A stretch of DNA of 64,000 nucleotides, from NCBI GenBank assembly GCA_963826785.1, contig CAWGYD010000001.1, forward strand, positions 608,001 to 672,000, read 5' to 3'. The translations under genes were made by a program, and so were the position numbers. Source of the stretch: an uncultured delta proteobacterium (GTDB lineage: Bacteria > Desulfobacterota > Desulfobacteria > Desulfobacterales > Desulfosalsimonadaceae). Below the pieces are notes generated by a model. That model saw only the letters and a program-made list of their open reading frames with translations, had not been told where the DNA came from and did no database searches. Within the stretch, counting starts at the first letter, position 1. Every line of letters begins with the position of its first letter. Of the stretch, positions 1-64,000 are shown piece by piece.

Positions 1-20
1 AATTTGAAAGGAGTCTTGCG

Positions 21-1601
21 TTGAATATTACGTTTTATGGCGCCGTAAGGGAGGTTACCGGTTCGATGCATCTGTTGACCTCGGGTCCGGACAAGATATT
101 GCTCGACTGCGGGATGTACCAGGGCCGCCGGAAAGAAGCGGAGCGGAAAAACCGCACCCTGCCGTTTGATCCGAAGATTGTCACCAACGTGATCCTCTCC
201 CATGCCCATATCGATCATTCCGGCCGGATTCCCCTGGTGACCAAAAACGATTTTTCCGGCCGCGTCATTACCACCCGGGCCACGGCAGACGCGTGCACCT
301 ACCTGCTCCCCGACAGTGCGCACATCCAGGAATCGGATGCCGGTTATCTCAATTATAAAATGGTGCGGTCCCTGATGTCCGACCTGAGGTCCAATTCCCA
401 GAAAGGGCCCAAACGGACTCAGGATATAAATGACATCCGCAGATTGCTGAAAAAGGAAAAAGGCGGCTTCGATGCGGAAATGATCGATGAAGTGGCCCGC
501 AAATATCACATGGATGTGGTCGAACCCCTCTACACCACGGAAGATGCCCAGCATGCACTGACCTTTTTCGACGGCATTCCCTACAGGGACAGCGTATCCA
601 TCGGAAAAAACACCTCCTGCACCTTCTATGATGCCGGCCACATCCTGGGCTCGGCCATCAGCATCATCCGCACCCATGACAACGGCCGGGATTTTACCGT
701 GGGGTTCACCGGCGACATCGGCCGGTTTGGAAAACCCATACTGAAGGACCCCACACTTGCCTTTGCAGAAGAAGACCGGAATCTCGATCTGCTGATCCTG
801 GAGAGCACCTACGGGGACCGGGAGCACGAGCCGGTGATGGATCTCGAGCCGCGCCTGAAACAGGTGATCAATGAAACGGTGGAGCGGGGAGGGACCCTGC
901 TGATTCCCTCCTTTGCCTTCGGTCGGACCCAGGAACTGCTCTATGTGATTCACGAATTGTACAACAAGAATGAAGTGCCCCGCCTGCCGGTGTATGTGGA
1001 CAGCCCGCTGGCCACGGAAATCACCCGGGTCTTCGGGGAGCATCCGGAAATGTATGATATCGAGACCCACCGGGATTTTCTGCGCGATGGGCAGAATCCG
1101 TTCTTCTTCAAGGAACTCCGGTTTACGGAGTCTGTGGCGGAATCCATGGCCCTGATGCGCGAAACCAGTCCCCATATCGTGATTTCCGCCTCCGGCATGT
1201 GCGAGGCCGGCCGTATTCTGCATCACCTGCGGTACAAGATTCACCAGCCGCAGAATACCATCCTGATCGTCGGGTTCATGGCCCAGCACACCCTGGGCCG
1301 TCGCCTGCTGGATCAAGGCCTGGCCTATGAGGCCTCCGGCCGAAGCGGAAATCCGCCCATCATGCGGTTCATGAACAAAACGTACCCCCTGCGGGCCCGG
1401 GTGGTCCGGCTGGGCGGATTTTCCGCCCACGGGGACAAAAACGAAATGCTTAAGTTCGTGACCGAATCGAACCTGAAGATCAACAAGATCGCCCTGGTCC
1501 ACGGCGAGGAGGAGCAGACCCTGTCGTTTGCCGACCTTCTGAAAAACAAAGGGTTTGACATATTCGTTCCCCGGGTGGGCGAGTCCCTTGCCCTGCGCTG
1601 A
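21..1601 (+). CDS. MBL-fold beta-CASP ribonuclease (TTHA0252/YSH1-like)
   Basis: GAVREVTGS N-terminus, SHAHIDHSG, DAGHILGS, FTGDIG, ESTYG, SASGMCEAGRILHHL, FSAHGD and LVHGE motifs; TTG start after AAGGAG. Confidence 0.92.
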   Translation: MNITFYGAVREVTGSMHLLTSGPDKILLDCGMYQGRRKEAERKNRTLPFDPKIVTNVILSHAHIDHSGRIPLVTKNDFSGRVITTRATADACTYLLPDSAHIQESDAGYLNYKMVRSLMSDLRSNSQKGPKRTQDINDIRRLLKKEKGGFDAEMIDEVARKYHMDVVEPLYTTEDAQHALTFFDGIPYRDSVSIGKNTSCTFYDAGHILGSAISIIRTHDNGRDFTVGFTGDIGRFGKPILKDPTLAFAEEDRNLDLLILESTYGDREHEPVMDLEPRLKQVINETVERGGTLLIPSFAFGRTQELLYVIHELYNKNEVPRLPVYVDSPLATEITRVFGEHPEMYDIETHRDFLRDGQNPFFFKELRFTESVAESMALMRETSPHIVISASGMCEAGRILHHLRYKIHQPQNTILIVGFMAQHTLGRRLLDQGLAYEASGRSGNPPIMRFMNKTYPLRARVVRLGGFSAHGDKNEMLKFVTESNLKINKIALVHGEEEQTLSFADLLKNKGFDIFVPRVGESLALR

Positions 1602-1693
1602 ATCAATCCTATCTTTTACTTGAGTTATAGTGGGTTTATGGATCAGGTCAGCTGCGAGTTTAAAATGATCAACAATCAAATGGTGGTGGATGC

Positions 1694-2642
1694 ATGACCC
1701 CCGATGAACAGGCAGCGATCAACGAATTGGCGGCAGAACCTTTCCGGGGAGGTCCGGATCGGTTACCGGTATACCGAAGATGAACGCAGCCGGGAAATTA
1801 AACGGTTCTGCGATGAACTGGCGATGCTGGCCCCGTTGGTAAAAATCGACAAAAAGGCATCTGATGAGGCCTTTGCTTATATCCAGGTCCGCGACAATGT
1901 GCGGTACCTGGGGGTTCCTCAGGACAAGGAACTGGCGCCATTCCTGGAGGCGCTGGGGGACGGACCGGAAAAAGCAGCAGGGGGGCCGGGCTCTGAAATG
2001 GCGGATCGGATCACGGTTCCGGCGTCCTTGAAAATTTATGTCTCCCCGCACTGCCCCCATTGCCCCACGATGGCGAGGAAGCTGATCGGGCTGGCCCGTA
2101 ATTGCAGCCGGGTCTTTGTTTCCATCATCGATGGCACCTTTTTCCCCCAGATGCCGGAAGATGCGGGGATCCGGTCCGCCCCCACCACCACGCTCGACGA
2201 TCACGTTCGCTGGACCGGTCAGGTGGATCTGGCCGAACTGGTGGAGGTCATCGCCACCCGGGATTTTTCCCGGCTGGGCAGGGATTCCCTGATGCGCCTG
2301 CTCCAGGAGGGGGAAGCAGAGCGACTGGCCCGACTGATGAAGGAAAACGGGCAGATCTCCCCGGAGTTTATCGATCTGCTGACCCACGAGAAATGGTCCA
2401 TCCGCCTGGGGGCCATGGTGGTGTACGAATACCTGGAGGAAAGCGATGCGGCGCTTGCCGACCGGATGCTGGAGATGGCATGGGAGCACTTTGAATCCGC
2501 CGATGATCCTGTAAAGGGGGATATCTTGTTTCTGGTGGGCAAGTCCGGCGCTGAAAAATTTAGAAAGCGGATCAATGCCGTGGCAAACGGACCGTATTCC
2601 GATTCCGTTCGTGAGGCGGCCGGAGAAGCATTATTGGGATAG
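1694..2642 (+). CDS. Thioredoxin-fold (PDO/AhpF-NTD-like) protein with C-terminal HEAT-like helices; likely +1 frameshift near 1721
   Basis: YVSPHCPHCP CxxC and IRSAP cis-Pro motif; RLGAMVVYE...VREAAGEAL HEAT-like tail; ATG at 1694 (MTPDEQAAI) joins the 1704 frame if one A at 1721-1722 is removed. Confidence 0.7.
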
Positions 2643-2757
2643 CGGGTGCACACTTGCATCGGAGATGTTGATATCTGTTAACATCAATGAAGACCCTTTT
2701 GGGTAAAGCATACTTGCCCGTTGCCCGATTCGATTTATAAAATGAAAGAAAACACCT

Positions 2758-3654
2758 ATGCTCAAACTCATCGATCTTGATATACCGGAACTCGGCTACC
2801 GGAAATTTATCACCGCCTGGCTCTATTCGGGGGAGGAGGGGAATTTTCTGGTGGACACCGGGCCGGTGTGCACCACGGATGCGCTTTTTGCAGGTATAAG
2901 CGATGCGGGCGTGGATCACCTGGACTGGATCCTGCTCACCCACATTCACCTGGATCACTCGGGGGGGCTGGGGCATGTGGTCAAGCGGTTTCCCGAAGCG
3001 ACCGTGGTCTGCCACGAAAAGGGGGCGCCCCACCTGGAAGACCCGTCAAAGCTGTGGGATGCATCATTGAAAACCATCGGCAAGGTGGCCGAAATATATG
3101 GCCAGATGGCGCCGGTCCCGGCAGACAGACTGGTCCAAATGGAAGAAATCCCCTTCGGCGGAGGCATCCGGGTGATCGCCACGCCCGGCCATGCGGCCCA
3201 CCACCAGAGTTATGTGTTTTCAGACTGGCTCTTCTGCGGCGAACTGCTGGGCATTTACCTGGATCTTGGCGGCCGGACATATCTGCGGCCGGCCACCCCG
3301 CCCCGGTTCATCCTGGATGAATTTTTATCCTCCATGAACCGGATTTCACCCTATGCGGACCGCAAATTGTGCTTTTCGCATTACGGCATGTCCCCGGACG
3401 GCCGAAAGATCCTGGATACATCAAGAGAACAGCTGAATTTATGGGTCGAGGTGGTCCGATCTCATTTGAAAGCAGAGGGGGGAGCGGCTTCAGAGCAGGC
3501 GGATCTGGATGAGATCTCGGCGGATTTGATGGCAAGGGACCCGATTTTTGCTCAGATCCGGGAACTGCCGGCCGATCTGATGGCCCGGGAAAAATATTAT
3601 GTGAAAAATTCCATCCGGGGAATCATGGCCTACCTGAAGGATTTACGAGGATGA
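2758..3654 (+). CDS. MBL-fold metallo-hydrolase
   Basis: LVDTGP, THIHLDHSGG, TPGHAAHH motifs. Confidence 0.88.
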   Translation: MLKLIDLDIPELGYRKFITAWLYSGEEGNFLVDTGPVCTTDALFAGISDAGVDHLDWILLTHIHLDHSGGLGHVVKRFPEATVVCHEKGAPHLEDPSKLWDASLKTIGKVAEIYGQMAPVPADRLVQMEEIPFGGGIRVIATPGHAAHHQSYVFSDWLFCGELLGIYLDLGGRTYLRPATPPRFILDEFLSSMNRISPYADRKLCFSHYGMSPDGRKILDTSREQLNLWVEVVRSHLKAEGGAASEQADLDEISADLMARDPIFAQIRELPADLMAREKYYVKNSIRGIMAYLKDLRG

Positions 3655-6375
3655 ATTGAGGATTTCGTATACGGTTTTTGCGATATCTTCCAGCAGGTAG
3701 GGTTTTTTCAAACAGCCGCCCGCACCCAGGGCCTGTGCTTCCATGATCCGTTCCGAGGTGGAAAAACCGGTGGCGATAACGGCCTTCTGGGCCGGGTTGA
3801 TCGAAATGATTTCCCTGAAGGTGTCCAGTCCGTCCAGCCCCGGCTCCATGATCATGTCCAGAATGATCAGATCCACCGGCGTGTGCCGGATATGCTCGAT
3901 GGCGGCTTCTCCGGAAGGCGCCGTTTCCACCGAGTAGCCAAGCTGCATCAGGATTTGCCCCGCCAGGTCCCGCTGCTCTTTCAGATCATCCACCACCAGG
4001 ATGGATTCCCCTTTGCCCGGATATTGATCCAGTGCAAACGGAAGCTTTGCCGCCGCCTCCACCTCCGACAGAAGCGCCGGAAAATAGATGTGAATGGCGG
4101 TTCCCGCGCCTGGCGTGCTTTCGATATCGATATATCCCTGGTGATCCTGCACCGCCCCCCATACCAGCGCCATGCCCAGGCCCGAGCCGCTGCGGCCCAT
4201 GGTTTTTTTGGTGTAGAAGGGCTCGAATATCCGCTCCTTTTCCTCGGCCGAAATGCCGGTCCCCTCATCGGCCACGGTCAAATGGACATAATGATTCTCC
4301 TTGATATCCGCATAGCCGGGCAGGGGCTTTTCCATGTACCGGCTGGAAGTGGAAATGGTAATATAGCCGCCTTCGGGCATGGCTTCGGCCGCATTTGAAA
4401 CCAGGTTCATCATGATTTTTGCCAGGTGAACCCGGGATGCGGAAATGTGGAGCGGATTTTCGTCCAGTGCGGTGCGCACATCGACCATGGGATGGTAGAT
4501 CAAAAGGTTGTTGTGCTCCGGGCTTTTGAGGTAATCCTCGATCATGTTGTTGAGATTGACCACCTCCATGTTGGCCAGACCTTTTCGGGCCATGGTCAGC
4601 AGGTCGGCCACGATGGCCGCGGCCCGCTCCCCCGATTTCTTGATGGTCTCGATGGGTTTGCGCAGGTCGCTGGCCGGCGGCAGTTTCATCAACAGCAGGT
4701 CTGGATAGCTCACGATGCCCGACAGGATGTTGTTGAGATCGTGGGCGACCCCGCCGGCCAGGGTGCCGATGGCCTCCATCTTCTGGGCATGCCGCAGCTG
4801 CTTTTCCAGTTTCTCTTTTTGCGTTTCCGATTCGATCTGCCAGGTAATGTCCCTGATGATTCCCCTGAATCCGGCCGGCTGCTTCAAGTCATCTTCAATC
4901 AGGGCGATGGAGCCTTCCACGAAACGCCGGGTGCCATCCTTGCGCACCAGTTTCAAATTGAACGCCCGGGTGGACCGGCGGGTCCGGTAAACACGGTTGA
5001 ACGTCTGCCGGATTTCCGCAATGTCATCTTTATCCGAAAACGTTTGAAAACGCATGCCGGACAGCTCGCTTTTCGAATACCCCAGGATCTGGCACAATGA
5101 CGGATTGAAAAAGGTCAGGTTTCCTTTGAGATCGGTCTCGTAGTATCCCTCCTCGATGCTGTTCAAAATATTCCTGTATTTTTCGCTGCTGTCTTGAATC
5201 GCGCGTTCGTGTTTTTCCCGCTGCGCGATGAGGACATCGAAATCCTGTTTAATCAGAGAAAGCGCCTCCACGACGGGATAGAAAGGATGCGAGGCATCCA
5301 TTTTCCGGTGAACGGGGTCGCTTCCCGGATGGTCCCAGCTGATGTCGGCCATGATGCGGATCAGCTCATCCACATGGCGCTGGTGGGGGGCCGCGGCCCG
5401 GCGGATGGATGGTTTGCCGCCGCCGGCAGCGGGCTGTGCCCGGCGGGTCTTATCGGTTTGGATCATCGAAAGGGCGTCTTTGACATCACTGACCACATGG
5501 ATGTCATAGGGTGCGCTGACCCGGGCCAGGTTGATGGCCGCCCGGATCATCCAGTTGGTCCTGTAAAAAATGAGCATCTGGAACGGATGCTGATGAAACC
5601 ATTGCCGATTGCGTTCGGAAAACAGCCGCCGGGCCTCCATGGAGGCATCCTTCAGCGCCGGTGTGCCGACCACCAGGTAATAGGGGGCCTGTCCGGGATT
5701 GAATTCGTCGTAGGCCTTGGCCTGGAGATCGAAAATAGCTTCGACATATTCCGCTTTCATGGACCCGCTTGCCAATACGTGAAGAATATCCCCGTCAATG
5801 ACTTCAAGACGCAGATCAAAACCATCCATTGCCAGGGACCAGTGATCCCTGGTGGTCACGGATGGAATCGGCGGGGGTGAAATCGGTTTTGCCCCGGTGT
5901 GAACGTCGGCAAGCATCTGCCGGGCCAGGGGAAGGGCGTCTTTGAGATTTTCGGCCATGGCCACGGGGAAGGGGGGCGGGTTGATGCGCATGCCGAGCTT
6001 GATGCTCAGTCTTAAGAGGGCCGACGCATTGCAGAAGATAAAGCCTGCAATATCCGGCCGCTGCTTCAGGTCATTGATAAAAAGCCGCCGGGCTTCCAGA
6101 GAGGACCCTTCCAGGCGGGACAGGTCTTCAATCTGGATATAGGGCGTCCCGTCGGCAATCTTCTTCCGGACCACATCACGGATCATGCCGACAGCCTCCC
6201 GCATGTCCGCCAGACTGGCATATCCGGAGGGGCGGCTGACCAGGACAGCCGCCCCCTTCAGCCAGTGAAAATTTGGCTGAAATGGGTTGCTGCGTTTTTG
6301 CTTCGGTCGCCCCGGTGCTTTGGGGTTTCGCCGTGAATCTGCAGAGGACGGATGATGTTTTTTGGGATCTGACAC
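3643..6375 (-). CDS. Cytoplasmic hybrid sensor histidine kinase/response regulator (two repeated N-terminal alpha/beta domains, PAS, HisKA, HATPase, REC)
   Basis: AGGVAHDLNN H-box, NLVSNAAEAM N-box, DEGTGI, FEPFYTKK, GSGLGM, REC with VVDD and LDMIM; PAS at YYETDLKG...GIIRDIT; no TM helix visible. Confidence 0.93.
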   Translation of the reverse strand: MSDPKKHHPSSADSRRNPKAPGRPKQKRSNPFQPNFHWLKGAAVLVSRPSGYASLADMREAVGMIRDVVRKKIADGTPYIQIEDLSRLEGSSLEARRLFINDLKQRPDIAGFIFCNASALLRLSIKLGMRINPPPFPVAMAENLKDALPLARQMLADVHTGAKPISPPPIPSVTTRDHWSLAMDGFDLRLEVIDGDILHVLASGSMKAEYVEAIFDLQAKAYDEFNPGQAPYYLVVGTPALKDASMEARRLFSERNRQWFHQHPFQMLIFYRTNWMIRAAINLARVSAPYDIHVVSDVKDALSMIQTDKTRRAQPAAGGGKPSIRRAAAPHQRHVDELIRIMADISWDHPGSDPVHRKMDASHPFYPVVEALSLIKQDFDVLIAQREKHERAIQDSSEKYRNILNSIEEGYYETDLKGNLTFFNPSLCQILGYSKSELSGMRFQTFSDKDDIAEIRQTFNRVYRTRRSTRAFNLKLVRKDGTRRFVEGSIALIEDDLKQPAGFRGIIRDITWQIESETQKEKLEKQLRHAQKMEAIGTLAGGVAHDLNNILSGIVSYPDLLLMKLPPASDLRKPIETIKKSGERAAAIVADLLTMARKGLANMEVVNLNNMIEDYLKSPEHNNLLIYHPMVDVRTALDENPLHISASRVHLAKIMMNLVSNAAEAMPEGGYITISTSSRYMEKPLPGYADIKENHYVHLTVADEGTGISAEEKERIFEPFYTKKTMGRSGSGLGMALVWGAVQDHQGYIDIESTPGAGTAIHIYFPALLSEVEAAAKLPFALDQYPGKGESILVVDDLKEQRDLAGQILMQLGYSVETAPSGEAAIEHIRHTPVDLIILDMIMEPGLDGLDTFREIISINPAQKAVIATGFSTSERIMEAQALGAGGCLKKPYLLEDIAKTVYEILNSSS

Positions 6376-6390
6376 GTGGGTCCGACGCTT

Positions 6391-7020
6391 TTAAGTGCTC
6401 ACTACAAGCTGTTTATGCTTCAGGTTGTCACAGATGAGATCCACGGCCTGGTCCACCGTGGTTTTTCCCATATCGATCACCAGGTCGTATAAACGGGCAT
6501 CATTGATCTCTTCTTTGAAATACTGGCGGATATATTCCGCCGATTCGTTTTCCCTGGCGGCGATAAACTGCTCGGCCGCTTTTGGGGTAATTCCCTTCTG
6601 CTTTACAACCTTTTCCACCTTGAGTGCGGCATCTTTGCGCAACCGGACGTGAAGTGTTCCCGGCTTGTTTTTCAGGATGCATTGCCCGCCCCATCCCAGG
6701 ATGATCATATTGCCGTTTTCATATAGTTTTTCCACCAGCTCCAGCGTTTTTTCATGGTAGGCCCGGTCATCCAGGCACCCGTGCTCCCGGTCGACCACCC
6801 GCTGGATCACCGAACAGGTATACCGGTCCACCAGTCTCAATATCGAGGACCGGGGCTCTTTTTCGAGCATTTTGGCTTCGCTGGGGGAAAGATGCAGTTC
6901 TTTTGCAATCTGAGCGATGAGATCATCGCCGATATATTCATAATGGAGTCTTTCGGCCAGCAGGAACGCCACTTTTTCGCTGTCCGTTTCAAATTCATTG
7001 GTGATGGTAATCGTCGCCAT
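6391..7020 (-). CDS. Cytidylate kinase-like family protein (degenerate P-loop)
   Basis: TITI...LAERLHYEY, IILGWGGQCIL, LHVRL, YDLVID match the Cytidylate_kin2 pattern. Confidence 0.75.
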   Translation of the reverse strand: MATITITNEFETDSEKVAFLLAERLHYEYIGDDLIAQIAKELHLSPSEAKMLEKEPRSSILRLVDRYTCSVIQRVVDREHGCLDDRAYHEKTLELVEKLYENGNMIILGWGGQCILKNKPGTLHVRLRKDAALKVEKVVKQKGITPKAAEQFIAARENESAEYIRQYFKEEINDARLYDLVIDMGKTTVDQAVDLICDNLKHKQLVVST

Positions 7021-7250
7021 GGTTCCTCCTGCAGTTGGATGTAAATATTGATATACGCGTGATTTCGAAGTTTATGTCCAGCCAGATGATACCATAAGCC
7101 AGATCTCCCATAATTATCAACCAAATAATCAGTTTCGGCACTTTGCATCCCCTGAAGTCGTCTAATTCATATTTATCCTAACTGACGAATATAATTTAGT
7201 TCTTAAATAGAGCGGGGTCAATGGTTGAAGCGGCAGTTGTTTTTAAACAC

Positions 7251-7266
7251 ATCCACTAAACTCCAC
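7251..7266 (-). promoter_or_regulatory. Inverted pair of MraZ-box-like repeats (GTGGAG-N4-GTGGAT)
   Basis: atccac at 7251 and ctccac at 7261, 10-nt period, same motif as the boxes at 7374/7384. Confidence 0.55.
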
Positions 7267-7333
7267 AATTTTTTTCATCGGATTTAATGCTTAAAATTAT
7301 TAATAAAAATTGCAAAATACTTTCCTTTTTTTC

Positions 7334-7361
7334 TTGACAATTTATCACGATATGATATTTT
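7334..7361 (+). promoter_or_regulatory. sigma70-type dcw promoter candidate
   Basis: TTGACA (7334-7339), 16 nt, TGn-TATTTT, in an AT-rich region upstream of mraZ. Confidence 0.55.
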
Positions 7362-7373
7362 TTCCGTAAATCA

Positions 7374-7389
7374 GTGGAGATTAGTGGAG
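7374..7389 (+). promoter_or_regulatory. MraZ binding repeats (GTGGAG-N4-GTGGAG)
   Basis: Direct repeat GTGGAG at 7374 and 7384 with 10-nt period, directly upstream of mraZ; matches known GTGG-type MraZ operators. Confidence 0.7.
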
Positions 7390-7398
7390 TCAAGCCGC

Positions 7399-7851
7399 AT
7401 GTTCCGAGAAAGTTCCTACCATACAATCGATTCCAAAAGCCGGATCATCATTCCGACCCGCTTTCGTGATTCCCTCAGGGGGAAAATGAGCCAGGACCTG
7501 ATCATCACCCGGCTGGTCACGGAGCAGGGGCTTGTGGCGTATCCCCTCGATGTATGGCAGAAAATCGAAGAGCGGTTTGAGGCCTTGACGGAATTGAGTC
7601 CGGGCATGCAGCGTTTCCGGCGGCTGTTCCTCGGCCAGGCCAAGCGTTGTGATCTGGATGGCCAGTCCAGGCTGCTGATTCCACAGCCGCTGAAAGAGTA
7701 CGCCCAGCTGGAAAAAGACATCCTGCTGGTCGGTGTTCTCGATCATTTTGAAATCTGGTCCAAGGAAAACTGGGAAGGCCAGAACCAGAAGTTTGAAGAA
7801 GATCTGCAGAAAGAGGAGGTCGTCAACGAAATAGCCAAACTGGGACTTTGA
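7399..7851 (+). CDS. mraZ: Division/cell wall cluster repressor MraZ
   Basis: HTIDSKSRIIIP and LDGQSRLLIP repeats, VGVLDHFEIW; first gene of the dcw cluster. Confidence 0.96.
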   Translation: MFRESSYHTIDSKSRIIIPTRFRDSLRGKMSQDLIITRLVTEQGLVAYPLDVWQKIEERFEALTELSPGMQRFRRLFLGQAKRCDLDGQSRLLIPQPLKEYAQLEKDILLVGVLDHFEIWSKENWEGQNQKFEEDLQKEEVVNEIAKLGL

Positions 7852-7854
7852 TCC

Positions 7855-8799
7855 ATGTCATTTCGCCACACCCCCGTTATGGTCAAGGAAGTTCTTGCGC
7901 ATCTGGACTGCGCACCGGGAAAAATAGTGGCGGACTGCACCGTCGGCGGCGCGGGCCATGCCCGGGCCATACTGGATGAAATCCTGCCCGGCGGTCTTCT
8001 CATCGGCATCGATCAGGACCATGCCGCCATCCGGCACGCACAGGAAATGCTTGCCCCACAAGCATCCAGCGTCCGGTTGTTTCATGACAACTTCATACGT
8101 CTTCCTCAAATCCTTTCCCGATTAAACATTTCCGCAATTGACGGCATTCTGGCCGATTTGGGCGTATCCCTGTTCCAGATCGAATCCAGCGGCCGGGGGT
8201 TCAGCTTCAGGGCCGATGAACCCCTTGACATGCGGATGAACTCTGATTCCGACCTCACCGCGGAAATGATCGTCAACACGTTTTCCCAGGACCGTCTCGA
8301 ATCCATTTTCAGGGAGTATGGCGAGGAAAGATGGGCCAAGTCCATTGCCCGAAACATCGTTTCCATACGCAAGCAGCGGGTCATCGGATCCAGCCAGCAG
8401 CTGGCGGACATTGTCCGCGAGTCCATGCCGGCCCGGGCCGTCCGGGAGATGAAAATTCATCCGGCGACCCGGGTCTTTATGGCCATTCGCATCGCCGTAA
8501 ACCGCGAGCTGGAAGTCCTGGACCGATTCATCACCGATGCGGTGGCGGCATTGAAGCCGGGGGGGCGCGTCTGCATACTGTCATTTCATTCCCTGGAGGA
8601 CCGGATCGTCAAAAACAGATTCAGGCAGATGGCGCAGCCCTGCACGTGTCCGCCGGATTTTCCCAGATGTGTCTGCGATCGCAAGCCCGTAATCAAGGTT
8701 TTGACCCGAAAAGTCGTCCGTCCCACGGATGAAGAGATCCGGGTCAATCCCATGTCCCGCAGCACCCGGCTGAGGGCGGCTGAGAAACTCGATGGTTAA
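7855..8799 (+). CDS. rsmH: 16S rRNA m4C1402 methyltransferase RsmH
   Basis: HTPVM, DCTVGGAGH, DLGVS, RGFSF, PLDMRM, HPATRVF, SFHSLEDRIVK. Confidence 0.98.
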   Translation: MSFRHTPVMVKEVLAHLDCAPGKIVADCTVGGAGHARAILDEILPGGLLIGIDQDHAAIRHAQEMLAPQASSVRLFHDNFIRLPQILSRLNISAIDGILADLGVSLFQIESSGRGFSFRADEPLDMRMNSDSDLTAEMIVNTFSQDRLESIFREYGEERWAKSIARNIVSIRKQRVIGSSQQLADIVRESMPARAVREMKIHPATRVFMAIRIAVNRELEVLDRFITDAVAALKPGGRVCILSFHSLEDRIVKNRFRQMAQPCTCPPDFPRCVCDRKPVIKVLTRKVVRPTDEEIRVNPMSRSTRLRAAEKLDG

Positions 8800-8837
8800 T
8801 CACTTGCCCTAAAAAGGGTGAAAAGAAAGGGTCAGCC

Positions 8838-8987
8838 ATGAAAACCTCGACGAGAGTTCTTTTTTTTGTACTGCTGGTGTCCATGATATTTGCCCTGGCG
8901 GCATTTGACCGCATGCAGCAGGCCCAACAGTTCATGCTGCCGGCGGGATACTGCCAGTCATGCATTGAACGGTCGGTCCTGGCCTGA
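8838..8987 (+). CDS. Putative 49-aa membrane-anchored protein with CxxC (MKTSTRVLFFVLLVSMIFALAAFDRMQQAQQFMLPAGYCQSCIERSVLA)
   Basis: Translated by hand; ATG after AAGAAAGGG, basic N-terminus plus hydrophobic stretch, fills the rsmH-ftsL gap on the operon strand. Confidence 0.5.
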   Translation: MKTSTRVLFFVLLVSMIFALAAFDRMQQAQQFMLPAGYCQSCIERSVLA

Positions 8988-9057
8988 GGGTGACCCGACT
9001 CAGGGCTGTAGGCCTTGCAGGTTTTTTGTTAATTTTTACGGTTAGTTGAGTTTGTCA

Positions 9058-9366
9058 ATGGTGCGCAAAAGCAATCAAAAAATCCGACCCGTCCTGTTCA
9101 CCCCGCGGCATATCGGTTATTCGGTGGTGCTGATGCTGCTGTTCCTGGTGGAATTTTTCACCCGCACCTGGTGCGGGGTGCAGTGCATCCGGACCGGATA
9201 TGACATTTCCCAGGCCACACTGAAACAGCAGGAGCTGATCGATCTGGGGAAGAATCTCGAAATCGAGCTGGGGCGGCTCAAGTCCCCCCAGGTGCTCGGC
9301 GGGATGGCCAGAGAAAAATTGAACCTTACCATTCCCAAGCCCGGACAGGTGATCGTGGTCCCATGA
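9058..9366 (+). CDS. ftsL: Cell division protein FtsL-like
   Basis: Single TM, coiled coil, LKSP...AREKLNLTIPKPGQVIVV tail; position between rsmH and ftsI. Confidence 0.85.
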   Translation: MVRKSNQKIRPVLFTPRHIGYSVVLMLLFLVEFFTRTWCGVQCIRTGYDISQATLKQQELIDLGKNLEIELGRLKSPQVLGGMAREKLNLTIPKPGQVIVVP

Positions 9367-11105
9367 AATCGGCTGAAATCGAAAAAAGGCGCTTGACTCT
9401 GAGGAACCGTCGGATATATCTGATCGGCGCGTTCTTCTCCGTACTGTACCTCATCGTGGGGGGGAAAGCCTTTTATCTGCAGGTGGTTCTGGAGAATAAG
9501 CTGTCCACCCAGGCATTGTCCGAATATCGGAAACAGATGAAATGCCAGGGAAAGCGGGGAACCATCTTTGACACCAAATACCGGGAGCTGGCGCTTTCCA
9601 CCAATGTGGTGGCCATCGGCGCCCATCCCGGCAGGATTGACCAGAAACAAAAATTCGCCCGCCAGGCGGCGGTTCAGTTGAATACGGACCAGCAGGACAT
9701 TTTTAGCAATATCTCCCAGAAGCGCCCCTTCGTCTGGATTGAACGGCAGGCCTCCCCCATCCAGGCGGAAGCCTTGAAGAGTGCCGGATTTCCCGGGCTC
9801 GAGTTTTTTCCCGGCTACTGCCGGGTCTATCCCAACAAGGTTCTGGCCGCGCAAGTCATCGGATTTTCGGGAATCGACGGGGATGGACTGGAAGGTCTGG
9901 AATTCTATTATGACGATTACCTGAAGGGAAACCTGCAGCAGTGGACCGTCATCAAGGACGCCCTGGGCCGGATCTTCGACCGCAAGGATGCCTGCGCGCT
10001 CGATTACGAGGGCAAAAACCTCATTGTCACCATCGATTCGACGATCCAATACATCACCGAAAAAGCACTCAAGAAAGCCGTTGAGGAAAATAACGCCAAG
10101 TCCGGCATCGCCGTGGTGATGGTTCCCCAGACCGGCGCGGTGCGCGCCATTGCCCATTTCCCCACGTTCAATCCCAATTCCCACACCATGTTTCCCAAGG
10201 AAATCTGGAGAAATCGGGTCATCACCGATTCCTTCGAGCCCGGATCGACCCTGAAGGTGTTCGTGGCCGCCGCGGCGCTGGAATCCGGATTGTGCAGACA
10301 GGATTCGGTGTTTGACTGCGAAAATGGGAATTACCGCATCGGCCGGAACACGGTCCACGACACCCATCCCTACGGGCTCCTGACCCTCTATGAAATCATC
10401 AAATATTCCAGCAATATCGGAGCGGTAAAGGTTTCAGAAATCCTCGGCCCCCAGATGCTCTATGACACGCTGAAAAAATTCGGATTCGGAGACAAGACCG
10501 GGATCGACTGCCCCGGGGAAACGCCCGGCCTGTTGCGGCATTATGAGGGCTGGAAGCGGATCGACAATGCCACCATCGCCTTCGGCCAGGGTGTTTCGGT
10601 TTCCGCCATACAGCTGGTCAGTGCCGTCGCGGCCATCGCCAACCACGGGGTGCTGATGCAGCCCAGGCTGGTGGAGGCCATTACGGACAAGAACGGCGAG
10701 ATCATCAAGAGTTTTCCCCCCAGGGAAGTCCGCCAGGCCATATCGCCGGAGACCGCCGCCATTGTCACCCGGATGATGAATTCGGTCACCACGGAGGGGG
10801 GGACCGGCACCATGGCCGTTCCGGTGGGATATGACGTGTGCGGAAAAACCGGCACCGCCCAGAAGATCAACTCCGACGGCACCTATCGCAACTGTGATTA
10901 CAACGGGGTCTTCGTGGGTTTTTCTCCGGCCAACGATCCCCAGCTGGCGGTGCTGGTGGTGATCGATGCCCCCCGGAAGCACCATTACGGCGGCCTGACG
11001 GCAGCCCCCGCTTTTCGGGAAATCATACTGGAATCATTCAACTATTTGAATATTGCACCCCGGCAGACGGATTCGTTGATCACCTGCCGGAAGGGAAAAT
11101 CATAA
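9363..11105 (+). CDS. ftsI: Class B penicillin-binding protein FtsI/PBP3
   Basis: KRGTIFD, RVYP, GLEGLE, FEPGSTLK (SxxK), SSN, GKTGTAQK. Confidence 0.96.
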   Translation: MKSAEIEKRRLTLRNRRIYLIGAFFSVLYLIVGGKAFYLQVVLENKLSTQALSEYRKQMKCQGKRGTIFDTKYRELALSTNVVAIGAHPGRIDQKQKFARQAAVQLNTDQQDIFSNISQKRPFVWIERQASPIQAEALKSAGFPGLEFFPGYCRVYPNKVLAAQVIGFSGIDGDGLEGLEFYYDDYLKGNLQQWTVIKDALGRIFDRKDACALDYEGKNLIVTIDSTIQYITEKALKKAVEENNAKSGIAVVMVPQTGAVRAIAHFPTFNPNSHTMFPKEIWRNRVITDSFEPGSTLKVFVAAAALESGLCRQDSVFDCENGNYRIGRNTVHDTHPYGLLTLYEIIKYSSNIGAVKVSEILGPQMLYDTLKKFGFGDKTGIDCPGETPGLLRHYEGWKRIDNATIAFGQGVSVSAIQLVSAVAAIANHGVLMQPRLVEAITDKNGEIIKSFPPREVRQAISPETAAIVTRMMNSVTTEGGTGTMAVPVGYDVCGKTGTAQKINSDGTYRNCDYNGVFVGFSPANDPQLAVLVVIDAPRKHHYGGLTAAPAFREIILESFNYLNIAPRQTDSLITCRKGKS

Positions 11106-11109
11106 TCAT

Positions 11110-12654
11110 ATGAAGTGGTCGCAAATCATCAAATCACTCCATGCGCTCAATATCGCCGGCGAATCCCTCAACGGAACCGGGTCGGACCCGGACATCACCT
11201 CTATCCATTACCGGGCCGACGCCGTGGTTCCGGGAGGCCTGTTCGTGGCGGTGAAGGGGCATAAAGCAGACGGACACGATTATATCGGCCAGGCGCTTGA
11301 CCGGGGAGCGGCAGCGGTGATTGTGGAAAAAGAATGCATTCTGCAGACCGACGCGGTGATCTTACGGGTCGACCATTCCCGCAGGGCGCTGGCGGCGGCG
11401 GCTTCCGCCTTTTACGGCCACCCGGCGGAAAAACTGGTGATGATCGGGATTACCGGGACCAACGGCAAGACCACCACCGCTTATCTGACAGAGGCCATTC
11501 TCAAACAGCAGGGAATCGCCCCCGGAGTGATCGGCACCATCAATTACCGGTACGGAACGAAAAATTGCCCCAATCCCCTCACCACCCCGGAATCGGTGGA
11601 AGTGCAGAAGATCCTGGCGGAAATGGCGGGAGCCGGGGTCACTCATGTGATCATGGAAGTCTCATCCCACGGGATCGCACTGGACCGGATTTTCTCCTGC
11701 GGGTTTGACGTGGGCGTCTTTACCAACCTCAGCCAGGACCACCTCGATTTTCACGGCACCATGGAAGCATACGGCAGCTGTAAAAAGCAGTTCATCACGG
11801 GCCTGGCGCGGCAGGACAGCAAATCTTCGGCCGTGGCGGTAATCAATATGCAAAACCCCGCCGGAAGGGAACTGGCGGAAATGGTTGATCCGTCCGGATG
11901 CATCACCGTGGGCACGGATGCGAAAAACAAGGTGTACCCGGAGGCCCTGTCCATGGACCAGGACGGCATCCGGGGAACCCTGGTGACCCCGTCCGGGAAA
12001 TGCGGCTTCGCATCGGCGCTGTCGGGCGGGTTTAACCTGGAAAACATCCTGTGCGCCGCCGGAATCGCCCATGCGCTGGGTATCCCCCTTTCTTCCATTC
12101 AGAAAGGGATTGATTCATTTGCAAACGTGCCGGGAAGGCTGGAAAAGATTGCCAATACATCCCGGCGCCACGTGTATGTGGATTATGCCCACACTCCCGA
12201 TGCGCTGGAAAATGTGTTGTCCACCTTGAGAAACCTGGCCTCCGGCCGCCTGATCTGCGTATTCGGCTGCGGTGGAGACCGGGATCGGGGCAAGCGGCCC
12301 CAGATGGGTGAAATCGCCGCCCGCCTGGCCGACCTGGTGGTGGTCACCTCGGACAACCCCCGCTCGGAAGACCCTGGGGCCATCATCAAAGACATCCTGC
12401 AGGGCCTTTCTCCGCATATGCCGGCCCCATGCCGCCCCGAAGAAATGCAAAACCAGGGATGCACCAGGGGATACGTGGTGGAGCCCGACCGGGAGAAAGC
12501 CATTTTCCTGGCCGTTGGCATCTTAATGGAAGAAGACACCCTCCTGATTGCCGGAAAAGGGCATGAACCCTACCAGATCATCGGAAAGACCGTGATTGCC
12601 TTTGACGACCGGGAAAAAGCGGCCCGGGCAATGGCGGAAAAAGGGTGGGCATGA
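11110..12654 (+). CDS. murE: UDP-MurNAc-dipeptide:meso-DAP ligase
   Basis: GITGTNGKTT, MEVSSH, DYAHTPDAL, GCGGDRD, DNPR (mDAP specificity), AGKGHE. Confidence 0.98.
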   Translation: MKWSQIIKSLHALNIAGESLNGTGSDPDITSIHYRADAVVPGGLFVAVKGHKADGHDYIGQALDRGAAAVIVEKECILQTDAVILRVDHSRRALAAAASAFYGHPAEKLVMIGITGTNGKTTTAYLTEAILKQQGIAPGVIGTINYRYGTKNCPNPLTTPESVEVQKILAEMAGAGVTHVIMEVSSHGIALDRIFSCGFDVGVFTNLSQDHLDFHGTMEAYGSCKKQFITGLARQDSKSSAVAVINMQNPAGRELAEMVDPSGCITVGTDAKNKVYPEALSMDQDGIRGTLVTPSGKCGFASALSGGFNLENILCAAGIAHALGIPLSSIQKGIDSFANVPGRLEKIANTSRRHVYVDYAHTPDALENVLSTLRNLASGRLICVFGCGGDRDRGKRPQMGEIAARLADLVVVTSDNPRSEDPGAIIKDILQGLSPHMPAPCRPEEMQNQGCTRGYVVEPDREKAIFLAVGILMEEDTLLIAGKGHEPYQIIGKTVIAFDDREKAARAMAEKGWA

Positions 12655-14057
12655 CAATGACGCCGATATCCTGGACCATAGACGATGTGATCACCGCCAC
12701 CGGCGGCCGGCTGCTTTCCGGAAAAGGGGCGGTATTTGCCTCCATATCCATCGACTCGCGGACGATTGCGCCAGAAAACCTGTTTGCGGCCGTCCGGGGA
12801 GACCGGTTTGACGGCCATGACTTTATTCCCGGGGTGCTCGCCGCCGGCGTTAAGGGCGTGATGGTAAATGCGTCCAAAGCCGATACCCTCCCGCTGGCCC
12901 AGTATGAACAAGACGGCATCTGCGTGATTGCGGTGGAGGACACCGTCGCCGCCCTGGGGGCGCTGGCGTCTTTCCAGCGCAGCCGGGTGAACATTCCGGT
13001 GGTGGCCGTCACCGGTTCAAACGGAAAAACCACCACCAAGGAGATGATCGCCGCGGTGTTGTCGGTCCGGTTTGCCACGCTTTTTACCACGGGAAACTTA
13101 AACAACGAGATCGGTCTGCCCCTGACCCTGTTCAGGCTAAGCGCCTCCCATGAGGCCGCCGTGCTGGAGATGGGAATGAATCATCCCGGCGAAATCGATC
13201 GCCTGGCCGCCATGTGCCGGCCGTGCATCGGCGTGATCACCACCATCGGACCCGCCCATCTGGAAGGGCTGGGGAGCATGGACGCGGTCATGGCGGCCAA
13301 GGGGGAACTGCTTTCCCACATCGAAAGCGGCGGAACGGCCGTGCTGAATGCGGACAATCCATACTGCCGCCGCCTGGCCGAAAAGGCTGCGGTCGATGTT
13401 TTTCGTTTCGGTCTGGATGATACGGCAAACGCTCATGCCGCCGATATCCGGCCCGAAGAAGACGGGACCCGATTCACGCTATCGCTTGGCAGTGAAAAGA
13501 TCGAGGTGCGGCTCCGCCTTGCCGGCGCCGTCAATGTGTCAAACGCGCTTGCCGCCGCCAGCGTGGGGCATCTGCTGGGACTTTCGGCAGCAGAGATTGC
13601 CGAAGGATTGGCATCGGTCCGGCCGGTCAAGGGACGGATGGAGATTATCCGTCTGGAAACCGGGGTCACCCTCATCGACGACACCTACAACGCCAACCCG
13701 GGGTCCATGGCCGCAGCCATCGGCGCCCTCATGGGGCTCAGAGGCCCTGGCCGGACGGTGCTGGTGGCCGGCGACATGCTGGAGCTCGGGGGCGAATCGG
13801 AAAAGCGCCATGAAGATATCGGCGCGCTGGCCGCCCGATCCGGAATCGACCAGCTTTACCTGACCGGTCAATTTGCGCCTGCCGCGCAAAACGGGGCGGT
13901 AAAGGCCGGCATGCCGGCCGGCCGGATCCGGGTGGACGACAAGGCCGCCATCATCGATTCCCTGATCCGGTTCCTCAGGCCCGGCGACCGGGTGCTGGTG
14001 AAGGGGTCCAGGAGCATGGGGATGGAAACCATCGTCAAAGGATTACAGAAATCATGA
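12651..14057 (+). CDS. murF: UDP-MurNAc-tripeptide:D-Ala-D-Ala ligase
   Basis: IDSR, TGSNGKTTTKE, NNEIGLPLT, DDTYNANP, GDMLELG, KGSR. Confidence 0.98.
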   Translation: MTMTPISWTIDDVITATGGRLLSGKGAVFASISIDSRTIAPENLFAAVRGDRFDGHDFIPGVLAAGVKGVMVNASKADTLPLAQYEQDGICVIAVEDTVAALGALASFQRSRVNIPVVAVTGSNGKTTTKEMIAAVLSVRFATLFTTGNLNNEIGLPLTLFRLSASHEAAVLEMGMNHPGEIDRLAAMCRPCIGVITTIGPAHLEGLGSMDAVMAAKGELLSHIESGGTAVLNADNPYCRRLAEKAAVDVFRFGLDDTANAHAADIRPEEDGTRFTLSLGSEKIEVRLRLAGAVNVSNALAAASVGHLLGLSAAEIAEGLASVRPVKGRMEIIRLETGVTLIDDTYNANPGSMAAAIGALMGLRGPGRTVLVAGDMLELGGESEKRHEDIGALAARSGIDQLYLTGQFAPAAQNGAVKAGMPAGRIRVDDKAAIIDSLIRFLRPGDRVLVKGSRSMGMETIVKGLQKS

Positions 14058-14104
14058 TCGGAAACGCCATTTTCACGGCGATATATACACAGGTGGATTA
14101 AGAC

Positions 14105-15184
14105 ATGCTTTATCAACTCCTATATGCATTTCACGCAGAGCTGTCGGTGCTCAATGTGTTCCGGTACATCACCTTCCGGACCATCTGCGCCAGCCTGACT
14201 GCGCTGCTCATCAGCTTTCTGCTGGGACCGTGGGTCATCCGGAAGCTCAGCGAAAAACAGATCGGCCAGTACATCCGCCGGGTGGGACCGGCCAGCCACC
14301 AGGACAAGGCCGGCACCCCCACCATGGGCGGGGTGCTGATCATCCTGGCCGTCGGGCTGTCCACCATTTTGTGGATGGATCTGAAGAATTTTTACACCTG
14401 GATCATTCTGTTGATCACCGCGGGCTATTTTTTCGTCGGGTTTACCGATGATTATCTGAAACAGATCAAGAAGCGAAACGCGGGCTTGAGCGCAAGAAAC
14501 AAGTTTTGCCTCCAGGTGGTTTTTGCCGCCCTTGCCGGATGGCTGCTCTACCTCCATCCGGATTTTGACACCAAGGTCACCATCCCGCTGTTTAAAAATT
14601 TCTCCCCCGACCTGGGCGCCGGGTACATCCTTTTTGCCGTCCTGGTGATCGTGGGGACCTCCAATGCGGTCAATCTCACCGACGGCCTGGACGGCCTGGC
14701 CATCGGCCCGGTGATCATCGCCGCGGCCACCTACATGATTTTCGCCTATGTGACCGGGCACGCCCGGATCGCCGAATATCTGCAGATCAATTTCGTCAAC
14801 GGCGCGGGCGAGGTGACCATCCTGTGCGGGGCCATGGCCGGGGCCGGGCTGGGGTTTCTGTGGTTCAATTCCTACCCGGCCCAGATCTTCATGGGGGACG
14901 TGGGGTCGCTCCCCCTGGGCGCCATGCTGGGCGCCATCGCGGTGGTCACTAAGCAGGAAATCCTGATGGTCCTGGTGGGCGGGGTGTTCGTGATCGAGGC
15001 CCTGTCGGTGATCATCCAGGTGGGATATTTCAAGGCCACCCACGGCCGCCGATTCTTTAAAATGGCGCCGCTGCATCATCATTTTGAACTCAAGGGGTGG
15101 GCCGAATCCAAGGTGATCGTCCGCTTCTGGATCGTGGCCATCATCCTGTCCCTGATGGCGCTGAGCACGTTGAAGCTGAGATAG
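14105..15184 (+). CDS. mraY: Phospho-MurNAc-pentapeptide transferase
   Basis: [39 protein letters not shown]. Confidence 0.98.
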
Positions 15185-15211
15185 CACAACAACTTTTAAC
15201 AAGATCGACAC

Positions 15212-16570
15212 ATGAACCTGAACGGAAAAAACATACTGATCGTCGGGCTGGGGCGTACGGGCACCTCGCTGGCCCGTTTCCTGGTAAAGCGGGGCGCTTT
15301 TGTCACCGTTACGGATGCATCGCCCGCAAAAAACCTTCAGGCATCACTGGAGCGGCTGGACGGCCTGGATGTCCGCAAGATTCTGGGGGGCCATGATCCC
15401 TGCACATTTTTTTCCGCCGACCTGATCGTGCTGAGTCCGGGGGTGCCCCATACCCTTGAAGTGCTTTCCGCGGCAAGGGAAAAGAACATCCCCGTCATCG
15501 GCGAAATCGAACTGGCGTCAAAGTTCATGCACACGCCCATCCTGGCGGTGACCGGCACCAACGGGAAATCGACCGCCACCCTGCTGCTGGGAGAGATGCT
15601 CAAGGCTTCCGGCTTTTCCGTATTTGTCGGCGGCAACCTGGGAACGCCGTTGATCGAGTACGTGGACAACGGCGAAGGATCCGATTTTGCGGTGGCGGAA
15701 ATCAGCAGTTTCCAGCTCGACACCATCAACGACTTCAAGCCGAAGGTGTCGGTGCTGCTTAACATCACCGATGACCATCTGGACCGCTATGATGATTTTG
15801 AAGCTTATGTTCGATCAAAGGCCCGGGTGTTTGAAAACCAGGGGGCAGCGGATTTCGCGGTTTTAAACGGATCGGATGCGGCGGTCATGTCGGCAGCAAG
15901 GCACATTTGCGCAAAAAAGTTCGTGTTCAACTGCGAAGACGCTATGCCAAACGGGGCGCAGATATCGGATCGCGCCATCCGTTTTTTCATCGACGGGGCA
16001 GCGCAGGTGCTGGACTGCAAAAACATCCGGATCCCCGGCCGCCACAACCTGGAAAATGTCGCGGCCGCCGGTTTGGCCGCCCTGGCAGCGGGTTCGACCC
16101 TGGAGCAGATCGGTGCGGCGGTGGAAGGTTTTGCCGGTCTGCCCCATCGGATTGCCCACGTGGCGCAAATCAACGGCGTCGACTACTATGACGATTCCAA
16201 GGCCACCAATGTGGACGCGGTGAAAAGGGCGCTTGAAATGTTTAGTGTGCCCGTGGTCCTCATCATGGGCGGACGGGACAAGGGGGGCAGCTATGATGCG
16301 CTGATTCCGGAAATCCGCCGCTGCGTCAGCCGCTTGATCGTGATGGGAGAGGCGGCGGATAAGATCATGGCCGCGCTGGGAAAGCAAACGCCGGCCTCAG
16401 TGGTTTCCTCCATGAAAGAAGCGGTGGCCCTGGCGCACCAGAACGCCCGTCCCGGAGCGGCGGTGCTGCTGTCCCCCGCCTGTTCCAGCTTCGACAGGTA
16501 TGAAAGCTATGCCCAGCGGGGCGATGATTTTGCAGCCCGGGTCCTTTCACTGAAGGGAGATTTTTCATGA
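15212..16570 (+). CDS. murD: UDP-MurNAc-L-Ala:D-Glu ligase
   Basis: GLGRTG, TGTNGKST, EISSFQL, DHLDRY, DDSKATN, LSPACSSFD. Confidence 0.98.
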   Translation: MNLNGKNILIVGLGRTGTSLARFLVKRGAFVTVTDASPAKNLQASLERLDGLDVRKILGGHDPCTFFSADLIVLSPGVPHTLEVLSAAREKNIPVIGEIELASKFMHTPILAVTGTNGKSTATLLLGEMLKASGFSVFVGGNLGTPLIEYVDNGEGSDFAVAEISSFQLDTINDFKPKVSVLLNITDDHLDRYDDFEAYVRSKARVFENQGAADFAVLNGSDAAVMSAARHICAKKFVFNCEDAMPNGAQISDRAIRFFIDGAAQVLDCKNIRIPGRHNLENVAAAGLAALAAGSTLEQIGAAVEGFAGLPHRIAHVAQINGVDYYDDSKATNVDAVKRALEMFSVPVVLIMGGRDKGGSYDALIPEIRRCVSRLIVMGEAADKIMAALGKQTPASVVSSMKEAVALAHQNARPGAAVLLSPACSSFDRYESYAQRGDDFAARVLSLKGDFS

Positions 16571-17682
16571 AGCAAACGGAGAAATCTGCTTCCTGGCTGG
16601 CCTTTGATCACGCCATGCTGCTGCCGGTCCTGCTTCTGACGGGCATCGGCATTGCCATGGTCTACAGCGCCAGCAGTGAGTTGGCGCTCAAACAGCAGGG
16701 CGACGAATACTATTATTTCACCCGGCAGCTGATTTTTGCCGGGCTGGGATGCATTGCCCTGCTCATCGGGCGCTATGTTCCCTATCGGCTCTATTACAAG
16801 CTGACCTACCTGCTGCTGGCGGTGTCGGTTGCCCTTCTGGCGGCGGTGCTGGTGGAGGGGGTGGGCCATTCCGCCGGCGGCGCCACGCGCTGGATCAATC
16901 TCAAATGGTTTCATTTCCAGCCCGTGGAATTCGCCCGGCTCACGCTGATCATTTTCCTGGCGTATTCCCTGACCAAGAAACAGGATCGGGTGGAGGAGTT
17001 CAAGATCGGATTTGTGCCGCATGTGCTGATTCTGGGAATGTTTGCCGTCCTGGTACTGGCCCAGCCGGATTTCGGATCCACCGCCATTTTCTGCATGATC
17101 GCCTGGATCGTCATGTTTGCGGGGCGGGTGCGGCTGCTGCATCTCCTGTCCGCATGCATCGTGGTCCTGCCCATGGCCCTGTACGTCATTTTTACCAGCA
17201 AATACCGCTCCGACCGGATCTGGATCTTCATGGATCCCTGGAAAGATCCGCTGGATACGGGGTATCAGATCATCCATTCCCTGCTGGCGTTCGGCTCCGG
17301 GGGCATCTGGGGAAAAGGCTTCGGCCAGGGATATCAGAAGCTTTTTTACCTGCCCACGCCCCATACGGATTTCATTTTTTCCGTAATCGGCGAAGAAGGC
17401 GGGCTGAGATGGGTAATGATCGTGCTGTGCCTGTTTGTCATTATCCTGTGGCGGGGAATCAGCATTTCCACCACCACCCGGGAATTTTTCGGGTCGATCC
17501 TGGCCCTTGGGCTCACCGTTTCCATCACCATCCAGGCGGTGGTGAACATGGGGGTGGCGGTGAGCCTTCTGCCCACCAAGGGGCTGACCCTGCCGTTTTT
17601 GAGCTACGGCGGGTCCGCCATGATCATGAACATGGCCTGCATCGGCATCCTGATGAACATATGGGCGTCCAACCGAACATGA
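16567..17682 (+). CDS. ftsW: SEDS peptidoglycan glycosyltransferase FtsW
   Basis: GATRWI, FQPVEF, QPDFG, HTDFIFSVIGEE, PTKGLTLPFLSYGGS. Confidence 0.98.
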   Translation: MKQTEKSASWLAFDHAMLLPVLLLTGIGIAMVYSASSELALKQQGDEYYYFTRQLIFAGLGCIALLIGRYVPYRLYYKLTYLLLAVSVALLAAVLVEGVGHSAGGATRWINLKWFHFQPVEFARLTLIIFLAYSLTKKQDRVEEFKIGFVPHVLILGMFAVLVLAQPDFGSTAIFCMIAWIVMFAGRVRLLHLLSACIVVLPMALYVIFTSKYRSDRIWIFMDPWKDPLDTGYQIIHSLLAFGSGGIWGKGFGQGYQKLFYLPTPHTDFIFSVIGEEGGLRWVMIVLCLFVIILWRGISISTTTREFFGSILALGLTVSITIQAVVNMGVAVSLLPTKGLTLPFLSYGGSAMIMNMACIGILMNIWASNRT

Positions 17683-18847
17683 AGAAGGAGCGCAACGTAC
17701 ATATAAACGGCAGCAGGCCTGCCCCGGGGATCCTGATCACCGGCGGCGGCACCGGCGGACACCTGTTTCCGGGAATCGCCGTCGCCCGCGCTTTTTTGCG
17801 CAGATTTCCGGACTGCCGCATCCGGTTTATCAGTAGCGGCCGGCCCATAGAAGAGAGCGTTCTGGCCGGGGCCGGATTTTCGACCAGCGTCATCGGTGCG
17901 GCGGGCATCAAAGGAAAATCCTGGGGGCAGAAGTTAAAAGCTGTGTTCAAACTGCCCGGTGGGGCTGATCCAGTCGGCCACGGTGCTGATAAAGTTTGGG
18001 CCGGATGTGGTGATCGGCCTGGGCGGATACAGCGCCGGCCCGGTGGTGGTGGCCGCCTGGCTGCTTCGCATCCCGCGCGTGATCCAGGAGCAGAACGTGA
18101 TTCCCGGCATCACCAACCGGCTCCTGGCCCGCTTTGCGGACCTGATTTTCACCTCATTTCCGGACACGGCCATTGCCGCACCGATTGAAAAAATCTGTTT
18201 TACCGGAAATCCGGTGCGGGATGAAATCATCAAAGCCTTTGATGCCAGTGCTTCCGAAAAGAACAGGCGGTTTACGGTGCTCATCCTGGGAGGAAGCCAG
18301 GGCGCCCGGGGGCTCAACCGTCTGGTGATCGCGGCCCTGGATCATTTAAAAGAAACGGACCGGTTCAGGTTTATCCACCAGACCGGCCCGGCGGACCTGC
18401 AGGATGCGGCAATCGCCTATGCGGAAAAAGACATTGCAAATACCACCGCCCCCTTTTTTACGGACATGGCTGCCCTCTACGCCCGGGCCGATCTGGTGAT
18501 CTGCCGGGCCGGGGCCACCACCGTGGCGGAGATTATCGCGGCCGGCAAGCCGGCTGTTTTCATCCCTTTTCCCCACGCCACGGACAACCACCAGGTGTAC
18601 AACGCCCAGGGCACTGGTCGACCGGGGGGCGGCCGAAATGTTTCTGGAAAGCGAGATGACCGGATCGGCCCTGGCGGAAAAGATCGTTTATTATGCGGAT
18701 CATCCCGGCGCACTCCGGGAAAGACGAGAAAATATCAGACCTCTCCGGGTGGAAGATGCGGCCGGGCAGATCGTTTCGCGCATCAGCCGGCTCATCGGCC
18801 TGGACACCGGGGACAAAAGCGGTTCACACGCGTCAAACGGAATATAG
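17679..18847 (+). CDS. murG: MurG glycosyltransferase, split by two +1 frameshifts (about 17956 and 18609)
   Basis: TGGGTGGHLFP in the 16749 frame; GGYSAGP, EQN, GNPVR, GGSQGA, RAGATT, HQVYNA in the 17959 frame; C-terminus in the 18638 frame. Confidence 0.92.
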
Positions 18848-18856
18848 CATAAGCGA

Positions 18857-20231
18857 ATGTATCGAAAACAATATCATATCTTTTTTGTCGGCATCGGCGG
18901 CATCGGCATGAGCGGCATCGCCGAACTGCTGATCAACCTGGGCTACCGGGTGTCCGGTTCGGATAAGACGCTTTCGGATGTGACCGACCGCCTGGAAAAG
19001 CTCGGGGGAACCGTCTACCAGGGACATGCGGCAGACCACATCCATGACGTGGACGTGGTGGTGGCCTCTTCGGCCATCCGGCCGGACAACCCGGAAATCA
19101 GGGCTGCCGTGGAAGCATCGGTCCCGGTGATCCCGCGGGCCGAAATGCTGGCCGAACTGATGCGGCTCAAATACAGCATCGCCGTGGCCGGCGCCCACGG
19201 CAAAACCTCCACCACCTCCATGGTGGCATCCGTTCTGGCCTCCGGCGGGCTCGATCCCACCGTGGTGATCGGGGGAAAGCTCAAAGCCATCAACACCAAT
19301 GCGGTGATGGGTCAAGGGGATTACATCGTGGCCGAGGCCGATGAGAGCGACGGGTCATTTCTGAAATATTCTCCGATCCATTGCCGTGGTGACCAACATC
19401 GACCTGGAGCATGTGGATTTTTACAGGGACCTGGAAAAAATCAAATCCGTGTTCCTCGATTTCATCGACCGGATTCCTTTTTACGGCCTGGCGGTCCTCT
19501 GTCTGGACAACGAGCCGGTCCAGGATATCATCCCGCGGATCCGGAAGCGTTTTGTCACCTATGGGCTGAGCGCCCAGGCCGATTACCAGGCCCGCAATGT
19601 GGAATTTGAGGGCATGAAATCCCGTTTCGAGGTTTTCCAGAATGAAAAAAGGCTGGGGGAAGTCAACCTGAACCTGCCGGGCATGCACAATGTCTACAAT
19701 TCCCTGGCCAGCATCGCAGTCGGAGTCGAACTCGACATCGCCTTTGAAAAGATCCGCCAGGCACTGGAAACCCTGGAAGGGGTGCAGCGGCGACTGGAAA
19801 TCAAGGGGGATGCCGGCGGCGTGAAGGTGATCGATGATTACGGACACCATCCCACCGAGATCAAGACCACCCTGGATGCCGTCCGCAAATGCTGGCCGGG
19901 CAGGCGCGTGGTGGTGGTGTTTCAGCCCCATCGCTACACCCGCACCCGGGCGCTGTTCAATGAATTCACCCGGGCCTTCTACCAGAGCGACATTCTGCGC
20001 CTCCTGCCGATCTATTCGGCCGGAGAGGACGAAATCGAGGGGGTCAGTCACGAGGCGCTCTATGATGGCATCAAGGAGCACGGGCACAAGGATGTGGGGT
20101 TTTGCAGCGGCCGGGAGGAAATGGCCGTCGAAATCAAGGCGCTGGTCAGGCCGGATGATATCGTCCTGACCCTTGGCGCCGGAGACGTGTGGAAGGTGGG
20201 GGAAGTCTTGATCAGGGAATTGGGACTCTAA
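18857..20231 (+). CDS. murC: UDP-MurNAc:L-Ala ligase, split by a +1 frameshift near 19377
   Basis: [31 protein letters not shown], then [24 protein letters not shown] in the next frame. Confidence 0.95.
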
Positions 20232-21197
20232 ATGGGAACGGGGGCGGCAGGAAAGAAAATGGGAATCGACCTCAACAGTCGGATATCTGCTCTAAACGAG
20301 CATTTTGCGCCCATTGTCATCCTGAATGCGCCCATGGCCGACCACACCTCGTTTAAGATCGGCGGGCCGGCGGATGCACTGGCTGCCCCCCGGGATACGG
20401 CGGAACTGGAAGACCTGGTGGCATGGTGCCGAAATCAGGACATTCCATTCATGGTGCTGGGCGCCGGAACCAACCTGCTGGTCAGGGATGCCGGCATCCG
20501 CGGGGTGGTGATTTCCCTGAAGCATTTCTGTGAAATTTTACGGCAGCCTTCGGATCCGGGAACCGTACGGGTCCGAACCATGGCCGGGGCCCGGCTGGGT
20601 GCGCTGTGCCGCTACTGTCTGGTTCATGGCCTGGCCGGCATGAATTTCGCCCTGGGGATTCCCGGAACGGTGGGCGGCGCCATCGTGATGAACGCGGGGA
20701 CCGCCCGGGGGGACATCGATTCTGTTTTAGAGGATATGACGGTGTTGTCCCCTGAAGGCCGCCTGGCGCAATTGAAGCGGCCCGATTTTGAATTCGCCTA
20801 CCGCAGACTGCGCGTGTGCCGAAAAGAATTTGAAGACGCGCTGATCATTTCCGGCGGATTTAAGCTGTTTCCCGCCGATCCGGCTGCGCTTCGGATCGAA
20901 GCGAAGCAGAACATGCTGTCGCGGAAAGCCGGCCAACCCTGGCGGCTGGCCAGCGCCGGGTCATTTTTCAAAAATCCGCCGTCCGGGGAACCGGCCGGCC
21001 GGCTGATCGATCTTTGCGGGTTGAAGGGCTTTCGCATCGGGGATGCACAGGTTTCAAAGATACATGCCAATTTCATCGTCAATCGGGGGAGGGCTGCGGC
21101 CTCGGATGTCATCGCCGTTATGGAGGTGGTCCGGAAGACCGTACATGGGCGGTTTAACATTTTACTGGAACCGGAAGTGAAAATTGTTGGGACATAG
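20232..21197 (+). CDS. murB: UDP-N-acetylenolpyruvoylglucosamine reductase
   Basis: IGGPAD, GAGTNLL, GIPGTVGGAIVMNAG, SAGSFFKNP, HANFIVN, LEPEV; start could be the ATG at 20259. Confidence 0.96.
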   Translation: MGTGAAGKKMGIDLNSRISALNEHFAPIVILNAPMADHTSFKIGGPADALAAPRDTAELEDLVAWCRNQDIPFMVLGAGTNLLVRDAGIRGVVISLKHFCEILRQPSDPGTVRVRTMAGARLGALCRYCLVHGLAGMNFALGIPGTVGGAIVMNAGTARGDIDSVLEDMTVLSPEGRLAQLKRPDFEFAYRRLRVCRKEFEDALIISGGFKLFPADPAALRIEAKQNMLSRKAGQPWRLASAGSFFKNPPSGEPAGRLIDLCGLKGFRIGDAQVSKIHANFIVNRGRAAASDVIAVMEVVRKTVHGRFNILLEPEVKIVGT

Positions 21198-22050
21198 AAC
21201 CGTACGCAAAAACAGGTACAGGAAAAAACCGGAAGAGGAGCGGGGGGGCGGGTTTTCCCTCCGGGAGGTGGGACGGATCAGTCTGCGCATGGTCTGCATG
21301 ATCCTGATGTGCATGCTCATGAGCATCACATTTATTTTCGGCCATGACCTGCTCACCCAGTGCGATTACTTCAAAGCGGAGCAGGTTCGGGTCAGGGGTG
21401 CATCGCGGCTGCCCGAAGCGGAGATCCTGAAAACCGCAGAAATCGGGCCCGGCGTCAACATCCTGTCCATCAACCTGTCCACGGCCCGCAAACGGCTGCT
21501 GTCCCATCCGTGGATTGCCCAGGCCGACGTCTACCGGGAACTGCCCAGGTCCATCACCATCGTGATCGAGGAACAGCAGCCCATAGCGGTCCTGGACCTG
21601 GGCAAACCGTTTCTGATCAATCATCGGGGCAATATTTTCAAAGAGGCGGCGCCGTCCGAATCGGGGAATATGCCCGTGATCTGCGGGATCAATTACCCGG
21701 ACTGGAAAACCGATGAGAATAATCAGCCCCGGGTGTTTTCATCGCTGATGGAGGTGCTCTGTTTAGGTCGATCCTCCATCGGGGTGCTTCCGAATGCAAT
21801 GATCAAAAAAATATTGGTGGACCGGGAAATCGGGCTGACGCTGAAGATTGACGGCCCGGTCAAAACCGTCTGCCTGGGATTCGATAAGTATCCGGTAAAA
21901 TACGAGCGCCTGTCGCGAATCCTGGCGTATCAGAATCAGAACGACGCCCTTCCGGCCATCGGGAATCTCGATTTGAGAAATCCGGACCGGGTTGTCGCAA
22001 GACCCGCATCGGAATCGGATCAATCCGGTACCGAGAAAGAGGAGGTTTGA
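21184..22050 (+). CDS. ftsQ: Cell division protein FtsQ/DivIB
   Basis: Basic N-terminus, TM, POTRA (PWIAQADVYRELP), LDLR; directly before ftsA. Confidence 0.9.
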   Translation: MLGHRTVRKNRYRKKPEEERGGGFSLREVGRISLRMVCMILMCMLMSITFIFGHDLLTQCDYFKAEQVRVRGASRLPEAEILKTAEIGPGVNILSINLSTARKRLLSHPWIAQADVYRELPRSITIVIEEQQPIAVLDLGKPFLINHRGNIFKEAAPSESGNMPVICGINYPDWKTDENNQPRVFSSLMEVLCLGRSSIGVLPNAMIKKILVDREIGLTLKIDGPVKTVCLGFDKYPVKYERLSRILAYQNQNDALPAIGNLDLRNPDRVVARPASESDQSGTEKEEV

Positions 22051-22051
22051 T

Positions 22052-23278
22052 GTGAAACATCAGGAAGAACTGATCGTGGGCCTGGATATCGGCACGACGA
22101 AAATCTGCACGGTGGTGGCCGAATTTTCGGATAACAACGTGAATATCGTCGGCATCGGGAGCCATCCCTCAGTCGGACTTCGCAAAGGCGTCGTGGTCAA
22201 CATCGATTCCACGGTCGAATCCATCAAAAAGGCGGTGGAAGAAGCCGAGGTCATGGCCGGCTGTGAAATCTCATCCGTCTATACCGGAATTGCGGGCGGG
22301 CACATCACAGGGTTTAACAGCAACGGCATTATCGCGGTCAAGGGGGAGGAGATCACCCAGGCCGATGTGGACCGGGTGATCGAGGCGGCGCGCGCGGTGG
22401 CCATTCCCATGGACCGGGAAGTCATCCATGTCCTTCCCCAGGAGTTCATCGTGGACGGCGAACCGGGCATCAACAACCCTGTGGGCATGGCCGGCGTCCG
22501 GCTCGAAGCCAAGATTCACATCGTCACCGGTGCGGTGACCTCTGCCCAGAATATTGTCAAATGCTGCAACAAGGCGGGTTTGGACGTGAGCGACATCATC
22601 CTGGAGCCGATCGCCTCCAGTGAAGCCGTGATCACCCCCGAAGAAAAAGAGATCGGATGCGGACTGATCGATATCGGCGGCGGCACCACCGATCTGGCGA
22701 TTTTTTCCGGCAATAACATCAAACACACCTTCGTGCTCTCCATCGGCGGAAACAACATGACCAACGATATTTCCGTTGGCCTGCGGACGCCCATGGCGGA
22801 AGCGGAAAAGATCAAGGTCCAGTACGGGACCTGCCTGGCCGACAAGATCAAGAGCGATGAAACCATCGAAATATCGGATCTGACCGGACGAGGGCCCCGA
22901 AAACTTCCCCGCCAGATCCTGGCCGAAATCCTGGAGCCCCGGGTGGAGGAGATTTTCACCCTGATCAAGCGGGAGATTCACCGGGCCGGCATGAAAGATT
23001 CCATCTCATCAGGGATCATCCTGACCGGCGGGGCCTGCCTGCTGGAGGGGATTTCCGATATCGCCGAATCGGTATTCGAGCTTCCCGTCCGGGTGGGCAC
23101 GCCCCGGGGGATCACCGGACTGGTGGATGTGGTGAACAGCCCCATGTACGCCACCGGAGTGGGGCTGGTGATCTATGGTTCTAAAAACCAGGAAAAGAAG
23201 AAATTCAGGATACGGGATTCCAACATTTTCAATCGCATCATGAAACGCATGAAAACATGGTTCAAGGAAATTATCTGA
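22052..23278 (+). CDS. ftsA: Cell division protein FtsA
   Basis: GLDIGTTK, DIGGGTTD, LTGG, amphipathic KTWFKEII tail; GTG start after GGAGG. Confidence 0.98.
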   Translation: MKHQEELIVGLDIGTTKICTVVAEFSDNNVNIVGIGSHPSVGLRKGVVVNIDSTVESIKKAVEEAEVMAGCEISSVYTGIAGGHITGFNSNGIIAVKGEEITQADVDRVIEAARAVAIPMDREVIHVLPQEFIVDGEPGINNPVGMAGVRLEAKIHIVTGAVTSAQNIVKCCNKAGLDVSDIILEPIASSEAVITPEEKEIGCGLIDIGGGTTDLAIFSGNNIKHTFVLSIGGNNMTNDISVGLRTPMAEAEKIKVQYGTCLADKIKSDETIEISDLTGRGPRKLPRQILAEILEPRVEEIFTLIKREIHRAGMKDSISSGIILTGGACLLEGISDIAESVFELPVRVGTPRGITGLVDVVNSPMYATGVGLVIYGSKNQEKKKFRIRDSNIFNRIMKRMKTWFKEII

Positions 23279-23323
23279 AACTATTCCGGCTGCAACGAAA
23301 ACCAAAAACAGGGAGGTGGTCAC

Positions 23324-24577
23324 ATGAGTTTTTCTTTAGTCGATTCTGAAAATTCCGCAAAAATCAAAGTGATCGGCGTGGGCGGCGGCGGTGGAAACGC
23401 AGTCAACAACATGATCACGGCAAACCTGACGGGGATCAGCTTCATCGTCGCCAACACCGATTCCCAGGCGCTGGCCAATGCCAAGGCCAACACCAAGATC
23501 CAGCTGGGAGAGGTTCTCACCGAAGGGCTCGGCGCCGGGGCAGACCCTTCAGTGGGCCGGGATGCGGCACTCGAATCCGCCGAGGTGATCCGGCAGTCAC
23601 TGGCGGACAGCCACATGGTGTTTATCGCCGCGGGTCTGGGCGGCGGCACCGGCACCGGTGCGGCGCCGGTCATTGCCGAAATCTGCAAGGAGATGGGCGC
23701 CCTGACCGTGGCCGTGGTGACCCGGCCGTTTGCCTTCGAAGGCGGAAAAAGAAGAAAGCAGGCCGAAGACGGCATCGCCAAGCTAAAGGAAGTGGCCGAC
23801 ACGGTCATCACCATTCCCAATGACCGCCTGCGGGCCCTGGCCTCCAAGAAATCAAAGCTCACCGACATGTTCAAGATGGCAGACGATATCCTGCACCAGA
23901 GCGTCAAGGGGATCACCGACCTGATCATGCGGCCCGGGCTGATCAACCTTGATTTCGCGGATGTCAAAGCCACCATGTCCAAGGCTGGAATGGCCATCAT
24001 GGGCATCGGCGTGGCGTCCGGCGAGAACCGGGCCATCGAGGCGGCTGAGCGGGCCATCTCCCATCCGCTTCTGGAAGACAACTCCATTGTGGGCGCCCGG
24101 GGCGTGCTCATGAACATCACCTGTAATTCGGATCTGACCATGGAGGAGACCATAGAGGCCTCCGAGCGGATCTATAATGAAATCGGAAATGAAGATGTGG
24201 AGATCATCTGGGGAACGGCTGTGGATGATTCCCTGGGCGACGAACTGCGGGTGACCGTGATCGCCACCGGCATCGGCGAAACCCGCGGCAGGCTTGGCAA
24301 TTCGGATGTGCGCAGGCTGCATCACCGTCCCCAGCCCCAGCAGCAGGTGCAGCCGCCCGCCGGAAAAGTCCGGGTGGCCACTCCCGAAGACCTGCGCTAT
24401 TTTGAAAATGAACTGGTCCGCCCCGCTTATATCCGCAAACAGGAAGCGGCCAAGGAACATCGCATGGAAGAAGACCGGAAAGTCAAGCATTTCACCGCCA
24501 AGGACAAAGGCCGCACCGGAGAGGATGCCTTTGTGGATTATGATATCCCGACCTTTTTGCGCAGAAAAGCAGACTGA
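23324..24577 (+). CDS. ftsZ: Cell division protein FtsZ
   Basis: GGGGGNAVN, GGGTGTGAAP, INLDFADV, C-terminal DIPTFLRR. Confidence 0.99.
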   Translation: MSFSLVDSENSAKIKVIGVGGGGGNAVNNMITANLTGISFIVANTDSQALANAKANTKIQLGEVLTEGLGAGADPSVGRDAALESAEVIRQSLADSHMVFIAAGLGGGTGTGAAPVIAEICKEMGALTVAVVTRPFAFEGGKRRKQAEDGIAKLKEVADTVITIPNDRLRALASKKSKLTDMFKMADDILHQSVKGITDLIMRPGLINLDFADVKATMSKAGMAIMGIGVASGENRAIEAAERAISHPLLEDNSIVGARGVLMNITCNSDLTMEETIEASERIYNEIGNEDVEIIWGTAVDDSLGDELRVTVIATGIGETRGRLGNSDVRRLHHRPQPQQQVQPPAGKVRVATPEDLRYFENELVRPAYIRKQEAAKEHRMEEDRKVKHFTAKDKGRTGEDAFVDYDIPTFLRRKAD

Positions 24578-24640
24578 TATTCATCACAATGTATCATTAT
24601 TAATGCAGCCCGTTTCACCTCCCTGAACAGCCGGACTTTC

Positions 24641-24681
24641 CGGCGGAAGGAGACGGAATTATCTTCCGCCTCCTTCCGCCG
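24641..24681. other. 18-bp stem-loop downstream of ftsZ
   Basis: cggcggaaggagacggaa / ttccgcctccttccgccg, one mismatch, 5-nt loop, no U tract. Confidence 0.6.
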
Positions 24682-24991
24682 GGCAGGTCCGATTCCCCAT
24701 GGATATCCGCATACAAAGTCCTTGACAAACCAGCCCCAAAATATTAGGTAAACCTTTTCCATTTTCTGCCGAATCCGCGGGCAAATTACCATTCAATGCT
24801 TTTGATATCCCGTAAACGCCCGGGAACGGCAAGAGACAGACGCCATCCAGGTTTCACCTGAGCCTCGCCTGTTTAACCGGGCGATTGCGGGAAAGGGGGT
24901 CCTGCAGATAACGGATATGAACCGATAGTATCACTCAACAGGATGCTTTTCGGTTTTTTTTGGATTTTGTCCCTTTGAAAGGAATTGCAGC

Positions 24992-25624
24992 ATGTCTTCT
25001 AAGAAAGAACTGAGCATCGCGTATATTGTCGGGATCGTGTGCATTATCGTGGGAGCGCTGTCCTACAGCGTGCTCTCGGCCAAACCGCCGGAAGAGCCCC
25101 GCCGGATCATGCTGACGGCCACCGGCGGCAATGTCCTGTTTGACCACCGGAATCACAGCGAGGCCTATGGACTGGAGTGCACCGGCTGCCATCATCCGAT
25201 CCTGGCGGGAGCGGGCGAAACAGAGGCCTGCGGCCAGTGCCACACCAAAGAGAGCGAATATGTGCCGGCGCTGGGCGAAAAGGGAAAGTTCAATCATGAC
25301 GCCCATAGCATGGATTACGGGTTGAGCTGCACCGATTGCCACCACAACTATACGGAAGGCGATCCGGGCGGACCGGAACTGTGCACGGTATGCCACCAGG
25401 CCGGAATGGGGGATGACGTCATTCCGGGCCGGAAAGAGGCCTTTCACCAGCAGTGCATCGGCTGCCACGAAGAGTTGGGTATATCGCCCGGAAAAACGGA
25501 CTGCAATGCTTGTCATGTCCCCCGGAAGCGGACCGATGCATTTCACGACCAGTGCGCGGGATGCCATGAAGAGATGGGTGCCGGGCCGGCCAAGGCGGAT
25601 TGCAAAACCTGTCACGGTTATTAA
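24992..25624 (+). CDS. Membrane-anchored octaheme cytochrome c3-family protein associated with Rnf
   Basis: N-terminal TM; 8 CxxCH (CTGCH, CGQCH, CTDCH, CTVCH, CIGCH, CNACH, CAGCH, CKTCH); c3 FxHxxH and AFH motifs. Confidence 0.92.
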   Translation: MSSKKELSIAYIVGIVCIIVGALSYSVLSAKPPEEPRRIMLTATGGNVLFDHRNHSEAYGLECTGCHHPILAGAGETEACGQCHTKESEYVPALGEKGKFNHDAHSMDYGLSCTDCHHNYTEGDPGGPELCTVCHQAGMGDDVIPGRKEAFHQQCIGCHEELGISPGKTDCNACHVPRKRTDAFHDQCAGCHEEMGAGPAKADCKTCHGY

Positions 25625-25689
25625 TTACTGCCCTTTCGGGGCAGGGCATTTTGCCGTTATTCATTCAAGCGTTTTAAAAAGGTTGATCC

Positions 25690-26979
25690 ATGATTAAGCG
25701 ATCATTTTTCGGATTTATCAAACCGAAGCTCAGGTATGAAACCATCGACGACATCCAGTCGGAACCGGTGGCCGTATCCCCCTCTTCGCGCATCATTTTG
25801 TTTTTCGATGAGAAGCTCGACTCCCAGTCGGGTGCGCTGCTGAAGGTCGGGGACCTGATCAGCCGGGGGCAGAAGCTGAAATTGTCCGCCGGATCCGATC
25901 AATATGCCATCGCCAGCCGGTCGGGACGGATCGTTGCCATCACGCCCATGATCGGGCTGATGGGCAAACCCATGACGTCGGTCGCCATCGACATTGATGA
26001 TGAGGCAAATCAACGCATGGACGAGGGGTTTAAAGAAATCTCGACTGCTCCCACACTGGAGAACGCCCGGGCGTATCTGAGCGGGCTGGCGGGCAAACCG
26101 GATCTGAGCGTTTTTGACGACCCAGAACATCCGGTCAAGTCCATCATCGTCGTGGGTGCGGACAACGATCTGCTGAGCATGACCCAACAGCATTTTGTCA
26201 AATCCGCCGTCGTCTGCATCAAGACCGGTGTGGAGATCCTGCGCAAACTGACCGGTATCCACAATGTGGTCCTGGTGGTGCCCCATCATCTGGCGCAGGT
26301 GGCGGGGTCTGCCGGCACGGTGGTCAAAACAGTGGATTCGGAATACCCTGCGGCCCACCCCCAGTTGATTCTGCGGCACATTCTGGAAGAGACATCCGGC
26401 AGCGGCACGCCGCAAGACGCACCGCAAACGGCGATGTTTACGGCTGAATCGGTCTGCGCCATCGGGGCCGCATTCAACACCGGCCAGTTGTCCTTGGACA
26501 AGCTGGTCACCTATGTTGCCAAAGACGGCGCAAAGCATCTGGTCACCGTGCCCATCGGAACCCCCTTGAAGGATATTCTCAATGCCTTCGGACACCGTCT
26601 GGATGAGGGCGATCGGGTGATTTTCGGCGGCCCCATGACCGGCGTCTCGGTATATTCCGAGGACCATCCGGTGCTGGCCGATACCAACATGATCATGGTC
26701 CAGAAAGAATCCGATATCATAGAGCGCGAAGACATCTATTGCATCAATTGCGGTGAGTGCGTCCGGATATGTCCGGCAAACATCGGCGTCAATCTGCTGA
26801 TCCGGTATCTGGAGGCGGGACTGTATGAAACAGCCGAGGAGCAGGCTGATCTGCATTCCTGCATCGAGTGCGGCCTCTGCAGTTATGTGTGTGAATCCCG
26901 GATCCCGATCTTTCAGCACATCATGCTGGCCAAGCACACGCTGGAGAAAATGAAAGCGGCGGAGGAAAACAATGCCTGA
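25690..26979 (+). CDS. rnfC: RnfC-like subunit (divergent)
   Basis: VKVGD-like LKVGD, PIGTP, GGPMTG, CINCGECVRICP and CIECGLCSYVCE; position before rnfD. Confidence 0.88.
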   Translation: MIKRSFFGFIKPKLRYETIDDIQSEPVAVSPSSRIILFFDEKLDSQSGALLKVGDLISRGQKLKLSAGSDQYAIASRSGRIVAITPMIGLMGKPMTSVAIDIDDEANQRMDEGFKEISTAPTLENARAYLSGLAGKPDLSVFDDPEHPVKSIIVVGADNDLLSMTQQHFVKSAVVCIKTGVEILRKLTGIHNVVLVVPHHLAQVAGSAGTVVKTVDSEYPAAHPQLILRHILEETSGSGTPQDAPQTAMFTAESVCAIGAAFNTGQLSLDKLVTYVAKDGAKHLVTVPIGTPLKDILNAFGHRLDEGDRVIFGGPMTGVSVYSEDHPVLADTNMIMVQKESDIIEREDIYCINCGECVRICPANIGVNLLIRYLEAGLYETAEEQADLHSCIECGLCSYVCESRIPIFQHIMLAKHTLEKMKAAEENNA

Positions 26980-27940
26980 TACTGTCAAACTGACCGTCTC
27001 GTATGCCCCGTTCTGGCACAACGGGAGCAAAATTTCGACCAAAAGCTACAACATTCTGCTTGCCGGCCTGCTTCCTGTGGCTTTCGGGATCTGGCAGTAC
27101 GGTATTGCCGCCCTTGGGGTCGTGACGCTTGCCATCGGTTCGGCTATTTTCTGGGAACTGCTGATGAATTTCATCATGCGCCGTCCGGTTTCCATCGGAG
27201 ACGGGAATGCGGCGGTGATCGGCATGGTTCTGGCCATGCTGATGCCGGCCACCACCCCCTGGTGGATCGTGGTTTTCGGAACACTGGTGGCGGTGGTCAT
27301 CGGAAAGCAGATTTTCGGCGGCATCGGCGGCAATCCGTTTAATCCGACCATCGTTGCCTTTGCCATCCTCATGCTCTCCTGGCCGCTCTATTTTGATTTC
27401 AATGCGGCCCTGGTCAATTATGAATTTTCCTTCAACCCGGTCTACCCGCTGGTGCTGGCCAAGTCCTTCGGTTCCGGGGCGGTGGCTTCCTTTAGCTTGA
27501 AAGACCTGCTGCTGGGCCATCAGGTGGGCGGCATCGGGTCCACCTTCTCCCTGGGCGTGATCGTCGCCGGGATTTACCTGATGCTCAGAGGATTCATCCG
27601 GTGGGAAATTTCGATTTCCTTCCTGATCGGGGTGATGGTGACCGCGTTTTTCTTTAACCGGGCCAACCCGGTTGCCTATGCCAGCCCCGGCTTTCATCTG
27701 CTGACCGGCTACACCCTGGTGGGGGCCTTCTTCCTGGCCACCGAGGATTCATCATCGCCGGTCAACCTGATACCGATGCTGATCTACGGAATGCTGGGCG
27801 GTGTCCTGACGGTCCTCATCCGGAACATCGGCGCCCACACGGAAGGGGTGCTCTACGCCATCCTGGTGATCAATCTGGCCAATCCCCTGATCGACAAAAT
27901 CAGACCCAAAGCAACGGGAAAGGTAATCAGTCATGCGTGA
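26972..27940 (+). CDS. rnfD: RnfD subunit
   Basis: GKQIFGGIGGNPFNP, GAFFLATEDSSSP, EGVLYAILVIN, multiple TMs. Confidence 0.93.
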   Translation: MPDTVKLTVSYAPFWHNGSKISTKSYNILLAGLLPVAFGIWQYGIAALGVVTLAIGSAIFWELLMNFIMRRPVSIGDGNAAVIGMVLAMLMPATTPWWIVVFGTLVAVVIGKQIFGGIGGNPFNPTIVAFAILMLSWPLYFDFNAALVNYEFSFNPVYPLVLAKSFGSGAVASFSLKDLLLGHQVGGIGSTFSLGVIVAGIYLMLRGFIRWEISISFLIGVMVTAFFFNRANPVAYASPGFHLLTGYTLVGAFFLATEDSSSPVNLIPMLIYGMLGGVLTVLIRNIGAHTEGVLYAILVINLANPLIDKIRPKATGKVISHA

Positions 27941-28526
27941 AATGATAAAAATGGTCATCGTCCTGACACTGCTGAGCAGTATTTCCGGCGGTCTGCTGGC
28001 GGCGGTCCGCAGCAGCACCAAAGAGCGGATCGAAGGTCAGGTGCTGGAATTCGTGCAGGGGCCGGCCATCCGGAAAATCATGGAGGGTGCCTCGAATGAT
28101 CCCATCAAAGACCGGTTTACGTTAAAGTCCGGGGATACCGAAAAGAACTTCTTTGTCGGTGTGTTCGACGGCAAGCCCAGCGTGGTGGCTTTTGAAACCT
28201 CTGCCACCGGATTCGGAGGCGAAGTGGGGATCATGGTGGGGGTGGACGTGAAAACGGACAAGATCGTCGGCATCGACGCCACCACCCTCAGTGAAAGCCC
28301 CGGCTACGGCGCCAACCTGGTGACCGACAAGGAATTCAAGAACCAGTTTAAAGGGATGCCGATTGCATCGGCGCCCAAGGTGAAAAAGGACGGCGGCGAT
28401 ATCAACGCCCTGTCCGGCGCCACCATTACCTCCCGGGCAACGGCTGCGGCGGTGACCAAAGCCGGTGAAATCTATCAGCAGTTCAAGCCCGAAATTGAAA
28501 AGCAATTAAATACGTTTTCCGGATAA
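27933..28526 (+). CDS. rnfG: RnfG subunit
   Basis: N-terminal TM, GFGG, ESPGYG, flavinylation motif LSGATITS. Confidence 0.94.
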   Translation: MREMIKMVIVLTLLSSISGGLLAAVRSSTKERIEGQVLEFVQGPAIRKIMEGASNDPIKDRFTLKSGDTEKNFFVGVFDGKPSVVAFETSATGFGGEVGIMVGVDVKTDKIVGIDATTLSESPGYGANLVTDKEFKNQFKGMPIASAPKVKKDGGDINALSGATITSRATAAAVTKAGEIYQQFKPEIEKQLNTFSG

Positions 28527-28540
28527 GGGAGATCAGTCAT

Positions 28541-29155
28541 ATGGCTAAAACAATCACGCAGGAATTTGTAAAGGGCCTTTGGGAAGAGATCCCCCCGTTT
28601 CGACTGGTCCTGGGGCTCTGTCCCACGCTGGCGGTTACCAAAACCGTGGAAAACGGCATCGGGATGGGCGTGGCCACGACATTCGTACTGGTATGTTCCA
28701 ACATCCTGGTGGCCATGCTGCGCAATGTCATACCCGCCAAGATCCGGATCGCCTGTTTCATTATCATCATCGCCACCTTCGTGACGGTGGTCGAACTGGT
28801 CATGCAGGCATTTGCCTATCCCCTGTATCTCAAGCTGGGCATCTTCATCCCCCTGATCGTGGTCAACTGTATCGTGCTGGGGCGTGCCGAAGCCTTCGCC
28901 TTTAAAAACAAGATCATGCCGTCCATCGCCGATGGTTTGGGAATCGGCCTGGGATTTACGCTGTCGCTGGCCACCCTCGGGTCGGTTCGGGAATTGTTCG
29001 GCTACGGGACCCTGACGTTCTGGGAAAAACCGGCTTTTAACCTGGCCCATATCATCCCGTCCTTTCAGCCGTTTTCTTTCATGGTGGAAGCGCCGGGGGC
29101 GTTTGTCTGCCTGGGGCTGCTTCTGTGCTTCATGAACATGGCCGGCAAAAAGTAA
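28541..29155 (+). CDS. rnfE: RnfE subunit
   Basis: LGLCPTLAVT, FIPLIVVNCIVLGRAEAFA, RELFG, PGAF. Confidence 0.97.
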   Translation: MAKTITQEFVKGLWEEIPPFRLVLGLCPTLAVTKTVENGIGMGVATTFVLVCSNILVAMLRNVIPAKIRIACFIIIIATFVTVVELVMQAFAYPLYLKLGIFIPLIVVNCIVLGRAEAFAFKNKIMPSIADGLGIGLGFTLSLATLGSVRELFGYGTLTFWEKPAFNLAHIIPSFQPFSFMVEAPGAFVCLGLLLCFMNMAGKK

Positions 29156-29201
29156 ACCGGAATTTTTTTCATCGAAAAACGATGAAACACGAGGAGAGGT
29201 T

Positions 29202-29777
29202 ATGAGCGATCTGTTCGTACTGGTTATCAGTTGCATCTTCATCAATAATATCCTGCTGGCCCAGTATCTGGGCAACTGCCCGTTTCTCGGCACATCCAAG
29301 AAAATGGAGACCGCGGTGGGCATGGCCATGGCCGTGGTTTTCGTTCTGGTTCTGGCCGGCGTGATCACCTGGATCGTCAACATTTATTTTCTCAAAAGGC
29401 TGGGGATCGAATTTCTCCAGACCATCTCCTTTATCCTGGTGATCGCATCCCTGGTCCAGTTCGTGGAGATGTTTCTGAAAAAAAGCATCCCCGCGCTGTA
29501 TGCGGGACTGGGCATTTTTCTGCCCCTGATCACCACCAACTGCGCGGTCATGGGCGTCTGTCTGATCAACATCAAGGAAGGATACACCTTTACCCAGGCC
29601 CTGATTGCCTCGTTTGCCTACGCCGTGGGTTTCGGTTTCGCCCTGATCCTGTTCACCGGGATCCGGGAGCGGATCATCCTGGCCCGGGTGCCCAAGCCGC
29701 TGCAGGACACGTCCATCGGACTGGTGACCGCCGGCCTGATTTCACTGGCGTTTTTCGCCTTTCAGGGAATGGTCTGA
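29202..29777 (+). CDS. rnfA: RnfA subunit
   Basis: LGNCPFLG, IASLVQFVEM, FLPLITTNCAVMG. Confidence 0.97.
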   Translation: MSDLFVLVISCIFINNILLAQYLGNCPFLGTSKKMETAVGMAMAVVFVLVLAGVITWIVNIYFLKRLGIEFLQTISFILVIASLVQFVEMFLKKSIPALYAGLGIFLPLITTNCAVMGVCLINIKEGYTFTQALIASFAYAVGFGFALILFTGIRERIILARVPKPLQDTSIGLVTAGLISLAFFAFQGMV

Positions 29778-29878
29778 TCCGGGAAATCTTTGCCTTTTAT
29801 CTCTTGAATTTCCAGGGACAGCCACTATTTTCTGAGGAAATCTTCGGTTTAAAAACACATTAACGTAAAGAGGATATT

Positions 29879-31942
29879 GTGATAGAAGCCATTCTGTTTA
29901 CCTTGGGGCTGGGCGCGACTTGCGGGATTATCCTGAGTTTTGCGTCCAAAATCTTTTATGTCTATGAAGATCCCCGGATTGCACAGGTGGAAAATTTTCT
30001 GGCCGGCGCCAACTGCGGCGGCTGCGGGTTCGCAGGATGTTCGGCGGCCGCCGATTCCATTGTCAATGGCAATGCCCCGCCAAACGCCTGCATTCTGATC
30101 GGGCCTGAAAATGTGTCTGCCATCGCCGGCATCATGGGAGCCGAGGCGGGTACCGCCGAACCCTTGAAATCTGTAAATACGTGTGCAGGCGGAAACCGGG
30201 CTGCGGACCGGTTCCATTACCTGGGGGTGGAATCGTGCAAAGCGCTTTCCGCCTTGTACGGCGGAAAACGGGAGTGCAACATCGGGTGCCTCGGTTTCGG
30301 CGACTGCGTGAAAGCCTGCGGCTTTGACGCCATTGCCATCGGTGCGGACGGCTTCCCTGTGGTCGATCGGGAAAAATGTGTGGGATGCGGTGCCTGCGAA
30401 AAGGCCTGCCCCAAGACGATCCTGGAAGTGCAGTCCATGTCCGCCCGTCTGCTCCATTTGAATGCGCAAAACGATGCGCTGGCGCCCTGCGCCCAGACCT
30501 GCCCGGCGGAAATCGATATTCCCCGGTACATCGACCATATCCGCAAGGGAGAATACGATGCGGCAGTGGATACCATCCGGGAGAGAAACCCCTTGCTGCT
30601 GGCCTGCGGCCGGGTGTGCCCCCATCCCTGTGAAAGCTTCTGCCGCCGCAGCATCGAGGATGAACCGGTTTCCATCAATCAGTTGAAGCGCTTTGTCGCC
30701 GATTACGAAATGAATTCGGGCAAGCGCATCCCCATTCCCTGCGCGCCGGACACCGGAAAACGGGTGGCTGTCATCGGCGGCGGCCCCGCTGGACTGAGTT
30801 GCGCCTACTTTCTGAGACGGGCCGGCCACCATCCCGAAATATTTGAAGCCATGCCCAAGCTGGGCGGCATGCTGCGCTATGGAATTCCCGAGTACCGGCT
30901 TCCCAAGAAAACCCTGGACTGGGAAATCCAGGGCATCCTGAACCTGGGGATCGATCATCATACCAATGTGCGCCTGGGCGTTGATTTTGATTTCAAGTCG
31001 CTGATCGCGGCCGGATTCGACGCGGTATTTTTCTCCATCGGCGCCTGGAACGATTACAAGCTGAATATCCCCGGCGAAGAAATGGAAGGCTGTTTTACCG
31101 GCATCAGCTTCCTGGCGAAAATGGGGAACAACGAGCCGGTACAGATCGGAAAACGGGTGGCCGTCATCGGGGGCGGCAACACCGCCATCGACTGCGCCCG
31201 GACCCTGGTGCGCAAAGGGTGTGAAAAGGTGTACCTGGTCTACCGGCGAACCCGCAAGGAAATGCCGGCCAATGAGGTGGAAATCGTCGCCGCGGATCAC
31301 GAAGGAATCGAATTCGTCTTTCTGGCCGCACCCAACCGGGTGATCGGAAACGCGGACAACCAGGTAACCGGCCTGGAATACCTGAAAATGGAACTGGGCG
31401 AACCGGACGCCAGCGGGCGCCGCCGGCCGGTGCCGGTGGAAGGTTCCGAAACCGTGCTCGATGTGGAAATGATCGTTACCGCCATCGGCCAGTCCCCGGA
31501 TATCGCGTTTAAAGGGCAGGGCGACCGCGTGGATGATCTCAAGATCACCCGATGGAATACCTTTGAGGTGGACCGGGCCACCTGCCAGACCAACGTTCCT
31601 TATATCTTTGCCGCCGGCGACTCCGCCACGGGCCCCGCCCTGGTGGTGGACGCCATCGGCGGGGGCAGGAAGGCCGCCCGCTCCATGGACCAGTTCCTGA
31701 GGGGAAAACCGGTGGCCGCTCAGCCCGACGCCATTTTGAACAAGCAGATTCCCGAAACCCTGTTCTCATCCGTTGCCGGAATCACCCCGAAGAAGCGGAC
31801 CGAGATGCCCGAGTTGCCGGTATCTGAGCGAATTCATACCTTTGAGGAAGTCGATCTGGTGATTACCGAAGCCGATGCCCGGCGAGAATCAGAAAGATGC
31901 CTGAACTGCTGCCGGCTCTGCTACAACCCGGACGCAGCCTGA
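29879..31942 (+). CDS. rnfB: RnfB fused to a GltD/NfnB-like FAD/NAD(P)H oxidoreductase
   Basis: N-terminal TM, ANCGGCGFAGC, CLGFGDCVKAC, CVGCGACEKACP; then CAQTCP, CGRVCPHPCE, GGGPAG, GGGNTAID, YRRTR, FAAGD, RCLNC. Confidence 0.93.
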   Translation: MIEAILFTLGLGATCGIILSFASKIFYVYEDPRIAQVENFLAGANCGGCGFAGCSAAADSIVNGNAPPNACILIGPENVSAIAGIMGAEAGTAEPLKSVNTCAGGNRAADRFHYLGVESCKALSALYGGKRECNIGCLGFGDCVKACGFDAIAIGADGFPVVDREKCVGCGACEKACPKTILEVQSMSARLLHLNAQNDALAPCAQTCPAEIDIPRYIDHIRKGEYDAAVDTIRERNPLLLACGRVCPHPCESFCRRSIEDEPVSINQLKRFVADYEMNSGKRIPIPCAPDTGKRVAVIGGGPAGLSCAYFLRRAGHHPEIFEAMPKLGGMLRYGIPEYRLPKKTLDWEIQGILNLGIDHHTNVRLGVDFDFKSLIAAGFDAVFFSIGAWNDYKLNIPGEEMEGCFTGISFLAKMGNNEPVQIGKRVAVIGGGNTAIDCARTLVRKGCEKVYLVYRRTRKEMPANEVEIVAADHEGIEFVFLAAPNRVIGNADNQVTGLEYLKMELGEPDASGRRRPVPVEGSETVLDVEMIVTAIGQSPDIAFKGQGDRVDDLKITRWNTFEVDRATCQTNVPYIFAAGDSATGPALVVDAIGGGRKAARSMDQFLRGKPVAAQPDAILNKQIPETLFSSVAGITPKKRTEMPELPVSERIHTFEEVDLVITEADARRESERCLNCCRLCYNPDAA

Positions 31943-31995
31943 TCTTTGAGTTTATGCCCCGCACCTGTTTGCGGTTTCAAAAATCCAAATTTGCT

Positions 31996-32040
31996 AAAAA
32001 AAAGCACCTGTCGAAACATGTTTCGGCAGGTGCTTTTTTT
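31996..32040 (+). terminator. Rho-independent terminator of the rnf operon (bidirectional type)
   Basis: A-tract, gcacctgtcgaaa / tttcggcaggtgc stem, T7 tail. Confidence 0.9.
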
Positions 32041-32192
32041 ATGCTTTTGCAAAGCGATCCCGGGCTTTACAAGTCGGCTGAATTGGTCTAAATTAAATGT
32101 CTACGCATGGTGCGACATGGGTTGAAATGGATGCACCCGGATCCGCTTAGCCTGATGGACCGTGCATGACTTTTAAGTGACTGGCGGAAACC

Positions 32193-33155
32193 ATGCCTGA
32201 AAAAACGCCCCTTGAATTTCTGCACTGGAAGCATGAACTGGAAAATGAACTGGCATCCGGCAGCTGCCTCATCGACACCCCGAAGGGTCCGATCGAATAT
32301 GCCATCCGGGGAGACCGGGGGCCGGTGGTTGTGGGTGAACACGGCGGACCCGGCGGGTATGACCAGGTTTTTGCCATATGGCCCCATTTGCCGGAAGAAG
32401 GATTCAGGCTGCTCTCCTGGTCCCGGCCCGGGTATCTGCGGACCCCGATCACGGTGGGGCGGACATATCCGGAACAGGCAGATGCGCTGTCCGCCTTGCT
32501 GGATGCCCTCCATATCGATCAGGCCGCGATTCTCGGCTTTTCCGCCGGAGGTACTGCCGCCATGTCCTTCGCCCTGGCATATCCAGACCGGGTATGGGCG
32601 CTCATTCTGGAAAGCGCGGTCAGCCTCGAGTACGAACTGGTGGGCCACAGCATGCGGGAGTCTGACTTTTTCACGCGGTTGGCATTCAACGATCCCGCCA
32701 TCTGGCTTTACGAAAAACTGGCGGAATATCTGCCGGACATGGCGTTAAAAGCGCTGGTGGCCATGGAAAGCACCCTTCACCATCAGGAAGCCCGGCGGGT
32801 ACTGACACACATCCTGCAGGACCCTGAAAAAGTCGATATCCTGATGAACCTGATCCGGTCCATGTCGCCCATCAGCATCAGAAGAGAGGGCCTCGAAAAT
32901 GATCTGGAGCAGCTTAAATACGCCGGCGCACTTCCCATTCACCGGATTTTGGCCCCCACGACGATTTTCCACGGGACCAAAGACGGTGATGTCTCCTTTG
33001 AGCATGCCACTCATATTGCAGACGCGATTGTAGGCGCTGAACTGTGCCCGGTGGAAGGCGGCTTTCACATTCTGGCACTGTCCGACAGCGCGGATGAAAT
33101 TGCTGAAAAGCGCCTCAGTGCGCTGCGGCAACATCAGCCGCCTGCCCAAAAGTAG
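32193..33155 (+). CDS. Alpha/beta hydrolase
   Basis: HGGPGG oxyanion motif, SRPGY, GFSAGG nucleophile elbow, HGTKD, GGFH. Confidence 0.9.
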   Translation: MPEKTPLEFLHWKHELENELASGSCLIDTPKGPIEYAIRGDRGPVVVGEHGGPGGYDQVFAIWPHLPEEGFRLLSWSRPGYLRTPITVGRTYPEQADALSALLDALHIDQAAILGFSAGGTAAMSFALAYPDRVWALILESAVSLEYELVGHSMRESDFFTRLAFNDPAIWLYEKLAEYLPDMALKALVAMESTLHHQEARRVLTHILQDPEKVDILMNLIRSMSPISIRREGLENDLEQLKYAGALPIHRILAPTTIFHGTKDGDVSFEHATHIADAIVGAELCPVEGGFHILALSDSADEIAEKRLSALRQHQPPAQK

Positions 33156-33253
33156 GATAACTTTCGCCCTTGGAAAGGCTTATCCGATCATAAAATGACC
33201 AATGAAGAATGCAAACATCATCTGATAACCTGTCACTGAAGGGGAATTGAACT

Positions 33254-33832
33254 GTGCTGTCCGATGATAAGAAACGAAAGCAGGTCGAGCACCGGATTGC
33301 GGAACTGAGCCGTCAGGTGGGAGAAATGGACAACAAGATCAGAGCCTACCTGGCGGATCGGCAGCGGCAGCCGCATCCGCGCCATCTGGAGTTTATCCAG
33401 AAAGTTCAGAATTTTCACATCACGCCCGATGTAACGAACCGGCATCTGGAAACATTGCTGGATAACCTGCAATGGAAAGTTTATTATCATCAACGATCGT
33501 GGAAGCAGTTGTGGGAGAATTCCGAATCTGCCAGAAATATGCCGCCGCCGGCATCCCCTGAACCCAGGCCGCCTTCTGTCGACGCTGCGTCGCGTCCGGA
33601 CGAATCATCGTCTTCCCAGTACTCCATCGACAACCTGTGGGAAATCCAGAAGGAAAAGCTCCGGAATTATGGGATTGATACGGTGGATGAGTCCAAGTCT
33701 CAATTCAAGAAGCGTATGATTTCCGAGTATAGGAAACTCAATCAGTCCAAAGCAGCCGGACAGGAAATCGTGATGTCCTTTGACCGGGAGGAGAAGAAAT
33801 GCCGGTTGGAGATAAAGAATAACAAGAACTGA
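33254..33832 (+). CDS. Hypothetical protein: two helical domains joined by a Pro/Ser linker
   Basis: 192-aa ORF after GAAGGGG; coiled-coil N-terminus; PPPASPEPRPP linker. Confidence 0.7.
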   Translation: MLSDDKKRKQVEHRIAELSRQVGEMDNKIRAYLADRQRQPHPRHLEFIQKVQNFHITPDVTNRHLETLLDNLQWKVYYHQRSWKQLWENSESARNMPPPASPEPRPPSVDAASRPDESSSSQYSIDNLWEIQKEKLRNYGIDTVDESKSQFKKRMISEYRKLNQSKAAGQEIVMSFDREEKKCRLEIKNNKN

Positions 33833-33837
33833 CAGGA

Positions 33838-34818
33838 CTATTCAAGTGCTTCGAACTGCTCCCGGAATGCGGTCATGTCGGGGGGGAGCGGGGCGGTAAA
33901 GCGCATGCGGCTGCCGGTTTCCGGATGGGTGAATTCAATCTGCCAGGCATGCAGCAGGTGCCGGGATACGGTGCGGATCAGGGCGGCGGCGTGTGGATGA
34001 TCCTTGAAACGAAGCAAGGGCCTTTTTGGGCCATAGAGCGAATCGCCCACGATGGGGTTCCCGATGGCCGCGCAGTGGACCCGGATCTGGTGGGTTCGTC
34101 CGGTTTTCAAGTCAAATTCCGCCAGGGTGATCCCCGGATATCGCCGGGCCACCCGAAAACACGTGACCGCCTGCCGGGCATTTGACGAGACCGCCACGGC
34201 CGTCATTTTTTTGCGGTCACGATCATGCCGTCCCACGGGCAGGCGAATGCAGCCGTCCTCTTCAGAAAACGCCCCGAAGACAAAACCGAGATACGTCTTT
34301 TTAACGGACCGGTCTTTGAATTGCCGTATCAGGTGGTGATATGCCGAATCGGTTCGGGCCACCACCAGGAGTCCGGATGTATCCCTGTCCAGGCGATGCA
34401 CGATGCCAGGGCGGAAATCATCGGGAGTTTGCAAGGCGGCACCCGGATAATAATGGCGCAGCGCATTGGCCAGGGTCCCGCTCAAGTGGCCGGGGGATGG
34501 ATGAACCACCATTCCGGGCGCTTTGTTGATGACCAGGATATCATGATCTTCATGGACGATATCCAAGGGGAGCGGCTCCGGGATCAGTTCAAACGGGGCG
34601 GATGCGGGGATTTCCCCTGAAACCAGGTCTCCGGTCCGGACCCGGTACCCGGGCTTCCTATGCGTATTGCCCGCCTGGACAATGCCGTCCCGGATCAATC
34701 GGGTGGCGATGCTTCGGGATAATTCCGGAAATTGTCTGGCAATGAGGAAATCGAGCCGCATGCCGGCGTCCTGTTCTGTGACAGGAAACGAAAATGAAAA
34801 CGGGTCGCTTGCGGGCAT
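33838..34818 (-). CDS. rluD: RluA-family pseudouridine synthase with S4 domain (RluD-like)
   Basis: MRLD S4 start, NKAPGMVVHP, GIVHRLDRDTSG, TGRTHQIRVH, GDSLYG, LHA. Confidence 0.92.
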   Translation of the reverse strand: MPASDPFSFSFPVTEQDAGMRLDFLIARQFPELSRSIATRLIRDGIVQAGNTHRKPGYRVRTGDLVSGEIPASAPFELIPEPLPLDIVHEDHDILVINKAPGMVVHPSPGHLSGTLANALRHYYPGAALQTPDDFRPGIVHRLDRDTSGLLVVARTDSAYHHLIRQFKDRSVKKTYLGFVFGAFSEEDGCIRLPVGRHDRDRKKMTAVAVSSNARQAVTCFRVARRYPGITLAEFDLKTGRTHQIRVHCAAIGNPIVGDSLYGPKRPLLRFKDHPHAAALIRTVSRHLLHAWQIEFTHPETGSRMRFTAPLPPDMTAFREQFEALE

Positions 34819-34829
34819 GCGCCAATCGA

Positions 34830-35381
34830 TTACTGTTCGGTCGGATCAGGGCATGGAAACAGGGCTTCGATTTCAGTCCACACGATGGATTCGTCGGCAT
34901 TTCTGGCGGTGCAAAGTTCCTTCAGCAGCAGTCCCCGTGCGGTATCCAGCAGCTTGCGCTCGCCAAATGACAGATCCTTGACCTGCTTTAACAGGAACAG
35001 ATCCCGGAATACTTCCGCCACATCATATAGCGACCCGGTCTTGATCTTGTCCATGTACTCCTTGTACCGCCGGTTCCAGGTCTGATTATCGAAGATGTCC
35101 TCCTTTTTACGGGTCAGCACCGCATAGATATCGGGGATTTTATCTTCTTCAATGATGGTGCGCAGTCCCACGGATTCGACGTTTGAAGTGGGGATCATGA
35201 TGACCATGCTGTTTTCGAAAATCTTTAAGATATAGAACTCATGCTTGTCGCCGTTGATGGTACGGCTTTCGATCGATTCAATCCGTCCCACGCCATGGGC
35301 CGGGTACACGGCCAGATCACCCACCTGAAATGTCTTGATCAAGGGCCTCTCAAATTCGCTTTGTTTTGCTTTTCTCGCCAT
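34830..35381 (-). CDS. carD: CarD/CdnL-family RNA polymerase-binding regulator
   Basis: FQVGDLAVYPAHGVGRI, QTWNRRY, LSFGERKLLD. Confidence 0.93.
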   Translation of the reverse strand: MARKAKQSEFERPLIKTFQVGDLAVYPAHGVGRIESIESRTINGDKHEFYILKIFENSMVIMIPTSNVESVGLRTIIEEDKIPDIYAVLTRKKEDIFDNQTWNRRYKEYMDKIKTGSLYDVAEVFRDLFLLKQVKDLSFGERKLLDTARGLLLKELCTARNADESIVWTEIEALFPCPDPTEQ

Positions 35382-35463
35382 TATCATACACCAATGAAAA
35401 ATTAAAAATCAGGAAATATAACCTAAAAAATACAAAATATCATTAATTTTATTTTTAATCAAC

Positions 35464-35500
35464 AAAAAAAGGGGGCCGGTGGATGAACCACCGGCCCCCT
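35464..35500 (-). terminator. Rho-independent terminator after hppA
   Basis: gggggccggtgg / ccaccggccccc 12-bp stem with U tract on the minus strand. Confidence 0.9.
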
Positions 35501-35531
35501 TCAGGGGGTAAATTGCTGTATTAAATATTGA

Positions 35532-37571
35532 TTACAGCAGGAACGGCACCATCAGCAGGGCCACCACGTTTAGGATCTTGATCATCGGGTTGATGGCCGG
35601 GCCGGCGGTATCCTTGTAGGGATCGCCGACGGTGTCGCCGGTTACCGCGGCCTTGTGGGCATCGCTGCCCTTGCCGCCGAAGAAACCGTCTTCAATGTAT
35701 TTCTTGGCATTATCCCAGGCAGCGCCGCCGGTGGTCATGGAGATGGCGACGAACAGACCGGTGATGATGCTGCCGATCAGCAGTCCGCCCAGGGCGACTT
35801 TGCCCAGGAGGAAGCCCACCAGAAGCGGAGCCGCTACCGGCAGCAGGGCCGGAACCAGCATTTCCTTGAGTGCAAACCGGGTCACCAGGTCCACGCAGGC
35901 GCCGTAGTCGGGTTTGGCGGTGCCTTCCATGATGCCGGGGATTTCCCGGAACTGACGGCGAACTTCGTCCACCACCGCGCCGCCGGCCTTGCCGACTGCG
36001 CTCATGGCCATCGAGCCGAAGAGGAAGGGCAGCAGGCCGCCGATGAACAGGCCGATGATGACGTTGACGTTGCTCAGGTCAAATGTGATCTTGGCAGCGC
36101 CTTCGCCACCGCGGAGAGCAAACTCCTGGGTGTAGCAGGCAAACAGAACCAGGGCGGCCAGACCGGCGGAGCCGATGGCATAACCCTTGGTGACGGCCTT
36201 GGTGGTATTGCCGACCGCATCCAGGGGATCGGTCACGGCGCGAACGGATTCATCCATTCCGGCCATTTCGGCGATGCCGCCGGCGTTGTCGGTGATGGGG
36301 CCGTAAGCGTCAATGGCAATGACCATACCCGTCATGGACAGCATGGAAACCGCGGCGATGGCGATGCCGTAAAGGCCGGCGAAATGATGGGCCAGGCCGA
36401 TGGCCAGGCAGATGGTCAGAACCGGCGCTGCGGTCGACTGAAGGCTGACGGCCAGACCGGCAATGATGTTGGTGCCGTGACCGGTGGTGGAGGCTTCGGC
36501 AATCCGCTTCACCGGGCCGAAGATGCCCGTATAGTACTCGGTGATGATAACGATCAGCACGGTGAGCACCAGACCGATCAGGGATGAATAGAAAATATTG
36601 ATCGCGGTGATGCCGTTAAAGTCCGTGATGGTTCTCATGGTGACGAAGTAAAAAGCAACAGCCGCGATAATGGCTGCGCCGAACATCCCCTTGTACAGGG
36701 CGCCCATGATGTACTCGCTTTTGCCCAGGCGGACAAAGGCGATGGCGACGATGGAGGCGATAATGGAGATGGCGCCCAGGAGCAGCGGGTAATATACGGC
36801 CATGTCATTTGCCGGGAACAAAAGGTGTCCCAGGAGCATGGCGGCCACTGTGGTCACCGCATAGGTTTCAAACAGGTCCGCTGCCATACCGGCGCAGTCG
36901 CCCACGTTGTCGCCCACGTTGTCGGCGATGGTGGCCGGGTTTCTCGGATCGTCTTCGGGAATGCCCGCTTCCACTTTTCCCACCAGGTCAGCACCGACGT
37001 CGGCGCCTTTGGTGAAGATACCGCCGCCCAGACGGGCGAAGATGGAAATCAAGCTGCCGCCGAAACCAAGAGCCACCAGCGCCAAAACCGCATCCTGCAG
37101 CGGGGTGCCGTACTTCAGCAGCAGGGTGAAGTATCCTGCCACCGAGGTCAGCGCCAGGCCCGCTACCAGCATGCCGGTGACGGAACCGCCCTTGAATGCC
37201 AGGCTCAGTCCTGCTGCCAGACCGTCCTTGGCGGCTTCAGCCGTACGCACATTGGCGATGACGGACACCCGCATGCCGATGTAGCCGGCCGCAAAAGACG
37301 CCAGCGCGCCCACCGCGAAACCGACGGCGGTTTTGGGGCCCATCGTGAAGAAAATAACCACGAAAATGACCGCGCCGACAATGCCCATGCTCTTGGCCTG
37401 ACGTTTCAGGTAGGCAATGGCGCCTTCCTGAATGGCCGAGGCGATCTGTACCATTTTTTCCGTTCCGGTGGGCTTGCCTTTGATAATGGTGGCGACCACC
37501 AGGGAATACAGGATTCCCAGGACGCCGACCAGCGTGCAAGTCAACGGAATGTTTGACAATACTTCTTGCAT
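35532..37571 (-). CDS. hppA: Membrane-bound pyrophosphatase, probably K+-independent H+-pumping
   Basis: [35 protein letters not shown] (Lys at the K+-determinant), [11 protein letters not shown]. Confidence 0.97.
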
Positions 37572-37604
37572 GTCTTCCTCCCTACGATTAAAAGTTGAAA
37601 CAAG

Positions 37605-38177
37605 TTAGTTAAAACGGTTCATACCCGTACGAATTCCGTGGGTCAGTATGATAACTGCGGCATCCACAGCCGTGTTTAATACCTCCTCCGTCACCGCTTT
37701 TTCCTGTGCGGAAATTTTGCCCAGAACATAATCCGCGGCATCCATTTCCGCCGGGGGACGGCCGACGCCGAGGCGGATGCGGGGAAAATCACCGCTTCCC
37801 AAGGCGTCGATGATTGATTTTAACCCGTTGTGTCCTCCGTGGCCTCCTTTCATTTTGATTTTAATTTGTCCAGAATGGATATCAATATCATCATGTATGA
37901 CCAGTATCCGGTCTTGATTCAGTTTGAAATATCTCGCCAGCTGGGCAATGGGCGGCCCGCTTCTGTTCATGTAGGCCTCGGGCTTGGTCAGAATCACCTT
38001 GATCCCCTCGATGGTCCCGGTGCCGAACCGATTATCAAACCGGTTCTGACCGACATCGACTTGGAACTTTTCCGCCAGACGGTCGATGACCATAAATCCC
38101 AGGTTATGGCGTGTTTTTGCATATTTTCGTCCGGGATTGCCCAGACCCGCGATCATGTACCCGGATTCGAAATTCAA
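37605..38177 (-). CDS. pth: Peptidyl-tRNA hydrolase
   Basis: GLGNPG, TRHNLGF, YMNRSG, HDDID, GGHNGLKS. Confidence 0.97.
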   Translation of the reverse strand: MNFESGYMIAGLGNPGRKYAKTRHNLGFMVIDRLAEKFQVDVGQNRFDNRFGTGTIEGIKVILTKPEAYMNRSGPPIAQLARYFKLNQDRILVIHDDIDIHSGQIKIKMKGGHGGHNGLKSIIDALGSGDFPRIRLGVGRPPAEMDAADYVLGKISAQEKAVTEEVLNTAVDAAVIILTHGIRTGMNRFN

Positions 38178-38192
38178 GATTGAATGTCCGAA

Positions 38193-38837
38193 TTATTCCT
38201 CAGAGGATTCTTCTGCCGCCTCCCCGGCGCCTTCTTCCGCTATCTCTTCGCCCTCCTCGGCTTCCCCTTCTTCACGCCTTGGGCTGACCACGGTGACGAC
38301 GGTGAAATTCACGTCAAACAGAATTTCAACCTCGCCGGGAACGGTAATCTCTTCCACGTGAATCGAATCGCCAATTTCCAGGTTGGTGATGTCGATCTCG
38401 ATCTGCTGCGGGATCTGGGTGGGCAGGCAGGCCACTTCGAGTTCCCGCCGGATAATCTGAAGAATGCCGCCTTCCTCAACGCCTTTTGAGGTGCCGGTGA
38501 AAACCAGGGGAATGGTGGTGGTGATCTTCTGGTCCATCTTCACTTCATAAAAATCGATGTGCAGATAGTGATGGGAGAGGGGATCGGTCTGCAGTTCCTT
38601 GATCATCACTGTCTTTTCCGACGATGTTCCGTTTTCGACCGTCAGATTGATCAGCACTTGATTGTAATTGGTCTTTTTCAGCAGCAGTTCGAGTTCATGC
38701 ATATCAACTGACAGAGGCATACTGCCCGAGGCGGAACCATAGACCACGGCAGGAATTTTTCCATCACGCCGCAGCGTTCGCGCGGTCCCTTTTCCGGTGC
38801 TTTCCCGCGCCTGTACTGTAAGTTTTTTTATATCCAA
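38193..38837 (-). CDS. rplY: 50S ribosomal protein bL25 / CTC
   Basis: LRRDGKIPAVVYG, HIDFY, LEIGDSIHV, acidic tail. Confidence 0.96.
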   Translation of the reverse strand: MDIKKLTVQARESTGKGTARTLRRDGKIPAVVYGSASGSMPLSVDMHELELLLKKTNYNQVLINLTVENGTSSEKTVMIKELQTDPLSHHYLHIDFYEVKMDQKITTTIPLVFTGTSKGVEEGGILQIIRRELEVACLPTQIPQQIEIDITNLEIGDSIHVEEITVPGEVEILFDVNFTVVTVVSPRREEGEAEEGEEIAEEGAGEAAEESSEE

Positions 38838-38865
38838 TTTTATGCCTCCAATTTCGATGGTGAAT

Positions 38866-39819
38866 TTATATGAACAACGATGTGACAGAATCTCCGGTAT
38901 GGCTCCGAAGGATGGCCTCCCCGAACAGGGAAGATATCGATAAAACCTTTAGTTTTTTACATGCCGAAGTCTTGTCGTTTAGCGGTATGGTATCGGTCGC
39001 CACCACGGTTTTCAACGGCGACTGGTTGATCCTGTCGATGGCCGGACCGGAGAGTACGGCATGGGTGCAGCAGGCGTGGACTTCATTGGCGCCGTGCTCC
39101 ATCAGCGCTTTGGCCGCTTCGGTGAGGGTGCCGGCCGTATCGGCCATGTCATCTAAAATAATGCACTTTTTCTGGTCCACATTCCCGATAACCGCCATGG
39201 CCTTGGCCTTGTTCGGGGCATCCCGCCGCTTGTCGATAATGGCCAGGCCGCAGTCAAGCCGCTTGGCAAACGCCCGCGCCCGTTCCACCCCTCCGGCATC
39301 CGGGGAGACAATGATGGTGTCGCTGGTGAAATTGTCGCGCATATATTCGATCAGCACCGGTGCGGCAAAGAGGTTGTCCACGGGAATGTCGAAAAAGCCC
39401 TGGATTTGACCGGCATGCAGGTCCATGGTGATGATCCGGTTGGCACCGGCGGTGGTGAGAAGATCGGCCACCAGCTTGGCGCTGATGGGTACCCGGGGGG
39501 CCACTTTTTTATCCTGGCGGGCATAGCCGAAATAGGGGATCACCGCGGTGATCCGCTTGGCGGAAGAGCGCTTTAAGGCGTCGATCATCAGCAGCAGTTC
39601 CACCAGATGGTCGTTTACCGGATTGCTGGTGGACTGTATAACGAAAACGTCCTTTGCGCGGACATTTTCATCGATTTCAATCTGGATTTCGCCGTCACTG
39701 AACCGTTTAACTTTCGCTCCGCCCAGATCTCTTTTCAGGTAAGCACAGATCGCTCCGGCCAGCGTCGGGTTGGAATTGCCTGAAAAGAGGATGTATCCGT
39801 TTCCCTGTATATCCATCAC
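38866..39819 (-). CDS. prs: Ribose-phosphate pyrophosphokinase
   Basis: [40 protein letters not shown]. Confidence 0.98.
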
Positions 39820-39846
39820 CTTGATTTCCGCACCATATGATTGGAG

Positions 39847-39921
39847 TGGCTGGGGCGGGAGGATTCGAACCTCCGAATGCAGGAACCAAAATCCTGTGTC
39901 TTGCCGCTTGACGACGCCCCA
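39847..39921 (-). tRNA. tRNA-Gln (anticodon TTG)
   Basis: Minus strand TGGGGCGTCGTCAAGCGGCAAGACACAGGATTTTGGTTCCTGCATTCGGAGGTTCGAATCCTCCCGCCCCAGCCA; cloverleaf, encoded CCA, usual ispE-tRNAGln-prs context. Confidence 0.97.
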
Positions 39922-40116
39922 ATGGGTTTATCAGCAATATGATTCCATTTTGCCTTCGGCGACCGGTGTCTTTTCCGACCGGTCCCGTCTGGAATCAAAA
40001 TGGAAATAAATCTTTGGAATTTGTGTTCCCGGCCGCCGGCGGCTTAACCGCGGGTGTGGCGGCCTCAGCAGCGCCATTCCTGCAGCCCTGACCCTCAGAT
40101 GAGCCCGAGAAGAAAA

Positions 40117-40959
40117 CTACGTCCGCAGTCGGGTCAGATAGATCTGCCATGTCTTGTTTTCCGATAGCGCCGCATGTGCATCGCGGGCCGCTTCTGTCGT
40201 CTCATAGAGACCGAACACAGCCGATCCGCTGCCGGACATCAATGCGGCCGATGCATGATGCCGCAGCAGGGCCATTTTTGCCCGCCTGCTTTCCGGACAT
40301 AATGCAAACCCGGTTTCCTCCAGGTCGTTGTGCAAACAAACGGAATCCGCTTTTTTCCAGTTCAGCTCAAAAACATTTTTTTTAGGTATTTTTTTGTTTT
40401 TTGTCAATCCTAAATTCAATTTTTTATAGACTTGTGCGGTGGAAACGGGAACGGATGGGTAGATTACCAGCAGCTGAAAAGGGTACAGGTGAAGAAACGG
40501 GGTCAATACCTCCCCGATTCCGGTGGCCACGGCAGGCCTGCCCGAAATAAAAAAACAGACATCGGCCCCGATGGCGCGGCCCATGGCCATCAGCTGACCT
40601 TCAGAAAGCGGGTTTCCGTAGTGGGTATTAAGTTCTTTCAGCACGGCTGCCGCATTGCTGCTGCCGCCCCCGAGTCCAGCCCCCACGGGGATCCGTTTTT
40701 CAATGTGGATCCCCACGGCCCCTGCGATGCCGGCAGTTTCAAAGAAGAGGCGGGCCGCCTTGAAAGCGGTATTGGTTAAATCCCCGGGTACATCCGGATG
40801 GGTGCACGATACGCATGTTTCGGCGCAATTAAAATCAAGCCGGATAATATCATGAAGATCGATGCCGCACATCAGGGTATTGAGTTCATGATACCCGTCT
40901 GCCCGTTTTCCGGTGACCTGAAGAAACAGGTTTATTTTGGCAAAGGACCGTATTTCCAT
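40117..40959 (-). CDS. ispE: 4-diphosphocytidyl-2-C-methyl-D-erythritol kinase
   Basis: AKINLFL, DGYHEL, IPVGAGLGGGSSNAA, GADV, MSGSGS; start placed at MEIRSF. Confidence 0.97.
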   Translation of the reverse strand: MEIRSFAKINLFLQVTGKRADGYHELNTLMCGIDLHDIIRLDFNCAETCVSCTHPDVPGDLTNTAFKAARLFFETAGIAGAVGIHIEKRIPVGAGLGGGSSNAAAVLKELNTHYGNPLSEGQLMAMGRAIGADVCFFISGRPAVATGIGEVLTPFLHLYPFQLLVIYPSVPVSTAQVYKKLNLGLTKNKKIPKKNVFELNWKKADSVCLHNDLEETGFALCPESRRAKMALLRHHASAALMSGSGSAVFGLYETTEAARDAHAALSENKTWQIYLTRLRT

Positions 40960-41017
40960 AAGCGGACTCAAATAATTCAGGGGGGGTAAAAAATCAATAT
41001 GTTTAAACGGCGAATAT

Positions 41018-41049
41018 AAAAACGGGTGAAGCCCTGCCTCACCCGTTTT
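41018..41049 (-). terminator. Probable terminator after degQ
   Basis: aaaaacgggtga / tcacccgtttt inverted repeat. Confidence 0.7.
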
Positions 41050-41094
41050 CATCAGCTTTCAGCTTTTGAGTTTCTCAGTCTGCTAGACTTCAAA

Positions 41095-42582
41095 TCATTT
41101 GGTCATCTTGATGACCGTATATCCTTGAAAAGCGCGTTTGATATACATCTGGATGGTTTCTCCGGGTTTGATTCCGTTGATGATTTTTTTATAATCTTCG
41201 ACGTTTTCCACGGGTTTATGATTAATCTGTTTGATAACGTCTCCCTTGGTGACCCCGGCCTGAGATCCCTTGCTTCCATCATCAACGCCGACCACCACTA
41301 CACCGGAAGTATTTTCAAGGTTGAGCTGACCGGCAATGTCATTGGTGATATCGGATACCTGTATGCCAAGGGCGGATTTTTCGGGCGGTTGCTGGGAGGG
41401 TTCCCCCATCGCGGTCGCCTGGGCTTCTTCCCGTTTGGCAACGGTGACCTCCACCGTCTGGGTTTTACCGTTTCGGAAAAGCTTGATTTGCGCCTTATTC
41501 CCGACCGCCAGCCCGGCTACCAGTCGGGACAGGTCCCGGCTGGAATTGACGGCCTCTCCATTGACGGACAAAATGATGTCGCTGGGCTGAATGCCGGCCT
41601 TGTCCGCCGGGTCACCCTTGAACACTTCGGTCACCAGCACGCCATGATCCACCCCGTAATATTCCTGCAGATCGGGGGTGAGATCCTGGATGGCCACCCC
41701 CATCCAGCCCCGGGTCACCTCGCCGGTCTTTTTGAGTTGTTCGATGATGTTTTTGGCCAGATTCACCGGAATGGCAAAACCGATCCCTTCGCCGCCGGCC
41801 ACGATGGCCGTGCTGATTCCGATGACTTTACCATTCATGTCGATCAGGGGGCCGCCGCTGTTTCCCGGGTTGATGGAGGCATCCGTCTGGAGAAAATCGT
41901 CATAGGGGCCGGCACCGATGACCCTGCCTTTGGCACTGATGATCCCGGCGGTTACCGTATGCTCCAGGCCGAAGGGATTGCCGATGGCCAGTATCCACTG
42001 GCCGACATCCACCTGGCTGGAATCGCCCATTTCCAGCACCGGCAGTTCATGATCGGACTTGATCCGGATCAGGGCGATATCCGTACTGGCATCGCTCCCG
42101 ATGATTTCCGCATCGTATTCACCGCCGTCCTTGAGCTTCACCTGGATTTCATCGGCATCGGAGATCACATGGTTGTTGGTGACGATGTATCCCTCTTTTT
42201 CAATGATGAAACCGGATCCCAGGCTCCGCTGCTTATATTCATGCTGGGGCTGGTTATTGAAGAACCGGTCGAAAAATTCACCGAAGGGATCTTCCTGGCC
42301 GCGACCCCCGGGACCGCCGAAAAAGTGTTCGAATACCCGGTTGCCGCCGGTCAGGGTTTTTTCGGTGCGGATATTGACCACCGCCGGACTGGCGTCTTTG
42401 GCCAACTGGGTGAAGTTGTTCGGCGCCACCTGAGCGCTTACGGGCACCGGCTTGGATCCGGCAGCGGAAGCGGCGTAGGGCTGGGGAATGAAGAGGAATA
42501 CCGGTAGAAAAAGAGCGGCCGCGAGAAATAAAATAATTCCCAGTCGGGCGGAATGGAGATTCCCAGGGACGGTTTCCATCAA
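41095..42582 (-). CDS. degQ: HtrA/DegQ-family periplasmic serine protease with two PDZ domains
   Basis: SLGSGFI, TNNHV, DIAL, QTDASINPGNSGGPL, GIGFAIP. Confidence 0.93.
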   Translation of the reverse strand: MMETVPGNLHSARLGIILFLAAALFLPVFLFIPQPYAASAAGSKPVPVSAQVAPNNFTQLAKDASPAVVNIRTEKTLTGGNRVFEHFFGGPGGRGQEDPFGEFFDRFFNNQPQHEYKQRSLGSGFIIEKEGYIVTNNHVISDADEIQVKLKDGGEYDAEIIGSDASTDIALIRIKSDHELPVLEMGDSSQVDVGQWILAIGNPFGLEHTVTAGIISAKGRVIGAGPYDDFLQTDASINPGNSGGPLIDMNGKVIGISTAIVAGGEGIGFAIPVNLAKNIIEQLKKTGEVTRGWMGVAIQDLTPDLQEYYGVDHGVLVTEVFKGDPADKAGIQPSDIILSVNGEAVNSSRDLSRLVAGLAVGNKAQIKLFRNGKTQTVEVTVAKREEAQATAMGEPSQQPPEKSALGIQVSDITNDIAGQLNLENTSGVVVVGVDDGSKGSQAGVTKGDVIKQINHKPVENVEDYKKIINGIKPGETIQMYIKRAFQGYTVIKMTK

Positions 42583-42629
42583 TCCATCTCCTTCACGTTG
42601 ATATTTAGTTTAATGAATAATTTCGGTAG

Positions 42630-42953
42630 TTAGCCTTCGCATTTTTTTTTGACGTACAATAATCTTAACTCGTACAGAAGATGTGTCAAGAGACGCTTCT
42701 CCTCATGGGTCAGGTTCCCTTCGGTCTTTTCCTTGAGCATGGCCAGAATGTCCAGCGTCTGCTTGGCCAGGATCATGTTGGCCGACCTGCTTTTCGTCAC
42801 CGGGTCGGCTTCGAGCCCCATGTGCATCAATGCCGAGGAATTCAATGATAAAATGAAGGTGGTAAAATTAATTTCCGGCATGGCAAAGGCTTGTTTCTGC
42901 TGTTCCTGGCAATCCGATTCGAACTTTTTTTCCTGGTCAGACATTTTTTTCAC
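42630..42953 (-). CDS. DUF1844 family protein
   Basis: FTTFILSL...AKQTLDILAMLKEKTEGNLTHEE...LLYELRLLYV. Confidence 0.88.
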   Translation of the reverse strand: MKKMSDQEKKFESDCQEQQKQAFAMPEINFTTFILSLNSSALMHMGLEADPVTKSRSANMILAKQTLDILAMLKEKTEGNLTHEEKRLLTHLLYELRLLYVKKKCEG

Positions 42954-43022
42954 CCTTGTATCATAGTGTTTAGATTACGGCGGCTTCCCATTCCCGCCGG
43001 GGGAACGTTAACAGCTAAACCT

Positions 43023-44378
43023 TCAGATGGACCTGACCACTTCATCCAGGGCGGATTCGACGTGATCTTTGATTTCGGTCAACCGGTTTTCCGACAGGGC
43101 CTCAAATCGCAGGACCAGCGCGGGCTGGGTATTGGATGCCCGGACCAGCCCCCAGCCGTCGCCAAACAGGATCCTGGCCCCATCGATATCGATGACCTCA
43201 TGGGTGCTGCGAAACCGGGCGGTGATTTCAGAAACCACTTTAAACTTCTGCCGGTCCGGACAGTCCACCCGGATTTCCGGGGTGCTGTAGGTTTTCGGGA
43301 CATCGGACAGCAATTCCGACAGCTTCTTTCCGGTGGCGGCGAGGATCTCCAGGAGACGGCAGGCGGCATAAGCGGCATCATCATAGCCGAAATACCGGTC
43401 GGCAAAGAACATGTGCCCGCTCATTTCACCCGCCAGTTCGGCATGCTCCTCCTTCATTTTCTTCTTGATCAAGGAATGCCCGGTTTTCCACATGACGGCA
43501 CGCCCGCCGTGCTTTTTGATATCGTCATACAGGGTCTGGGAGCATTTGACCTCGGAGATGAAGGCCGCTCCCGGCTTGCGGGACAGGATTTCCCGGGAAA
43601 AAATAATCATCAGCTGATCGCCGTAAATGATGCGTCCGGATTCATCCACCACGCCGATCCGGTCGCCGTCGCCGTCAAATCCGATGCCCAGGTCCAGCTT
43701 TTCTTTTCTGACCAGGGCGATCAAATCCTTTAAATTGGCGGCCACTGTGGGATCGGCCTCATGATTGGGGAAGCGGCCATCCATATCACAGTACAGGTCG
43801 TGAACCCGGCAGCCCAGTTGTTTGAAAATCGGGACCGCCACCACGCCGGCAGTCCCATTTCCAGCGTCCACCCCGATTTTCAGCGGCTTTTCCAGCACGA
43901 TATTGTCGACGACAAAATCATGATAGTCTTTAAGGATCTTTTTTTTCTGCACCGAGCCTTTTTTCGAAATGAACCGGCCTTCTTCGATAATCCTTCGTAT
44001 TTCCTGGATCTGCTCCCCGTGCACCGAATCGGTGCCCTGGCATATTTTAAAGCCGTTGTATTCCGGAGGATTGTGGCTGGCGGTCACCATGACCCCCCCT
44101 TCCTGGGACAGGTGCCGGATGGAAAAGTAAAGGACCGGGGTGGGGCAGACGCCGATGTCGGTGATCTCGCAGCCGCTGGAAACCAGACCCTCGATGAGCC
44201 GGTCGGCATAGGTGTCCGAAGTCAGCCGGCAGTCGCGGCCCACGGTCAGTTTGCGGCATCCGCGGCTGGACAGATAGGCGCCGATTCCTTTACCGATGCG
44301 GATCACGTCGTCTTCGTTCATCTCGTCACCGGCAATTCCCCTGATATCGTATTCCCTGAAAATATCCGGAACCATCAA
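43023..44378 (-). CDS. Phosphomannomutase/phosphoglucomutase (AlgC-like)
   Basis: IFREYDIRG, TASHNP, FDGDGDR, GEMSGH, RASNTQP. Confidence 0.96.
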   Translation of the reverse strand: MMVPDIFREYDIRGIAGDEMNEDDVIRIGKGIGAYLSSRGCRKLTVGRDCRLTSDTYADRLIEGLVSSGCEITDIGVCPTPVLYFSIRHLSQEGGVMVTASHNPPEYNGFKICQGTDSVHGEQIQEIRRIIEEGRFISKKGSVQKKKILKDYHDFVVDNIVLEKPLKIGVDAGNGTAGVVAVPIFKQLGCRVHDLYCDMDGRFPNHEADPTVAANLKDLIALVRKEKLDLGIGFDGDGDRIGVVDESGRIIYGDQLMIIFSREILSRKPGAAFISEVKCSQTLYDDIKKHGGRAVMWKTGHSLIKKKMKEEHAELAGEMSGHMFFADRYFGYDDAAYAACRLLEILAATGKKLSELLSDVPKTYSTPEIRVDCPDRQKFKVVSEITARFRSTHEVIDIDGARILFGDGWGLVRASNTQPALVLRFEALSENRLTEIKDHVESALDEVVRSI

Positions 44379-44399
44379 ACCTCCTTTTATTTTATGATG

Positions 44400-45833
44400 C
44401 TATCCTTTTATAACGGCCACGGGCCGCAGTCTGGCAATTTTTCGGGAAATCCCGGATCCTTCTACCACATTTACCACGTCGGTGACATTCTTGTATGCTT
44501 CGGGCATCTCTTCGGCCAGCGTGGACCGGCCGGCGGATCTGACGTAGATGCCCCTGTCTTCGAGTTCCCGATTGATGCTCCGGCCCCTGGCCGCCTTTTT
44601 GGCGGCATGCCGGCTCAGGACCCGGCCGGCCCCGTGGCAGGTGGAGCCGAATGTTTCGGCCATGGCCCCGGAGGTGCCGGCCAGCACATAGGAGGCGGTC
44701 CCCATGTCACCGGGGATCAGGATGGGCTGCCCGGTGGATTTATATGGATCGGAAATATCCGGGTGCCCGGGGGGAAACGCCCGGGTGGCCCCTTTCCGGT
44801 GGACGCAGACCCGCCGAATTTCCCCGTCCACCTGGTGATTTTCGAATTTGGCGATGTTGTGGCATACATCATAAACAAAATGCATTCCCAGGCTACGGGG
44901 ACTGATGCCAAGCGTGTGGATGAAGACCTCCCGGGTCAGGTGCATCAGGATCTGCCGGTTGGCCCAGGCGAAATTCGCCGCACCGGCCATGGCGCCATAA
45001 TATTTTCGGCCGGCCGGCGAATTGATTCTGGTGGCGGCCAGCTGCCGGTCGGGAACGGTGATGCCGTCTACGCCCATCTGCCGGGTCATGGAAGCCAGGA
45101 AGTCATCGCATACCTGGTGGCCCAGACCCCGGGACCCGCAGTGGATCATCACGGTCACGCGGCCCTTTACCAGACCGAAAACAGCAGCGGTGCGTTCATC
45201 ATAAATTTCGTCCACCACTGAGATTTCCAGGAAATGGTTTCCCGATCCCAGGGTGCCGAGCTGCTTTTTCCCCCGCTCCAGCGCCCGGCCGCTCACCGCG
45301 TCGGGATCGGCATCCGCCATACAACCGCCTTCTTCCGTGCGCTCAAGATCGGAATCTTCCCCGAACCCCTGGCCGATCGCCCAGCGGCTTCCCTGCTTCA
45401 ACACTTTTTTGAGTTCGGGGTAGGACAATTTGACATTCCCGGAGGTGCCCACGCCGGAAGGGATCTGCCTAAAGAGAGCGGACGAGAGCTCCGGAAGGTG
45501 CGGCCGGATTTCTTCCTCGGACAGGCGCGTGGCCGCAAGGCGCACCCCGCAATTGATATCGTAGCCCACTCCGCCGGGGGAGATCACCCCCTCCTCCGGA
45601 TCAAAAGCCGCCACACCGCCAATGGGAAACCCGTATCCCCAGTGCACATCCGGCATGGCCATGGCGGCCTTGAGGATTCCGGGCAACTGGGCCACATTCA
45701 TCAGCTGTTTGACGGTCTCCTCTTTTTTGATCACCTCTATCATCGCCGCACTTGAAAAGATGCGGGCAGGGACCCGCATGGCCCCGGATTTTTTCACCTC
45801 GTAGCAATAAGGGGATATCTGTTTCAGTTCCAT
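44400..45833 (-). CDS. rtcB: RNA ligase RtcB (archaeal/eukaryote-like long form)
   Basis: MPDVHWGYGFPIGGVAA, GVGYDINCG, LGSGNHFLE, HCGSRG, HNIAK, HRKGATR, CHGAGR, EEMPEAYK. Confidence 0.97.
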   Translation of the reverse strand: MELKQISPYCYEVKKSGAMRVPARIFSSAAMIEVIKKEETVKQLMNVAQLPGILKAAMAMPDVHWGYGFPIGGVAAFDPEEGVISPGGVGYDINCGVRLAATRLSEEEIRPHLPELSSALFRQIPSGVGTSGNVKLSYPELKKVLKQGSRWAIGQGFGEDSDLERTEEGGCMADADPDAVSGRALERGKKQLGTLGSGNHFLEISVVDEIYDERTAAVFGLVKGRVTVMIHCGSRGLGHQVCDDFLASMTRQMGVDGITVPDRQLAATRINSPAGRKYYGAMAGAANFAWANRQILMHLTREVFIHTLGISPRSLGMHFVYDVCHNIAKFENHQVDGEIRRVCVHRKGATRAFPPGHPDISDPYKSTGQPILIPGDMGTASYVLAGTSGAMAETFGSTCHGAGRVLSRHAAKKAARGRSINRELEDRGIYVRSAGRSTLAEEMPEAYKNVTDVVNVVEGSGISRKIARLRPVAVIKG

Positions 45834-45927
45834 CTGGACGCACCTGGCTATATATACGTATTTGCAAGATTACCCGATAATTTAATCATTTTTATGGCCA
45901 ATGGACAAATTATTCTGCTCCCGGGGT

Positions 45928-46341
45928 TCAGATATCGAATATGACCGTGGCCTGCCAGCCGGCCGGTGTGTGTTCGACCGATATTCCGGAATAGGTCACC
46001 GCCTTGATATCCGTCAGGATGTCATGCCGGTCCGGATCATAAAGCTCATAGAAAACGTCGCCTTTTATCTTCCGGTCGGTCAGTTCCCGGATGCAGACGC
46101 GCGCGGCAAGTCCGTTTTTCACGCTCCAGATACTGAAAAGCTCCCGCAGCCAGTTGATCAGCAGGTCGGAGACATCGGCCCCGCTGATGTTGATCGTCCG
46201 GTGGTGTGCTTCATTGACGGTCGATACATCGGTCATCTGTTCGAACATGGCCCGGGCCGCGGTTTCAAAAAGTTCTTTTACATCGGCGGCCGTGACGCGG
46301 ATGCCCAGGTCGGCCGTGTGATCGATGATTTCATAGGGCAT
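45928..46341 (-). CDS. Archease (RtcB activator)
   Basis: YEIIDHTADLGI, LLINWLREL, IKAVTY, terminal VIFDI; adjacent to rtcB. Confidence 0.93.
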   Translation of the reverse strand: MPYEIIDHTADLGIRVTAADVKELFETAARAMFEQMTDVSTVNEAHHRTINISGADVSDLLINWLRELFSIWSVKNGLAARVCIRELTDRKIKGDVFYELYDPDRHDILTDIKAVTYSGISVEHTPAGWQATVIFDI

Positions 46342-48274
46342 CGGCCGAGGTCCAGACGATTTTTCCGGTTTGTTCCGTGTGATACCCGCCGAGTTTTGCA
46401 GCCGCCTTCCTGAATTCATCGGATTCGATGATATCGAGCAAAAGGCGGATGGCCGGGGTGTCGAAAAAGGATTCGGGGATCACCAGTTCATAGGATTCGG
46501 TGACCACCGGGACAAACTCCAGATCAAGGGCCCTGGCGGCGGCCAGGATGCCCAGGCCGGCGTCGGCGGCCCCGGACAGAACCGCCGCCGCCACCGCCAT
46601 ATGGGTAAATTCTTCATTGGGATACCCGGCGATCTGATTTGGTAAAATCCCCAGTTCGGATAGCCGGTAGTCCAGCAGAATCCGGGTGCCCGAGCCGATC
46701 TGCCGGTTGATGAAGGTGTTTTCCGGACGGGTCAGGTCTTCGATGGTCATGATTTTCCTGGGGTTTCCGGGGGCGACAATCAGCCCCTGGTCCCGCCGGA
46801 CCAGGTGCACCAGGTAGACGGGGACGTCTTTGAGATATTTACGGATGTAGCTGATGTTGTAAGTGCCATCGGCGGTATCGAGCAGATGGGTGCCGGCCAC
46901 GTGGCACAATCCTTTTTTAATGGCGATCAGCCCTCCCATGCTTCCCACATGGCTGGAAGAAAGATGAATCCGGCTGCTCCTGGACCGGATCAGGTCGGCA
47001 ATGACATCGAGGGTATTGTCGTGGCTTCCCACCGCCACCAGGGTATCGGAAATCTGGGTAAGCGGCCTGAGCAGGGTGGCGGATACCGGCTGGTCCCCGG
47101 GGATGCCTTCCAGGTGGTTGGGAATACGGATAATGCCGTCGGCCTCGGTGATGGAGGTGATGCAGCCGGCCCCCCGGGGAAGCGGGGTGGCCACGATCCG
47201 GTCCCCCACCCGGCCCAGCTTGACCCGCACGAATTCCTCCAGTCCCAGCCGGGAGGCAATTTTTTTGGTGGGCACGACCCGGGCGGAAGGGGCATTCGGT
47301 TCCGGCTGGTGCAGCAGGGCGCACAGCAGCGGCCGGATCAGCTGCTCAAAGGCAATGATGGCAGACACCGGGTAGCCGGGAATGCCAAATACCGGCATGC
47401 CGGCGATCTTCCCCGCGATAACGGGTTTCCCCGGCATCATGGTGACCCCGTGGACAAGAACGCTTCCCATATCGGCAATCACCTGACGGGTAAAGTCCTC
47501 AGAGCCCGCAGATGATCCCCCGACAAGCAGGATCAGGTCATAATCATCACCGGCAGCCTTCTTTATTGCACTGGAAATTTTCTCCGGATCATCGGTGATG
47601 ATTTCGCTGACGTCATATTCCCCGCCGCAGGAGACGACCATCTGCCCCAGCATGTGGGAATTGGAATCGATGATCCGTCCCGGCTGCAGCCGGGAAGAGT
47701 CGATCTGACGATAGTCCACCATCTCCCGTCCCGTGGGAATAATGAAAACCTTTGGCTTTTTAAGCACGGAAACTTCGCGTATCCCGGCGGACAGAAGGGC
47801 GCCGATGCCATAGGGGGAGACGGCTTCGTGCCGCGCAAACACCAGTTCAGTGGCGACGATGTCTTCCCCCATGCGGCGGACATGCTGCCAGGGAAACACC
47901 GGCGCATCGATTTCGATGTGATTTTCATCCACCACATGGATTTTTTCGATCATGATCACCGCGTCCGTACCTTCCGGCAGAACATGTCCGGTGTTGACAA
48001 AATGCGCGTCTTTCCCCGTGGCAAGGATTATAGGAGCGGTTTCAGAGGCCCCATAGGTGGTTTTTGCGGCCACTGCAGCGCCGTCCATGGCGGCGGCATG
48101 AAAATTGGGCGAGGAGATGGCGGCAAATACGGGCTCTGCCAGGATGCGGCCGGATGCGTGGATGACATCGATGGTTTCTGATTGCAAACTGGCTTGGGTC
48201 AGATCGGTCTCGACAATGGCACGGGCCTCGTCCAGTGATTTCATCTTCAGGTAGATATTTCGATGTCCGGTCAT
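46331..48274 (-). CDS. Molybdopterin biosynthesis MoeA fused to a PBP (LysR-substrate-like) domain
   Basis: AMDG, TGHVLPEGTDAVIMIE, GGSSAGSED, PGKP, PGYP; then GSHD, VGSMGGL, FINRQIGSGTR. Confidence 0.93.
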   Translation of the reverse strand: MTGHRNIYLKMKSLDEARAIVETDLTQASLQSETIDVIHASGRILAEPVFAAISSPNFHAAAMDGAAVAAKTTYGASETAPIILATGKDAHFVNTGHVLPEGTDAVIMIEKIHVVDENHIEIDAPVFPWQHVRRMGEDIVATELVFARHEAVSPYGIGALLSAGIREVSVLKKPKVFIIPTGREMVDYRQIDSSRLQPGRIIDSNSHMLGQMVVSCGGEYDVSEIITDDPEKISSAIKKAAGDDYDLILLVGGSSAGSEDFTRQVIADMGSVLVHGVTMMPGKPVIAGKIAGMPVFGIPGYPVSAIIAFEQLIRPLLCALLHQPEPNAPSARVVPTKKIASRLGLEEFVRVKLGRVGDRIVATPLPRGAGCITSITEADGIIRIPNHLEGIPGDQPVSATLLRPLTQISDTLVAVGSHDNTLDVIADLIRSRSSRIHLSSSHVGSMGGLIAIKKGLCHVAGTHLLDTADGTYNISYIRKYLKDVPVYLVHLVRRDQGLIVAPGNPRKIMTIEDLTRPENTFINRQIGSGTRILLDYRLSELGILPNQIAGYPNEEFTHMAVAAAVLSGAADAGLGILAAARALDLEFVPVVTESYELVIPESFFDTPAIRLLLDIIESDEFRKAAAKLGGYHTEQTGKIVWTSADAL

Positions 48275-48348
48275 GGCGGTTTTTTATTTTCGGTTATCCG
48301 GTTCGCACCGGAAATAGAATTTAAATTCTTGATCAAAAAACAAAAGCT

Positions 48349-49587
48349 TCAGGTCGTAAAAGGGATGACCATAACCCGGTCTCCCTTTGAAAGCCCTTCG
48401 GTATTCTCATCGATGCGGACCAGTCCATCGGCCTGGACCATGGTATGGATCAGGCCCGATTTTCCCGGTATGGGTTCGGCCATCAGGCCATGCTCGCTTG
48501 AAATGATCCGAACCCGGGCAAAGTCGATGCGGCCGTGGACCGAGGCGATATTGCGGGAAAGCGTGGCGGGCACGGAATGCGTCAGCGATTTGGACGAATC
48601 CAGACCGGCCATGTGCAGGAGAAACGGCCTGACCACGATTTCAAACACGACCATGGCGGAAGTCACGTGCCCGGGCAGCCCCCAGAAGGGCTTTTTCCCC
48701 ACCCGGGCCAGGATGGTCGGTTTACCCGGGCTCATGGGGATACCGTGGACCAGGATCTCTGCGTTGTTCTGGGCCATGATGGCTTCTATGGTCAGGTCCC
48801 GTTTCCCCACCGAACTGCCGCCGGAAACCAGCACCATGTCCGAATGTGCCAGGGCGGCCCGGCAGGTTTTAATCAAGGCGGCCCGATCGTCTTTTATCAA
48901 GCCGTAAAGTTCAGGTTCTGCCCCGGCGGCCCGGCACGAGCCATGCAGTGTATAAGAATTTACATCGCGTACCTGGGCCGGTCCGGGGATCGAGTCGACA
49001 GGAATGATTTCGTCCCCCGTGGAGATGATGCCGACAACCGGCCTCCGGAATACGTTTATCCGGCTTCGGCCCAGGGCCGCCAGAAGCCCCATTTCCTGAG
49101 CACGGATGCGGGTCCCGGCTTCGAGGATGACTTTTCCGGCCCGGACATCCTCGCCGGCTCGGATCACGCTGGCACCGGGCGCAACACTTCTGTAAACCTC
49201 CAGCGTGGTCTCATCGACCGGTGCGGCGTGTTCGAGCATGACCACGCTGTCGGCACCGGGCGGAAGCATGCCGCCGGTGGCAATGCGGGCGGCTTCACCC
49301 GGCACAATGGGCGTTGTCGGCATCTGCCCCATCTCAACCGATCCTGTAATCGTCAGGTAGGCGGGATTGGCTTCTGAAGCCCCGAAAGTGGCCGCAGCGC
49401 AGACCGCGTAGCCATCCATGGTGGACCGGTCGAAACCGGGAATATCGATGTCGGAAATCAGGTCTTCGGCAAGGACCCGGCCCTGGGCTTCCAGAAGGGG
49501 CAAGGATTCCGGCCGGGTCCTGTCAAACCCGGACATGAGTCCGAAAACCGCCTCAAGGGGCGTGACATTGAAGAATTCTTTTGTCAT
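48349..49587 (-). CDS. moeA: Molybdopterin molybdotransferase MoeA
   Basis: RSTMDGYAV, TGGMLPPGADSVVMLE, STGDE, SGGSSVG, PGKP, LPGH. Confidence 0.94.
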   Translation of the reverse strand: MTKEFFNVTPLEAVFGLMSGFDRTRPESLPLLEAQGRVLAEDLISDIDIPGFDRSTMDGYAVCAAATFGASEANPAYLTITGSVEMGQMPTTPIVPGEAARIATGGMLPPGADSVVMLEHAAPVDETTLEVYRSVAPGASVIRAGEDVRAGKVILEAGTRIRAQEMGLLAALGRSRINVFRRPVVGIISTGDEIIPVDSIPGPAQVRDVNSYTLHGSCRAAGAEPELYGLIKDDRAALIKTCRAALAHSDMVLVSGGSSVGKRDLTIEAIMAQNNAEILVHGIPMSPGKPTILARVGKKPFWGLPGHVTSAMVVFEIVVRPFLLHMAGLDSSKSLTHSVPATLSRNIASVHGRIDFARVRIISSEHGLMAEPIPGKSGLIHTMVQADGLVRIDENTEGLSKGDRVMVIPFTT

Positions 49588-49675
49588 TACAGGCCCATAT
49601 CCAACGTCCATACCGGTCTTGTGCATTAATCTTCGATGAAGTCGTAAATTTTAAAATCCTAAATCCCGCACCCGG

Positions 49676-50512
49676 TTACCAGAACATCTCATCATCCATC
49701 TGCCCCCCGCCCACCCGGGTGACCGGTCCGGTCAGGGTGATCTCCCAGTCGTCGCTGATATGGATTGCCAGTCTGCCCCCGGGCATATGGACGGTCACAT
49801 CATTTCCGGTCAGCCCCAGGCGGTGCGAAACGGCGGCGGCGGCCGAACTGCTGCTTCCGGAAGCCAGGGTGTAACCCGCCCCCCGCTCCCAGATCTCGAT
49901 GGCGATATTTTCCCGATCCAGGATCTTGACGAACTGCACATTGATCCGGTGGGGAAACAGGGGATGGGTTTCCAGCAGCGGCCCGGTCCGGCGGGCCAGT
50001 TCCGGCGAGATCCGGTCCCGGATCACCACGCAGTGCGGATTGCCGATGGCGGCTGCCGAAAAGACGATCGATTCCCCCGACAATTGCACCTCTTCGTTCA
50101 AAACTTCCCGGCGCTGCCCGGCCACCGGTATCCGGGTGCTCTCAAAGGTGATGCGGCCCATGTCCACGGAAACCATTTTTCCGCCGTCATAGACGCGGGC
50201 GGTAACGATTCCCCCCAGGGTGTCCATGGTAAAAGGCGATTGGGACACCATTTGCCTGTCAAACAGGTACCGGGCAAATATGCGCAGCCCGTTTCCGCTT
50301 TTCTCCGCTTCGCTTCCATCCGGGTTGTAGATCTTCAACGCAAAATCCGCCAGCTCCGTATCCATCGGCCCCAGCAGGATGCCGTCTGATCCCATGCCGT
50401 AATTCCGATCACAGATCCGCCGGATTCGATCTTCGGACAACAAGACGTCGGTCTGCGGGGCAATCACCAGGTAATCGTTTCCCAGACCATGGTATTTATC
50501 AAAGTGCATCAT
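49676..50512 (-). CDS. dapF: Diaminopimelate epimerase family, Ser at both catalytic positions
   Basis: KYHGLGNDY, GSDG, NPDGSEAEKSGNGLR, GNPH, ERGAGYTLASGSS. Confidence 0.88.
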   Translation of the reverse strand: MMHFDKYHGLGNDYLVIAPQTDVLLSEDRIRRICDRNYGMGSDGILLGPMDTELADFALKIYNPDGSEAEKSGNGLRIFARYLFDRQMVSQSPFTMDTLGGIVTARVYDGGKMVSVDMGRITFESTRIPVAGQRREVLNEEVQLSGESIVFSAAAIGNPHCVVIRDRISPELARRTGPLLETHPLFPHRINVQFVKILDRENIAIEIWERGAGYTLASGSSSSAAAAVSHRLGLTGNDVTVHMPGGRLAIHISDDWEITLTGPVTRVGGGQMDDEMFW

Positions 50513-50697
50513 TTAGAAGGATCATCCAGCCAGCCGTTGTTTTTGCCTGCAAAATGAATCGTGCATGCGGTCCTGAATTTGCAGTACAGGTCCGGGTCAC
50601 GGCATTTCAGGCATTGTTCGCACAGGTAAACCCGGTGTTTTTGACAAAAATACCGGGTCTCTCGATCCGGATGATGTATACAGGTTTCTTTATCCAT
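50509..50697 (-). CDS. 62-aa Cys/His-rich B-box-like zinc-finger protein
   Basis: CIHHP...CQKH...CEQC..C...C...CTIH; stop overlaps the dapF start (ATGATG). Confidence 0.75.
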   Translation of the reverse strand: MDKETCIHHPDRETRYFCQKHRVYLCEQCLKCRDPDLYCKFRTACTIHFAGKNNGWLDDPSK

Positions 50698-50957
50698 TTT
50701 TTCAAAGACGGATCGTGTGCCGGATACGACTAAAAAAGCCGCTCTTTCGGACAATTCGATCGATTAATTAAAATTATAAAACTAACATAAAAACGTAAAT
50801 ATCCGCAACCAATATAAACACCGCGCCCCGGGATGCAATGCCCCAAGAATCGTCCTTTTTTAGGCGATACCTTTTCATGGCCCGAAAAAGGCTGTGATCC
50901 ATGGTGATTTTCGCCTTCACCCTTGAAAAACCATAATTTATTCATTAATATGCTGAG

Positions 50958-51773
50958 ATGGGATATGTATTTGATTTTAAAGATGCAGTTTCGTACGACC
51001 GGCAATCGGCGGCCAAAAAGGATCATCCGGCTGTCCGGATGCAGCGGCAGTTGATGGTGGAGATGGTCAAGCCGATGTTCGGCGATCGACTGCTCGATAT
51101 CGGATGTGGAACCGGAAACAGCCTGATGCCGTTTATGGGGAAGGGAATTTCCCTTACCGGGGTGGATCCGTCCCCCTACATGCTCGATTTCGCGCGGGAG
51201 CATTTGGGCAAACGGGTGGATCTGCACCGGGCGTTTGCCGAGGACCTGCCCTTCGATGATAATGCCTTCGATTATGCCGTGCTGTCCCTGTCCCTGGAAT
51301 TTGCCAGAGATCCCGCAAAAGCCCTTGCGGAAGCCTGCCGGGTGGCTAAAGACGGTGTTTTTGTGGGAATATTGAACAAGTATGGCTTGAAGTCAGTTGC
51401 GTACCGGATCGGCGGCATTTTCCGCCCCACCGTTTATCGGCATGCCCGTTTCTTCGGCATAAGCGAGGTCAGGGGGCTGTTCTTCAGATTCCTGGGCGAT
51501 GTGCCGATTACCTGGAAGACCGTCTGCCATGTCCCGGGCGCACAGTACCCATTGATCAATCGTTTGGCGGCGTCTCAGGTATCCCGGAAATTTCCATTCG
51601 GGGATTTCGCGGGTATCCTGGCCCAGCCGGTTCCCCGCTTCAGGACCACCCCCTTGTTTCTCAAACATCCTTCGCCCCGTTCCCGCCCGTCTCGCAGCCA
51701 GGTCGCCAGTTGCGCCAAAGAAGTGCGAATCGCAGAAGGCGCCGTTTGCGTTGAGGAGGAAAATACCGAATAA
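50958..51773 (+). CDS. Class I SAM-dependent methyltransferase
   Basis: LLDIGCGTG, GVDPSPYML, AEDLPFDDNAFD. Confidence 0.92.
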   Translation: MGYVFDFKDAVSYDRQSAAKKDHPAVRMQRQLMVEMVKPMFGDRLLDIGCGTGNSLMPFMGKGISLTGVDPSPYMLDFAREHLGKRVDLHRAFAEDLPFDDNAFDYAVLSLSLEFARDPAKALAEACRVAKDGVFVGILNKYGLKSVAYRIGGIFRPTVYRHARFFGISEVRGLFFRFLGDVPITWKTVCHVPGAQYPLINRLAASQVSRKFPFGDFAGILAQPVPRFRTTPLFLKHPSPRSRPSRSQVASCAKEVRIAEGAVCVEEENTE

Positions 51774-51846
51774 TTGATTAAACCGGATAAGCGATGGTGA
51801 CATTTAGGTGCATGCACAACCACGCCAGCGTTCATAAGGGGGCCGC

Positions 51847-52866
51847 ATGGAAGCACTGCTCTATGATAAACAGAATGACCAGAAGGTCAGATGCCATTTG
51901 TGCAATCAGTACTGCCTGATCTCCGAGGGCCGGCGGGGATTGTGCAATGTCCGGGTGAATCAGAAGGGCACGCTGATGACGAACGTCTATGACAAGGTCA
52001 TCGCCTTAAACGTGGACCCCATCGAAAAAAAACCGCTGTTTCATTATTATCCCGGAACCCTGGCCTATTCCTTCGGTACGGTGGGCTGTAATTTCCGGTG
52101 CCGGTTCTGCCAGAACGCCGACATCGCCCAGATGGCTACGGACCATGACGGAATGGTGGACGGAAGGACCATTGCGCCGGAAGCCATCGTTGCCGGGGCC
52201 GTGAAAAACGATTGCAAAACCATCGCCTATACGTATACTGAGCCGACCATATTTTTCGAACTGGCGCTGGACTGTGCAAAACTTGCCCAAAAACAGGGCA
52301 TCAAGAACGTGTTTGTGACCAACGGCTATATGACCCGGGATGCCCTGGACATGATCAGTCCGTACCTGGGCGCCGCCAATGTGGATTTAAAGGCCTTTTC
52401 AGACGAATTCTACAAGAAGACCTGCGGCGCTAAACTGGCGCCGGTGCTCGACAACCTGAAACGGATGAAACAGCTCGGCATATTTGTCGAGGTCACCACC
52501 CTGCTGATCCCGGGATTAAACGACGATCCGAAAGAATTGACCGAACTGGCGAATTTCATTGCAAAAGACCTGGGGGATGAAACCCCATGGCATATCAGCC
52601 GGTTTCACCCCACCTACAAACTGGTGGACCGGCCCGCCACCCCGCTGCCGACCATGCTCAAAGCCCGTGAAATCGGCATCAGCGCAGGGCTGAAATATGT
52701 GTATACGGGCAATGTGCCGGGCGAAAACAGCGAGAACACCTTCTGCTACGCTTGCGGGGAGCAGGTGATCGGCAGGAGGGGATTTTTTGTCTCCCAGAAC
52801 CTGGTTAAAGAAAACAAATGCCCCAAGTGCGGGGCGATGATTCACGGGGTGGGGCTGTCTGCATAA
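51847..52866 (+). CDS. amrS: AmmeMemoRadiSam system radical SAM enzyme
   Basis: CHLC..C...GLCNVR, DPIEKKPLFH, GCNFRCRFCQN, YTYTEP, SRFHP, YTGNV, terminal CxxC pairs. Confidence 0.93.
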   Translation: MEALLYDKQNDQKVRCHLCNQYCLISEGRRGLCNVRVNQKGTLMTNVYDKVIALNVDPIEKKPLFHYYPGTLAYSFGTVGCNFRCRFCQNADIAQMATDHDGMVDGRTIAPEAIVAGAVKNDCKTIAYTYTEPTIFFELALDCAKLAQKQGIKNVFVTNGYMTRDALDMISPYLGAANVDLKAFSDEFYKKTCGAKLAPVLDNLKRMKQLGIFVEVTTLLIPGLNDDPKELTELANFIAKDLGDETPWHISRFHPTYKLVDRPATPLPTMLKAREIGISAGLKYVYTGNVPGENSENTFCYACGEQVIGRRGFFVSQNLVKENKCPKCGAMIHGVGLSA

Positions 52867-52963
52867 CGATTTATCCGGCCGGTTCAATGAGCCTGCCAGG
52901 GCCGGATAACGCATGTGCCGGTATCGTCTGCCCGGGAAACGAGAAAGGGCGGGCGCAAGAAAA

Positions 52964-54040
52964 ATGAATGGTATTGCGATGGGCAATCCGGTCGGCAAAC
53001 CAGCTGCCGGCTGGGAAGGGCTTCTGTCCGAAAGCATCACCACGGCAAAAGCGCTGGCCGATGCATTGCCGGTGAATGCGCAAACCATCGGCCGGGTCAT
53101 CTCCCATTATCCCATGCGCATCAATCCCTATTTTTTATCCCGGCTCAATCAATCCCCGGCATTGTACCGGCAGGCGGTCCCAGACATTGCCGAAATCATG
53201 CAAGACGATGTTTCGGATGCCGATCCCCTATGGGAAAACCGTCAGTCGCCGGTGCCCGGGCTGGTGCACCGGTACCCCGACCGGGTAATTTTTCTGGTAT
53301 CCGGCCAGTGTGCCATGTACTGCCGCCACTGCATGCGAAAACGAACCATCGGCGCAGTCGGACCCGGAACCGCATCTATTGACCGGGGAATCGCTTACAT
53401 CGAGAAAGCGCCGGCCATTGGGGAGGTGATCCTGTCCGGGGGCGATCCTCTCTTGCTTTCAGACGCCCGGTTACATTTTCTTCTCCTGCGGCTGCGAAAC
53501 ATCCCCCATGTCCGCATCCTGCGCATCCACACCCGGGTGCCGTGCACGTTTCCCCAGCGGGTTACCGGGGAGCTGGCCCGCATGCTTTCCCGGTTTCATC
53601 CCCTGTTTATCAACATTCAGTTCAACCATTCCGATGAAATCACCACGGAATCGGCATCTGCCTGCAAAATCCTGGCCGATGCCGGCATTCCCCTGGGCAG
53701 CCAGACGGTTTTGCTCAAAGGCGTAAACGATACGCCTGAGATCATGGAGCAGCTGATGCGCGACCTTTTGGAAATTCGGGTGAGGCCATATTATCTGCAC
53801 CAGGGTGACCCGGTGAAAGGCACCCGCCATTTCCGCACCCCCATCGAAAAAGGCTTGGAGATCATGCGGGCGCTTCGCGGGCGACTGTCGGGAATCGGCG
53901 TGCCTGCCTACATGATCGATCTGCCCGAAGGCGGCGGTAAAATTCCGCTCCTGCCGGAATATGTGATCCGAAAAGAAGGGCGGGCGCTCACGGTGATCAA
54001 CTATGCGGGAAAGCGCTATCGGTATCCGGATGAAGAGTAG
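52964..54040 (+). CDS. KamA-family (lysine 2,3-aminomutase-like) radical SAM/PLP enzyme
   Basis: HRYPDRV, CAMYCRHCMRKR, SGGDPL, QTVLLKGVND, PYYLHQ, DLPEGGGK; start uncertain (52913-52979). Confidence 0.92.
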   Translation: MNGIAMGNPVGKPAAGWEGLLSESITTAKALADALPVNAQTIGRVISHYPMRINPYFLSRLNQSPALYRQAVPDIAEIMQDDVSDADPLWENRQSPVPGLVHRYPDRVIFLVSGQCAMYCRHCMRKRTIGAVGPGTASIDRGIAYIEKAPAIGEVILSGGDPLLLSDARLHFLLLRLRNIPHVRILRIHTRVPCTFPQRVTGELARMLSRFHPLFINIQFNHSDEITTESASACKILADAGIPLGSQTVLLKGVNDTPEIMEQLMRDLLEIRVRPYYLHQGDPVKGTRHFRTPIEKGLEIMRALRGRLSGIGVPAYMIDLPEGGGKIPLLPEYVIRKEGRALTVINYAGKRYRYPDEE

Positions 54041-54106
54041 AGTAGATCAGTGTTTCGAAGAAGGCATACTGCGGGGCGAAGTTTTAAAAAGTGGGCGATA
54101 GGGAGG

Positions 54107-54595
54107 CTATCGTGCAGGGGCGCAGTTGCTGCATCCGGCGGCTGCAGTTTCTCCGGGCTGGCCTTTTTTCTTGATGCGGAGAATGACCGGCCGGTATTTG
54201 CCGTTTTTGCGGGCGTGGCGGTCCAGCAGTTTAATCAGGCCAAACGAGAACACAAAGAACATGAACCCGGATATGGCTGCCGCAGCAGAGGGATCCATGC
54301 TGTAGGCCGGTGCCATGTGGTCGCCCGCCAATGCGCCGACGATCATGGAGATGACGGGAAACATGTACAGCAGGAAGGAAAGGGAGAGCAGTTGTCCGGT
54401 TTTAAAGGATAAAACCACACTGTCGCCCACCTGGGCGTGAATCGGATTTTCGGCTTCAAACTCCATTTCCCGGCCGCCGCCCATGCTGTGGCAGGTCTCC
54501 TTCTCGGAGCATCCATCACATGCGGTCGCCCGCTGGGTTTTCACCGTGGCCAGATCATGGTTCAATCCGGTAATCATTCCAATTTCGGTTGCCAA
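54107..54595 (-). CDS. rseC: RseC/MucC-family membrane protein
   Basis: ACDGC....C motif, AQVGDSV, LYMFP, two TMs. Confidence 0.85.
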   Translation of the reverse strand: MATEIGMITGLNHDLATVKTQRATACDGCSEKETCHSMGGGREMEFEAENPIHAQVGDSVVLSFKTGQLLSLSFLLYMFPVISMIVGALAGDHMAPAYSMDPSAAAAISGFMFFVFSFGLIKLLDRHARKNGKYRPVILRIKKKGQPGETAAAGCSNCAPAR

Positions 54596-54645
54596 TTTAC
54601 TTTTCCTCTATTCGCATCTGAGCGTATCTTTTTGATCTGTCTCTG

Positions 54646-54673
54646 AAGTTAACATGGCCGAACCGGATGTCAA
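54646..54673 (-). promoter_or_regulatory. sigma70-type promoter candidate for rseC
   Basis: Minus-strand TTGACA (54673-54668), 16 nt, TGn-TAACTT. Confidence 0.45.
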
Positions 54674-54705
54674 TGGCGATTTGAATCCATGCGATCGCTG
54701 AATTC

Positions 54706-54737
54706 AAAAAGAAGCGGGCGGCCCTGAAGCCGCCCGC
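54706..54737 (-). terminator. Rho-independent terminator after the second rnfB-like gene
   Basis: gcgggcggc / gccgcccgc stem followed by TTCTTTTT on the minus strand. Confidence 0.8.
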
Positions 54738-54761
54738 CGGTGTCTGTGATGCCTTTGTTTT

Positions 54762-56837
54762 TCAGGAGGCCATTTTTTCGGATATCGAATGTTCAGAATA
54801 GCAGACCAGTCCGCATTGCAGGCAGCGGTCGGCTTCTTTTTTGGCCTTTTCCCGATCAAATCCCAGCTCGATTTCCGGACACTGGGCGGAAATATCACTG
54901 ACATTGCACAAGGGCATGATCTGCCGGGCAGAAGCACTGATCTGCTCTATATGGCTGACATTCTGAACCACCGTTTCGGAGGTGACCACCTTTTCGGAAA
55001 GTTCCGGCTCGATGCCGTACATGATCTGATGGGCGGATGCCGCTGCCCGCCTGCCGGCGGCGATGGCCCGGATGGCTGCGCTGAAATCGGTGACCGCGTC
55101 TGCTTCGGACAGAAATCCTTCCTTTAAACCAATGGCCGGATTTTTATAGGGGGAAACAGCCCGCCATTGCACCGGGCCGGCAGCGGATTCGGCTTGGGTT
55201 TGCCCTTCCGCCTCGGTTTCGGCCTTGATCGGGGTGAAAATCAGTTCGGGGAGCCGTCCGGAGTCGAGAATCAGGGTGCCGGCGCTGATTTCCTCGGATT
55301 CCTGAGTGGCCAGATTCCGGGTTTCGATACGGGTCAGGGCATCGTCTGTGCCGGAAATCCCGGTGATGATGGTGTCAAACCGCAGACGGACACCGTCTGC
55401 CTGGAGTTTGTTAATGGTTTGCGCATCGATTGTGCTTTGTGCCATGGAGCGGCGGGAAACGACCGTTATGCCGTCGGCGCCCAGTTTTCGGCAGATGTTG
55501 ACCGCATCAACGGTCATGGGGCCGCTTTCGGCCAATACCACGTCTTTGGCCATATGGAGGTGGTGACGGTTCTCCATGCCGGACCGGATCAGGTCAATGA
55601 GCAGCAGGGTTCCGGGGATTGCTTCTTCAATGGGGGCATCCTTGAGTCGTTCGACCCGGCTGTCCCAACCGCCGGAAGCCAGCAGGATGGCCTCTGCGCC
55701 GCCGGCCAGCAATGACGAGACGGTAAAATCGACTCCCATGGTCTGGTTAAACCGGGCCTCTACGCCCATCTCCAGGATACCGTCGATGTCCCAGTCCAGG
55801 ATATCTCCCGGAAGCCGGTTTCGGGCGATGGCGGTGCGCAGCAGACCGCCCAGCCGGGAAGTGGCTTCATACACGGTGGGGGAATGACCCAGCCGTGCGG
55901 CGAAAAATGCCGCGGAAAGGCCCTCCACCCCGCCGCCGACAACGGCGATTTTTCGGCCGGTGTCCGGGGCCTTGTAGGGCTGTATCCGGTCGTTCTGCTG
56001 TCTTTCATAGTCGGCGGCAAACCGTTTCAGGTAGTTGATCGCCACGGGTTCGTCCACCAGGTTGCGGCGGCATTCGTTCTCGCAGGGTCGGGGGCAGATG
56101 CGGCCGATCACAGTGGGGAAGGGGTTGCGCTCCTTGATGACCTGGACCGACTTGTGGTAATCCCCCAGAGAAATCTGGCGGATGTATTCAGATATATTGA
56201 TTCCCGCCGGGCAGGCGCGCTGGCAGGGGGTGGTGCAGTCTTCGGTGGTGTACTCCTTCAGGATGCGCCGGGTGACAGAGGAAAGGGTGATGATGTTCTT
56301 GGGGCAGACCCGTTCACAGGTCCCGCAGCCGGTACATTTGACTTCATCAACTTGCGGAAGGCCGTCTTCTCCCATGACAATGGCGTCAAAGGGACAGGCC
56401 CTGGCGCATGATCCCAGGCCCAGGCATCCGATATGGCAGTGCTTCATTCCGCCATAGAGCATGGCGGCCGCCTGGCAGCTGCCCAGCCCGGCGTAGGTAT
56501 ATTTAAGAGCGGCGTCTTTGACCCCGTAGGTGCACCCCGGGCGGGCAATATCCGGCTCCCGGGCCTCGATGGACACACCCATGACCGATGCAATGGCCAC
56601 CGCGAGATCCGCGCTGCCCGCCACACAGGATGAAGGGGAAGATTTCCCCGTGGCGATGGCTTCCGCATTGGCGCCGCAGCCCGGGTATCCGCACCCGCCG
56701 CAGTTGGCGCCTGGAAGAAGGCCATCGATTGCCTCGACCAGTGGATCCACATAGACATAAAACACTTTGGACGCAAGGGCCAGGCTGATGCCGATGATCA
56801 GACCCAGCGCCCCCATCATGAAAACGGATTCCAGCAT
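54762..56837 (-). CDS. Second RnfB-GltD-like fusion with a degenerate oxidoreductase module
   Basis: TM, ANCGGCGYPGC, CLGLGSCARACP, CTGCGTCERVCP, CQRACP, GRICPRPCE, terminal RCLQC; co-linear with 29879-31942. Confidence 0.9.
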   Translation of the reverse strand: MLESVFMMGALGLIIGISLALASKVFYVYVDPLVEAIDGLLPGANCGGCGYPGCGANAEAIATGKSSPSSCVAGSADLAVAIASVMGVSIEAREPDIARPGCTYGVKDAALKYTYAGLGSCQAAAMLYGGMKHCHIGCLGLGSCARACPFDAIVMGEDGLPQVDEVKCTGCGTCERVCPKNIITLSSVTRRILKEYTTEDCTTPCQRACPAGINISEYIRQISLGDYHKSVQVIKERNPFPTVIGRICPRPCENECRRNLVDEPVAINYLKRFAADYERQQNDRIQPYKAPDTGRKIAVVGGGVEGLSAAFFAARLGHSPTVYEATSRLGGLLRTAIARNRLPGDILDWDIDGILEMGVEARFNQTMGVDFTVSSLLAGGAEAILLASGGWDSRVERLKDAPIEEAIPGTLLLIDLIRSGMENRHHLHMAKDVVLAESGPMTVDAVNICRKLGADGITVVSRRSMAQSTIDAQTINKLQADGVRLRFDTIITGISGTDDALTRIETRNLATQESEEISAGTLILDSGRLPELIFTPIKAETEAEGQTQAESAAGPVQWRAVSPYKNPAIGLKEGFLSEADAVTDFSAAIRAIAAGRRAAASAHQIMYGIEPELSEKVVTSETVVQNVSHIEQISASARQIMPLCNVSDISAQCPEIELGFDREKAKKEADRCLQCGLVCYSEHSISEKMAS

Positions 56838-57065
56838 AATGCAACTCCTGATCCTGACTCGGATTTTTCAATATCAATGGTGAGTCTGGTTTTAATGACA
56901 TAAAACCTGAATCGAGAAAAAATGTAAATCGTTTATATAGCACCGGAGCCGGAGGGATGTCCATGCCTTTTTTGCCGGAGATCGCAAATCCTTTTTCTGG
57001 ATTGCGTCTTGACGGCCGCTTGGAAAACAGACTATATGAAAATATTTTTCAAAGGACATTAATAG

Positions 57066-57902
57066 ATGATGAAACGCCTTGCCCGGCAGGTCCATGAATC
57101 TGCGCAATTCTTAAAAACCGTCATCGGCGCCCCTCCCGTATTGGGCATCCTGACCGGAACCGGCCTGGGCGAATGTCTGGATCGGGTGGAGGTGCACACC
57201 GAGCTGCACTACCAGAAAATACCCCATTTCCCCGTATCAACAGTTGAGAGCCATCAGGGTCGGCTCCTGGCGGGAACGCTGGGAGGAAGCAGCGTGGTCG
57301 CCATGCAGGGGCGCTTTCACCTTTACGAGGGGTATTCCCCTTATGAGGTGAGCTTCCCCATCCGGGTCATGCAGGAACTGGGGGTCAGGAAGCTGATCCT
57401 GACCAACGCCGCCGGCGGGCTGAACCTGGCGTTTGTACCGGGTGACATCATGGTCATTCGCGACCACATCAATCTGACAGGTGAAAATCCGCTGGTGGGG
57501 AGCAACGAGGAGCGCTGGGGTATTCGGTTCCCGGATATGACGCGTGTTTATGATCCGCAGATGATCAGTTCAGCTGAACAAGGGGCGTCGGCCAACGGCA
57601 TCAACATACGGTCCGGCGTATATGCCGGGTTGAAGGGGCCGTCTTTGGAGACACCCGCAGAAACCCGATTTTTGCGGCTGATCGGCGCCGATGCCGTGGG
57701 GTTTTCCACCATCATGGAAGCGATTGCGGCCGTCCATGCAGACATGGATGTCCTGGGCCTTTCCGTGATCACCAATATCAATGATCCGGACCGTCCCCGG
57801 TGTCATACGGTGGAGGAGATCATCGATGTGGCCTGCCATGCCGCCCCCCAATTGTCGGCCATCATCGAATCAGCGGCAAAGGACCAGAGCGCGCATGCAT
57901 GA
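57066..57902 (+). CDS. Purine-nucleoside phosphorylase (trimeric family)
   Basis: GTGLG, GRFHLYEG, TNAAGG, DHIN, GPSLETPAE, SVITN. Confidence 0.93.
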   Translation: MMKRLARQVHESAQFLKTVIGAPPVLGILTGTGLGECLDRVEVHTELHYQKIPHFPVSTVESHQGRLLAGTLGGSSVVAMQGRFHLYEGYSPYEVSFPIRVMQELGVRKLILTNAAGGLNLAFVPGDIMVIRDHINLTGENPLVGSNEERWGIRFPDMTRVYDPQMISSAEQGASANGINIRSGVYAGLKGPSLETPAETRFLRLIGADAVGFSTIMEAIAAVHADMDVLGLSVITNINDPDRPRCHTVEEIIDVACHAAPQLSAIIESAAKDQSAHA

Positions 57903-59239
57903 AGCCGATATTCTGATCAGAAACGGGACCGTGGTCACCCTGAATTCCGATGATACCGTCATCGAAGACGGGGTGGTGGCCGTTGCGGGAGATGCCATCA
58001 TCGGTGTGGGACCCGCTGCCCGGTTTCTTGACACCCGGGCCCGGGAAGTCATCGATGCCAAAGGCGGCATCATCATGCCCGGCCTGATCAATACCCACAC
58101 CCACGCGGCCATGTCCTGTTTCCGCGGTCTGGCCGATGACCTGGAATTAATGAGCTGGCTGAAAGACTATATCTTTCCCGCCGAAGCCCGGCTGGATCAT
58201 GAAACCGTAAACATGGGGGCACTGCTGGCCTGCGCCGAGATGATCCTTTCCGGGACCACCTGCTTCTGTGACATGTATCTCTTTGAGGATGCGGTGGCGC
58301 AAGCCGCCCAGACCGCCGGAATGCGGGCGGTGGTGGGAGAAGTCCTCTATGATTTCCCCTCCCCCAATTACGGTCCCATTGAAATGGGTTTTGCATATAC
58401 CCGGGATCTGATTGAAAAATGGCGCGAACCATCCGCTGGTCACCATTGCCGTGGAACCCCATTCCCCCTATTTATGCGCCCCGGACCTGCTCCGGCAGGC
58501 CGCCATGCTGTCGCAGGAATTCAATATTCCCATGATCATGCATGTGTCCGAAACCCAAAGCGAGGTGGAGCGCATCGCAAGCGACTATCTTTTAACCCCG
58601 GTGCAGCACCTGGCCGATATCGGGGTGCTCTCGCCAAGGCTGGTGGCCTGTCATTGCGTGGTATTGTCGGAGAATGACATTGTGCTTCTGAGCGACCATG
58701 GGGTGAAGGTGTCGCACAATCCGGAAAGCAACATGAAGCTGGCCTCGGGGATCGCACCGGTGCCGGAAATGATGGAAGCCGGGGTCTGCGTGGGACTCGG
58801 CACGGACGGGTGCACCTCCAATAACAACCTGGACCTGTTTTCGGAAATGGATATGGCGGCAAAAATTCACAAGGTCCACCATCTGGACCCTACTGTGATG
58901 GATGCCCGGACCGTGCTGCGCATGGCCACCATCGAATCGGCCAGGGCGCTGGGCCTGGACCGGGTAACCGGGTCCCTTGAAGCGGGAAAGAAGGCTGATC
59001 TGATTATTGTGGATACCTTCAAACCGCACCTGACGCCCATGTACAATCTATACTCCCACCTGGTGTACGCCGCTGGCGGCGCAGATGTCTCCACCTCGAT
59101 TATCAACGGCCGTCTGGTCATGAAAGATAGGCAGCTGACCACCCTGGACGTAAACAAGGTCATGGCGGATGTGCGCCAGGTCGCAGAAACCATCCGCGGC
59201 GGATTTTCAAAGAATGCCGCCCGGGTTCAAGGGGCCTGA
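57895..59239 (+). CDS. mtaD: MtaD-like MTA/SAH deaminase (amidohydrolase), +1 frameshift near 58425
   Basis: PGLINTHTH, FRGLADD, SGTT; then PHSPY, HVSET, HNPESNMKLASG, GTDG in the next frame. Confidence 0.82.
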
Positions 59240-59527
59240 ACGAACCCGGCCCGGCCGGAAAAAATGTTTCCAGCCCGGGCCTGGCCATAAGGTTTCAACC
59301 ATTTTCTTTGAGTGGCCATTTGTCTGCGCCGTTTTCCCCGAAAATAAGCGGTCAACCTGAAAATCGGCAGCGGCGCTACAATTTTGCTGATCGGAGTCGA
59401 CCGCGGGTTTAAAAGTATTATTATTTGAACAGTTAATTGTGTTTTTAGAATTCCGCTATTGAAAAAGCATTTTTTATGTTATCGATTAAGTTTACCCTAA
59501 ACTGTCGGGCAAACGCGGAGAAAAGAC

Positions 59528-60292
59528 ATGAAAAGGTCTTATATAACTGGAATTCTCCTGACAATTGCATTGATATGCATGCCGGTGTCGAACAGTTTCG
59601 CACAAACGGATGCGGATAACACGGCGGCGGATGAAGATGTTTTCTCCGGATTTGATGAGTTTCAGCCGACTGCGGCGGAAGATACGGGCGTATACGATCC
59701 CCTGATCGGCTACAACCGGTTCATGACGCAGGTGAACGACAAGCTTTATTTCTGGCTGTTGAAGCCATCCGCTCAGGTATATTCGGCATTCGTCAAAAAG
59801 CCGGCCCGGGAGGCGATCAGCCGGGCATATCGAAACATTTTGTTTCCCATCCGTTTTGTCAATAACCTGCTGCAGTTGAAATTCAGGCGTGCGGGGATCG
59901 AAACCGCCCGGTTCGGCATCAATTCGACCGTCGGGGTCGCCGGTCTTTTTGATCCGGCAAAAGCCTGGTGGGATTTATCCGCCTATCCCGAGGATTTCGG
60001 TCAGACTTTGGGGTACTACGGAGTGGGAAGCGGTATTCCCATCGTGATTCCGGTCATGGGGCCTTCCAATCTGCGCGACCTTGCCGGAATGGCCCCGGAT
60101 TATTACCTCGATCCGGCATTTTACTTCATCGACGATACGGGGACATCCGTCATCATTACGGCCCATGACCAGATCAATTCGCTGTCGCTGAATATCGGTG
60201 CTTATGAACAGATGAAAAAAGATGCACTTGATTTGTACATCTTTTTAAGAAATGCTTATGAACAGAACCGGAACAAAAAAATCAGGGAATAG
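59528..60292 (+). CDS. mlaA: VacJ/MlaA-family protein
   Basis: DPLIGYNR, NNLLQ, RFGINSTVGVAGLFDPA, EDFGQTLG, GPSNLRD. Confidence 0.93.
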   Translation: MKRSYITGILLTIALICMPVSNSFAQTDADNTAADEDVFSGFDEFQPTAAEDTGVYDPLIGYNRFMTQVNDKLYFWLLKPSAQVYSAFVKKPAREAISRAYRNILFPIRFVNNLLQLKFRRAGIETARFGINSTVGVAGLFDPAKAWWDLSAYPEDFGQTLGYYGVGSGIPIVIPVMGPSNLRDLAGMAPDYYLDPAFYFIDDTGTSVIITAHDQINSLSLNIGAYEQMKKDALDLYIFLRNAYEQNRNKKIRE

Positions 60293-60296
60293 GGCG

Positions 60297-60887
60297 ATGA
60301 AAAAAATCTTTTGGACGCTGATCGGGCTGCTGTTATTGGTTCAGCCGCTTTACGCCGCGCCGGAACAGGATGTGGAAAACCTGCTGAAAAGCAAAATTAA
60401 CGCCGTGGTCGATATGCTCAAACAAAACGAGATGAGCGTTGAAACCCGAAATGAAAAGATCATGGAGATCATCGGCCCCTCCATCGATTTTGAGCTCATG
60501 GCCAAACTCACCCTGGGGAAGAACAACTGGGGAAAATTGAACCCGTCCCAACAGGATGAATTTGTCAAATTGTTTGTTCAGCGATTGAAATCCTCCTACC
60601 TCGAAAAAAGCGATTTTTATTCCAACGAAAAGATCGTATATGGCAAGGCAAGTGCCGCAGGGGATAAAATCCAGGCACCGGTCACGGTGCTCACCGGCGG
60701 TGATAAGCCCGTTGAAATGCTTTATAAGTTCTACAAATCGGATCATGGGTGGCTGGTCTATGATGTGGAGATCAACGGGGTCAGCCTGATCCGCAGCTAC
60801 CGGTCCCAGTTCGAGGAGATCCTGCGAAACGGTACGGTGGAAGACCTGATGCGGGAACTGAGACAAAAGGAAGGCAAGATCGAGTAA
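60297..60887 (+). CDS. mlaC: MlaC/Ttg2D/HpnM-family periplasmic lipid shuttle
   Basis: Signal peptide, DFELMAKLTLG..W, WLVYDVEINGVSLIRSYRSQF. Confidence 0.9.
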   Translation: MKKIFWTLIGLLLLVQPLYAAPEQDVENLLKSKINAVVDMLKQNEMSVETRNEKIMEIIGPSIDFELMAKLTLGKNNWGKLNPSQQDEFVKLFVQRLKSSYLEKSDFYSNEKIVYGKASAAGDKIQAPVTVLTGGDKPVEMLYKFYKSDHGWLVYDVEINGVSLIRSYRSQFEEILRNGTVEDLMRELRQKEGKIE

Positions 60888-60888
60888 T

Positions 60889-63402
60889 ATGCCGAAACCG
60901 GAATCCCGCGTGATGGGGCTGTATGACAAAGGCATCCTGGCCCGGCCCCGGCTGGTGGTTTTCGTGATGCTGATCCTCGTGGCCATACTGGGGTATTTTG
61001 CCAGAGATTTTCAGATCGATGCCTCCACCGAAACCCTGATCAAGGAAAACGACAAGGAACTGCATTTTACCCGTGAAGTGTATTCCCGCTACGGCATCCA
61101 GGATTTTCTGGTGGTCGCTTACTCTCCCCACGGGGACCTGCTGGCCGATGAGACGCTGCAGGATATTGCCCGCCTGAAAAAACAGCTTCAGTCTGTCGAT
61201 GACGTGGAATCGGTACTGACGATCTTGGATGTGCCGCTGCTGGAAAGTCCGCCCATCTCCATCCGGGAAATGGCCGGGGGCGACATCCGCACGCTGACCT
61301 CCCCGGACGTGAATAAGCAGCTCGCCCGAAAAGAGCTCAAGAACAGCCCCCTGTACCGAAACCTGCTGGTCAGTCCGGACCTGAGCACCACCGCCCTCCA
61401 GATCAATTTCAAAATCGATGAGGAATATGGGAGGCTGATCGATCAGCGGGACCGGTTGAAGATGCAGGCCACGGCCGGTCAGATGTCGTCGGCTGAAGCC
61501 GATCGCTTGAGCCGTATCAATGACCGGCTCGACGCCATCAATGATCAGTATCTGAGTGAACGGAAGCAGGATATCGCCAGGATCAGGGCGATCCTGGACC
61601 GGCACCGGGACAATGCCGATATCTTCCTGGGCGGGGTCAGCATGATTGCCGTCGATCTGGTCCGATTCTTAAAAAATGATATCGAGGTGTTCGGCATCGG
61701 GGTGCTCTTTTTTCTCGTCCTGACGCTGGGGATCATTTTCCGCCGGATGCGCTGGATCCTGCTGCCGCTTCTTTGCTGCGCGTTTTCCGTTGTGGCCATG
61801 ATCGGGCTGCTGGGATTTTTCGGCTGGAAAGTCACCGTGATTTCCTCGAATTTCATCTCCCTCCAGCTGATCATCACCATGGCCATCGCCATCCACCTGA
61901 TTGTCCGCTACCGGGAGCTGGCCGCTTTGCATCCGGAAACCCAATACCGGCAACTGATCCGGGAAACCATGCGCTCCAAGATGACGCCGGTGATCTATAC
62001 GGTTTTGACCACCATCGCCGGTTTCGGGTCCCTGCTGTTTTCAGGCATCCTGCCGGTGATCACCTTTGGATGGATGATGGTGGCGGGGCTGATCGTATCA
62101 TTTGTGGTCACCTTCATCTTCTTTCCGGCCGCATTGATGCTGATGAAAAAGAAGGTCCCCCAGGCGCAGGAACGCAGACGCTATGCCCTGACCACCATCA
62201 TGGCGAATTTTACCGAAGCGCATGGCAGCTGGATTATCATGATCAGCATCGCGGCGCTGGTAGTGGGAGGGATCGGCATCTCAAGGCTTCGGGTTGAAAA
62301 TTCCTTTATTAATTATTTCAAGAAATCCACGGAAATTTACAAGGGAATGACCATCATCGATCAGAAGCTCGGCGGAACCACCCCGCTGGATGTCCTGGTT
62401 AATTTTGAACCCGATAAAAACATCACTGCATCGGCCCAGGGATCAGCCCCTTCAGACGAATTTGACGAATTTTCGGAATTTGACAAGCCTTCCGATCAGG
62501 AGGCCTACTGGTTTACACCTTACAAGATGGGCCGGATCCTGGAGGTACACGACTACCTGCAGCAGCAGCCCGAGATCGGCAAGGTGCTCTCCCTGGGGAC
62601 CCTGCTGAAGATGGCCCGGCGGCTCAATGGCGGCAAACCCCTGGACAGTTTTGAATTGTCTCTGGTTTACAACGAGATTCCCAAAGAATATCGAGATCTT
62701 CTGGTCGCACCCTATGTGTCGATTCCCCACAACCAGGCCCGGTTTTTTGCCCGTGTCGTGGATTCAAACCCCAACGTGCGGCGAAATGAACTGATCAAGC
62801 GGATTGATCACGACCTGACCACAAAGCTGGGATTTGATCGGAGCAACGTTCATCTCGCCGGAATGCTCATTCTCTACAACAACATGCTCCAGAGCCTGTT
62901 TACATCACAGATTCTGACCCTTGGCATCGTTCTAATCGCACTGATTGTCATGTTTTTTATCCTGTTCAGATCGTTGAAAATCGCCCTGATCGCCATTTTG
63001 CCCAATCTGTTGTCCATCGGCGTGGTGCTGGGGACGATGGGCTGGCTCGATATTCCCCTGGACATGATGACCATCACCATTGCCTCCATCAGCGTGGGGA
63101 TTGCCGTGGACGACACCATCCACTATATCCACCGGTTCGGGAAGGAATTCAAGGCCGACGGGAACTACCTGGCGGCCATGCACCGGAGCCACGATACCAT
63201 CGGGTACGCCATGTACTACACCTCCGTGACCATCATCATCGGCTTTTCAATCCTGGTGCTGTCCAGTTTCATCCCCACCATCATCTTCGGCCTGTTCACC
63301 GGACTGGCCATGCTCATCGCCCTGATGGCCGCCCTGACCCTGCTGCCGAGGCTCATCATCCTGCTAAAGCCCTTCGGCCCGGAGCAGGTCCAGCAGCCAT
63401 AA
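60889..63402 (+). CDS. MMPL/RND-family transporter
   Basis: Two TM bundles with periplasmic loops; TTIAGFGSL, GIAVDDTIHY, LTLLP. Confidence 0.92.
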   Translation: MPKPESRVMGLYDKGILARPRLVVFVMLILVAILGYFARDFQIDASTETLIKENDKELHFTREVYSRYGIQDFLVVAYSPHGDLLADETLQDIARLKKQLQSVDDVESVLTILDVPLLESPPISIREMAGGDIRTLTSPDVNKQLARKELKNSPLYRNLLVSPDLSTTALQINFKIDEEYGRLIDQRDRLKMQATAGQMSSAEADRLSRINDRLDAINDQYLSERKQDIARIRAILDRHRDNADIFLGGVSMIAVDLVRFLKNDIEVFGIGVLFFLVLTLGIIFRRMRWILLPLLCCAFSVVAMIGLLGFFGWKVTVISSNFISLQLIITMAIAIHLIVRYRELAALHPETQYRQLIRETMRSKMTPVIYTVLTTIAGFGSLLFSGILPVITFGWMMVAGLIVSFVVTFIFFPAALMLMKKKVPQAQERRRYALTTIMANFTEAHGSWIIMISIAALVVGGIGISRLRVENSFINYFKKSTEIYKGMTIIDQKLGGTTPLDVLVNFEPDKNITASAQGSAPSDEFDEFSEFDKPSDQEAYWFTPYKMGRILEVHDYLQQQPEIGKVLSLGTLLKMARRLNGGKPLDSFELSLVYNEIPKEYRDLLVAPYVSIPHNQARFFARVVDSNPNVRRNELIKRIDHDLTTKLGFDRSNVHLAGMLILYNNMLQSLFTSQILTLGIVLIALIVMFFILFRSLKIALIAILPNLLSIGVVLGTMGWLDIPLDMMTITIASISVGIAVDDTIHYIHRFGKEFKADGNYLAAMHRSHDTIGYAMYYTSVTIIIGFSILVLSSFIPTIIFGLFTGLAMLIALMAALTLLPRLIILLKPFGPEQVQQP

Positions 63403-63403
63403 G

Positions 63404-64000
63404 ATGAAACTGGACCGTATCATCCATGATGCTTGCATCGTCACGGTCAATTCAAATTCTGATATCATCGCCAACGGGATGATCGGCATAAAAGATGGCC
63501 GGATCGCCTGCATCGCGGCGGTGAAAAAAGATACCCCCGAATATCCGGCCGCCGATATCATCGATGCCGCCGGCGCCCTGGTGATGCCGGGGCTGGTCAA
63601 TGTCCATACCCACCTTCCCATGTCCCTGTTCCGGGGTCTGGCCGACGACCTGCCCCTTTCCGAATGGCTCAACAGCCATATCTTCCCGGCAGAAGCCATG
63701 CATGTGCGCCCTGAAACCGTCCGGACCGGGACCCGCCTCTCCTGCGCCGAACTGCTTCTATCCGGGACCACCTGCTGCTGTGACGGCTATTTTCTGGAGG
63801 ATCAGGTTGCATCAGCCGTACACGAATCGGGTCTTCGGGCGGTGCTGGGCCAGGGGGTCATCGATTATCCCGCGCCCGGGGTGCCGGACCCGAAAGACAA
63901 TATCCGCGCCGCCGCTGATTTTGTAAATCAACATCAGCACCTGGACCGGATTGTCCCTTCCATCTTCTGCCACTCGCCTTATACCTGCTCATCTGAAACC
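63404..64000 (+). CDS. Second MtaD-like amidohydrolase, truncated by the window edge
   Basis: Hand translation MKLDRIIHDAC...PGLVNVHTHLPMSLFRGLADDL...SGTT...CHSPYTCS; absent from the ORF track because it has no stop. Confidence 0.88.
   Translation, partial: MKLDRIIHDACIVTVNSNSDIIANGMIGIKDGRIACIAAVKKDTPEYPAADIIDAAGALVMPGLVNVHTHLPMSLFRGLADDLPLSEWLNSHIFPAEAMHVRPETVRTGTRLSCAELLLSGTTCCCDGYFLEDQVASAVHESGLRAVLGQGVIDYPAPGVPDPKDNIRAAADFVNQHQHLDRIVPSIFCHSPYTCSSET

Follow-up and report, generated by a model that had tools for sequence, protein, structure and literature searches.

The 64,000-nucleotide window, by which we mean the whole stretch of DNA analysed, contains an rnf operon of seven intact open reading frames in the order cytochrome c-rnfCDGEAB, spaced by 65, -8, -8, 14, 46 and 101 nt (Table 1). 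All seven lie on the + strand at the coordinates given in an initial annotation, and they constitute the sole rnf operon in the genome (assembly 87.8% complete). No sigma-70-like promoter was found upstream, the region containing four sites against 4.5 expected.

Table 1. Features of the rnf operon and of the second rnfB locus in the window.
Feature	Position	Strand	Characteristics	Basis
Cytochrome c	24992..25624	+	210 aa, membrane-anchored octahaem c3-type protein	8 CxxCH, PF02085
RnfC	25690..26979	+	429 aa, without the FMN/NADH motifs; retains two [4Fe-4S] Cys sets	Motif alignment, identity comparison
RnfD	26972..27940	+	322 aa, covalent-FMN site remodelled, predicted cytochrome dock	Alignment, complex model
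RnfG	27933..28526	+	197 aa, FMN motif SGAT (T164), DVU2794-type	NF045876
RnfE	28541..29155	+	204 aa, Cys pair C27/C110; R69, L105, V108, N109, E117 kept	
RnfA	29202..29777	+	191 aa, Cys pair C26/C114; Q86, E89, T111, T112, N113 kept	
RnfB, alpha	29879..31942	+	687 aa, fusion to GltD/StnC-type FAD/NADPH module	Pyr_redox_2, Fer4_20, motifs
Terminator-like hairpin	31997..32040	+	End of operon	Consensus match only
RseC/MucC-family gene	54107..54595	-	After beta rnfB	PF04246, 116 bits
RnfB, beta	54762..56837	-	691 aa, second RnfB-GltD fusion, 35-37% identical	

Like the canonical Rnf complexes of Acetobacterium woodii (9ERI), Clostridium tetanomorphum (7ZC6) and Azotobacter vinelandii (8AHX), the operon encodes six Rnf subunits with the A/E cluster cysteines, the Na+ residues, the RnfG FMN threonine and the RnfC clusters. 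It differs from them in lacking the RnfC FMN/NADH motifs and the RnfD FMN site (Thr153, Arg130, Glu185), and in its extra cytochrome. In RnfC, alignment to C. tetanomorphum and A. woodii showed GLAGK-P in place of GMGGATFP, GADND in place of NxxECEP and YPAAHPQ in place of YPQGAEKQ; a domain search at E 0.01 gave no Complex1_51K match. All eight cluster cysteines are present, and the SLBB domain scores 19.9 bits, below the cut-off of 27, with the GGPM region present. In RnfD, Y158 stands at the FMN threonine (T153), with F130 for R130, S190 for E185 and L294 for S284, so that the flavin motif losses initially annotated in both subunits are borne out. In canonical Rnf, the FMN bound covalently to RnfD relays electrons between RnfG and riboflavin. 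Two riboflavin-site residues are kept, the acidic E258 and N124, which in A. woodii is needed for riboflavin. RnfC is 39-53% identical to its counterparts in four close relatives, against 60-74% in a set of canonical operons used for comparison; judged by such comparison, RnfC is under relaxed constraint and RnfD is as conserved as in canonical operons.

The remaining membrane subunits have kept their cofactor sites. As first annotated, SGAT is present in RnfG, which scores 247.5 bits against NF045876 (cut-off 205), and both cysteine pairs are present in RnfA and RnfE. A. woodii Y105 is replaced by F106 in RnfA; the other sodium-pump residues checked in RnfA/E are retained. Kumar 2025 defined these residues and sited Na+ pumping in RnfA/E, assigning electron transfer only to RnfD. 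If so, the B-A/E-G arm would hold the whole pump, in agreement with the earlier view that this arm is intact while the C/D flavin branch is broken. Vitt 2022 favours RnfD for Na+ passage, and the site is debated.

RnfB, here of a type we call alpha, has a canonical-like N-terminal 190 aa. A GltD module with all four expected motifs, GGGPAG (300), GGGNTAID (431), YRRT (455) and FAAGD (577), occupies the place of the C-terminal ferredoxin-docking domain, which argues against the ferredoxin entry at this RnfB allowed for in the initial annotation. The cysteine pattern suggests six [4Fe-4S] clusters. The module is nearest to NfnA/StnC-type NADPH inputs, and shares FAD and NADPH Rossmann folds and two clusters with the GltD-like domain of StnC (8OH5), an NfnA-named chain (9N5U) and NfnB (4YLF, 5JCA). 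YRR is found in 25/25 alpha fusions. Unlike StnC, the alpha module is joined to RnfB, not to a HydBC module, and has I214 where StnC has C114; unlike NfnB, it is without the Glu ligand of the FAD-proximal cluster and without an NfnA partner.

The same module had been thought able to bifurcate electrons. Working as NfnB does, it would split each pair between the pump and a second acceptor. Its NfnB fold and the arginine equivalent R340 are compatible with this, and a dissociable NfnA-like partner could lie in the missing sequence. However, K270, invariant in 25/25 alpha fusions, corresponds to K170 of StnC where NfnB has Glu, and R340 corresponds to R239 of StnC, which keeps the arginine without a hydrogen bond to FAD N5 and yet is non-bifurcating. 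No NfnA is encoded in the operon, the best match to profile NF004862 in the genome (87.8% complete) reaches 87.6 bits against a cut-off of 220, and the operon encodes no second exit. Given the StnC-like lysine and the NfnA search, bifurcation at the fused FAD is unlikely, and we give the NfnB-like scheme very little credence.

We compared 121 rnf loci sorted by RnfD R130, which is present in 52/52 D-intact loci and in 0/69 of the others, with a tree of RnfA, RnfE and RnfG as the independent check. In counts from this set the rnfB of locus L034, an adjacent gene on the opposite strand, was left out, and the cytochromes of L221, L224 and L225 were scored as present despite falling outside the distance filter. 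The 69 loci form one clade (SH-aLRT 100). Throughout this clade RnfC has none of the three flavin/NADH motifs and retains the eight cluster cysteines (69/69). The RnfD FMN threonine occurs in 7/69 clade loci (Ser or Thr in 17/69) and E185 in 4/69, versus 52/52 for each elsewhere. R130 is replaced by a bulky W, Y or F in 59/69; the acidic riboflavin residue is present in 68/69 and N124 in 48/69, being lost in 21. Given this all-or-none distribution of R130, neither chance nor the degeneration of a single copy accounts for the C/D losses.

The pattern also bears on the earlier proposal that the pyridine-nucleotide site moved from RnfC to RnfB. All 40 other RnfB fusions fall within the C/D-loss clade, so that part of the predicted covariation stood. 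The remainder did not: of the 57 clade loci whose rnfB is complete, 17 encode a small ferredoxin-type (polyferredoxin) RnfB, having lost the C and D sites without gaining a fusion, which speaks against a simple move from C to B. Fusion loci as a single clade were rejected (p-AU 3e-13). All 20 DVU2794-type operons fetched have the C and D losses and belong to the same A/E/G clade, 13 with a large and seven with a small RnfB. Two further candidates were dropped: early branching of the small-RnfB members, for which the relevant node has support of 0.0, and an exchange of C200 and C678 (36 versus 5 of 41) as independent covariation, which is a single event in one subclade.

The annotated octahaem c3 at the head of the operon was confirmed, with eight histidines besides those of its CxxCH motifs and an N-terminal hydrophobic helix starting at residue 9. 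A tetrahaem c3 domain (about residues 97-175) appears to be nested within a second one (48-89 and 178-210). A multihaem gene lies immediately 5' of rnfC in 53/69 clade loci versus 0/52 others; the other 16 clade loci are without a cytochrome gene ahead of rnfC. A complex model of RnfD, RnfG and the cytochrome scored 0.77, the best control 0.02, and swapping out RnfD reduced the score to 0.00. At least 86% of contacts were common to the runs, with partner pLDDT of at least 75. The mark used was reached by 116/157 solved versus 2/215 mismatched pairs, rates that apply only roughly here. Relatives of RnfD in the PDB are limited to three sequences from Rnf and three from Nqr. The modelled interface takes in RnfD 139-166, the loop without the FMN threonine. 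We therefore predict from the model that the cytochrome is a subunit of the complex, docked on RnfD where the lost flavin was. The model lists no confident cytochrome-RnfG contact, and so lends no support to the key electron step from RnfG to haem.

A dock on RnfD fits one half of the earlier suggestion that C and D have become structural or repurposed, but the retained RnfC clusters and acidic riboflavin residue sit badly with the other. These retained sites could instead belong to a three-way junction, in which a haem, or the RnfG FMN entering the emptied pocket, stands in for the RnfD FMN, and electrons continue through riboflavin and the two RnfC clusters to an unnamed high-potential cytoplasmic partner. 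The model places the C-terminal haem region of the cytochrome (205-210) on the RnfD linker, a proposal exists for Nqr/Rnf-like complexes in which the pocket of a Thr-less RnfD-like subunit may be sampled by the FMN of a partner, Doerries 2016 posits an RnfC partner of unknown identity, and clade members without the cytochrome exist. Against this stand the bulky residues in the pocket, the loss of N124 in 21 loci and the relaxed constraint on RnfC, and no partner gene accompanied the operon in the loci read. We regard such a junction as unlikely.

A flavin input at the B position with a flavin-less C subunit also recalls NqrF and NqrA, and the partly retained riboflavin residues would suit an Nqr-like NADPH:menaquinone reductase with quinone bound at RnfD beside riboflavin. 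However, the quinone-pocket glycines G140/G141 of NqrB are A58/I59 in RnfD, which also argues against the direct quinone reduction suggested in the initial annotation. The N-terminal quinone helices of NqrB are missing, and Nqr depends on the FMN that NqrB carries. In the model the cytochrome anchor lies on the RnfD helix concerned, and no NqrF exceeded the cut-off. An Nqr-like enzyme is thus scarcely credible.

Taking gene content, motif losses and retentions and the clade-wide pattern together with the predicted cytochrome-RnfD contact, we infer that the encoded complex is likely an NADPH:cytochrome c oxidoreductase that can run in both directions and is probably coupled to Na+. RnfD would be a cytochrome dock rather than a flavin wire back to NAD+. 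Electrons from NADPH, which we favour over NADH, would pass through FAD and the two GltD-type [4Fe-4S] clusters to a linker cluster (C102, C120, C681, C678), two RnfB clusters and a mobile cluster at the N terminus. From there the [2Fe-2S] cluster of RnfA/E, the putative site of ion movement, would deliver them to RnfG-FMN, a haem of the cytochrome and the periplasmic c3 pool, and from there presumably through QrcABCD to menaquinone and sulfate reduction. The genome encodes QrcA/B/D, two Hmc clusters and a soluble tetrahaem c3. A Vhu-type enzyme was the only hydrogenase recognised, and the assembly (87.8% complete) yielded no recognisable Tat-type formate dehydrogenase. We put the probability of this reading, an NADPH:cytochrome c oxidoreductase coupled to ion movement and supplying Qrc, at about 0.6. 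Counting against it, the mechanism does not account for the retention of the eight RnfC cysteines, the acidic riboflavin residue and N124.

The potential of NADPH is about -370 mV. That of menaquinone is -80 mV; the energy margin is narrow because this drop must pay for both Na+ transport and electrogenic Qrc, so the cell may run the complex in reverse. Data from Desulfovibrio alaskensis fall on both sides. In favour of our reading, ferredoxin:NAD+ ion-gradient assays failed there and an rnfD mutant was milder than an rnfA mutant. Against it, the rnfA insertion also lowered downstream expression fourfold, dhcA mutants had no fitness defect save in one experiment, and the Rnf is reported to be H+-coupled.

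By published description the operon is of the Rnf2 type of Desulfobacula toluolica Tol2, so that, as the initial annotation anticipated, similar cytochrome-linked loci are already in print. The parts of these accounts consulted (PMC5109826, citing Woehlbrand 2016; PMC11887813) describe an RnfB of about 700 aa with nucleotide-binding sites, an RnfC without the NADH-ubiquinone oxidoreductase domain, a cytochrome c gene in the cluster and a sulfate-reducing host, all shared here; the cytochrome differs, being 15 kDa there and carrying eight haems here. The published RnfC also lacks the SLBB domain, which in the present RnfC gives the sub-threshold score reported above. None of the papers found describes an activity assay of the Rnf2 type. 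The parts consulted draw Rnf2 as an NADH-ferredoxin link and say nothing of a lost FMN on RnfD, a docked cytochrome, motifs of NADPH type or a beta RnfB; the supplement (fig. S18 of PMC11887813), which also treats Rnf2, may anticipate some of this reading. As drawn in PMC11887813, the ends are swapped, with the nucleotide at RnfB and ferredoxin at RnfC, matching the nucleotide site on RnfB and the ferredoxin-like domain on RnfC. Such a U-shaped path would miss the RnfD FMN, the direction from RnfB to A/E should pump Na+ out and make the ferredoxin end uphill twice, and 17 clade loci are without either nucleotide site. We consider this link improbable.

Other relatives share parts of the design. 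The MmcA-Rnf of Methanosarcina acetivorans (PMC4023990; bioRxiv 2022.07.20.500911) has the same order, cyt-C-D-G-E-A-B (only gene order being compared), no NAD(P) use at RnfC, a proposed exit from RnfG to cytochrome and Na+ pumping; its ferredoxin input, methanophenazine sink and additional RnfX are its own. Desulfovibrio dhcA-rnfCDGEABF (PMC4841214, PMC4215793; NCBIfam RnfG_DVU2794) likewise has an RnfG above the DVU2794 cut-off, but its cytochrome usually has ten haems and in print these complexes are ferredoxin:NAD+ pumps.

The second fusion in the window, beta RnfB, has the Fe-S cysteines and first Rossmann motif but has lost the NADPH motifs. It adjoins HydB-like genes in 11/20 relatives, and the RseC/MucC-family gene is present at the beta loci of 16/20 relatives fetched. 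Beta RnfB is a candidate alternative input subunit. A broader scheme, which we advance tentatively and would not call probable, is that the main sulfate-reducer Rnf clade, DVU2794-type included, consists not of ferredoxin:NAD+ enzymes but of one-way transmembrane pumps, with a cytochrome on RnfD replacing the lost FMN and a swappable input: small RnfB for ferredoxin, alpha for NADPH, and beta with a HydBC-type bifurcating module. In complete oxidisers it would be the electron source that is missing for Qrc, and where alpha and beta occur in the same cell, NADH, ferredoxin and NADPH could be connected via the periplasmic cytochrome pool.

The locus is thus a further copy of a described type, to which we add the clade-wide C/D losses, the kept pump residues, the predicted cytochrome dock, the StnC lysine and the beta RnfB. 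Its value lies in three predictions: a flavin-free RnfD, an RnfD-bound cytochrome and haems reduced by NADPH. The operon is also a naturally occurring case in which to ask if RnfA/E can pump Na+ by themselves, and, if the reading is true, Desulfovibrio rnf mutants would be read differently. According to the portions of PMC11887813 and PMC5109826 consulted, Desulfobacteraceae carry Rnf2 in their core genome and produce it abundantly and constitutively, and the Qrc donor in this family is unknown. Were NADPH to supply periplasmic cytochromes through this complex, that gap in the energy metabolism of major marine carbon oxidisers would be closed.

No rnf operon other than cytochrome c-rnfCDGEAB, which is of the Rnf2 type, was found in the assembly, itself 87.8% complete and also carrying dsrA, and every motif listed in the initial annotation was confirmed in the sequence of the operon. 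Its leading cytochrome has an N-terminal helix and eight CxxCH motifs. Compared with solved Rnf structures, RnfC has lost three flavin/NADH motifs and retains eight cluster cysteines. RnfD has Y158 at the position of the FMN threonine and has lost R130, E185 and S284, which the accessible text of Vitt 2022 (PMC9588780) names as FMN pocket residues; N124 and the acidic residue of its riboflavin site are retained. The site of the Na+ pump is debated because Kumar 2025 (PMC11889175, as far as its available text goes) locates it in RnfA/E and assigns RnfD to electron transfer only, whereas Vitt 2022 favours a channel in RnfD. The RnfA and RnfE encoded here keep their cluster cysteines and the checked Na+ residues of Kumar 2025 except for Y105→F, a change also seen in canonical loci. 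RnfG retains SGAT, and an ApbE gene was found in the genome.

Coordinates of the operon and other features in the window and on contigs C1, C3 and C6 of the source genome (G000)
Feature	Location	Strand	Remarks
cyt c-rnfC-D-G-E-A-B	window 24992-31942	+	tight spacing; terminator-like hairpin at end
Membrane-bound pyrophosphatase-like ORF	window 35532-37571	-	679 aa; presumed from motifs
Beta rnfB and RseC-family gene	window 54107-56837	-	
Beta RnfB-GltD fusion	window 54762-56837	-	Fe-S cysteines kept, NADPH motifs lost
HdrA-GltD fusion or neighbour genes	G000:C1 ~62300-66400; C6 ~98500-102000 and 661600-665800		several
Double-hairpin ATP synthase c subunit	G000:C1:152017-152751	-	one hairpin with what we take to be a Na+-type motif
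Multihaem cytochrome genes	G000:C1:264587-309392		more than 15, densely clustered, each with 3-15 CxxCH
HydC/HydB pair	G000:C3:231795-234096, in the region 231744-234099		60% and 70% identical
Qrc/ACIII-like genes (L240)	G000:C3:356000-370000		adjoin a cbb3-type oxidase subunit I match; host a sulfate reducer

Residues 1-190 of the operon RnfB match canonical RnfB, and residues 180-680 match GltD-type NADPH modules, with NfnA/StnC-type chains (9BOV, 9N5U, 8OH5) as best matches, the module replacing the C-terminal ferredoxin domain. Of the 41 fusion RnfBs, 40 have cysteine at every one of 22 shared positions. C200 and C678 are mutually exclusive in all 41, a pattern that represents one event and, judged from the alignment, would fit a linker cluster shared with C102/C120. 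The NADPH-type GltD module is also reused with HdrA in the source genome. The initial annotation had suggested that this NfnB-like module could bifurcate electrons. We rate this as less likely: K270 corresponds in the alignment to K170 of StnC, a protein with a non-bifurcating FAD, and to a Glu in NfnB, according to the accessible part of PMC10482914, and no NfnA-family protein scored over the cut-off in the 87.8% complete assembly.

Bifurcation, if any, would more likely enter through the second RnfB-GltD fusion (beta) and a HydBC-like module. Among 20 loci fetched from the lower-scoring class of order-wide RnfB matches (L243-L261 among them), 18 encode a beta RnfB, one an alpha-like RnfB, that is, one of the NADPH-motif type found in the operon, and one was masked by an overlap filter; neighbours include RseC (16/20), HydB-like (11/20) and HydC-like (8/20) genes. 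At another locus, L043, HydB lies immediately upstream of a beta-type operon, and the source genome carries its HydC/HydB pair on a contig other than the window's. In the window itself, the beta rnfB is followed by the RseC-family gene, and a purine nucleoside phosphorylase gene adjoins the pair.

To place these changes among relatives, we searched the phylum with RnfD, which matched 124 of 301 genomes. Of the 149 foreign matches listed, 100 were retrieved after near-duplicates and the poorest matches had been set aside; 20 operons were added from a family with RnfG_DVU2794 matches above the model's cut-off in 40 of 61 genomes. In this sample, selected by similarity and containing non-independent kin, 68 of the 120 foreign loci lack both the RnfC motifs and R130, 44 have both, seven lack the RnfC motifs only and one is cut off. 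With the window, the loci lacking both form a clade of 69; rnfC has a cytochrome gene before it in 53 of these and in 0 of the 52 others. Where foreign loci have a complete rnfB, it is a fusion in 40 of 57 clade members (24 of alpha and 16 of beta type) and in 0 of 48 loci outside; in the remaining 17 clade members RnfB is of the ordinary polyferredoxin kind. Fusion therefore implies loss of the RnfC and RnfD motifs, and not the converse, so that the co-variation raised in the initial annotation holds in one direction only. In a tree of RnfA, RnfE and RnfG (102 rows, 19 with missing or partial subunits left out), all 62 clade rows fall on one side of a single branch (SH-aLRT 100). A single grouping of fusion loci was rejected (p-AU 3e-13; 48 rows, seven of them without rnfB). 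Among the matches listed for the window's order, alpha-like ones scoring 946 bits or more occur in at least 105 of 151 genomes.

Three sets of loci depart from these patterns. L100, L112, L113, L116, L120, L122 and L130, outside the clade, have lost the RnfC flavin motifs, keep the RnfD FMN site and have no cytochrome before rnfC. L083, L086, L103, L105, L107, L109 and L111 form an alpha-fusion subclade without the cytochrome; the threonine at the RnfD FMN position is kept in six of the seven, an apbE-like gene follows rnfB in at least L083 and L103, and the subclade is a possible intermediate. L114, L118, L119, L121, L124, L128 and L129 are Rnf-like operons with RnfC and RnfD intact, no separate RnfG match, an RnfE-like protein without the second cluster cysteine and an RnfA-like ORF of 310-342 aa; they are possibly another Rnf variant.

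A three-chain model of RnfD, RnfG and the cytochrome, with a purpose-built alignment for each chain, supports, but does not show, binding of the cytochrome to RnfD. The cytochrome scored 0.77, the best control 0.02, and 0.00 when RnfD was replaced; of solved pairs, 116 of 157 attain the score mark, and of mismatched pairs 2 of 215, figures that apply only approximately to this complex. Model runs share at least 86% of contacts, with partner pLDDT of at least 75. In the model, the anchor helix of the cytochrome lies against RnfD 44-60, and its residues 32-53 and 205-210 contact RnfD 139-166, the loop without the FMN threonine; no confident cytochrome-RnfG contact was listed. PDB relatives of RnfD were three Rnf and three Nqr proteins only, and the best 60 of 79 matches to the cytochrome included no Rnf-linked cytochrome.

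Our preferred reading, at a probability of roughly 0.6, is that the operon encodes a reversible, ion-coupled NADPH:cytochrome c oxidoreductase. NADPH electrons would pass reversibly through the complex to cytochrome c, ion movement would be coupled to electron transfer at RnfA/E, RnfD would act as the cytochrome dock and Qrc would take up electrons as the sink. QrcA, B and D score over their cut-offs in the genome, which also has two Hmc clusters, DsrMKP and a soluble tetrahaem c3. Searches of this incomplete assembly gave a single NiFe hydrogenase match, of the Vhu-like kind, and neither an FeFe hydrogenase nor NqrF; one formate dehydrogenase passes its cut-off, and it lacks a recognisable Tat signal. 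The Methanosarcina acetivorans Rnf provides a precedent, from the accessible parts of PMC4023990 and bioRxiv 2022.07.20.500911. Data from D. alaskensis, as given in the available text of PMC4841214 and PMC4215793, do not all point one way: assays for a ferredoxin:NAD+ gradient were unsuccessful and the rnfD mutant is milder than the rnfA mutant, whereas dhcA is dispensable.

Because RnfC clusters and riboflavin residues are retained, the complex could instead be a three-way junction, for which excerpts of PMC11334425 offer a precedent; we consider this viable and rather unlikely. Ferredoxin:NAD(P) exchange with swapped ends and direct quinone reduction, the latter bearing on the quinone-pool exit of the initial annotation, are also less likely; the available portions of PMC4014512 and PMC12174285 are our sources for ranking these two and bifurcation at the fused FAD below NADPH:cytochrome c oxidoreduction.

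The large RnfB, altered RnfC and cytochrome are already described in the accessible text of PMC5109826, citing Woehlbrand 2016. That of PMC11887813 draws Rnf2 as an NADH-ferredoxin link, counts it as part of the core genome of the family and attributes Rnf1 to Desulfovibrionaceae. Both accord with the remark in the initial annotation that similar loci had been noted in Desulfobacteraceae. Full-text searches of the open literature, a coverage that stops short of subscription papers, showed no report of RnfD FMN loss in the clade, of a cytochrome-RnfD contact or of an assay of the complex. The operon is a further example of the known Rnf2 type, with a predicted function.
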